DNA of 64,000 bases, from the NCBI RefSeq assembly GCF_054482595.1, contig NZ_CM137008.1. One strand, written 5' to 3'. Positions 1-64,000 of the stretch are shown here, piece after piece (position 1 is the first letter of the stretch; each line of letters begins with the position of its first letter). Both the position numbers and the translations under genes were made by a program. Below the pieces are notes generated by a model. It was not told the origin of the DNA and did no database searches. It saw only the letters and a program-made list of their open reading frames with translations.

Positions 1-678
1 TAAGTAACGATGCGTCATGGCATCGTTATGCCATGAGGCGGGTAACTCGATGCGATCCGCCATTTCACCTTCCGGGACATCCAGCACCTGCTGTAAGGGT
101 GAAACCGATTTGCAATACCAGTAGCGGGCGAAATCATCGGCAACGTCCTCTACTACGGGTCCTATTGCCATGACATCTAAATCCGAAAAAAGTGGCTCTT
201 CCCCTGCCCCAAAATAGGCATCACCAATATTTCGCCCCCCTACCAGCGTCACCACGCCATCGACAGTGAAACTTTTATTGTGCATACGGCGATTGAGACG
301 GGAAAAGTCGGTGATATAACCAAGCGGACGCAGCAAGCGAAACGAGAAAGGATTAAAAAGCCGGACTTCAATGCGGGGATGGCTGTCAAGCAAGCGTAAA
401 ATGTCGTCAAGTCCGGGCGTATTGTTGTCGTCCAGCAACAAACGGACGCGAACGCCACGCTTTGCTGCGGCTAACAGGGCGGAAAACAGTAACCGACCCG
501 ACATATCGTCCTGCCAGATGTAATACTGAACATCCAGCGTATGCTCTGCCATTTCGGCCAGAAGATACCGGGCGGCAAACGCATCCAGACTTTTCTCCAG
601 AGGGAAAAGACCACACTGACCGGGATGTTGCGAACACAGTGGCAGCACCGCGCTCGCCAGCCGGGGCAAATCATTCAT
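1..678 (-). CDS. clsC: cardiolipin synthase C (phospholipase-D family); N-terminal ~226 codons, 3' end lies beyond window start
   Basis: Manual minus-strand translation from ATG 678..676 gives [58 protein letters not shown]... open to position 1, with an HxKxxxxD (HNKSFTVD) motif. Absent from the ORF track because no stop lies inside the window. Start overlaps the ymdB stop; synteny ymdA-ymdB-clsC as in K-12. Confidence 0.8.
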
Positions 679-1204
679 CTCCTTGTTGGGTAAGGAGTCT
701 TTCGTAGAGGTGGGCGTTTTCTTCATCATAACAGACAAAGTATACCTGTTCGGGTAAAGCGTGACGGGTAATAAATTCTGAAACGGTTTTTACTGCGATT
801 TCAGCCGCTGCCGCACGAGGGTAACCATAAACCCCAGTACTGATTGCAGGAAAAGCCACTGACGTATAGCTGTTTGCCGCCACCAGTCGCAGGCTATTGA
901 GATAGGCATCCTGCAAAAGCTGGTCTTCGTTTTGTTCACCACCACGCCAGACTGGCCCGACGGTGTGCACTACGGCTTTAGCGGGAAGATCGCCTGCAAG
1001 CGTAATAACGGCATGCCCCGTAGGGCAATCGCCCTGCTGTTGCCTGACTTTTAAACAAGCATCCAGCAGGGCCGGACCCGCTGCGCGATGAATGGCCCCA
1101 TCGACGCCGCGCCTCCCATTAATGACGGATTAGCCGCATTCACAATCACATCAACGGCCAGTTTGGTAATATCACCCTGCACAACATGAATACGCGTTTT
1201 CATA
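671..1204 (-). pseudogene. ymdB: macrodomain O-acetyl-ADP-ribose deacetylase YmdB, disrupted by a 1-bp deletion
   Basis: ATG at 1204..1202 translates [31 protein letters not shown], then goes out of frame inside the conserved GGGGVDGAIH codon run (+ strand reads gacgccgcgcctcc around 1105-1115, one c short) and stops near 1051. The C-terminal 99 codons (ORF 671..970, [10 protein letters not shown]...QQGDE) are in another frame. Confidence 0.75.
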
Positions 1205-1297
1205 ACGCCTCCTTACACCTTCTTGTTTCTTAAGTGTACAGCAGGCTTTTTGGTTAAATCGCATTTTTCTGCTCAGCAACGTGAGTTGTTCAGAAAC

Positions 1298-2062
<765 letters not shown>

Positions 2063-2120
2063 ATTCTTCTCCCGAAAAAAAACAGGGCTTGCGCCCTGTT
2101 TCTTTAATACAGATGATGTA

Positions 2121-2579
2121 TTAGTACTGATGAGCGGTCGCGTTGTTACCAAAGCCAACCTGAGTTACGTTGACGGTGGAATTAGATGCAGTCTGGTCAA
2201 CCGCTGCACCGTTGCCGCCACCGAACTGTTTAACTGTCATATGAGAGTCTTTACCGTTCCACTGATCAAGAGTGGCGCTGTTACCAAAGCCACGTTGGGT
2301 CAGATCGATTGAGCTGTCATCTGAGCCCTGACCAACATCTGCACCGTTACCACCACCATGCTGGGTAATAGTCAAGTCAGAGTTACGGGCATCAGCTTGC
2401 AGAGCAAGTGCAGAGTTACCACCACCGTACTGATAAATATTCAGCTCTGAATTCGGGCCGCTGTTATTACCACCACCACCGTGGTTACCGCCACCGCCGC
2501 CGTACTGAGGAACAACACCTGCCAGAGCGCTACCGGAGAATACGATTGCTGCAATTGCTGCTACTTTTAAAAGTTTCAT
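2121..2579 (-). CDS. csgA: major curlin subunit CsgA
   Basis: Signal peptide MKLLKVAAIAAIVFSGSALA, Gly-rich N-terminus and five imperfect Q/N-rich amyloid repeats ending ATAHQY. Confidence 0.95.
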   Translation of the reverse strand: MKLLKVAAIAAIVFSGSALAGVVPQYGGGGGNHGGGGNNSGPNSELNIYQYGGGNSALALQADARNSDLTITQHGGGNGADVGQGSDDSSIDLTQRGFGNSATLDQWNGKDSHMTVKQFGGGNGAAVDQTASNSTVNVTQVGFGNNATAHQY

Positions 2580-2619
2580 GTAAAACCCCCATCGGATTGA
2601 TTTAAAAGTCGAATGGAAA

Positions 2620-3075
2620 TTAACGTTGTGTCACGCGAATAGCCATTTGCGACTGTCTCTGCACTACAATTGCCGTTTTTTGAGTACCATACTGTGTAAT
2701 ATTTGCTTTATTACCAGAACCTTTCTGGATAATCATCGCAGTATTACCATAAGCACCTTGCGAAATACTGGCATCGTTGGCACTGCCCGCCTGATCAATA
2801 TATGCAAGGTTATAATCTCCTGTCTGGTCAATCTTTGCCCGGTTGCTACTACCTTCTTGCGCAACAACCGCCAAAAGTTTTGAGCCTCCCTGCCGTAACT
2901 GAGCACTATTATTAGTCCCAGCTTGACCAATTATGGCTGCCTGATTAAATGAAGACTTACTCAATTCATTTACCGCGAAGTTATATTCTGAATTAGCTAA
3001 ATCATAACCTGCTGCGGCTGCAATCCCAGGCGCACCCAATATTGTTAACATCATAAATAACAATTTGTTTTTCAT
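2620..3075 (-). CDS. csgB: minor curlin nucleator CsgB (151 aa)
   Basis: Internal start MKNKLLFMMLTILGAPGIAAA...; curlin repeat architecture; directly upstream of csgA. Confidence 0.95.
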   Translation of the reverse strand: MKNKLLFMMLTILGAPGIAAAAGYDLANSEYNFAVNELSKSSFNQAAIIGQAGTNNSAQLRQGGSKLLAVVAQEGSSNRAKIDQTGDYNLAYIDQAGSANDASISQGAYGNTAMIIQKGSGNKANITQYGTQKTAIVVQRQSQMAIRVTQR

Positions 3076-3828
3076 GTTGTCACCCTGGACCTGGTCGTAC
3101 ATTTAAGAAATTAAATCATTTCAACTTGGTTGTTAACGCAACCTGTATTTTGTTAACGCTGCGTTACGATGGAAAGTATGTCTGCGGAAATATTTTTAAT
3201 AACTCACCCGCGCGTTGTATTTTTCTTTTTTTGTTCATACCAAAGTATTAAAAGCCACGTAAATACGCTGTTATCTACGCAAAAAATATTTTGTTTTCTT
3301 TTAAATCTCCGTTTTCCGCTAGCAAAAAACACCAGACAGTCATTCTTCTTGCCCGTCGCTGATTGCTGCGATATGTCTTGCGCACAAGCCGTGACAAACC
3401 TCGTCTTTTTGCAGTAAAAAATTGTCCACGGTGGTGTGGAGAAAAAACAAGAACGTTTTACATGACGAAAGGACTACACCGAAATATTTTTTATATGCAT
3501 TATTAGTAAGTTAGCACCATTTGTATGATTTTTTAAAATTGTGCAATAAAAACCAAATGTACAACTTTTCTATCATTCCTAAACTTAATAAAACCTTAAA
3601 GTTAACATTTCAATATAACGAGTTACATTTAGTTACATGTTTAACACTTGATTTAAGATTTGTAATGGCTAGATTGAAATCAGATGTAATCCATTAGTTT
3701 TATATTTTACCCATTTAGGGCTGATTTATTACTACACACAGCAGTGCAACATCTGTCAGTACTTCTGGTGCTTCTATTTTAGAGGCAGCTGTCAGGTGTG
3801 CGATCAATAAAAAAAGCGGGGTTTCATC
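3076..3828. promoter_or_regulatory. divergent csgBAC / csgDEFG intergenic regulatory region (promoters and long csgD 5' UTR)
   Basis: ~750 bp AT-rich ORF-poor spacer between divergent csgB and csgD. In E. coli this region is a known hub for OmpR, CpxR, IHF, H-NS, MlrA and sigma-S and for sRNA targeting of the csgD leader. Individual sites were not mapped here. Confidence 0.8.
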
Positions 3829-4479
<651 letters not shown>

Positions 4480-4483
4480 AGCC

Positions 4484-4873
4484 ATGAAACGTTATTTACG
4501 CTGGATTGTGGCGGCAGAATTTCTGTTCGCCGCAGGGAATCTTCACGCCGTTGAGGTAGAAGTCCCGGGATTGTTAACTGACCATACTGTTTCCTCTATT
4601 GGCCATGATTTTTACCGAGCCTTTAGTGATAAATGGGAAAGTGACTATACGGGTAACTTAACGATTAATGAAAGGCCCAGTGCACGATGGGGAAGTTGGA
4701 TCACTATAACGGTCAATCAGGACGTTATTTTCCAGACTTTTTTATTCCCGTTGAAAAGAGACTTCGAAAAAACTGTCGTCTTTGCACTGATTCAAACTGA
4801 AGAAGCACTAAATCGTCGCCAGATAAATCAGGCGTTATTAAGTACGGGCGATTTGGCGCATGATGAATTCTAA
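4484..4873 (+). CDS. csgE: curli secretion specificity factor CsgE (129 aa)
   Basis: ORF track; order csgD-E-F-G with short spacers. Confidence 0.95.
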
Positions 4874-4897
4874 ATAAAAAATTGTTCGGAGGCTGCA

Positions 4898-5314
4898 ATG
4901 CGTGTCAAACATGCAGTAGTTCTACTCATGCTTATTTCGCCATTAAGTTGGGCTGGAACCATGACTTTCCAGTTCCGTAATCCAAACTTTGGTGGTAACC
5001 CAAATAATGGCGCTTTTTTATTAAATAGCGCTCAGGCCCAAAACTCTTATAAAGATCCGAGCTATAACGATGACTTTGGTATTGAAACACCCTCAGCATT
5101 AGATAACTTTACTCAGGCCATCCAGTCACAAATTTTAGGTGGGCTACTGTCGAATATTAATACCGGTAAACCGGGCCGCATGGTGACCAACGATTATATT
5201 GTTGATATTGCTAACCGCGATGGTCAATTGCAGTTGAACGTGACAGATCGTAAAACCGGACAAACCTCGACCATCCAGGTTTCGGGTTTACAAAATAACT
5301 CAACCGATTTTTAA
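4898..5314 (+). CDS. csgF: curli assembly/nucleation factor CsgF (138 aa)
   Basis: ORF track; signal peptide; operon position. Confidence 0.95.
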
Positions 5315-5340
5315 GCCCCAGCTTCATAAGGAAAATAATC

Positions 5341-6174
5341 ATGCAGCGCTTATTTCTTTTGGTTGCCGTCATGTTACTGAGCGGATGCTTAACCGCCCCG
5401 CCTAAAGAAGCCGCCAGACCGACATTAATGCCTCGTGCTCAGAGCTACAAAGATTTGACCCATCTGCCAGCGCCGACGGGTAAGATCTTTGTTTCGGTAT
5501 ACAACATTCAGGACGAAACCGGGCAATTTAAACCCTACCCGGCAAGTAACTTCTCCACTGCTGTTCCGCAAAGCGCCACGGCGATGCTGGTCACGGCATT
5601 GAAAGATTCTCGCTGGTTTATACCGCTGGAGCGCCAGGGCTTACAAAACCTGCTTAACGAGCGCAAGATTATTCGTGCGGCACAAGAAAACGGCACGGTT
5701 GCCATTAATAACCGAATCCCGCTGCAATCTTTAACGGCGGCAAATATCATGGTTGAAGGTTCGATTATCGGTTATGAAAGCAACGTCAAATCGGGCGGGG
5801 TTGGGGCAAGATATTTTGGGATCGGTGCCGACACGCAATACCAGCTCGATCAGATTGCCGTGAACCTGCGCGTCGTCAATGTGAGTACCGGTGAGATCCT
5901 CTCCTCGGTGAACACCAGTAAGACGATACTTTCCTATGAAGTTCAGGCCGGGGTTTTCCGCTTTATTGACTACCAGCGCTTGCTGGAAGGGGAAGTGGGT
6001 TACACCTCAAACGAACCCGTTATGCTGTGTCTGATGTCGGCTATCGAAACAGGGGTCATTTTCCTGATTAATGATGGTATTGACCGTGGTCTGTGGGATT
6101 TGCAGAACAAAGCAGAACGGCAGAATGACATTCTGGTGAAATACCGCCATATGTCGGTTCCACCGGAATCCTGA
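5341..6174 (+). CDS. csgG: curli secretion channel lipoprotein CsgG (277 aa)
   Basis: ORF track; lipobox LLSGC near the N-terminus; operon position. Confidence 0.95.
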   Translation: MQRLFLLVAVMLLSGCLTAPPKEAARPTLMPRAQSYKDLTHLPAPTGKIFVSVYNIQDETGQFKPYPASNFSTAVPQSATAMLVTALKDSRWFIPLERQGLQNLLNERKIIRAAQENGTVAINNRIPLQSLTAANIMVEGSIIGYESNVKSGGVGARYFGIGADTQYQLDQIAVNLRVVNVSTGEILSSVNTSKTILSYEVQAGVFRFIDYQRLLEGEVGYTSNEPVMLCLMSAIETGVIFLINDGIDRGLWDLQNKAERQNDILVKYRHMSVPPES

Positions 6175-6224
6175 CAGATAAAAAAGCCGGAATTATCATC
6201 CGGCATTTTACTGCTTAAGCGAAA

Positions 6225-6252
6225 GCGTGAGTGCCCCTCACGCTTTATTTTT
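6225..6252 (+). terminator. putative rho-independent terminator after csgG
   Basis: Inverted repeat gcgtgag / ctcacgc (6225-6243) followed by tttattttt; a second hairpin gccgg...ccggc sits at 6186-6205. Confidence 0.5.
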
Positions 6253-6729
6253 GATTTCCTGCTCACGGTGCGCCGTCTTTGCACTACGCGCCGCCAGCCA
6301 CAGGCCGCTGTTTTTCATTGCGTAACCAAATATCAGCCCAAGCGCCAGCGAAGGTAACACCAGTTTCCAGTCACCCTGCCCGGCAAACGTCGCGCATGCG
6401 CCTATAAACGTCCCCGGAACAAATGAAAGCAGCAGCTGTTTGGCCTGAATACACATCAGAAACGCGACAATACCGGTTATGACATAACCGAGAATTTCCA
6501 AATGTGGCGTCAGTGCACTACCGTAAATAATGACCATCGCCCACACCACGCCACTAAGCAGGGTTGCAGCGGAGATCGCCAGCCCTTTCAGCCCACCTTG
6601 CGGGCAGGCAAAGTAGGCCGTACAGCCCAGGAAGCCCGCCCAGCTTAGTAAGCCCAGGGAAACAGCCACCCATCCCCAGATACCGGAGAGAATGCCTGTT
6701 GTGATTGCAATAGAGAGAAGTATGTTCAT
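6238..6729 (-). CDS. ycdZ: inner-membrane protein YcdZ (DUF1097-type, 163 aa)
   Basis: Internal start MNILLSIAITTGILSGIWGW...; multiple hydrophobic helices; synteny. Confidence 0.8.
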   Translation of the reverse strand: MNILLSIAITTGILSGIWGWVAVSLGLLSWAGFLGCTAYFACPQGGLKGLAISAATLLSGVVWAMVIIYGSALTPHLEILGYVITGIVAFLMCIQAKQLLLSFVPGTFIGACATFAGQGDWKLVLPSLALGLIFGYAMKNSGLWLAARSAKTAHREQEIKNKA

Positions 6730-6830
6730 GCCGCGCATGATAGCAGAAAACGCGTCCATGAATGAGATCGAGCACACATTTTATGCAACAACAAATTATC
6801 TGTTGCAGTTATGAGTGACGCAGATCACAT

Positions 6831-7385
6831 TTACTCTTCAGAATCCTCTTCCAGCTCGTCCCACATTGCACTAATGGCATCACGGGTTAGCGGTGCCATG
6901 GTGCGCCAGAAAGGCGTGGTTGCATGGGCCTCCACTTTGCCAAGGAACGCGCCACACCAGGGTAACAGATACTCACTGAACAGTGTTCCCAGTGCTTCGC
7001 TCTCATCTTCCGTTGACTGATCTTCCAGCCAGGAAGCCGCAAGCAGCAATGTGCCGATGTGATCGGCTGGCGTATCCGCCAGTGGCATCCCTCGTTCAGA
7101 AAGAAAAGCGCGCACTTCCGCTTCCGTTGCGTCCTCAACCCATGCGCTACGATATGGCGGCACGGCACATTCATCGCCGATAAACAACGCATTGTAATCG
7201 GCAGAGACTTGCGTCATATCACAGCTTTTCTGCAAACGTGTCAGCAACTCATCCTGCTCCAGTGGCCAGTTCGCAGCCAGTTTCCCCTCACGAATCAGGG
7301 TAAACAGCGGCACCAGTAAAGGATCTTGTGGTTGGCGGTAATAGAGCGAACCCAGCACACGACAGAGGATAGAAAACTCGTTCAT
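6831..7385 (-). CDS. ycdY: TorD-family chaperone YcdY (184 aa)
   Basis: ORF track; paired with ycdX as in K-12. Confidence 0.8.
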   Translation of the reverse strand: MNEFSILCRVLGSLYYRQPQDPLLVPLFTLIREGKLAANWPLEQDELLTRLQKSCDMTQVSADYNALFIGDECAVPPYRSAWVEDATEAEVRAFLSERGMPLADTPADHIGTLLLAASWLEDQSTEDESEALGTLFSEYLLPWCGAFLGKVEAHATTPFWRTMAPLTRDAISAMWDELEEDSEE

Positions 7386-7408
7386 TAATATATTTCCATT
7401 ACTAGTAA

Positions 7409-8146
7409 TTAAAGGTCTGCAAATTCCGCAATCGGTGCCATACCGCGAGATTCAAGGAAGTTCAGTAAGCGGCGCGGAGAAACATTCAAAATGCGCTCTG
7501 GCGGAAAATCTACCGCGTCGAGGATTTTAAGACACTCTTCAAATTCCCCCATGGTAAACGCGGTGTGAGAATCCGAGCCTAATGCCACCCAACCTCCAGC
7601 ATCACGTACCGCTGCGGCTACCGCACGACAGTTGTCTTCACTGCCCTTACGTGAGTGTAAAAATGAGGAATTATTGATTTCCAGCGCCACCTGATGTTTC
7701 GCGGCTGCTTCAGCAACGGCTTTAACATCTATCTCATATTTCGGATTTCCGGGATGGCTTATTATATGCACATTGCCGCTGGCGATAGTGGCGATCATCG
7801 CTTGTGTATTGGTCGCTTTGTCATGTGGTGCAAAAACCGGCTCATGAAAACCGGCAATAATCAGATCCAGCGAATCAAACATTTTGCCGCTGCAGTCAAT
7901 TTCACCATCAACATTTTTAATGTTAGCTTCGATGCCGCGCAGGATCCCTACCCCATCAACCACTCGCGGCCAGATACGCATGTTAATGAAGTGCCAGTGA
8001 TGCGGCGCATCTTCCATATCCGGGCCATGATCGGTGATCGCAAAAAGTTTAATGCCCTTTTGTTTGGCCTGGGCAATGTAATCACTCAATGTGCTATATG
8101 CATGTGTGCTGGCAACGGTATGCATATGAAGGTCGACGGGATACAT
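7409..8146 (-). CDS. ycdX: PHP-family zinc phosphatase YcdX (245 aa)
   Basis: Begins [20 protein letters not shown] (PHP-domain His-rich metal site); synteny. Confidence 0.85.
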
Positions 8147-8200
8147 AACTCTCTCCTGTATTCAATTCCCGCCAAGGATAGCAGGAATCCTGATGCTTTA

Positions 8201-9178
<978 letters not shown>

Positions 9179-9372
9179 TTATCGTTATGATCTACAAAGG
9201 CCACCAGCATAACAAATCCGTGGTCGGTGGCAAAAAAAGCAGATTTCGCTTATTAAAACTGCATATTGATTGAAGTTTGAATAAACGCGCGATTTTTTCA
9301 AAAAGTTTGTTGACCTCAGGTCATGATTTCCCTAAATTAGCGCCCGTTCCAGCAAGACAGGAACGACAATTT

Positions 9373-9460
9373 GGTGAGGTGTCCGAGTGGCTGAAGGAGC
9401 ACGCCTGGAAAGTGTGTATACGGCAACGTATCGGGGGTTCGAATCCCCCCCTCACCGCCA
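9373..9460 (+). tRNA. serX: tRNA-Ser (anticodon GGA), class II with long variable arm, 88 nt
   Basis: GGTGAGGTGTCCGAGTGGCTGAAGGAGCACGCCTGGAAAGTG...GGTTCGAATCC...CTCACCGCCA; 7-nt anticodon loop CUGGAAA; T-loop GGTTCGAATCC; encoded CCA. Confidence 0.92.
9447..9460 (+). repeat. attL core: 14-bp direct repeat (ccccctcaccgcca) forming the serX 3' end
   Basis: Identical 14-mer recurs at 51067..51080 in the same orientation, immediately before a terminator-like hairpin that would be the native serX downstream sequence. Confidence 0.65.
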
Positions 9461-9466
9461 GATTAT

Positions 9467-9499
9467 AAGCGCATGTTATTGTTTAACATGCGCTTTTTT
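9467..9499 (+). terminator. rho-independent terminator immediately after serX (island-encoded side)
   Basis: Hairpin agcgcatgtta / taacatgcgct followed by ttttttatt. Confidence 0.55.
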
Positions 9500-9609
9500 A
9501 TTTATCCTTCCGGACAGTATGCCATCGGGTATGCCATCTGAAACCGGTTTATATGCCCCGCGATCATATCTTATCGGACAATTTCCGATCTTTGAGCATA
9601 CTGGCAAAG

Positions 9610-10452
9610 CTATACTGCCAGCATGTCAGGATAGTGTTTTGCGATAATATCATTCAGTCTGTCAACCAGTTCTGGTTTCCTGAACGTGATGTGTGCGGAG
9701 CCCTTCTTAAAGTATCTGATGCTGAACATCTCATCTTCATAGTCCTCTTTACCCTGAACAGACTGGATGTGGTCATCCAGACGAAGGGTGATGTTTTCCC
9801 GGTTGTCGGGGATCGGTTTGCCGCTGAACAGGTGCAGCATTCTTTCCAGGTCGGCAAGTCGATCTACCTGGTGCCCGGTGATAAGATGAAATCCCCACCG
9901 GTCCCATCTCACCAGATTGTTGACGATAATTTTACTGCCAAATTTACAGGGGCAATTAGTTTTGTAATTCCAGCTCAATCCCCTGAAGACGTTGATCACC
10001 CCTCGCTCAAACACTTCATCTTTGTTCTGGTGCAGTTGTTCAAATGTGCTCAGAATGTTCGCTTCACTGACTTCCGGAAAATTATCATACTCCAGTGACC
10101 GGTACCATGTATCACGGGCCTGTGCATCCATTAAGGAAAGCATCCCTGAACGTTGCATCAGGTCACGCCAGATTTCTCGGTCAAGATTCCGGGTAATGGC
10201 TTTCATTGCTGTTTCGGGTTTCTCCATCAGCCAGCAACCGCAGCGAAAATCCTGTTTCATGGCCCAGTCCGGGGCGGTTTTACCTCCAATACTTTCTGTC
10301 ATTGATGAGATTTCAGCCAGTTGCCGGATAAGTGTGTCGATTTGCAGCAGTGTACTCTTTCGTACAGCCAGAATGTGGCTGACTGAGGTTGAGCAGATAA
10401 CGTCCGTATGCCCGTTGACCACTTCCGGATGGGAGAGTGTGATTGCAGACAT
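9610..10452 (-). CDS. conserved island protein, probably DUF4942 family (280 aa)
   Basis: ORF track; position downstream of the CbtA toxin module at the island end as in CP4-like elements. Family name recalled, not searched. Confidence 0.5.
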   Translation of the reverse strand: MSAITLSHPEVVNGHTDVICSTSVSHILAVRKSTLLQIDTLIRQLAEISSMTESIGGKTAPDWAMKQDFRCGCWLMEKPETAMKAITRNLDREIWRDLMQRSGMLSLMDAQARDTWYRSLEYDNFPEVSEANILSTFEQLHQNKDEVFERGVINVFRGLSWNYKTNCPCKFGSKIIVNNLVRWDRWGFHLITGHQVDRLADLERMLHLFSGKPIPDNRENITLRLDDHIQSVQGKEDYEDEMFSIRYFKKGSAHITFRKPELVDRLNDIIAKHYPDMLAV

Positions 10453-10536
10453 AATTGATATTCCTTTTGGTTTATAAACGAAAACGCCAGCCGTATTCAG
10501 GCTGGCGTCAGTGGAATGAAGTCTGGTGAGTAAGAC

Positions 10537-10734
10537 TCACCTGTTCTGTTGCAGAAGCTGCTGTTGGCGCAGGGTACGGATATCTTCCCTGGCCTGTTCA
10601 ATGCAGGGCAGCAGTGCTGCTGAATCCGTTTTATCCTCATCGTTGTCGAAGATAATCCCTGATTCGCAGTCAATATTGTCCTGCAGCCACGCAATCAGAA
10701 TATCCAGCGCCGTTTCTGTGGTTAATGATTTCAT
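10537..10734 (-). CDS. small conserved hypothetical protein (YeeW/YpjJ-like position, 65 aa)
   Basis: ORF track; acidic small protein co-oriented with neighbours. Confidence 0.35.
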   Translation of the reverse strand: MKSLTTETALDILIAWLQDNIDCESGIIFDNDEDKTDSAALLPCIEQAREDIRTLRQQQLLQQNR

Positions 10735-10750
10735 GTTGTGAATTTACGGG

Positions 10751-11239
10751 TTACCAGTCGAAAGTGGGGAACCCCGGCAGACATTCTGCGCCGGCGTCCA
10801 GATGAATGAGACTGACGCCATAACGCCGGGTGAGAGTGACGACCAGACGACGGAACGTTCTTGACAGGCCCAGGCGTTTAAGCCGCAGAACCGGGTACGA
10901 CCATGCATCGGTACGTAACAGATAGCCGCTGCCTGTAAAATGAATCCATTCTGTTTCGCCGTCGTCATTAGTCTGGTGTGACAGCGAGTACAGCCAGGCG
11001 TTGTCCGTTTCCGTGATATGTGCGGTACTGCAACGTATGCCGGTAAGGGTTGTTAACGGTGGTGGTGTACTGGTTGACTGCTGGTCGGATTTATCGACCA
11101 CGCGGAGTGAATAACCGTTTTCAGAGACCTTGTTAATCAGTTCAGCGAGATTAACACCATCGACGTCAACGACAATGCGCCCCATGTTCAGCGCCTGCAT
11201 GTTAATGCTGTCGGCTTCCGGCGTCAGGGAAAGGTTCAT
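10751..11239 (-). CDS. hypothetical protein downstream of cbtA (possibly DUF5983-like, 162 aa)
   Basis: ORF track; start overlaps the cbtA stop by 4 nt, suggesting co-transcription. Confidence 0.4.
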
Positions 11240-11619
11240 TGTTTCGCCTCCTCCGGATGCTTGCCCAGGGTAATGTTATTTACCATTCTGTAATTGTCCC
11301 GGGTCATCAGGCCGGTCGCCCTGCGAGCCCGGAGAATATCAATGCTGTTGATTAACTGAGACGACGGGGCTCCTGCGCTGAATCCCGGCTGGTCAGTTCG
11401 TACCAGCACGTATTTTTCAACGAGAAAGTTCACCGCGTCACACAGTGAAATCCCTGCCTCAATATGCTGCTCAATCACACGTTCATCAGCGAACGGTGTG
11501 TCATTCAACGTAAGGCCATAGTGCTGGTCCAGCAGTCGGGTGAGCAGTGTCTGCCAGATTTCAACCGGAGACGGGCAGCGCGATGCCGCCCGTACGTGTG
11601 TGTCGGGTAATGTTTTCAT
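11236..11619 (-). CDS. cbtA: type IV toxin, CbtA/YeeV/YkfI family (cytoskeleton-targeting)
   Basis: Internal start MKTLPDTHV... followed by [54 protein letters not shown], close to recalled YeeV. Confidence 0.8.
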
Positions 11620-11695
11620 ACTGAAGGTTTTCCTGATATGCAGAGATGAAAAATGGAAAAGTGGCGTGGTGAAAGCACCAGGCCGGAGCAGAAGG

Positions 11696-12076
11696 CTATT
11701 CCGGAGGGTTACTTTCCGTTTCGGTCGCAGGATAAACAGCCAGATAAACGTAACCACAGGAGCCGAGGGTGTCGGCATCGCAGGTCAGCCCTTTCGCATA
11801 CAGCGTGACGGTATGCTGATGCCGGGGATTCAGTTCACCGCTGGTGAGCATGAGTTCCAGTTGTTTCATCAGCAGTGGAAAAGCCTGGTCCAGATGGTAT
11901 GCATCCGCATTGCTGAACCGGCCTCTGATACCGGCGCGGTCTGCAAGGTAATGCAACCGGTTACCCTCCTGCACCAGACGTGCCCCGAAACAGGGCGTCA
12001 CGATGCAGGGCAGCCCCCACCAGGGGCGGTCTTTGTTGTCGTCGGGAAGCGTTGTCCCGGGGAGTGTGTCTGACAC
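11696..12076 (-). CDS. cbeA: type IV antitoxin, CbeA/YeeU family
   Basis: GTG start at 12076 preceded by gagga; product [54 protein letters not shown]..., close to recalled YeeU; 76 bp upstream of cbtA. Confidence 0.8.
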
Positions 12077-12086
12077 GATAAAATCC

Positions 12087-12770
12087 TCACAGAAAATCGG
12101 TGAATGATAGTTTAACGATGACGGGGCAGCCGGCGCGCAGACCGGCTTCGGTGAAGGTATATTCGTTGATGAGAAGGGCCTCATCCACAGCGGCGTCTGA
12201 GGTCAGCCAGTCGTACTCGTTTTCCAGTTGACGGTACAACCAGAAGGCCAGGTCGCGCAGGGCTTCGCTGACTGCGGCTTCCGCATCGGTTGTCATAGCC
12301 TGACCAGTCGGACTGTTCCGGGTGACGGTGATATCCATGCAGTACGGATGGCAGTAACGTCCCCGGTGGTGGATTTCAGCCTGCAGTTGCCAGAAGTTAC
12401 GCTTCTGCACCGCCTGCAGGGCATCCGCGATACGATGAAGCTCACGGTCCTGCGGGGCATACACCCCGACTCTCCTGGCTGTTGCTGACTGCCAGTGCCA
12501 GCGTCCTTCAAAACAGGCTCCGTCCCCCTGGCTGCAGAATCCGCTGAACCAGATGCACGGCTCTTCCATAAACCTGCCGTTGCTGAGCCGGATAACACGC
12601 TGGCGGAGGTCAATCCCGAAAATGCCACAGACCTCCCTGAAGTCCCCATACACGTTTTCATACCAGTTGCTGTCAGCATGATGCTGACGGTACCAGTCGC
12701 GGGCTTTTTCCTGTGCGGTGGAGGATAGCTCATTCAGTGTATACACAGTGGTGGTGATAATTCTGCTCAT
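12087..12770 (-). CDS. hypothetical protein (227 aa) inserted between yeeT-like and cbeA; family not recognised
   Basis: ORF track; tightly packed between 12789 and 12076; Trp/Cys-rich (CIWFSGFCSQGDGACFEGRWHW, HHRGRYCHPYC). Confidence 0.5.
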   Translation of the reverse strand: MSRIITTTVYTLNELSSTAQEKARDWYRQHHADSNWYENVYGDFREVCGIFGIDLRQRVIRLSNGRFMEEPCIWFSGFCSQGDGACFEGRWHWQSATARRVGVYAPQDRELHRIADALQAVQKRNFWQLQAEIHHRGRYCHPYCMDITVTRNSPTGQAMTTDAEAAVSEALRDLAFWLYRQLENEYDWLTSDAAVDEALLINEYTFTEAGLRAGCPVIVKLSFTDFL

Positions 12771-12788
12771 CAGAGTGCCCTTACTGAC

Positions 12789-13010
12789 TCAGTTCAGAGT
12801 GACGTTCATCAGCCGGACATACGGGCCAAAACTGTCCTTACGGCGTTCAGCAAACACGGCCAGCACACCGGGAATATCCTGCACTTCACGACCGGTATAC
12901 GCCTCAGCACTGCCGTGCCAGCGGTATTTGCCGGTACAGAAAGGAAAAAGACGGGATGCCGGATGTTGTTGGTGAATACGCATGGCTTCACCACGGGTGA
13001 TGATTTTCAT
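12789..13010 (-). CDS. yeeT: YeeT/YkfH-family protein (DUF987, 73 aa)
   Basis: MKIITRGEAMRIHQQHPASRLFPFCTGKYRWHGSAEAYTGREVQDIPGVLAVFAERRKDSFGPYVRLMNVTLN, near-identical to recalled K-12 YeeT. Confidence 0.75.
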   Translation of the reverse strand: MKIITRGEAMRIHQQHPASRLFPFCTGKYRWHGSAEAYTGREVQDIPGVLAVFAERRKDSFGPYVRLMNVTLN

Positions 13011-13072
13011 AGTGTGATACCTCTGAAGACAGAAGATAAAAGTGCAAACAAGCGTGATGTGGTTGTGACGGG

Positions 13073-13549
13073 TTAAAGCAGACCATGTTCGGCAAAGGAG
13101 AAAACCTGGTTGCCACCGACTATCAGATGGTCCGGCACCCGGATATCCACCAGGCCCAGTGCCTGTACCAGACGTTCCGTGATAAGGCGGTCTGCCTTGC
13201 TGGGTGTGACTTCACCGGACGGGTGATTGTGCGCCAGCACCACGGCAGCGGCATTGTGGTACAGGGCGCGTTTAATCACTTCCCGGGGATGGACTTCCGT
13301 GCGGTTGATGGTGCCGGTGAAGAGGGTTTCACCGGCAATCAGTTGATTCTGGTTATTCAGATACAGCACCCGGAATTCTTCACGCTCCAGTCCCGCCATG
13401 TTCAGAATCAGCCATTCCCGTGCCGCACGGGTGGAGGTGAAGGCCACGCCGGGTTCATGAAGATGGCGGTCCAGAGTTTTCAGGGCCCGCAGAATGAGAC
13501 TGCGCTCGCCGGGCGTCATCTCTCCGGGCAGAAAGGAAAGCTGCTGCAT
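13073..13549 (-). CDS. yeeS: RadC-like JAB-domain protein (YeeS/YkfG family)
   Basis: Internal start MQQLSFLPGEMTPGERSLILRAL...; JAB metalloprotease motif HNHPSGEVTPSKAD. Confidence 0.8.
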   Translation of the reverse strand: MQQLSFLPGEMTPGERSLILRALKTLDRHLHEPGVAFTSTRAAREWLILNMAGLEREEFRVLYLNNQNQLIAGETLFTGTINRTEVHPREVIKRALYHNAAAVVLAHNHPSGEVTPSKADRLITERLVQALGLVDIRVPDHLIVGGNQVFSFAEHGLL

Positions 13550-13564
13550 TGTCCCTGCCTCCAT

Positions 13565-14050
13565 TCAGTCGATGATGCGCATAATGGCGCTGCATTCCGG
13601 ATGCTGCAGGGCGTAATCCCGCAGCCGGTAATAATGGACCGTCATGGCATAACACTCCGTACGACAGGCGTGATGACTGTACGTCATCAGACAGGCAGCA
13701 ATGCCGGCAGCTTCCGGACTCATTTCAGCGCGGTTACCGTTCATGGCATTGAACAGTACCCATGTTTCGTCATCATCGTCATCCGGTTCGGGTGCCATAA
13801 ATGCCCCGCCGTTGTTCAGGGTGTACAGATTCCAGATACCACCGCAGTAGTCTTCACACAGACGGTCCATCCAGCCGAAGACACGGGGCTCCAGGGCCAC
13901 CCACTGTGGAATGAGGCCAAAGTGCTGCGGCCAGAAGCTGATGCGCTGTTCATCAGGGACTATGGTGGCAACCAGCTGAGGCTGGTCATTCCCTGATGCA
14001 GCGGTTACGGAAACAGAAGGAGTGGTGGAATTATGCAAGACGGTTGTCAT
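13565..14050 (-). CDS. antirestriction protein, KlcA/ArdB-like (YafX/YfjX family)
   Basis: ORF track 161 aa; acidic stretch PEPDDDDDETW; conserved position upstream of radC-like gene in CP4-type islands. Confidence 0.6.
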   Translation of the reverse strand: MTTVLHNSTTPSVSVTAASGNDQPQLVATIVPDEQRISFWPQHFGLIPQWVALEPRVFGWMDRLCEDYCGGIWNLYTLNNGGAFMAPEPDDDDDETWVLFNAMNGNRAEMSPEAAGIAACLMTYSHHACRTECYAMTVHYYRLRDYALQHPECSAIMRIID

Positions 14051-14141
14051 GAGATTATTCCTTATAAAAAGTAAATGAATGGAAGAAATCCCGGGGGAAG
14101 GGACAGACGTGAGTCAGAACTGCGCTTTCAGGGAAACGGCA

Positions 14142-14960
14142 TCAGCGCATACTCTCCAGCAGCGTTTCAGCCATCACCCACAATGCGCGGTTGAGCTTAA
14201 TGTCGGTGTCGATGCTGTGAATGGCACGGGTATGGATACGTTTTCCTCTGGCACTGCGACCGGAAATCCCGCCTTTCAGCATATTCTCCTGAATGGTCTG
14301 ATAAGCACTCCACAGGTCCTTACCGTAATCCTCCCGGCGTCGTGGCGTCAGAATGTCGGCGGTGGTGACGGGCCGATGTTCGTCACCATAACGGTAAGTC
14401 AGTGCCGCCTGTGCCAGCGCCTGGCGTGCCGGTGGCGGCAGAATCAGCGACTGCATGGCATCACGCTTTTCCTCAATCCGGTCAAAAACCCCCACCACCT
14501 CGTAAGCCCCTTCAATAACTTTCTCCACCACATTTCCCCGGTGCGGAACACGCACTTCCCCCAGAGACTGACCACAGACGCATCCGTTCTGACAGACGAA
14601 CCTGAAGTAACCCGGCAGCATCTGGTAGCTGGAGGTACCGTCATGGGAGTTGAGCAGAATGATTTCAGGGACATGTTCTCCGTTTATCTCTCCGGCCCGC
14701 CGCAGACGCAGCATATGTTTTGTGTATCCCCGGCGGCCCGGGTCGCGCACACGGGTCTGGCAGGCGAAGAATGGCTGAAAGCCTTCCCGCTGCAGGCTTT
14801 CCAGTACGGTGATGGTGGGAATGTACGCATATCGTTTACTGCGGGAAGTATGCCGGTCTTCACCGAAAATACTGGGAACATAGTGCATCAGTTCTTCGTG
14901 TGTCAGCGGACGGTCACGGCGTATCTGGTTCGTATAACCAAAACGACTGGCTAGTCGCAT
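14142..14960 (-). CDS. DUF932-domain protein (YafZ/YfjQ family, 272 aa)
   Basis: MRLASRFGYTNQIRRDRPLTHEELMHYVPSIFGEDRHTSRSKRYAYIPTITVLESLQREGFQPFF..., matches recalled YfjQ/YafZ. Confidence 0.7.
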   Translation of the reverse strand: MRLASRFGYTNQIRRDRPLTHEELMHYVPSIFGEDRHTSRSKRYAYIPTITVLESLQREGFQPFFACQTRVRDPGRRGYTKHMLRLRRAGEINGEHVPEIILLNSHDGTSSYQMLPGYFRFVCQNGCVCGQSLGEVRVPHRGNVVEKVIEGAYEVVGVFDRIEEKRDAMQSLILPPPARQALAQAALTYRYGDEHRPVTTADILTPRRREDYGKDLWSAYQTIQENMLKGGISGRSARGKRIHTRAIHSIDTDIKLNRALWVMAETLLESMR

Positions 14961-15236
14961 AATTTGCTCCTTATGAATGAGTTAGCGGTATAAATGAAAA
15001 AGCCGCGTCTCCCGGAGAAGACACGGCCTGACAGATGAAATGAATGACGTTTATTGTCTGAGAAGCCCTTCACTGGCGAGCTGCGTATTTTTATGGAAGG
15101 AGATCACCCAATAACCCCATCGGGATCGGGTAATAACCGGCCAGACTGTGATCGATTCAGATGCCATTTGGCAGCAAAAGAGCCTTCGGCAATAAACGTG
15201 ATGTACAACCCGGCATATCTGTTACTCCCTGAAAGT

Positions 15237-15265
15237 AAAAGGCCCCGGTCATTATGACCGGGGCC
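15237..15265 (-). terminator. rho-independent terminator downstream of flu
   Basis: Hairpin ggccccggtca / tgaccggggcc (15241-15265) followed on the minus strand by ttttacttt. Confidence 0.6.
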
Positions 15266-15286
15266 TGAAGGGGAGTGACCTGATTA

Positions 15287-18133
15287 TCAGAAAGTCACAT
15301 TCAGCGTGGCCTGACCGTTATAGCCTTCGGCGCTGCTGCCGCTGACGCTGTGGGCATAACCGGCCTGAACGCCCAGGGTGATATTTTCCCGGACACGGGC
15401 TTCCAGTCCGGCCTGCAGGTCCAGTGACGTGCCATTCTGGGACGGTGAGAACGTCATGTTACTGCCGGCGGCGGCTGTCCCCATGCTCATGTCACCCCGG
15501 GAACTGAAGGTGCGGATAACAGAAGGCTGTACCCACCAGTTCACCGGCAGTTCACGCACACGGTGTTTTGCACTGTCGCGCAGGGTGTCACGGGATGAGG
15601 TGCCTTCACCAAAGCTCATATCGTTGTGGCTGCCCAGACGGAAGCCGGCACGCATATGTTGTGCACTGCCATGCCCGAACTTCACATAACCGGCGTTATC
15701 CTGGCCGTCATCCAGGGAAAGTCCCTGCCAGGTGTACTGCAGTTGTGGTTCCAGCATCAGGTTGTCAGTGATACTGAAGGGCAGACCGGTTTCCAGTGAG
15801 CCCAGCCAGCCCCAGCCCCGGGCGCGGAAGTCGTTATTGTCCGATGACGCTTTCATGCTGTGGCGGGTTCCCTGTGCCATAATGTCAGCCCACAGGCCGG
15901 AGGACGTGTGTACCAGATTCAGGTATCCGCCCAGGCTGCCGGCATCATCCCGGACCGTGCCGGCGCGGGAGCCGTCATCATCCTTAACATCAACGGAAGA
16001 ATGGCCAGCAGCACTATATACCCCCGCGGTCACAGACATACCGGCAACCTCTGTTCTCAGCAGGTCACTCTCCAGACGGACGAAGCCATAGCTGCCGCTG
16101 CTTTCCGGCGTGGCCCCACGGGCAATACCGCCGTTGTTATCGTGACCGAGATGACCGCCCTGAATGCTGAGACGGACGCTGTTATTTTCACCGTTTACAC
16201 CGGTCTGATGGCTGCGGGAGCCTGCCAGAATCCGGTCATAGTCCATTGCCTGTGTCAGCATGGAAGCATACAGGGGGACTTCAGCACGATAAGCATTTTC
16301 ACTGCGCAGGTACCAGTCTTCATCGCTGTCACGGTTCAGGGTGTAGTTAAAGGCACCGGCCTGAAGCGGGCGACTCAGGGCAAACGCACCTTCTTCTGTG
16401 GTGGCACCATTCTGTGCATCCACAACCCGGATACCCTGTCCGGAAGTTGCCACCCCGAGGTTACTGTTTCCGACATTTGTGAACGCAAGCCAGGTTTTGC
16501 CGGTTGCCTGACCACCATTAATCACCAGCTGGTCAGAGGCATTGCTGCCATCAAGGCGAACACGCATATTGATGGTGCCACCCTGACCGGTGAGGTTACT
16601 GGTGGTCAGTTTATGGAACGTTACCGGGGCGTCGCCTTTTGCAACAGCACGGCTCAGGACGGCATCCTGTGTCGTCTGATTATCAAAGCGAATCTCCCCT
16701 GCGTTAACAATATCGCCGGTACTGACCACATCACCATTCAGTACCATGCTGGCGCCTTTACTGAGCTGTGTTCTGCCACTCAGACTTCCCCCGGCAGCCA
16801 GCGTCAGTGTTCCACGATGTCCGACAGTGGTGTTGCCAGCCTGTCCCCCGGCATTAACCGTAAAGCTGCCGCCATTTTCCAGCAGCAGGCCGCTGGCCTG
16901 ACCGGATATGCCATCAATACTGAACTTACCGCTGGCATTGGTCCCCTCAACAGTGGCACCACTGTCTGCAATCAGGGCACCACCGGATGTCATGGTGACA
17001 CCTGTCGCCTTACCACCGGCAGACACTGCCAGGGTACCGCCGTCATCCACCCGTGTTTTCTGCGCTGAATGACCCTCCAGTACATCCAGACGACCGCCGG
17101 ACTCCAGAACAACACCGTCAGCCTTACCGTTTTCCACCGCGAAATTGCCCAGACGGTTGCTGCCGGTGACGGTTGCCGCCGTACTGGTGACCAGTGCGCC
17201 TCCCTGCTTCAGGGTGACATTCGTGGCTGTACCACCGGCGTTCACCTGCAGTTTGCCTTTCTGGTTAACGGTGGTGAAATCCGCCAGACCACCTTCCTTG
17301 ATAATCTGCCAGCCGTCACTGTTCACAACAGTGTCAGACGTTGTACCGCCGTTGTGTACATACTGGTTACCGCCATTCAGCGTGGTATCCAGTGCGTGGC
17401 CATGTACCGTCTGGTCGCCGCCGGCATAAACCACAGTGGTATTTGCTGTTCCTTCAACAGTCACAATCTGACGACCATTTTTATTGATGGTGGTACGTAC
17501 GGCATTTCCGCGAACAAACTGCCCGGTATCACCATTTTCTGCATCCGGTCCTCCTTCTGCGCCGGTATTCACAACGGTGTCTGTTGCCACTGCGCCGGGT
17601 TTGACGACCTGCCAGCCCTTATCATTAATGACGGTTCCTGTGGCTATCGCACCTTCATGCATCCACTGCTCGCCACCATTCAGCGTGGTGTTCAGTGCCA
17701 GTCCCTTCAGGCTTTGTCCGCCTCCTTCATTGATTATTGTGTCTGTAGCCTTTCCCCCGGCACCTACAAACTGGAGCCCGCCGCTGCTGATGGTGGTATT
17801 ACTGGCTGTGCCGCCATCCTGTACCCATTGCCCGCCGGTATTGGCCTCGTTATCCGTCCCATACTCCAGCCCGGTACTGATGGTCATTCCGTTGGTCGTA
17901 CCGAAGACAATCTGGTTGTCATGATTTGTCAGTGTTCCGCCGTTCACGGTTTCTCCCGCCTCTACAACCGTGTCAGCAGCCAGTGCCGGGACTGGCGTGA
18001 CAGCAGCAAGAGACAGCGCAACCGCCACACCGGCGCGTTTTCCCCGTGAGCGGGCCAGTTCGGAAGCCACCACCAGGGTGCCCGTAATGTGATTCCATAC
18101 CAGCCTGTAGCTGGTGTTCAGATGTCGTTTCAT
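15287..18133 (-). CDS. flu: antigen 43 (Ag43) self-associating autotransporter adhesin
   Basis: Start MKRHLNTSYRLVWNHITGTLVVASELARSRGKRAGVAVALSLAAVTPVPALAADTVVEAGETVNGGTL (ATG 18133 with aagga RBS); repetitive beta-helix passenger; C-terminal beta-barrel ending ...QATLNVTF. Confidence 0.9.
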   Translation of the reverse strand: MKRHLNTSYRLVWNHITGTLVVASELARSRGKRAGVAVALSLAAVTPVPALAADTVVEAGETVNGGTLTNHDNQIVFGTTNGMTISTGLEYGTDNEANTGGQWVQDGGTASNTTISSGGLQFVGAGGKATDTIINEGGGQSLKGLALNTTLNGGEQWMHEGAIATGTVINDKGWQVVKPGAVATDTVVNTGAEGGPDAENGDTGQFVRGNAVRTTINKNGRQIVTVEGTANTTVVYAGGDQTVHGHALDTTLNGGNQYVHNGGTTSDTVVNSDGWQIIKEGGLADFTTVNQKGKLQVNAGGTATNVTLKQGGALVTSTAATVTGSNRLGNFAVENGKADGVVLESGGRLDVLEGHSAQKTRVDDGGTLAVSAGGKATGVTMTSGGALIADSGATVEGTNASGKFSIDGISGQASGLLLENGGSFTVNAGGQAGNTTVGHRGTLTLAAGGSLSGRTQLSKGASMVLNGDVVSTGDIVNAGEIRFDNQTTQDAVLSRAVAKGDAPVTFHKLTTSNLTGQGGTINMRVRLDGSNASDQLVINGGQATGKTWLAFTNVGNSNLGVATSGQGIRVVDAQNGATTEEGAFALSRPLQAGAFNYTLNRDSDEDWYLRSENAYRAEVPLYASMLTQAMDYDRILAGSRSHQTGVNGENNSVRLSIQGGHLGHDNNGGIARGATPESSGSYGFVRLESDLLRTEVAGMSVTAGVYSAAGHSSVDVKDDDGSRAGTVRDDAGSLGGYLNLVHTSSGLWADIMAQGTRHSMKASSDNNDFRARGWGWLGSLETGLPFSITDNLMLEPQLQYTWQGLSLDDGQDNAGYVKFGHGSAQHMRAGFRLGSHNDMSFGEGTSSRDTLRDSAKHRVRELPVNWWVQPSVIRTFSSRGDMSMGTAAAGSNMTFSPSQNGTSLDLQAGLEARVRENITLGVQAGYAHSVSGSSAEGYNGQATLNVTF

Positions 18134-18339
18134 CAGCTTTTCCTTACAGAGGGTGAATAAAAAAGCCGGTACCCACAAATGTGGATACCGGCAGGTACAA
18201 AACAGCATGGTCAGATAAAGTGGTTTTTCCCGGACATAAATGCTTCCCCTCTCTCATCCGCCAGAGAAGTATCAGTCCGTTGTGTGCAATTCCGTTCTGC
18301 ATGATGAAGAGATTCAGCTGCCTTTTCGCAGACCATTAA

Positions 18340-18395
18340 CCACCATAAACGATCGATGACAACGATCGATACCTGTTTTATCGATCGTTTTATTC
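18340..18395 (-). promoter_or_regulatory. agn43 phase-variation switch: three clustered GATC (Dam) sites overlapping the OxyR operator
   Basis: GATC at 18351, 18364 and 18383 within 36 bp, ~220 bp upstream of the flu start; matches the known Dam/OxyR switch architecture. Confidence 0.7.
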
Positions 18396-18504
18396 TATTA
18401 ACAGCAAGGCAGTCACGCAAGGGAAAGAGGTGGGTATGAGGTGTTTGTATCATGTTTTCAGTTGGTTAACGCAATGTAATCAGGCATTTCCCCTGGCAGA
18501 ATGT

Positions 18505-19377
18505 TCAGAAGAAAATCCAGTTCCATACAGCGCGGGCAACAGAGACCACCGTGTCACGGACGACACGCAGAACCGTACGAGCCACAGAGGCAACACAGAC
18601 GCTCTCCGCCGTGTCAAATATCCGGTCCACCGCACCGGTAAACTGTTCACGGGCCTGCCCCCGGACAGATTCCGTGCACAGCTCGTCCTGCAGGCGGGTC
18701 ATCAGGGGACTGGCGGCATGGTCGGGAAGTGCTGTCATGAGCGCACTGACCAGCGTATCCAGTTCCCAGCCGGTGCGGGCCGATACGGCCACAACCGGAT
18801 GTACGGGCCGGAACAGACGGAATACCGCCTCCGTTTTTTCGCGAATGTTCTGTGCCTGTGCGGGAGAAGGCTGAATACCGGCCATATCCCATTCATGGCA
18901 GGGCTCCGTTTTATCGGCCTGCGTCACCACAAACAGCACCTGCTGATGTCCCCGGTGCAGGATGTGTCGCCAGAAATACTCATCCACAGACAGGGCACGG
19001 TCATCGGCTTTAATCAGCCACAGTACCAGGTCAAGTTCAGGCAGAATGTCACGGTACAGGGCTTCATACTCTGCATCCCTGTCCCGGCTCTCGCCCACCC
19101 CGGGCAGGTCAGTGATAACCATGCTGTGACCGTGGCCACTCAGACGGAAGCGCCGCACTTCCCGGGTGCCGGCGTGAACATCACTGACCGGGGTGACCTC
19201 CCCCTGAAACAGTGCATTACAGAGTGAGGATTTACCGGCCCCGCTTTTCCCCATAATGCCAATCACGGGTTCGTGACTGGTGAGTTTACGCAGATGTTCC
19301 AGGATGTGACGGGAAAGTGAGTAAGGCAGGGAAGAAAGTGGTTTTTCAATTGCCTCAATGGCATCAGACGGATTCAT
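18505..19377 (-). CDS. yeeP: YeeP/YkfA-family GTPase (50S-ribosome-binding GTPase fold)
   Basis: Internal start MNPSDAIEAIEKPL...; P-loop GIMGKSGAGKSS; DxxG motif DLPGVG. Confidence 0.75.
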   Translation of the reverse strand: MNPSDAIEAIEKPLSSLPYSLSRHILEHLRKLTSHEPVIGIMGKSGAGKSSLCNALFQGEVTPVSDVHAGTREVRRFRLSGHGHSMVITDLPGVGESRDRDAEYEALYRDILPELDLVLWLIKADDRALSVDEYFWRHILHRGHQQVLFVVTQADKTEPCHEWDMAGIQPSPAQAQNIREKTEAVFRLFRPVHPVVAVSARTGWELDTLVSALMTALPDHAASPLMTRLQDELCTESVRGQAREQFTGAVDRIFDTAESVCVASVARTVLRVVRDTVVSVARAVWNWIFF

Positions 19378-19640
19378 ACATGTATTCCCGGTGAAAAAAG
19401 ACAAAACCCCGCGCACCGGAAAGGTGGCGGGGGATTCACGGAGATAATATCTGTCTGAAATTATTTAGAATGCACCTGGTGCACTGCAAAGGAAAGGCAA
19501 TATTCCGTTCCTCCTCCTTGTCGTGAATACCCCAGGTATCTCACAATGTACACCGACTTACTCCGGGGCTGCCTGAACCACAAGATTGCTGTAGAATTGC
19601 CCCCAATGATTCAGGTCCAAACCAGGAAAATGGATTAAAA

Positions 19641-21212
19641 ATGACAAGTATTCAACAACGAGCAGAACTGCACCGCCAGATATGGCAAATTGCCAATGAT
19701 GTCAGAGGTTCTGTTGACGGATGGGATTTTAAGCAATACGTTCTGGGCGCGCTTTTCTACCGTTTTATCAGCGAAAATTTTTCCAGCTATATTGAAGCCG
19801 GTGATGACAGTATCTGTTATGCGAAACTGGATGACAGCGTAATTACTGATGACATTAAAGACGATGCCATCAAAACTAAAGGCTACTTCATCTACCCAAG
19901 TCAGCTTTTCTGCAACGTAGCTGCGAAAGCAAATACCAATGACAGACTGAATGCAGATTTAAACAGTATCTTCGTTGCTATCGAAAGTTCTGCTTACGGT
20001 TACCCTTCAGAAGCTGACATCAAAGGTTTGTTTGCTGATTTCGATACCACCAGTAACCGCCTGGGTAACACCGTTAAGGATAAAAATGCCCGCCTGGCTG
20101 CGGTTCTGAAAGGGGTTGAAGGGTTAAAACTTGGTGACTTCAACGAACATCAGATTGACCTGTTCGGCGATGCCTATGAGTTCCTGATTTCTAACTATGC
20201 GGCGAATGCTGGTAAGTCAGGCGGCGAGTTTTTTACACCGCAGCATGTCTCTAAGCTGATTGCACAACTGGCTATGCACGGGCAGACCCACGTTAACAAA
20301 ATCTACGACCCAGCCGCAGGTTCCGGTTCGCTGTTGTTACAGGCGAAAAAGCAGTTTGATGACCATATCATCGAAGAAGGCTTTTTTGGTCAGGAGATCA
20401 ACCATACGACCTATAACCTGGCGCGTATGAACATGTTTTTGCACAACATCAACTACGACAAGTTTGATATCAAGCTGGGCAATACGCTGACTGAGCCGCA
20501 CTTCAGAGATGAAAAACCGTTTGATGCCATCGTTTCTAACCCGCCGTATTCAGTGAAATGGATTGGCAGCGATGACCCGACGCTGATTAACGATGAGCGT
20601 TTTGCCCCGGCTGGCGTCCTGGCCCCCAAATCAAAAGCTGACTTCGCGTTTGTATTACATGCGCTGAACTATCTTTCGGCCAAAGGTCGCGCCGCGATTG
20701 TCTGCTTCCCGGGTATTTTTTACCGTGGCGGCGCAGAGCAGAAAATCCGTCAGTATCTGGTCGATAATAACTATGTCGAAACCGTGATTTCACTGGCACC
20801 GAACCTGTTCTTTGGCACCACCATTGCCGTAAACATTCTGGTGCTGTCTAAACATAAAACGGATACCAAAGTTCAGTTTATTGACGCCAGCGAACTGTTC
20901 AAAAAAGAGACTAACAACAATATCCTGACCGATGCCCATATCGAACAGATTATGCAGGTATTTGCCAGCAAGGAAGATGTTGCTCATCTGGCGAAATCTG
21001 TTGCGTTTGAGACTGTTGTCGCGAATGACTATAACCTGTCGGTGAGCAGCTATGTGGAAGCGAAAGATAACCGCGAAATTATCAATATTGCTGAACTGAA
21101 TGCAGAGCTGAAAACCACGGTCAGCAAAATCGACCAGTTGCGTAAAGATATTGATGCAATTGTGGCTGAAATTGAAGGCTGCGAGGTGCAGGTAATGACT
21201 CCAACTTATTGA
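19641..21212 (+). CDS. hsdM: type I restriction-modification N6-adenine methyltransferase subunit HsdM; last ~7 codons supplied by IS1
   Basis: 523 aa; SAM-binding motif [10 protein letters not shown] and catalytic NPPYS; C-terminus ...[14 protein letters not shown] reads into the IS1 inverted repeat (IS1 begins at 21191). No hsdS or hsdR nearby. Confidence 0.8.
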
Positions 21213-21958
21213 TAGTGTTTTATGTTCAGATAATGCCCGATGACTTTGTCATGCAGCTCCACCGATTTTGAGAACGACAGCGACTTCCGTCCCAGCCGTG
21301 CCAGGTGCTGCCTCAGATTCAGGTTATGCCGCTCAATTCGCTGCGTATATCGCTTGCTGATTACGTGCAGCTTTCCCTTCAGGCGGGATTCATACAGCGG
21401 CCAGCCATCCGTCATCCATATCACCACGTCAAAGGGTGACAGCAGGCTCATAAGACGCCCCAGCGTCGCCATAGTGCGTTCACCGAATACGTGCGCAACA
21501 ACCGTCTTCCGGAGCCTGTCATACGCGTAAAACAGCCAGCGCTGGCGCGATTTAGCCCCGACGTATCCCCACTGTTCGTCCATTTCCGCGCAGACGATGA
21601 CGTCACTGCCCGGCTGTATGCGCGAGGTTACCGACTGCGGCCTGAGTTTTTTAAATGGCGGAAAATCGTGTTGAGGCCAGCGCCCATAATGCGGGCGGTT
21701 GCCCGGCATCCAACGCCATTCATGGCCATATCAATGATTTTCTGGTGCGTACCGGGTTGAGAAGCGGTGTAAGTGAACTGCAGTTGCCATGTTTTACGGC
21801 AGTGAGAGCAGAGATAGCGCTGATGTCCGGCAGTACTTTTACCGTTACGCACCACCCCGTCAGTAGCTGAACAGGAGGGACAGCTGATAGAAACAGAAGC
21901 CACTGGAGCACCTCAAAAACACCATCATACACTAAATCAGTAAGTTGGCACCATTACC
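21191..21958 (-). mobile_element. IS1 (768 bp)
   Basis: Terminal inverted repeats ggtaatgactccaacttattgat (21191-) and atcagtaagttggcaccattacc (-21958); internal insA/insB. Flanking 9-mers differ (cgaggtgca vs caaaaatac), so no target-site duplication. Confidence 0.9.
21206..21903 (-). CDS. insAB: IS1 transposase genes insA (21628..21903) and insB frame (21206..21709); InsAB' made by -1 frameshift
   Basis: Ins[44 protein letters not shown]...; InsB ...[21 protein letters not shown]... Confidence 0.9.
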
Positions 21959-22061
21959 CAAAAATACATGCAACTAAAACAGGGTTATTTACAGACAAAT
22001 TTAAAATTAGCTGAAAGTTAATATTATTTTTTCGGAGCCTTTTCTGGCCCCGAATATTGCT

Positions 22062-35534: not shown

Positions 35535-37427
35535 TTAGCCAAGAATCGAACGGCGAACTTTATAATAATATTTGATGAGCTTATTTCTTCTTGGCGAACC
35601 GACAGGAGCATATTTGTTAACATATGGCATTAAAGCTCTTTTAATCTTTGTCTGCAGTAACACGGTTTGCTGCAGTTCAGTATGTTGGTTAGGTACTACC
35701 GTGGCCACAGGTAACTGGCGATAGTAGATTTCTTTCTCCCATGGCGTACTTAAAACATTCTCAAGAAAATCATCATAGAAATCGACTTTCTCAGTATTCC
35801 ATGGTTTGTTTTCACCCGCATAGTGAATCATTTTTGGATTTCTTCTGGCTTGCAAAAAGCGCATATAGGTTGAAAACTTGAGATTCGGGAAGAAATCATC
35901 GGTATTACCATTACCATGGTACACGTTCCATTCTAATGGTAAGAATTTGACTCGGCCAAAGAAGACTTTGTTCATGATATCCTGATCTAAGAACCAATAC
36001 TTTTTGGCTTTCAATGCTGACATCAATTGAGCAAAGGTATTCTCTGTAACCATTTGTTCGACATTAAAAACAATAATCCCGGCCTGAAAATATTCGTCAG
36101 GATTAGTCATTCCTAATGTCTTTTTCAGGTATTGCTCTGCAGGCATAATGCCATCATCTGATTCTGACATGGTACCAAACTTCACAAACCCTTCCATGAC
36201 GATGTCTTTAACAGCGGCAACCAGGTTAGTGCCGATCTCGACATCCAGAAGTGTCGCCAAATCAGCCTTCACCACGGTGTCAGAATCGATAAACACAACT
36301 TTTTTATACTCGCGGAAAAGTTGCGGGATGAACAAGCGCGCATAGGTCGACGCACTAAAATGTGCACGGGTATGAACATCACTCATCTCAGTGAATGAAT
36401 TCACATCAAAAAAGCGCAATGATATGTTGTTATGACCAGCAACTAGCTTGATAAGGCGTTGTTTATTTAAATGACTGACCTTATTTTCCAGAACAACGAT
36501 ATCATAGTTTCTGCTCGCATCAGAATGGAGAACAATTGAATTGATTAATGCCCCGCCACTTAATGCATAGTTATTATCAAAACTAATAACAACCGGTACG
36601 CTTTCGTCAAAAACGGGCTTTAATTTACCATTAAATGTTTCAGCAGTAACAAACGTGCGCTGTAGTTCTTTTATTTTTAGCTGTTTATCTTGTTGACATT
36701 TGATGATATAGATATTGAATAAACGCTCAGCAATGTGTCCTATAACTCGTTTTTCTTGAGCGTTGTAGTTATTCATCGAAATCCGATCTTCAAGATTAGA
36801 CAAAATAGCAAAAAGCCATTCAGAATAATCCAGGAACATGTCTTTGCGCATAACAAACATGTTCGTATAATAACCATCAGTTGCATTATTGAATTGTTGA
36901 ATCGCAGCTTTATATTGTGGATACAGCTCTTCAACGACATCCAGGGCAGACTGATAGTCTTTAATGTGTAAAAACTCACCTTTTGCATAATGATCAAGGT
37001 TATTCTTACTTCCTGCCGATGTTACCGACCATTTTTTGGGTAACAGCAGATCATATCCATCGACGCAGGTGCTTATGGATTCATCACTTAATCCAAACTG
37101 GCTTTCGTATTCGGCATTGATGAGCGGGTAGTTGACTACCCCCCAGTTATCCTCAGGATGATTTTGTTGTTCTGCAAAGTTCAAGTGTCTGCGGTAATGC
37201 ATGAATCCCACATAGTCAGCCAGAGATTCATTCTTCCACACCCAGTAGTGGGCCGTCAGCTCACAATAGAAGGGGTTTTTAAAGGAAATGTTGTCTCCGC
37301 TATCATCCCCTTCACAGCCAATATCATTATAAGTATTAGCCTTCCCGACATGCAGTGGTTTAATAATAGAGGCATTTAGAAAAGCACTGGGTTTGTGGTG
37401 ACATGTATAAATTTTGATACTATTCAT
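35535..37427 (-). CDS. wbbM: bifunctional galactosyltransferase, WbbM-like (DUF4422 N-terminal plus GT8 C-terminal, 630 aa)
   Basis: N-terminal CELTAHYWVWKN-containing domain; C-terminal GT8 (VVISFDNNYALSGGALINSIVLH, DSDTVV); size matches Klebsiella WbbM (recalled). Confidence 0.65.
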   Translation of the reverse strand: MNSIKIYTCHHKPSAFLNASIIKPLHVGKANTYNDIGCEGDDSGDNISFKNPFYCELTAHYWVWKNESLADYVGFMHYRRHLNFAEQQNHPEDNWGVVNYPLINAEYESQFGLSDESISTCVDGYDLLLPKKWSVTSAGSKNNLDHYAKGEFLHIKDYQSALDVVEELYPQYKAAIQQFNNATDGYYTNMFVMRKDMFLDYSEWLFAILSNLEDRISMNNYNAQEKRVIGHIAERLFNIYIIKCQQDKQLKIKELQRTFVTAETFNGKLKPVFDESVPVVISFDNNYALSGGALINSIVLHSDASRNYDIVVLENKVSHLNKQRLIKLVAGHNNISLRFFDVNSFTEMSDVHTRAHFSASTYARLFIPQLFREYKKVVFIDSDTVVKADLATLLDVEIGTNLVAAVKDIVMEGFVKFGTMSESDDGIMPAEQYLKKTLGMTNPDEYFQAGIIVFNVEQMVTENTFAQLMSALKAKKYWFLDQDIMNKVFFGRVKFLPLEWNVYHGNGNTDDFFPNLKFSTYMRFLQARRNPKMIHYAGENKPWNTEKVDFYDDFLENVLSTPWEKEIYYRQLPVATVVPNQHTELQQTVLLQTKIKRALMPYVNKYAPVGSPRRNKLIKYYYKVRRSILG

Positions 37428-37441
37428 CTTATTACCAATTA

Positions 37442-38182
37442 TTAAGCCATTGCTTGCTTGTAAAGTTCAATGATTCTCTCTGCTGAGCCAATTTCGCGGA
37501 GTTTATGGTTTTCGATCCAAACAACTCTGTCACAGATTTTTTCAACATCACTCATATTGTGGCTAACGAATAATATCGTTACACCCTTATTTTTGAAGTC
37601 TCGTATTGTTTGTATACATTTGGCCTGGAACGAAATGTCACCGACAGCAAGTACCTCATCGATAATAAGTATATCGGGTTCTACCTGGCTGATGACAGAG
37701 AATCCAAGCTTCGCAAGCATACCACTTGAGTACACGCGAATAGGTTCGTCAATGAAATCACCCAGCTCGGAGAACTCAATTATCCGATCCATCCGTTGCT
37801 GAACCTCTTTGCGGCGTAGCCCAAGCAGGGTCGCATTGAGATAAATATTTTCTCGCCCGGTTAATTCAGGGTGAAAACCGCCGCCTAGCTCAAGCATTGA
37901 GGCAACGCGTCCCTGGGTTGTAACAGTGCCTTTTGTAGGCTTAATGACGCCGGCCACCAGCCCGAGGGAGGTACTTTTCCCTGCGCCGTTACGACCAATC
38001 AGCGCTACGGCCTCGCCTTTACCCACGGTGAAGGTAATGTCTTCGATCGCAAGATATTTACGCCCTTTTAACAGCTGAAAAGCTCTTTTAGGGTGAAATA
38101 CGAGATCCTTAATTCCTGAGCCAATATGGTGGTAAAGAGGATACTCTTTCGTAACGTGACTAAAGTTTATTACTGGTTCCAT
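37442..38182 (-). CDS. wzt: O-polysaccharide ABC exporter ATP-binding protein (246 aa)
   Basis: Walker A GRNGAGKST, signature YSSGM, Walker B LIIDEVLAVGD; start overlaps wzm stop (taATG). Confidence 0.82.
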   Translation of the reverse strand: MEPVINFSHVTKEYPLYHHIGSGIKDLVFHPKRAFQLLKGRKYLAIEDITFTVGKGEAVALIGRNGAGKSTSLGLVAGVIKPTKGTVTTQGRVASMLELGGGFHPELTGRENIYLNATLLGLRRKEVQQRMDRIIEFSELGDFIDEPIRVYSSGMLAKLGFSVISQVEPDILIIDEVLAVGDISFQAKCIQTIRDFKNKGVTILFVSHNMSDVEKICDRVVWIENHKLREIGSAERIIELYKQAMA

Positions 38183-38961
38183 TACAAAATCTCTGCAAAT
38201 CGATATTTTAATTTATTAAAAATACTCAGGCCCACAATTGTCAGGACTAAACCTGTAATGTAAAGGATTGAAATATATTCATAATTTAAGACGCCATCCA
38301 TGAACAGCTGCCGCCAGCTGAGGATCATGCTTGCCAGAGGATTATAGGTAATAATCCAGCTAAATTTTTCAGGAATCATATCTGACGCATATAATATCGG
38401 CGTGCAATAAAACATGAGCATGATACCAAGGCTGACAAATCGCTCTAAATCCCTGAAGAACAGATTTAGCGTAGAAAATATGATTGAAATACCAAATGTA
38501 AAAATCACCTGACCAAGCGCAATAATTGGTACGCCCCAGAGCCATGAGAGCGATGGACGCATACCATACACGAACAGGAATGCAATAATCACAGGAATTG
38601 TACACAAGAAATGTACCCCTTCCATCATGACATTACTCAATGGAATAACTGAGCGCGGAAAAACTGTTTTTTTGATTATTTGCGCATTGGCTATAAACGA
38701 AAACAAGGAATTTGTCGCCGAGCTGGCAAACCATTGCCACGGAAATAAACCGGTAATCAAGAAAAGGGTATAATTCGGGATCTGCACTCGCATAACGAGC
38801 TTAAAAATGAAATAATATATCATTGCAAAAAGCAGTGGATTCGCAATTGACCATAAGTAACCAAATACGCTGCTTTTATAACGTACCTTTAAATCTTTGT
38901 TTGTTATAACAACAAGAAGATCAAACAAATACCCTATATTATACTTCATTTTTATACTCAT
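38182..38961 (-). CDS. wzm: O-polysaccharide ABC exporter permease (ABC-2 type, 259 aa)
   Basis: Six predicted hydrophobic segments; first gene of the operon downstream of the ops element. Confidence 0.8.
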   Translation of the reverse strand: MSIKMKYNIGYLFDLLVVITNKDLKVRYKSSVFGYLWSIANPLLFAMIYYFIFKLVMRVQIPNYTLFLITGLFPWQWFASSATNSLFSFIANAQIIKKTVFPRSVIPLSNVMMEGVHFLCTIPVIIAFLFVYGMRPSLSWLWGVPIIALGQVIFTFGISIIFSTLNLFFRDLERFVSLGIMLMFYCTPILYASDMIPEKFSWIITYNPLASMILSWRQLFMDGVLNYEYISILYITGLVLTIVGLSIFNKLKYRFAEIL

Positions 38962-39258
38962 AAATTATTCTACAAAAAATTCCGTACGTAATATGTATCA
39001 AACAGAATTATCGATAAGATCTGCTGTGCTCGAGAGACGAACAGCTATTCCCATAAACAAAGACCAATTGTAACATCATTTTGCACAAGCAATATGTAAA
39101 CAATCTTTCCTGCGCATTAGCACTCCGGAATCGGAGATGATCGCTAACCTCAGTAACCGCTGAATGAAAATGTGATTCTCGTGGAAGATACATAAACCAT
39201 CCTTTAAGATTGTAAATAAAATGTTAAATCGAACAATGAGTTTATTCTAAAATTCAGA

Positions 39259-39270
39259 CACGCTACCGCC
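39259..39270 (-). promoter_or_regulatory. ops element (GGCGGTAGCGTG), RfaH recruitment site, in the leader of the wzm operon
   Basis: Plus-strand cacgctaccgcc is the reverse complement of the canonical 12-nt ops; ~300 bp upstream of the wzm start in the transcribed orientation. Confidence 0.75.
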
Positions 39271-39899
39271 ATTGGCTATCGCAACCAAAATGCGGACTCC
39301 CCTCTCTAAAGTGTCTGTCTTACCCGGTCTTACCGTAACGAAGAGGATACGCTCGTCGTTAGCTCCACAAGCATTACCGGCGCAGCATTCATGAAGCCAC
39401 AAACAGCCTAGTCAGCGTTCGGCAAAAAAGCTAAAAACAAACGGATATCTGTACTCAGCGCCCCTCTCCGGACTCACATCCATCGCTACACCGCAACAAA
39501 TGCACCGCTACTTTCCCCAGTTTATGGCATCCTATCCATCAGGACTTTCTCATTTCACCCTTGAAACCAACAAAAAGCGTCACTCTCGGCAGTATGACTT
39601 CAACAGCCATGTAGCTGGGCGCTCCGCATCTCTACATGAGTCAGGCAGAGTATTAAGTTCGCGGGCAGGCAGCGGCAACACCACCAGGATAACGTACTTC
39701 CTCATCCTATCTTGCATAAAAGTGAATTTGACTTTTCTTCAAAAGTGGTCAAATCCGAGCGTCGTAGGGTACGTTTGCTGCGCATTATCAATAATGCATC
39801 CGTAGGACGTGAATTACGCGCGCATTATAGCTCTGGTCTGGAAGAATAAAAATGAAAAAGCATGACCAATCCATCCAGCCAAAAAATACTGAAGTGGTC

Positions 39900-40324
<425 letters not shown>

Positions 40325-42885
40325 TAAGCGTCGTCTGAGTACCGTCTGGTCCCGAATCCAGGATCCTGTAACTTAAGCACCCACTTATTTTGCAGGTGGA
40401 CACCTCATGCGCACCAAAGAACGACTCCCCCGGAAACGCTATTCTCCTGAATTTAAAATGGAACTGGTCAGGCTGGCCCTTGAACAAGATGTCACGAACG
40501 GTGCAATAGTGGTTCTTCCGCAACTTGGGTGGAAGAAAATGGATGAAACTTTCTGGTGAACAAGGATCTAAGCTGTTTTAAGTTATGGGCAACGCAATGC
40601 ACTCTCTTAAGACACTTCTACAGTTACCTTGCGGATGGCGATGCAGTCGACAAATTATTAGCTCTGACGGTATCACCCTCCATCTCCACGGAAAACGCAA
40701 AACAGCACAATGTCCTGAATGCTCTAAGCGTAGCGACTCTGTTCATAGTTCTCGTCGGCGCCGGATACAGCATCTACCCTGCTCCGGGCAGACGCTATGG
40801 CTTGTATTTTCCGTCCGCCACTGGTACTGCCGTAACCCTGTTTGTTCACGAAAAATTTTTGCCGAGTCGCTTGCTCCCTTCGCCGGTTCACACCAGCAGT
40901 CTTCACAGGCGTTACAAAATTTACAACGTCAACTGGGATTAATAGCCGGAGGTGAGGCTGGAAAACGGGCTGCAACGGCAGTGGGTCTCCGTTGCAGTGC
41001 AGATACTCTTCTTCGCAGGGTTATCAATACCCCGGGGACGAAACAGTCAGGCGCGCCTCATGTCGGTATTGATGAGTGGGCGTGGCATCGGGGCCACCGT
41101 TACGGTAAGTTAATCGTCAATCTTGATACTCACCGTCCCCTCGTCCTGCTTCCCGGTCGTGATCAGCGTACGCTGGCGACCTGGTTCAGAAAATATCCGG
41201 AAATACAGGTTGTCTCGCGTGATCGCAGTGGAGTCTATGCAACAGCAGCACGTGAAGGTGCACCTCAGGCCAGACAGGTGGCCGATCGATGGCACCTGCT
41301 AAAAAATATTGGCGATGCGCTTGAACGAATGATGTACAGACATATACCTCTGATACGTCTTGTTGCCAGTGAGTTGTCACTAAAGAAATCACCTGAGCCA
41401 GAACTGTCTGTGCCTGCAGTATCGCTCCGTCGTCCGGAACGCCTTAAACAGCAAACCCGCAAAAAACGGCATCAGCGTTGGACAGAGGTTATGGCCCTGC
41501 ATAACAAGGGATGTAGTTTCAGGGAAATATCCCGTATTCAGGCCTGTCGCGTGTGACAGTCAGTCGCTGGGTGCGTTCAGGAACATTCCCTGAAATGTCA
41601 ACCCGACCTCCAAAGCGAGGGCTTCTGGACCCATGGAGGGAGTGGTTAAAAGAGCAACGAGAAAGCGGTAATTATAACGCCAGCCGGATATGGCGGGAAA
41701 TGGTGGCCCGGGGGTTTACAGGCAGTGAAACCATCGTCAGGGATGCTGTTGCCAAATGGCGTAAAGGCTGGATCCCACCGGTTACTACTGCCGCCAGACT
41801 TCCTTCAGTGTCCCGGGTAAGCCGGTGGTTGATGCCCTGGAGAATAATCAGGGGGGAAGAAAATTATGCTTCCCGATTTATTAGTCTGATGTGTGAAAAA
41901 GAACCGGAGCTGAAAATAGCGCAGCAACTGGTACTCGAGTTCTACCGTATTCTGAAAACCCAAAATAAATCACAGCTTAGCAGCTGGTTCACTCGAGTCC
42001 ACGAAAGCGGCTCAGCAGAACTTCGGCGCGTGGCTGCGGGGATGGAAGCTGATGCTGCGGCTATATGTGAGGCAATCAGCAGTCGCTGGAGTAATGGTGT
42101 TGTCGAAGGTCATGTAAATCGCCTGAAGATGTTGAAACGCCAGATGTATGGTCGAGCCGGATTTGAACTGCTCAGGCAGAGGGTCATGAGTCCACTGGCA
42201 TGAAAATCTCCACCCAAGTTGCGGAAGAACCACTTTTCATCCGTCGTTGACACAAGAGGGCAGTATCGCTGCTCTGGCCCGTCAACATGACGTCAACGAT
42301 AATCTGCTCTTTAAATGGATAAGGCTCTAGCAACGTGAAGGGCGGGCGGGTCTGTCGACCCCGAAAAAATGCATCGTCGCTTCCTACCCTGATACCCGTG
42401 CAACTTCAGGCGGAGCCTTCTCTCCCGGAATTCGAACCACTATCCTGTTCACCTCCCACTGCCTGCCACATAAAATGTCGGGGCGGAGAAATAACGCTGA
42501 CCTCTCCCTCAGTTGAGCTTATGAGCACTGTCCTGCGCGAACTGATGCGGGGGTCTGTATGATAAATCTTCCCGCAGGCACAAAAATCTGGCTGGTTGCC
42601 GGTATCACCGATATGCGCAACGGCTTCAATGGTCTCGCCGCAAAGGTGCAGACAGCGTTGAAAGATGACCCGATGTCCGGCCACGTCTTCATCTTCCGGG
42701 GCCGCAGCGGCAGTCAGGTCAAACTGCTGTGGTCCACCGGCGACGGACTGTGCCTGCTGACCAAAAGGCTGGAGCGTGGCCGCTTCGCCTGGCCGTCGAC
42801 CCGCGATGGCAAAGTGTTCCTGATGCCGGCGCAGCTGGCGATGCTGATGGAAGGTATCGACTGGCGACAGCCAAAGCGGTTACTG
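40325..42885 (+). mobile_element. IS66-family remnant (orf1 split by an ISL3-like insertion, orf2 present, large transposase absent)
   Basis: gtaagcg terminus at 40325; orf1 N-terminus MRTKERLPRKRYSPEFKMELVRLALEQ (40407-) resumes after the insertion as ...EGSIAALARQHDVNDNLLFKWIRL; orf2 at 42559..42924 (MINLPAGTKIWLVAGITDMRNGFNGL...DWRQPKR). Confidence 0.5.
40494..42250 (+). mobile_element. ISL3-family-like insertion sequence with frameshifted transposase
   Basis: Imperfect ~40-bp terminal inverted repeats sharing core agtggttcttccgcaacttgggtgga (40508-40533 and complement 42209-42234); transposase in two ORFs 40585..41556 and 41553..42203 (zinc-finger N-terminus, GIDEWAWHRGHRYG, C-terminal SNGVVEGHVNRLKMLKRQMYG); frame break inside an HTH segment. 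Confidence 0.55.
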
Positions 42886-43744
42886 ACGTCCCTGACATGT
42901 TGTAGCCCAGGTCTTCTTCGTTGATAAAGTTCACATCCAGAGGATGGATACTTCCTGTAGCCCGTAATATCGTCGATTCAATATCCTGCACATTCATCGG
43001 GATCACCGATGCAAGAAAAGCCCATTGATCAGAATAAGGCTGGAAATTAATATCAACAAAAACGCTTCCCCCCGATGCACGCGGTCTTTTTTGCAGAGGT
43101 AACGCGATAAGATTACCAAATCCTCCTTTTGGCATAGTATCCTGATTAGGAAATAATCGGTCATAAGAACTCAATTGCAGCTGTCGGGTCCGGCTGCACG
43201 TATAGCTAATAATAGCAGTCCCCAGACGGCGAGCTTCGCGGGCCGAAACTCGTGAAGCAAAAAATATCCAGACATGCGCTCCCTGACGTGAGCGGGATAT
43301 TTCCAGCGCAGCAGGTACACTCAGCTCATCACAGGCTCGCATGAACGCGGATGCATCCTTCTGCCATTCAGCTTTATCAAAATCAACAGCCAGAAAATAA
43401 CAGGAATCATCTTCCAGCAACGGATATAACCCGGCAGTATGCGTGCCTGCCAGATGCTGGTAGATGACAAGATCAGATACAGGGAGTAACTGACGGTGCG
43501 TACAGTCCCCGCATTTTATCCGGGGTTTACCGCATATTCTCGCCTGCCATTCGTTAGCGCAGGCAGGAGAGTACCCTGATTTGCCGCTGGTTTTACTTTC
43601 CCAACGAAGGGCCCATATATCATCACGCCCACGAAACAACCGACGAAATAATGCAACCTTCTCGTCGGTGGATAATACGGAAACGCGCTGCACAGGGCTC
43701 GGCGGTTTACGTCGCCATTCCAAGTAATGAGACCAGACGGGCAT
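42719..43744 (-). pseudogene. primase-polymerase (AEP superfamily)-like protein, probably C-terminally truncated by the IS66 remnant
   Basis: N-terminal ~285 aa with DxD (LAVDFD) and sxH (RQGAHVWIFF) primase-like motifs and a C-x2-C pair; the last ~60 codons of the track ORF are antisense read-through of IS66 orf2. Confidence 0.45.
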
Positions 43745-43947
43745 TTTCTGCCCTCAATGCAGCTAATTCATCGCTGTCAGATTTATGAACCATATTCGTT
43801 ACCTGTATCCGATCCACTGAGGCACCACGGCAGAAATTCGGGTCCCCTACACTGATGACAAAGCGCCCCGCCCTCTTCTGCCTATTAACTCAAGCACCTC
43901 CCAACAACTTACAGAAACTTAATTCTAATACCTAATACAGCTGTAAT

Positions 43948-44511
43948 TCAGTTGTGTCGTGGTCGGCCCCGGTTACTTTTTTCGGGAAGCCTGCTACGGC
44001 CCAGAATAATACCGTGTTCTTTCTGATCCTGTTTAGCCAGGTAGCTGAGGGCGTAACGTAAGTCGTCTACTGCGGACTTATCACTATAGTGAATCACGTG
44101 ATCGATACGCACCGGGTATTTATCTTTAGCCCGGCACAGATGAAAATAACCCTCCCCTTCCGTGATCCGCCTCCAGATATCCCCCAGTTGCCTGGATATC
44201 TGATAAGAGTTCTTGTGACGTTGCCCATCCAGATAGCCGATAAAATGAATATGAAGCCCTTTGTCTGGTGTATATTCCATAACCCAGTAATATCCTGCCA
44301 ACATCGTCTGGGTTTCGCTAAGTAAACGGTATATTTCCATACACATACTGTGCTTACAGGAATGCCCGAAACTGGGCGTGTCTTTCCTGTAGGCAAAATC
44401 AATTCTGAAAGGTAACAGTTTAGAAAAACGTTGAAACAATCCCTCCATGTGTTCATTCACATCTTTCAGAATCGCGAAATTCATTTCGTAATTGGGATTG
44501 GCATTATACAT
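43948..44511 (-). CDS. hypothetical protein (187 aa), possibly YfjJ/YagK-type (inovirus Gp2-like)
   Basis: ORF track; HIHFIGY motif; position in an integrase/AlpA/DUF3987-type module; family assignment uncertain. Confidence 0.4.
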   Translation of the reverse strand: MYNANPNYEMNFAILKDVNEHMEGLFQRFSKLLPFRIDFAYRKDTPSFGHSCKHSMCMEIYRLLSETQTMLAGYYWVMEYTPDKGLHIHFIGYLDGQRHKNSYQISRQLGDIWRRITEGEGYFHLCRAKDKYPVRIDHVIHYSDKSAVDDLRYALSYLAKQDQKEHGIILGRSRLPEKSNRGRPRHN

Positions 44512-45642
44512 TTTATAGTCCTTAATTTATAAAACTCACAGGAAGAGGAAATTATGTAAATACTGAGAGAACATAAACGCCGTAGCACGGCATTAATAAA
44601 CGAAGTAAACCAGCAGCACAGACACCCTGATAAAACTGTTTTGTATTACCGCATCGCTGTAACGAGGTAATACTTCAGAATTCAGTGAGGCTCTCTTAAA
44701 CAGAGGACCAGTAAGAATTACAATGGTAAAAACACACCTCATAGAATTGAGTTTAAGGAAGCACCATTCACTCAACCTGACATTCACAAAAGTCAGTACC
44801 AGGTGGCCTCAGGTAACATCGCTATTAATATTATCCTGCCATTAAGTAAAAACAGAAACTCTGTGAGGAAGTCTCACCAATATTTGACCAGTAGCATAAA
44901 GAATAACGATATGAGAGATACGCCCACACCAGAGATGATTACCCCATACAAAAAGATAATATTTATTAATACCACCGCACCTCAATAGACTAATAACACA
45001 CTAATAGCGTTTTGGTACACACTTAACACTAACTATGCACCAGACACATACTCAGGATTAACATTCCCAACATTTATGGTACTCTCAAAGAGTATAATTC
45101 ACCACACAGGTAAACTCTCACACCAGTAGTATGGAGATAATGCTGTACACATACTTACAGAGTAAAGTGTACAGTTAGCATACAGTGGCGAGCAGACATT
45201 ACAACATAAAGACATAAGATAGCATAATAAGAACATAACAAAACTCCCACTAATAATACTAATTAACCTTAATTCTTTTTTGAACAGGAAATCAACATAG
45301 CTCCAGACCTCTTCAGGTCATACACTTTTGTATTGGATGTTCAATGTGTACTTCTGCACAAACAAAAAAATAAAACCCGCAAAATAAAATATCAGCCCCA
45401 AAAATACAGCGTGAAACACCACGTTATGGATATGTTTTCATATCACCAGAAGCATATTTCACACATACAATACAGAAACAATTCATCATATAATCAGGGT
45501 TACTGTTCACTCCTCTCGGTTATCCGCGAGACGATAAAACATGACACTAATCACAAAAACGAGAGATAGTATTTGCGAAATATAAACAACATAAAAATCA
45601 ATGCGTTGCGATTTTTTATTTTTTCAGACATGCATGCCCCCT

Positions 45643-45678
45643 CTGCTATTGTTGCTAGCCGGCTAGCAACAATAGCAG
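45643..45678. repeat. perfect 36-bp palindrome (18+18, no loop) just downstream of the 607-aa gene
   Basis: ctgctattgttgctagcc followed by ggctagcaacaatagcag; no adjacent U-tract on either strand. Confidence 0.6.
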
Positions 45679-45720
45679 GGATATACAAACATCGGATGCC
45701 AAAAACACGTTCCGATAATA

Positions 45721-47544
45721 TCATCGAGGATCTGACTGGTTGTTTTTAGTATCATCACCACAAATGATGGTTAATGCGTTGTAGATCAGTCTGCGTCTGT
45801 TCTTGTTTTCAGCATTATTTCCATACAACATCATGACGTTTTTAATATCATCAACCGGTGATATTACATAATCAACCAATACGCCAAGCTTCTCAATACA
45901 TTGCAGTAAAGTATATTTGTGTCTGCCCGTAAATAATCCTATCAGGTTTTCTTTACTTTCACGACTGGATAATATTTTGTTCTCTGTAATTAATTCAGCC
46001 AACGTTTCACCATCGTAAACACGTTCTTTATCTATCAGAATATTTATCTTATCTAACGCCCTCTCTACATTATCAAGAAGACCTGTAATATACGGAGGCT
46101 GAATATCTGACTTTGTACTAATATTTGCAAGCATCGAATTATACATTTTAATGACACGCATCAGAGTAAAATTATTCGCATCATATTGTATTTCATCTTC
46201 ATTATACGCAGGATCCGTCACGACCCTTAAGTCCATAAATGCATCCTGATAAGCTTTTACATAATCAAGTAATTCGAACAGTGAACCATGCTTTATTTTC
46301 TCCCTGTTTAATTTGATCTCCAGCGCTATCCTGAGAACTGAAAAAGCGCCGGGAAGATACCCAGAAGGTAACTCGTATTTTGGGGATTCATCATAAAACC
46401 GAAGAGCTTTGTGGAGTTTGTTCCGCCGAATCAGATAAATAAGGACGGCCAGTAACATGTAGCACCTGGTCACATAACCACGGGCATTCTGCAACTGTTC
46501 AAAATAATTAATAATGTTTTCCAGATATACATCATCATAACTTTTCTTATCAGAAAGATTAAACACCATATCTTTTAAAGATTCGATATATTCTTGTGAT
46601 TTATCATCAAGTGACACAATATAACGAGTTAATGCTCCTTTGGGGCCACTCTCAAACTCATGAAACCGTTCAAGTAATGCTCTTGCATAAGGCGTTGTGT
46701 CAAAAATATTAAAATCATAAAGATAGCGTGCAGCGTAGCCATACAACCCATGTACCCAAAGCCCTTCTCTTATCAGCACTCTGAGATAATATGCAATACT
46801 GTCAAGTATCTTTACCTTCCGTTGCATATCAAGCAAAATACTTAATGAATAAAATGCATAATAGAACTTGTCAATGTTGTTGAGTATTCTGTCCAGCTCA
46901 CTCTTATCAAGCTTCTTCTCTCTGTAATCCTTCTTGTATTCATTCTTACAGGCCTTTATATATTGTTTCATAAGGCTCTTCCTTTTACCGTACCCTTTTC
47001 GAATAGTTCCCTGGTATTTTCCCAGCTCATACATTTTTCCGTTTTCCCGAAAATCTTCTCTGTTAAATCCCAGTTCAGCAAGATACTCCCGGAGATAACG
47101 TTTAACGGCAGCCTCATCGCTTTCTGTACCAGAGTAATCCAGGCAGGGACAATATGATTTTTGCAAAAAATTATAGATATGATAATAAAACCCTGTTTCA
47201 TTCTCCGGACGATATGTGTTATATATATCCAGCACAATAAAAACAACTCCAAAGCTTTTCAGAAAATAGTTACGGATATATTCGGACTTTAATGTTGAAT
47301 ACACAGGGTAAGAATTCATCATGTAATAAAAATATTCATACCGGGAAAATATAATTCGCCGTTGTTCCAGACTATACACCCCTTCAGCATCAATAATTTG
47401 ACTGAGCTCATTATAACGTTGATCCCAGAATCTTTGATGCGCTCCAAAATCAGTACTCTTCCGCTTATCTCTCGGACTCTCTCCTTCCTTAAACAACTCA
47501 AAAACTGTACAAATATCATACAAAAGATTTGTAAACATGCGCAT
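45721..47544 (-). CDS. hypothetical protein (607 aa), AT-rich, no recognisable catalytic motif; divergent from alpA
   Basis: ORF track; Lys/Tyr/Asn-rich, largely helical-looking sequence; no Walker A, HKD, HNH, DDE or HEPN-like motifs recognised by eye. Confidence 0.6.
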   Translation of the reverse strand: MRMFTNLLYDICTVFELFKEGESPRDKRKSTDFGAHQRFWDQRYNELSQIIDAEGVYSLEQRRIIFSRYEYFYYMMNSYPVYSTLKSEYIRNYFLKSFGVVFIVLDIYNTYRPENETGFYYHIYNFLQKSYCPCLDYSGTESDEAAVKRYLREYLAELGFNREDFRENGKMYELGKYQGTIRKGYGKRKSLMKQYIKACKNEYKKDYREKKLDKSELDRILNNIDKFYYAFYSLSILLDMQRKVKILDSIAYYLRVLIREGLWVHGLYGYAARYLYDFNIFDTTPYARALLERFHEFESGPKGALTRYIVSLDDKSQEYIESLKDMVFNLSDKKSYDDVYLENIINYFEQLQNARGYVTRCYMLLAVLIYLIRRNKLHKALRFYDESPKYELPSGYLPGAFSVLRIALEIKLNREKIKHGSLFELLDYVKAYQDAFMDLRVVTDPAYNEDEIQYDANNFTLMRVIKMYNSMLANISTKSDIQPPYITGLLDNVERALDKINILIDKERVYDGETLAELITENKILSSRESKENLIGLFTGRHKYTLLQCIEKLGVLVDYVISPVDDIKNVMMLYGNNAENKNRRRLIYNALTIICGDDTKNNQSDPR

Positions 47545-47632
47545 CTGCTCTGATCTCCGGTTGGTTTCCGTTTTATCACAGGGGACATTCTGGCCTTAAC
47601 GTAGCAAATTAATGACATAGCCTTCAACTCAC

Positions 47633-47893
47633 ATGGAGAACAATATGTCAACCCAGACCGGACATTTTTATACCCCCTCACGCATCCTGCGTATGGCTGA
47701 ACTTACCCGACTCCTTGGTATATCAAGATCGACCATCTACGAAAAAATGAATCCGGCATCAAAATACTACGATGCCACCTTTCCCCGGCCTGTCCGGCTT
47801 GGGAGTTCGGCTGTAGGCTGGCGGGCATCTGCCATTGATGAGTGGTTAACTTTACATACAACACCAACCAGATCCGTAACTAAGGATAAATAA
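47633..47893 (+). CDS. alpA: AlpA-family phage transcriptional regulator (excisionase-like)
   Basis: ...ILRMAELTRLLGISRSTIYEKMNPASKYYDATFPRPVRLGSSAVGWRASAIDEWL resembles recalled CP4-57 AlpA. Confidence 0.75.
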   Translation: MENNMSTQTGHFYTPSRILRMAELTRLLGISRSTIYEKMNPASKYYDATFPRPVRLGSSAVGWRASAIDEWLTLHTTPTRSVTKDK

Positions 47894-47908
47894 GGAAAAC
47901 TGTACGCC

Positions 47909-49474
47909 ATGACAAAATTATCCCCCCCTGAACTTGACATAACTAAACTGCCTGACAGGTGCCAGGCATTACTTGATGAAATGCATGAAGAAACGGGAAT
48001 AAGCCGTGAAATACTGCTGTCTGTTATGCTGACGGTCAAGGCTGTCTCGGTCCAGGATACGCATGAAGTTGAACTTTCTGGAGGGCAGCGTACCAGTCTT
48101 CAGATATATATGTGTCTTTCATCAGCATCAGGCAGTGGAAAAACCTCTGCCTGCGCAAAATTAATCGCCCCTGTTCATGAAACAGAAGAAGAACTACATC
48201 AGGCATATATCGACGATAAAAAAAACTATGATCGCATGATGGAAATGTGGACAACAGATAAAAAAATCCTGGAGCGGAGATATAAAAAGGAAATGGAAAG
48301 ATCCCCGGAAAATGCTGCTGCTGCACGAGCAGCGCTTGAAAAGTGTATAGCAAATAAACCCGTACCTCCCGTACAACAGGTTCTCATCGTGAATGACGCG
48401 ACACCAGAAGGGATAGCTTTGAAACTCAGCCAGTCACCTTCTCTTCTGTTGCTGTCTGATGAAGGAGGAACTATTCTGGATAAGCGTTTCGAACGCAAAT
48501 CGGCGCTGTACAACACATTATGGAGTGGGCAACCAGTCACCGTAGAACGGGCATCCAGACCCGGGTTCCGGGTAAAGGATTCCCGTCTCACTATGCTTAT
48601 ACTGACTCAACCGGTAATATTTGATAAGTTTTTTACTCTCACTGGCGACCAGATCCGGGGCAATGGCTTTCTGGCCCGGGTGCTATTTTGCGAACCCGGA
48701 GCAAATAAAATAATGACGACAGAACCGCATACTGCCACTCCTGTTGTAACGCAGCAATGTGCAACCTGTTTTCATGAGAAAAGTTTTGGCAGTCAGATCA
48801 GAGACTCTCTGAGAGCGTCCCGGGAAAGGCGTGCAAAAGGTGAGCAACGCATCCGCATGACATTATCACACGCAGCATCCCACGATCTGGAAATCTTTCA
48901 CGAAGAAAATATGAGTGCTGTCAGGCAGAACCCACGTATGACCACTTTCGAAGACATTATCGTCAGGAAAAGAGAACAGGCTGTTCGAATAGCCGCACTT
49001 CTGGAGCTGGAGAACAATCCACATGGTACAGTAATAACACGAGAAAGTATCAATAGTGCTATTTATCTCGTTGATTTTTATTTTCAGCATCTTATATCCA
49101 AACTGGAATCACTTCGGGAAATATCTCCTGCAGAAAAACTGGATAAATGGCTCAGAGAAAATATCATCCGGGTAAAAGGATACGAATATCAAAAAAGCCA
49201 TATACTACAATATGGTCCATATGCTCTCAGGAATAAATGTGTTCTTGATGAAGCACTTGATATACTTGCAGAACAGAAAAAAATCGTAATTGATTATTCA
49301 ATCGGCCAAAAAATCATTTATATCGGTGACGCGATTACACCTTGTGAATTAGCAAATGAGGCAAACATCCCGATAATGGAGCGTGGAATGTTTATAGTCT
49401 GTTGGGACCATAAGCTGAATAAGTACAGAAATGAAGAACAGACTAAAATATGGAACATAACTACAAAAAATTAA
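47909..49474 (+). CDS. DUF3987-family protein (YfjI-like, 521 aa)
   Basis: ORF track; immediately downstream of alpA as in CP4-57 (alpA-yfjI); family recalled, not searched. Confidence 0.6.
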   Translation: MTKLSPPELDITKLPDRCQALLDEMHEETGISREILLSVMLTVKAVSVQDTHEVELSGGQRTSLQIYMCLSSASGSGKTSACAKLIAPVHETEEELHQAYIDDKKNYDRMMEMWTTDKKILERRYKKEMERSPENAAAARAALEKCIANKPVPPVQQVLIVNDATPEGIALKLSQSPSLLLLSDEGGTILDKRFERKSALYNTLWSGQPVTVERASRPGFRVKDSRLTMLILTQPVIFDKFFTLTGDQIRGNGFLARVLFCEPGANKIMTTEPHTATPVVTQQCATCFHEKSFGSQIRDSLRASRERRAKGEQRIRMTLSHAASHDLEIFHEENMSAVRQNPRMTTFEDIIVRKREQAVRIAALLELENNPHGTVITRESINSAIYLVDFYFQHLISKLESLREISPAEKLDKWLRENIIRVKGYEYQKSHILQYGPYALRNKCVLDEALDILAEQKKIVIDYSIGQKIIYIGDAITPCELANEANIPIMERGMFIVCWDHKLNKYRNEEQTKIWNITTKN

Positions 49475-49517
49475 AGTTCCCGTCTTTTATCATTCAGTTA
49501 CCAACCTGAATATCTGA

Positions 49518-49557
49518 AACAATGCCAGACATCGGTTACAAACTGGCATTGTTTTTA
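49518..49557 (+). terminator. rho-independent terminator after the DUF3987 gene
   Basis: Stem aacaatgccag / ctggcattgtt with 14-nt loop, followed by ttttta. Confidence 0.5.
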
Positions 49558-49697
49558 TCATTCAATTTATAAACTACAATATTACGTATTATTTTTACAT
49601 TTATGTCATTGCAAATATCAGACAAACAAGCATTATAACTCAATAAGTATATTTTTCGTGATTACAGACGACATCTGCAAATCTGTGAGATGTGATT

Positions 49698-50906
49698 TCA
49701 TCGCTGGTTTTCCATAATCTGAGACATCACATAATCCGCCCATGCCTGCATCATCGGTATACGCTGATCCAGCAGATCAGTCCGGTGATATGCCGCCTCA
49801 ACCTTATTTTTCAGCGTATGGGCAAGCGCCCTTTCCGCCAAATCCCGCGAATATCCCTGTTCGCTACACCAGTCCCTGAATGTTGAACGAAAACCATGTG
49901 CTGTAGCCACTCGTCCGGGTATATCACTGATGGCCTTCTTTTTACGCAGAAAACTCGTCAACACCATATCTGAAAGGATCTGCTGCTTTCTGGGAGAAGG
50001 AAACACCAGTTCGTCATGCAGACCACGTATATTTTCCAGAACGTGAATGGCCTGTCGGGATAAAGGAACACGATGCTGTATCCTGGCTTTCATTCTTTCT
50101 GCGGGTATCGTCCATATCCGCTTATGAAAATCAATTTCAGCCCAGCGCATTCCCCTTGCTTCGCCCGAGCGGGTTGCTGTCAGTATCACCATTAATAACA
50201 GTGCCCGGGTAACATTATAAGGTTCATCTGTATACACACTGGTCGCCACAAAAAGCGGTAACTGCCTCCAGGGCATTGCCGGCTGGTGTTCATCACGTCC
50301 TCTTGATTGCTGTGGAAGCAAATGATCAACCACATCAACAGGATTCGCCACACAAAAACCATGCGCCCAGCCCCACTGCATAACAACATGAATGCGCTGT
50401 TTAACCCGGCTTGCCGTTTCTGACAAGGTTAACCAGACTGGACGCAGTGTTTCTGCCACGTCCGCAGCCGTAATCGAATCCAGCGTTTTTGCTCCCAGTT
50501 GAGGAAACGCGTAATTCTCAAGCGTCGATAACCACTGCCTTACATGCTTTGGATTTTCCCATCCAGGAGACAGTTCTGCATGTACACGCCTGGCTGCATC
50601 GGCAAATGTTGGGATAACAACTTTTTCAGCTTCAGCCTTTTTAATCTCCAGAGGATCATCACCTGCAGCAAGTTGCTCTCGCATTATCCGGGCAGTACGT
50701 GCAGCTTCAGCAATACTGACCTCAGGATAAGTTCCCAATCCAGCATTACGCCTTTTTTGTGTCACCGGACTTACATAACGAAAAACCCATTTACCCCTCC
50801 CCTTTACTGAAGAAGGATGAAGAGTCAGTCCTGTAATTCCCCCATGGGGCAATGGTTTGTCATCAGGTTTGATATGCCTTGCTTTAGTATCCGTCAATAC
50901 TGCCAT
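49698..50906 (-). CDS. int: P4-type tyrosine integrase (402 aa)
   Basis: N-terminal MAVLTDTKARHIKPDDKPLPHGGITGLTLHP...YPEVSIAEAARTARIMREQLAAG (DUF4102-like arm-binding domain); C-terminal catalytic HGFRSTFRDW and AAYHRTDLL (Tyr). Confidence 0.9.
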   Translation of the reverse strand: MAVLTDTKARHIKPDDKPLPHGGITGLTLHPSSVKGRGKWVFRYVSPVTQKRRNAGLGTYPEVSIAEAARTARIMREQLAAGDDPLEIKKAEAEKVVIPTFADAARRVHAELSPGWENPKHVRQWLSTLENYAFPQLGAKTLDSITAADVAETLRPVWLTLSETASRVKQRIHVVMQWGWAHGFCVANPVDVVDHLLPQQSRGRDEHQPAMPWRQLPLFVATSVYTDEPYNVTRALLLMVILTATRSGEARGMRWAEIDFHKRIWTIPAERMKARIQHRVPLSRQAIHVLENIRGLHDELVFPSPRKQQILSDMVLTSFLRKKKAISDIPGRVATAHGFRSTFRDWCSEQGYSRDLAERALAHTLKNKVEAAYHRTDLLDQRIPMMQAWADYVMSQIMENQR

Positions 50907-51066
50907 ACGCTAATTCCTGTTACTCTGGTATGCCATTCAGTATGCCATTAGTCTCTCACTTCACTAAGAATACATTAGATAACATCGGACAGAAAAAATT
51001 GTAATGCATTGTTTATAATAAGGTTATATAACACTCCCGGATTAAGTCAGATTTATTTCAGGCGGT

Positions 51067-51080
51067 CCCCCTCACCGCCA
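51067..51080 (+). repeat. attR core: 14-bp direct repeat of the serX 3' end
   Basis: ccccctcaccgcca identical to 9447..9460; followed by the displaced terminator. Confidence 0.65.
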
Positions 51081-51093
51081 TATTTAAAGAAGA

Positions 51094-51122
51094 GCTCGTA
51101 CGAAAGTACGGGCTTTTTTTTC
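51094..51122 (+). terminator. rho-independent terminator (probably the native serX terminator displaced by the island)
   Basis: Hairpin gctcgtac gaaa gtacgggc followed by ttttttttc, 14 bp after the attR repeat. Confidence 0.6.
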
Positions 51123-51272
51123 GTATATTGCACACACCGGGTGCCCCCGCCCACGTCTGTTAGGGCGAGGGGAAATCGTGCACATCAACTGTCTGGTTAC
51201 TCAGTCAACAATCAAAATGCGCAAGAGAGTACAGAACATATATGTATTATCTGGTCACTTCCTATCACTTCC

Positions 51273-52259
51273 TCACTTATTAAAATGCCCCCAACGGAAA
51301 TACATGTCACATGCCATCATAAAATCGTTATGCCAGAGGAATCGACAATAGAAAAAATAGTAAATTAAGCACGGTACATAGCAGAGTAAAAAATAGGCTT
51401 CAAACCAAATCCGCCATTCCACAAGCGTTGCCAATACCGACACCAGCGTAATCCACATCACTTCAATAACCAGCAATATGAATAACCGAAGCCAAAGCGG
51501 CTTGGCAAAAAAGGTCGACAACACATTTTCACTGGAGAAAAAGAGATCGATTTCCTGCAAAAAAAGCCTGCCCAAAAAAGCGTACCGCCTGGAGAAGCGC
51601 AGAAAAAACAGATTAATCGCCAACACTACGCCACAAAGAATGAGCAATGCAATTATCGATTTAAACGTTAACCACTGCCCCTCTATCACAAAAGAATCAC
51701 TGTTACGCAACGGGCTGATAGTAAGCAGGTTAACAACCGTTGAGATGCACACCGAAAGCAGCACATAGCGAGTCAGACTTTTATATTTTACTTTTTTCGC
51801 TACTGAAATAGCGACCTGCTTGACATAACTGGTGCGGATCATCCGAAACAGCAGAAAGATAACCAACGGCCCAAGTAACGAAATCAGGAACAGCGCATAT
51901 AACGAGGGTAGACGCTGGTATAGCCCCCAACTCATTGCACTCAACATGATTAACGACAGAAATCCTGCCACCAGAGGTTGCGTAATAAATAATTCTATTT
52001 TGTGGTTCTGCTTTTTCTTAAACCACGAAAAATCGATATTCTTCGTGACGCATTTATAAGCCCAGTACGCCTTGAGATCAAAAATAAAATTATACAGCAC
52101 CAGGGCCAGAATCCCACTAACGACACCAATATCCTCTGATGGAAAAGTAAATCCTGCATTTTTCCAATAAAAGCCTATCAGAATAAGTCCAATAGCATAA
52201 ATGTATATCAGACTTCGTTTATCCTGAAAGCGAATAAAAGTTAAATAATCAGGAATCAT
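51273..52259 (-). CDS. ycdU: inner-membrane protein YcdU (328 aa)
   Basis: ORF track 328 aa, multi-pass hydrophobic; K-12 backbone gene next to serX. Confidence 0.85.
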
Positions 52260-53200
52260 TTGAATACCTTCGCATCACTAAATGCTTTACGACAATGCAT
52301 AACTCGTTGCTGATCCACGCCAGCGAAATCATTTAACATATTCCCCAAATAGGGCTTATTACTTATTTCAAGGAAAGCTACCGAGGTTGGCATATTCAGA
52401 AATGTATCGAGAGATTCAGTCCATTTCACCGTATGAGTTAAGTGTAATGAGAGATTTTCTTTGATAATTGACGGAGCGACCTCGCTTTTTGCTGTTACGT
52501 TCATCAGAACCTGATGCTCTGGCGAAGCGATATCCAGTCCGGCAAGATAATCGCGCATTGCCTGAACGCCGTCTTCCATCAAACGCGTGTGCCAGGCACC
52601 GCTCACACCGAGTTTAACCGGTTCGTATCCAGCGGCCATCAGCAGCGTGGCAAATTCATTCAACGCAGCCTGCGTTCCCCCAATAACCTGCTGGCGCGGC
52701 GTGTTATCACAGCTAATATCCAGCGCAATGCCTGATTCCGTAATCATCGTCTGCAGTTGTTCGCGGTTGATGCCTTTAACCGCCAGCATTGCGCCTTTAT
52801 TTCTCTGGCTTTCGTCATGCATTAGGCTGGCTCTGAAGTGAATCATGCCAAATAGCGTCTCAAGAGAAATAGCTCCAGCGGCGTAGAGCGCACTGTATTC
52901 ACCAACGCTGTGTCCGCAGGAGCCCACAACCGTTAAATTCTCAAGACGCTCGCGGCACAGGGTATAGAGCGTTACATTAATTGCGGTCACCGCCAGTTGT
53001 TGTACCGTCGTTTGAATAAGGCGATTCATCGGCCCTTTCTGACACAGGCGACGCAGGTTCAGTCCGGAAATATCGCTGGCACAATCCCAGATATGTTTTG
53101 TACTGGCGTTGAGATCCCAAAGATCGCTGCCCATACCAATAACCGGATTACCCTGACCGGCAAAAAGCAGTACTGTCGGTTGTGAAGCATTATTCATCAT
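52256..53200 (-). CDS. FabD-like acyltransferase (malonyl-CoA:ACP transacylase family, 314 aa)
   Basis: [12 protein letters not shown] and active-site GHSVGE motifs; occupies the position of the K-12 ymdE fragment (recalled). Confidence 0.75.
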
Positions 53201-53210
53201 CTCTTTATCC

Positions 53211-54599
53211 TTATAGATAGTATTTAAAGCCCAAATAAAGGCCTAACGTGTCGCCAAAAAGCGCAAATTCAGAATACCGACTTCCCAGCGCGCTATAGCC
53301 ACCGGCATAGGCTTCAAGCTGGTTACTGATAGCGCTGAGCGGCGTGGAATAATGCAGGCCCAGCAACGTGCTGCCATCAATGAGATTGACCACCAGCGAA
53401 GGCTGCAGCGTCGACTCTCCCGCCAGCGGCAGACTGGCCCAGGCGTTCAGATAGTGCTTACCCTGCAGCATCCCCTGATTGGCGGTATTGCTGATTTCTG
53501 AAGCCATCAGGTATTTGTAAGAATCAAATGCCTGATCCAGTGGCGCATAGCCGGTTGTGGTATTGAGGAAGTCAATTAACTCGCGCTGCTGACGCTGTTC
53601 AGCGCGCGAATACCCCTCGCTCTGAAAGTAATACTCAACGCCAAACACGCTGAAATTATCGCTGGTGTACTGCCCCCCCAGGGCCAGCTCCACGCCGCTT
53701 TCGTCTTTCGTTTCATAGAGCGAATCCGGAAACTGATATTCCTCGACCTGCGCCGTCTCATGGTGGGAAAGATGCCGCCATTGTTGGGAGCGGTGGTAGG
53801 CTGCGTCGACATTCAGCGTCAGCTGCGGGGTGTAGTGATAACTGTCAGACAGCGCGAGTGACGGCGATGGTCCGAGCCGCACATTGACTGTCGGCGTGTG
53901 CTCACCAAAGCGATGGTCGCTGTAGCTCAGCAGATAGGCTTCATCGCTGTTTCCCTGCTGATTAGCAGACCAGTTGCCAGACGTCACATAGCGTTTGTCG
54001 ATGGTGGCTAACTTCGGTATGACGCTCGCCGAAAACGCATAATCGCGTGTATCCAAGTTCATTTTTGCGCCCCACGATGACGCCTGATACGCCGATGTCA
54101 TTTTGGGATCGTGCAAACGTGTCGACTGGAATCCGGTGTAATAATGCGTTTGCAAATCAGAAGGCGAACGCAAAAAGAACATTCCTGACGGCGCGGCAAA
54201 TTTTCCAGCTTCAAATTGAACGCTGTCCGAAGCGCTATAGACCAGACTGAGGCGGTTAATTAACGCACGCGTGCGGCTATCATCCGTTTCGAATTTCCCT
54301 GCGGGTTTAAGCGCATATTCGTTTATTCCATACAGATTGAGCTTAAGCTCCAGCGTATTGTCGATTATCGAACAACCGCTATTGATGCCAATCCCCGCCT
54401 CCTGATAACCGTTGTGACGTGTGTAGGGATTTTTGCCTGCAATCTGCCAGGCCGAAGCCTGTTTATTGACATAAGACACCTGCTCGTAAAGCGTCACATC
54501 GCTGTTTTGTGCCACCTCGTCACCTGACAGGCAATCCGCCTGTACCGTCAACGGCAGCGCAACACACAGCAACGAAGAGATCTTCAGCGTACGTTTCAT
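53211..54599 (-). CDS. secreted protein with signal peptide (putative outer-membrane protein, 462 aa)
   Basis: N-terminal MKRTLKISSLLCVALPLTVQA; Tyr/Ser/Gly-rich alternating sequence suggestive of beta-strands. Confidence 0.45.
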   Translation of the reverse strand: MKRTLKISSLLCVALPLTVQADCLSGDEVAQNSDVTLYEQVSYVNKQASAWQIAGKNPYTRHNGYQEAGIGINSGCSIIDNTLELKLNLYGINEYALKPAGKFETDDSRTRALINRLSLVYSASDSVQFEAGKFAAPSGMFFLRSPSDLQTHYYTGFQSTRLHDPKMTSAYQASSWGAKMNLDTRDYAFSASVIPKLATIDKRYVTSGNWSANQQGNSDEAYLLSYSDHRFGEHTPTVNVRLGPSPSLALSDSYHYTPQLTLNVDAAYHRSQQWRHLSHHETAQVEEYQFPDSLYETKDESGVELALGGQYTSDNFSVFGVEYYFQSEGYSRAEQRQQRELIDFLNTTTGYAPLDQAFDSYKYLMASEISNTANQGMLQGKHYLNAWASLPLAGESTLQPSLVVNLIDGSTLLGLHYSTPLSAISNQLEAYAGGYSALGSRYSEFALFGDTLGLYLGFKYYL

Positions 54600-55384
54600 T
54601 TCGCACCTCGCTGAATATACTCTTTGGTGAAATGAAACTCCGGCAGCGATTCCAGACGAACATCGCTGTACTCCATCACTGAATAGTTATTGCCGTGACG
54701 AACATCGGTAACGGTTATTTTCATGGGTCGCGTTTTCCCCAACACCGGCTGGAAATCCTGATACAACACTTCTTTTATTAACTGGTCATCCTGCGAATAA
54801 TAGGCCGCCTTCCACGGGCGATTATCACCGTCTTTTTCAACGTAATAGATAACCTTCGGCCAGGTGATATCCGCCGATTTACGCACCAGCGCCAGCTTGT
54901 AACACTGCTTTTCAGCACACGTGACTTCCCCCACCAGGGTCGAGTCATAGGCATATTCAAAGTTAGTGACAATGACATCGCCGTTAGAGATTTGCCCAAT
55001 TAATCTTTGTTGCCGTGAAATAGGCATAGGACGTCGCAGTTCCGGCGTGTAAAACCATAAATCGTACCAGTCGGAAAGCATGATTTTTCCTTTATCTCGC
55101 GGCGGATAAATAAAACGCACCAGCGAGCGTGCATCCGCTTTTTCATTACCCTGCGGTTTCATAAAGCGCATGGAAATATCGAGGACCTGTTTATTCTCTG
55201 GCTGGGTTGCGCCCGCTTTATATTCCGTTACCGTCAGCGTGTAACGAAACGGTTTATTCGGCGAACGAATTTCGTCAGCGCGACGAATTATCTCCAGCGC
55301 CTTATTATCTGTGCTCGCCGCCTGAACGCACGACGTAGCGAGCCACAGGCAAGCAAACCACTTGCCGTAAAAAGCCATATTCAT
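54596..55384 (-). CDS. periplasmic LolA-like / lipoprotein-sorting-like protein (putative, 262 aa)
   Basis: Signal peptide; adjacent to an FtsX-type ABC permease; family recalled, not searched. Confidence 0.4.
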   Translation of the reverse strand: MNMAFYGKWFACLWLATSCVQAASTDNKALEIIRRADEIRSPNKPFRYTLTVTEYKAGATQPENKQVLDISMRFMKPQGNEKADARSLVRFIYPPRDKGKIMLSDWYDLWFYTPELRRPMPISRQQRLIGQISNGDVIVTNFEYAYDSTLVGEVTCAEKQCYKLALVRKSADITWPKVIYYVEKDGDNRPWKAAYYSQDDQLIKEVLYQDFQPVLGKTRPMKITVTDVRHGNNYSVMEYSDVRLESLPEFHFTKEYIQRGAK

Positions 55385-55392
55385 AATTAGCC

Positions 55393-56703
55393 CTATGAGA
55401 ATTTAAATGCGTCAGAAATATTCAGCCGGGAAGCACGTAAAGCCGGTAACACAGAGGCGCCTGTTGCTGTCAAAATGGGTAATACCACCGTCACCCAAAT
55501 CAATTCCGGGTTACTGGTTTTTATAAAGGCGGTATAGCCGATGGTTTGTCCAGGCGATGGCGGCATCGCAATACCATAAAGATTAATAATCCAGGCTAAC
55601 ACGCCCCCCACCAGCAGGCTGCCGACGGCGCCAATCACACCAATAAAAATGCCTTCTGTCAGAAACAAGCGCGTGACGTGAAGCGGCTTCAGGCCTATGG
55701 CACGCAGAGTGGTAATTTCACGGGTGCGCTCAACAATGTTCATTGCCATCGAGTTGCCGATCATGAAGATGACAATCAGCGCAACAATCAGCTTGATGAA
55801 GAAATAGATCCCCGATAGCAACCCTTCAACCTGTTGATAAAAGAGTGAAACATCACGCCAGTCTTTGACCACCAGCGGCAAATGATTGCGTTCGATAAAT
55901 TGACGCAGCTTTGCGCTAAACGCCGCGGTGTCATCTTCTTTAAGCAGAATTAGCACTTTGCTGACGCCATCCGTACCCATCATGCGCTGCGCGGTGTCCA
56001 GCGGGATCTTCATCGCGACATCGTCATAATCTTTAATGCCTGACTCAAAAATGCCACGCAGTTTTAGCGACAATGCGCCCTGCCCGCCCGCCGTGTTGAC
56101 CACCATCACATCCAGCCAGTCGTCGTATTTCGCATTCAACGTTTTCGCCAGACCGCTGCCCAGGGTGATTTCATCACCTTTTACCTGGGAAAGATCGCTC
56201 CCCGCGATAATCTTATCGAACGATCCCAGCTTTAAAGCGGGTAACGGCTCCACCCCCAGCGCGGAGAAATAGCTGGAGGTTTCGCTCTCGTAATGTGAAA
56301 TTACGCCAGTAAACTCCAGTTGCCCGGAGAGCGTGGAAATATCCGCCGCCAGCGTCGGGTCCGACAAAATAGCTTTCTTTAACGCCGCATAATCGGCAAT
56401 CAGGCTCTTATTTTTATTCGACGTTTCAAAATAGTGCTGATTGTAAATTTGTACATGACCAATATTGGTACGAATCGTCTGCTCTTTCAGGATCCAGAAA
56501 GAGTAATCAATAAATCCGCCATATAAAAAAATTGCCACGCCACCCAATACAATGGCGGTTATAGTAGAAAAAGAGCGACGCTTGTGGCGAAAGAGATTCA
56601 AAAATGCAAATTTGACATCTCGTGAATAAAACAGAAGCTGATAAAACACAAAAAACAGAATCAGCAGCAGAACGCTATTAACAGCTAAAATTTCCCCGGA
56701 CAT
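55393..56703 (-). CDS. ABC transporter permease, FtsX/LolC-MacB family (436 aa)
   Basis: N-terminal TM helix, large periplasmic domain, C-terminal 3-TM bundle (…ITTLRAIGLKPLHVTRLFLTEG…). Confidence 0.7.
   Translation of the reverse strand: MSGEILAVNSVLLLILFFVFYQLLFYSRDVKFAFLNLFRHKRRSFSTITAIVLGGVAIFLYGGFIDYSFWILKEQTIRTNIGHVQIYNQHYFETSNKNKSLIADYAALKKAILSDPTLAADISTLSGQLEFTGVISHYESETSSYFSALGVEPLPALKLGSFDKIIAGSDLSQVKGDEITLGSGLAKTLNAKYDDWLDVMVVNTAGGQGALSLKLRGIFESGIKDYDDVAMKIPLDTAQRMMGTDGVSKVLILLKEDDTAAFSAKLRQFIERNHLPLVVKDWRDVSLFYQQVEGLLSGIYFFIKLIVALIVIFMIGNSMAMNIVERTREITTLRAIGLKPLHVTRLFLTEGIFIGVIGAVGSLLVGGVLAWIINLYGIAMPPSPGQTIGYTAFIKTSNPELIWVTVVLPILTATGASVLPALRASRLNISDAFKFS

Positions 56704-64000: not shown

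What the first reader, a model, noticed from the sequence alone, without database searches (positions are those of the whole stretch)
50928..50949. Matched pairs of GTATGCCAT(C/T) repeats just inside both island ends: candidate integrase arm-type sites
Two direct copies spaced 12 bp apart occur at 9517-9526 and 9529-9538 (57-78 bp inside attL) and again at 50928-50937 and 50940-50949 (~120 bp inside attR, between int and the core), all in the same orientation. Paired sites at the same spacing near both att cores are what is expected for arm-type binding sites of a tyrosine integrase or recombination directionality factor.
Basis: seen in the sequence. Interest (0 to 1): 0.45.

Follow-up and report, generated by a model that had tools for sequence, protein, structure and literature searches.

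The report
Integrase arm sites at island ends
Two matched pairs of a 9-base repeat just inside both ends of a 41.6-kb E. coli serX genomic island are almost certainly the accessory ("arm") docking sites of the island's own integrase. This is an expected, ordinary part of such elements, now pinned to exact bases for a medically relevant island family.

Summary
GTATGCCAT(C/T) occurs exactly four times in the window, as two same-strand tandem pairs with a 12-bp period. One pair lies 57-78 bp inside attL (serX). The other lies 118 bp inside attR, 22 bp upstream of the int start codon. No simulated sequence reproduced this arrangement.

- The integrase has an N-terminal Arm-DNA-bind_3 domain.
- The pair is the best-conserved block of the int-proximal arm in relatives with 71-76% identity.
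- In a motif-only metagenome scan, 82 of 120 hits fell into the two predicted places: next to an Int homologue, or 44-72 nt after a tRNA 3' end.
- One diverged island (Int 70% identical) carries both pairs about 53 kb apart.
- 59 of 79 homologues have a lineage-specific 12-bp-period tandem upstream of int, against a 7% background.
- The N-domain is better conserved than the rest of the protein where the motif is kept, and less conserved where the motif changed.

The closest characterised parallels are the ICEMlSymR7A IntS P1-P5 sites, P4 Int and KplE1 IntS. These also suggest that Int represses its own gene, which here is inference only.

Verdict: a new member of a known kind, of modest interest.

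The parts
9373..9460 (+). serX tRNA-Ser(GGA). Its last 14 bp (9447-9460) are the attL copy of the core direct repeat.
   Evidence: ARAGORN and an exact repeat search. The repeat is identical to the published direct repeat of OI-43/48 and SRL-PAI (PMC3064760).
9467..9495 (+). Island-borne terminator hairpin followed by a T-run. It replaces the tRNA's native terminator and sits between the core and the P' pair.
   Evidence: Terminator scan. The same layout (tRNA end, hairpin, pair) appears in all diverged P' arms inspected.
9517..9526 (+). P'-arm site 1 (GTATGCCATC)
   Evidence: The GTATGCCA unit is invariant in 5 E. coli variants.
9529..9538 (+). P'-arm site 2 (GTATGCCATC), 12 bp after site 1
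   Evidence: The P'-type context was found 30 times in the metagenome scan.
9552..9560 (+). Possible degenerate third P' site (ATATGCCCC). Weak and not conserved: it reads GTATGAGCC in other E. coli islands.
   Evidence: Inference only.
50928..50937 (+). P-arm site (GTATGCCATT), proximal to int. Its end is 22 bp from the int ATG.
   Evidence: It forms 9 consecutive invariant columns in the alignment with relatives of 71-76% identity.
50940..50949 (+). P-arm site (GTATGCCATT), 12 bp after the previous one and 118 bp from the core
   Evidence: The P-type context was found 45 times in the metagenome scan.
49698..50906 (-). int: a 402-aa P4/CP4-type tyrosine integrase with Arm-DNA-bind_3, Phage_int_M and Phage_integrase domains
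   Evidence: Pfam. The N-domain matches the solved CP4-like integrase N-domains 3JTZ and 3JU0. It is about 95% identical at the DNA level to the O157:H7 island integrase.
51061..51079 (.). attR core: the perfect inverted repeat GGCGGT / ACCGCC around a 7-bp spacer CCCCCTC. These are presumed core-type Int half-sites and the overlap region. The direct repeat spans 51067-51080.
   Evidence: Read directly from the sequence. The pattern TGGCGG-N8-G(T/A)C(C/T)GC(C/T) is conserved in relatives. Function is inferred.
47633..47893 (+). AlpA-family protein, the presumed recombination directionality factor of the island
   Evidence: Pfam PF05930, E 7e-19.
51002..51014 (-). IHF-consensus-like site (1 mismatch) between the P pair and the core
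   Evidence: Consensus scan. Weak and not conserved.
50984..50991 (+). ATCGGACA, the P-arm copy of a second motif shared by both arms. Its binder is unknown, and it is a candidate site for the directionality factor or another accessory protein.
   Evidence: k-mer analysis. The GTCCRAT block is conserved in relatives.
9573..9590 (+). P'-arm copy of the second motif. It forms a palindrome of 6-bp arms, ATCGGA (9574-9579) and TCCGAT (9585-9590), around a 5-bp spacer CAATT.

Best explanation
The four GTATGCCAY copies are the arm-type (P and P') binding sites of the island's own P4/CP4-type tyrosine integrase.

In the excised circle the two island ends join into one attP, ordered as follows: int start, 22 bp, P pair, 118 bp, core (GGCGGT-CCCCCTC-ACCGCC), 56 bp containing a terminator hairpin, then the P' pair. 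All four sites point the same way. The integrase binds two kinds of DNA. Its catalytic and core-binding domains hold the core half-sites. Its N-terminal Arm-DNA-bind_3 domain binds the tandem 12-bp-spaced arm sites. The intervening DNA bends, probably with IHF or other accessory proteins, so that arm-bound and core-bound subunits bridge into the intasome. That complex carries out integration into serX or serW and, together with AlpA, excision.

The P pair sits between any possible promoter and the Shine-Dalgarno sequence of int. Int bound there probably also represses its own transcription.

Shown here: the sequence anatomy, the domain content of Int, conservation and positional specificity in relatives, and co-variation with the N-domain. 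Inferred: physical binding, which sites serve integration versus excision, DNA bending, and autorepression.
For: (1) Int has an Arm-DNA-bind_3 N-domain (E 1.7e-15). This domain is homologous to the solved CP4-like integrase N-domains 3JTZ, 3RMP and 3JU0. The literature describes it as the arm-binding domain of the IntSXT/P4 subgroup (PMC8138268).

(2) There are exactly four copies, as two pairs with identical period and orientation, one on each attP arm. Measured from the overlap centre they lie at -138/-126 and +71/+83. None of 100 simulations gave a motif in two separate pairs.

(3) In Edwardsiella, Budvicia, Limnobaculum and a MAG (Int 71-76% identical), the int-upstream region has diverged. 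ATGGCATAC x2(-3) at a 12-bp period is still retained as the longest invariant block.

(4) A metagenome scan used the motif pair alone. Of 120 loci, 45 have the pair 10-37 nt upstream of an Int homologue; 26 of those homologues are 55-75% identical. Another 30 have it 44-72 nt after the 3' end of a tRNA-Ser or tRNA-Asp, behind an island-borne terminator, and 7 more are P'-like.

(5) L234 (P arm, Int 70% identical) and L235 (P' arm, tRNA-Ser) lie on one contig, on the same strand, about 53.4 kb apart.

(6) Family-wide, 59 of 79 homologues (32-76% identical) have a tandem 8-mer at exactly a 12-bp period within 100 nt upstream of int, against 7.0% of random windows. The motif differs between lineages: TGGGGGTA, TGGCGGTA, TGGTGGTA, TGTGGGGC, ATGGCATAC.

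(7) Co-variation with the N-domain. It is 81-84% identical (the rest of the protein 67-70%) where the motif is kept. It is 44-49% identical (the catalytic part 56-62%) where the motif changed. It equals or exceeds the rest of the protein in 21 of 23 further diverged motif-keepers.

(8) The contiguous attP of phage RSY1 shows the same plan: pair, core, single site, pair, int, all in one orientation.

(9) Experimental precedent. ICEMlSymR7A IntS has five P sites (TGKTGGTATC), all needed for integration by attP plus intS alone, and IntS represses PintS (PMC11963761). KplE1 IntS and P4 Int repress their own genes through arm sites that overlap the promoter (PMC2951348).
Against: - There is no binding or mutational data for this element. 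I could not read the SRL-PAI attP paper (Turner 2004) to check whether such sites were mapped.
- No sigma-70-like promoter was predicted upstream of int, so the autoregulation step rests on geometry and analogy.
- The IHF-like site is weak, is not conserved, and exists on one arm only.
- A second conserved motif (ATCGGACA/GTCCRAT) on both arms is unassigned, so the protein-DNA map is incomplete.
- The same 9-mer pair also occurs next to two unrelated integrase subfamilies. In principle this could point to a shared, non-Int binder.
Confidence: 0.8

Rival explanations
1. The pairs are binding sites of the AlpA-family recombination directionality factor, which would bend the arms to favour excision and/or regulate int, rather than sites of the integrase.
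For: An AlpA gene lies 3 kb from int. Directionality factors commonly bind short tandem direct repeats. RdfS and TorI bind near integrase promoters.
Against: Characterised directionality-factor sites lie on one arm only, whereas these pairs are on both. The motif is unchanged in Budvicia, where AlpA is only 45-48% identical while the Int N-domain is 82-84% identical. An AlpA homologue is detectable within 3 kb in only 16 of 80 relatives, although 59 of 79 have the 12-bp tandem. In ICEMlSymR7A the homologous P sites work with attP and intS alone.
Confidence: 0.08
2. The int-proximal pair is only a transcriptional operator or promoter element of int, bound by some regulator. The serX-proximal pair would then be unrelated to recombination, for example a second operator or decoy.
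For: The P pair ends 22 bp from the ATG and must overlap the int leader or promoter. Integrase autoregulation is documented in related systems.
Against: The P' pair sits about 40 kb from int, next to the tRNA, and faces the 3' end of a convergent gene (9610-10452, minus strand). Yet it is conserved at 44-72 nt from the tRNA end in 30 or more diverged elements. That placement makes sense only in the joined attP. Operator and arm-site roles are also not mutually exclusive.
Confidence: 0.05
3. The pairs are a chance similarity or a relic of duplicated end sequence, with no function.
For: Short repeats are common near island ends.
Against: None of 100 simulations gave such a case. The flanks and spacers differ between the two pairs. 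The motif shows strong positional conservation across relatives of 55-76% identity.
Confidence: 0.01

Closest known systems
IntS attP of the Mesorhizobium symbiosis island ICEMlSymR7A (P1-P5 arm-type sites, consensus TGKTGGTATC)
   Same: It has a P4-type tRNA-targeting integrase and roughly 10-bp G-rich, TA-containing arm motifs on both sides of the core, including sites directly upstream of the integrase gene. All its sites are needed for integration with attP and intS alone, and IntS represses its own promoter (PMC11963761). Relatives sampled here carry TGGTGGTA tandems that match this consensus.
   Different: The motif sequence differs (GTATGCCAY/ATGGCATAC). Here I see 2+2 clear sites rather than five. 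The integrase gene here lies at the tRNA-distal end of the island. The directionality factor is AlpA-type rather than RdfS. Nothing has been tested experimentally here.
SRL-PAI of Shigella flexneri and the tellurite-resistance/adherence islands OI-43/OI-48 (SpLE1) of E. coli O157:H7
   Same: These are the same element family. They share the identical 14-bp direct repeat TGGCGGTGAGGGGG at serX/serW (PMC3064760). The integrase is about 95% identical at the DNA level and sits next to ycdU. The same P and P' pairs are present in O157.
   Different: The cargo differs: here a polysaccharide gene cluster, Ag43, a CbtA/YeeU toxin-antitoxin pair and IS elements. I found no accessible description of arm-type sites for this family, and the key attP paper could not be read.
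Satellite phage P4 Int/attP and the KplE1 prophage IntS/TorI attL
   Same: These are heterobivalent integrases whose arm-type sites overlap the integrase promoter, giving negative autoregulation (PMC2951348). That P4 attP has repeats flanking the core is from my own knowledge (Pierson & Kahn 1987).
   Different: In those elements int lies next to the tRNA (attL side). The arm motifs differ (KplE1 sites contain TAAA). Their directionality factors (Vis, TorI) are different proteins.
Phage lambda Int arm sites P1, P2, P'1-P'3
   Same: The logic is the same: an N-domain binds arm sites about 55-140 bp from the crossover, tandem sites sit on the P' arm, and bending proteins lie between arm and core. 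This is established knowledge, summarised in PMC2951348 and PMC8138268.
   Different: The arm-binding domain is of a different subfamily, the spacing is 12 bp, all four sites point the same way, and int is transcribed away from the core rather than towards it.

Membership tests
Arm-type (P/P') sites of a heterobivalent tyrosine integrase | The cognate integrase has an N-terminal arm-binding domain | tested here: met
   PF13356 Arm-DNA-bind_3 covers residues 4-92, E 1.7e-15. It is homologous to 3JTZ and 3JU0.
Arm-type (P/P') sites of a heterobivalent tyrosine integrase | The repeats are unrelated to the core sequence and lie on both arms of attP within about 150 bp of the crossover | tested here: met
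   In the reconstructed attP the pairs lie at -139/-127 and +70/+82 relative to the core start. The motif is unlike the core half-sites GGCGGT/ACCGCC.
Arm-type (P/P') sites of a heterobivalent tyrosine integrase | The sites are conserved in related elements while the surrounding arm DNA diverges, at fixed positions relative to int and to the tRNA | tested here: met
   Both arms occur on one diverged island (L234/L235).
Arm-type (P/P') sites of a heterobivalent tyrosine integrase | The site sequence co-varies with the integrase arm-binding domain | tested here: met
   The N-domain is 81-84% identical where the motif is kept and 44-49% where it changed. It equals or exceeds the rest of the protein in 21 of 23 further cases. 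Motifs are lineage-specific across 79 homologues.
Arm-type (P/P') sites of a heterobivalent tyrosine integrase | The Int N-domain binds the sites directly and specifically | not testable with these tools
   This needs EMSA or footprinting.
Arm-type (P/P') sites of a heterobivalent tyrosine integrase | The sites are required for integrative and/or excisive recombination | not testable with these tools
   This needs attP mutagenesis with integration and excision assays.
Recombination directionality factor (AlpA/Xis-type) binding sites | The sites are confined to one arm, between the core and the arm-type sites | tested here: not met
   Identical pairs occur on both arms. The P' pair is the outermost recognisable element on its arm.
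Recombination directionality factor (AlpA/Xis-type) binding sites | The site sequence tracks the directionality-factor protein rather than Int | tested here: inconclusive
   Budvicia AlpA is 45-48% identical while the motif is unchanged, and AlpA was detected near int in 16 of 80 loci. However, only 3 kb was searched.
SRL-PAI / OI-43/48-type serX/serW islands | A 14-bp direct repeat TGGCGGTGAGGGGG formed from the 3' end of serX or serW | tested here: met
   9447-9460 and 51067-51080 match the published repeat.
SRL-PAI / OI-43/48-type serX/serW islands | A closely related P4-family integrase at the tRNA-distal end, next to ycdU | tested here: met
   94.8% DNA identity to the O157:H7 island integrase, with the same flank.

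The most novel reading that the evidence does not exclude
The same GTATGCCAT tandem at the same 12-bp period also sits where arm sites would be next to two other integrase subfamilies whose N-domains show no detectable similarity to this one. The first is a Firmicute-type integrase with Arm-DNA-bind_4, where the pair abuts the int stop codon. The second is an actinobacterial integrase, where one pair lies about 20 nt upstream of int and a second lies 203 bp away across a tRNA. If this is not chance, a particular arm-site 'word' and spacing either recurs by convergence on the common arm-binding fold or moves between integrase lineages with swapped arm modules.
Probability: 0.12. Interest if true: 0.55.

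Novelty: new member of a known kind. Interest (0 to 1): 0.3.

Why it matters
This integrase family moves islands that carry multidrug resistance in Shigella (SRL-PAI) and the tellurite-resistance, urease and Iha island of E. coli O157:H7. About a quarter of complete E. coli genomes carry one of its ends: int in 1260 and the P' arm in 1355 of 5426 genomes.

Knowing the exact arm sites and the core geometry has three practical uses:
- It defines a minimal attP of about 230 bp for integration vectors and excision assays.
- It gives precise targets for mutations that would immobilise or mobilise the island.
- It provides a simple signature for delimiting related islands in genomes: tRNA 3' end, terminator, then a 12-bp-phased pair at one end, and a pair 10-37 nt upstream of int at the other.

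The wider result is that 75% of sampled homologues have a lineage-specific 12-bp tandem just upstream of int. This could help predict arm sites for the whole Arm-DNA-bind_3 integrase group.

Tried and rejected
- **Literature.** The three primary Shigella SRL-PAI look-ups all failed: PubMed id 14982802, then PMC353151 (Turner 2004) and PMC95444 (Turner 2001). I therefore could not establish whether arm sites were already mapped. A full-text search for the literal motif returned only unrelated primer sequences.
- **Promoter scan.** No sigma-70-type promoter was found upstream of int. Hand inspection gave only weak candidates, so I make no claim about the transcription start.
- **Looser motif scan.** Scanning viral contigs with GTATGCCA-N4-GTATGCCA was swamped by coding repeats (GGT ATG CCA CCx/CAA, giving Gly-Met-Pro-Pro/Gln) in phage proteins. 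Adding the trailing T removed these.
- **Short flanks.** The genome-contig scan used 3-kb flanks, so the far (P') ends of those relatives could not be reached. The metagenome motif scan compensated for this.
- **Close phage relatives.** Phage records hold only homologues of 40% identity or less. They were useful for architecture (RSY1) but not for this motif.
- **IHF.** There is one site with one mismatch on the P arm, none on the P' arm, and it is not conserved.
- **Third site.** A third site at 9552-9560 was rejected as unreliable because it varies within E. coli.
- **Extra 9-mer.** ATACTGCCA at 50897 and 9612 was considered as an extra site pair. The first copy is the int start codon region, so its sequence is constrained by coding.

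Full report
**Observation**

GTATGCCATC lies at 9517-9526 and 9529-9538, and GTATGCCATT at 50928-50937 and 50940-50949. All four copies are on the + strand with a 12-bp period. They are the only exact copies in the window, and one-mismatch copies are not enriched (8 found, 9.5 expected).

The tRNA-Ser(GGA) gene is at 9373-9460. The 14-bp direct repeat CCCCCTCACCGCCA is at 9447-9460 and 51067-51080. The pairs are therefore 57-78 bp inside attL and 118-139 bp inside attR. The flanks and spacers of the two pairs differ, so this is not a duplicated block.

Among all exact tandem 9-mers in the window (periods 9-15), only this motif forms two separate pairs. No such case arose in 100 Markov simulations.

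**Context**

The window holds a 41.6-kb island (9461-51066) inserted at serX, between serX and ycdU. Its right end encodes a 402-aa integrase (49698-50906, minus strand) with Arm-DNA-bind_3, Phage_int_M and Phage_integrase domains. An AlpA-family protein (47633-47893) and a DUF3987 protein lie nearby.

The direct repeat is identical to the published repeat of the O157:H7 islands OI-43/48 and of the Shigella SRL-PAI (PMC3064760). The O157 integrase is about 95% identical at the DNA level and has the same position next to ycdU. So this is a member of that known island family with different cargo: Ag43, CbtA/YeeU, a polysaccharide gene cluster and IS elements.

The int end occurs in 1260 of 5426 complete E. 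coli genomes and the serX-proximal arm in 1355.

**Anatomy of the joined site**

Joining the two ends as in the excised circle gives this order:

- int ATG
- 21 nt containing the Shine-Dalgarno sequence
- the P pair
- 118 bp
- the core
- 56 bp containing a terminator hairpin (9467-9495)
- the P' pair

The core is a perfect inverted repeat GGCGGT/ACCGCC around a 7-bp spacer CCCCCTC (51061-51079). That is the usual form of two core-type half-sites around an overlap region. The pattern recurs in relatives. Measured from the overlap centre, the arm sites are at -138/-126 and +71/+83, similar to the lambda layout.

**Conservation on the int-proximal arm**

Integrase homologues were fetched from 100,044 species genomes. 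They include Edwardsiella, two Budvicia islands, Limnobaculum and a MAG, at 71-76% identity.

Their int-upstream DNA has diverged. All still keep two or three copies of (A/G)TGGCATAC at a 12-bp period, 23-25 nt before the ATG. In the alignment this is the longest invariant block, longer than the core. In each 7-kb locus the 8-mer occurs essentially only there.

Relatives at 50-56% identity have TGTGGGGCT x2-3 at the same place and period.

**Generality**

Of 79 homologues (32-76% identical), 59 have a tandem 8-mer (at most 1 mismatch) at exactly a 12-bp period within 100 nt upstream of int. Only 7.0% of random 100-nt windows from the same loci do. The motifs are lineage-specific variants of a G-rich, TA-containing word: TGGGGGTA, TGGCGGTA, TGGTGGTA and others.

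TGGTGGTA matches the experimentally supported arm consensus TGKTGGTATC of ICEMlSymR7A IntS. All five of its P sites are needed for integration by attP and intS alone (PMC11963761).

Phage RSY1 (integrase 37% identical) has a contiguous attP with the same plan: pair, core, single site, pair, int, all in one orientation.

**Conservation on the tRNA-proximal arm, and both arms together**

| Class | Loci | Description |
|---|---|---|
| P type | 45 | Pair 10-37 nt upstream of an Int homologue on the opposite strand (17 above 90% identity, 26 at 55-75%, 2 below 55%) |
| P' type | 30 | Pair 44-72 nt after the 3' end of a tRNA-Ser (27 loci) or tRNA-Asp (3 loci) |
| P'-like | 7 | CCGCCA 30-85 nt upstream, no full tRNA in the locus |
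| Other | 38 | Not classified |

In the P' arms the pair always follows an island-borne terminator hairpin, and the surrounding sequence is otherwise unrelated.

L234 (P type, Int 70% identical) and L235 (P' type) are on one contig, on the same strand, about 53.4 kb apart. That is a diverged island with matched pairs at both ends.

Within E. coli, GTATGCCA is invariant in both P' copies, while the spacer, the 9th base and the flanks vary.

**Who binds the sites**

The N-terminal domain of Int is homologous to solved N-domains of CP4-like integrases (3JTZ, 3RMP, 3JU0). The literature describes it as the arm-binding domain of the IntSXT/P4 subgroup (PMC8138268).

| Relatives | N-domain (1-95) identity | Identity elsewhere |
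|---|---|---|
| Keep ATGGCATAC (Int 71-76% identical) | 81-84% | 67-70% (rest of protein) |
| Changed motif (L008-L010) | 44-49% | 56-62% (catalytic part) |
| 23 further diverged relatives that keep the motif | mean 67.4% | mean 62.9% (rest of protein) |

In the last group the N-domain is at least as conserved as the rest in 21 of the 23.

By contrast, Budvicia AlpA is only 45-48% identical although the motif is unchanged. An AlpA homologue was detectable within 3 kb of int in only 16 of 80 loci. Sites on both arms are also not what is seen for characterised directionality factors. I therefore assign the pairs to Int (confidence 0.8) and give the AlpA reading about 0.08.

**Likely second role**

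The P pair ends 22 bp from the ATG, just upstream of the Shine-Dalgarno sequence. The int transcript must therefore start within or upstream of the pair.

In KplE1 and P4 the integrase represses its own gene through arm sites that overlap the promoter (PMC2951348). In ICEMlSymR7A, IntS also represses its own promoter, PintS (PMC11963761). The same is plausible here. It remains inference, because no consensus promoter was found.

**What remains unexplained**

- A second short motif occurs on both arms: ATCGGACA at 50984, and a palindrome ATCGGA-caatt-TCCGAT at 9574-9590.
- A GTCC[GA][ATG]T block lies upstream of int in 31 of 79 homologues, against 5.1% background.
- TGGAY repeats fill the region between pair and core in many diverged P arms. 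These are candidates for AlpA or another accessory protein.
- The same GTATGCCAT pair also lies beside a Firmicute-type integrase with Arm-DNA-bind_4 (pair abutting the int stop codon).
- It also lies beside actinobacterial integrases, with two pairs 203 bp apart across a tRNA. The N-domains show no detectable similarity. Given the motif-based search, chance or convergence cannot be separated.

**Verdict**

This is an expected component of a known kind of system, a P4-type heterobivalent integrase attP. It is now defined base by base for the SRL-PAI/OI-43/48 island family, with a family-wide 12-bp tandem signature as a by-product. Interest is modest (0.3). Novelty: a new member of a known kind.

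Noticed in passing
window 50984-50991, 51038-51042, 9510-9515, 9573-9590; loci L004-L083, 70-185 nt upstream of int: A second short motif (ATCGGACA / CCGGAY; GTCCRAT on the int strand) occurs on both arms and forms a palindrome in the P' arm. A GTCC[GA][ATG]T block lies upstream of int in 31 of 79 homologues against 5.1% background. TGGAY repeats at a spacing of about 10 bp fill the region between pair and core in many diverged P arms. These are candidate sites for AlpA or another accessory protein.
   Followed up: partly
window 51061-51079: The attR/attP core is a perfect inverted repeat GGCGGT / ACCGCC around a 7-bp spacer CCCCCTC. The equivalent pattern TGGCGG-N8-G(T/A)C(C/T)GC(C/T) is conserved in relatives that target other tRNAs.
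   Followed up: partly
L187 61-81 and int 82-1227(-); also L090, L110, L177, L183, L207: A low-GC prophage family has GTATGCCATattGTATGCCAT abutting the stop codon of a 381-aa integrase with an Arm-DNA-bind_4 domain, a different subfamily. A third copy, GTATGCCGT, lies 118 bp further in. The 9-mer and the 12-bp period are the same as in the E. coli island.
   Followed up: partly
L269 (oriented) 1806 and 2009; L311 and L312 (one contig): High-GC, actinobacterial-type contigs have one GTATGCCAT pair about 20 nt upstream of a 420-431-aa integrase. In L269 a second pair lies 203 bp away, across a tRNA on the opposite strand, which looks like a contiguous attP. The N-domain is not similar to the E. 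coli Int.
   Followed up: partly
L178 1540-1640; L299; L304: A P'-type arm (direct repeat, terminator, GTATGCCAT pair) directly follows the int-proximal end of a different island whose integrase is 35-40% identical and has its own arm motif. This suggests tandem islands stacked at one tRNA gene.
   Followed up: partly
viral loci L084-L203 (e.g. L104, L162, L203): Most GTATGCCA-N4-GTATGCCA hits in viral contigs are coding repeats (GGT ATG CCA CCN/CAA, giving Gly-Met-Pro-Pro/Gln runs) in phage proteins. They are a source of false positives for this motif.
   Followed up: yes
window 9467-9495; P' arms in L217, L218, L235, L243, L248, L256, L258, L291: Nearly every P' arm inspected carries its own terminator hairpin and T-run between the tRNA 3' end and the pair. 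The island therefore supplies a new terminator for the tRNA it interrupts. In L235 this hairpin nearly matches the host's native terminator beyond the other end (L234).
   Followed up: partly
window 50897-50905 and 9612-9620: The 9-mer ATACTGCCA occurs once on each arm. The first copy overlaps the int start codon (ATGGCAGTAT on the int strand resembles the arm site ATGGCATAC). This is probably a coincidence of coding constraint.
   Followed up: no
window ~9600-47600 (L215 annotation): The island cargo includes an Ag43/Cah autotransporter, CbtA/YeeU toxin-antitoxin genes and a type I restriction-modification M subunit abutting an IS1. It also carries many IS fragments and a polysaccharide cluster (glf, rfbB ABC transporter, several glycosyltransferases, a pyruvyl transferase).
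   Followed up: no
L003 4406-4542 (E. coli NCTC 86), next to attR: Some E. coli genomes have an extra element of about 190 bp, annotated as RtT sRNA, between the island's attR core and ycdU. It is followed by a second pseudo-core (AATCCCCCCCTCACCGCCA) and a second copy of the native terminator.
   Followed up: no
L005 4626 and 4672: In one Budvicia island, two further TGGCATAC copies 46 bp apart lie about 430 bp downstream of the int stop codon.
   Followed up: no
window 18348-18370, 7833, 51255, 55772: These are the other exact tandem 9-mers in the window (AACGATCGAT at period 13, and others). They were not examined.
   Followed up: no
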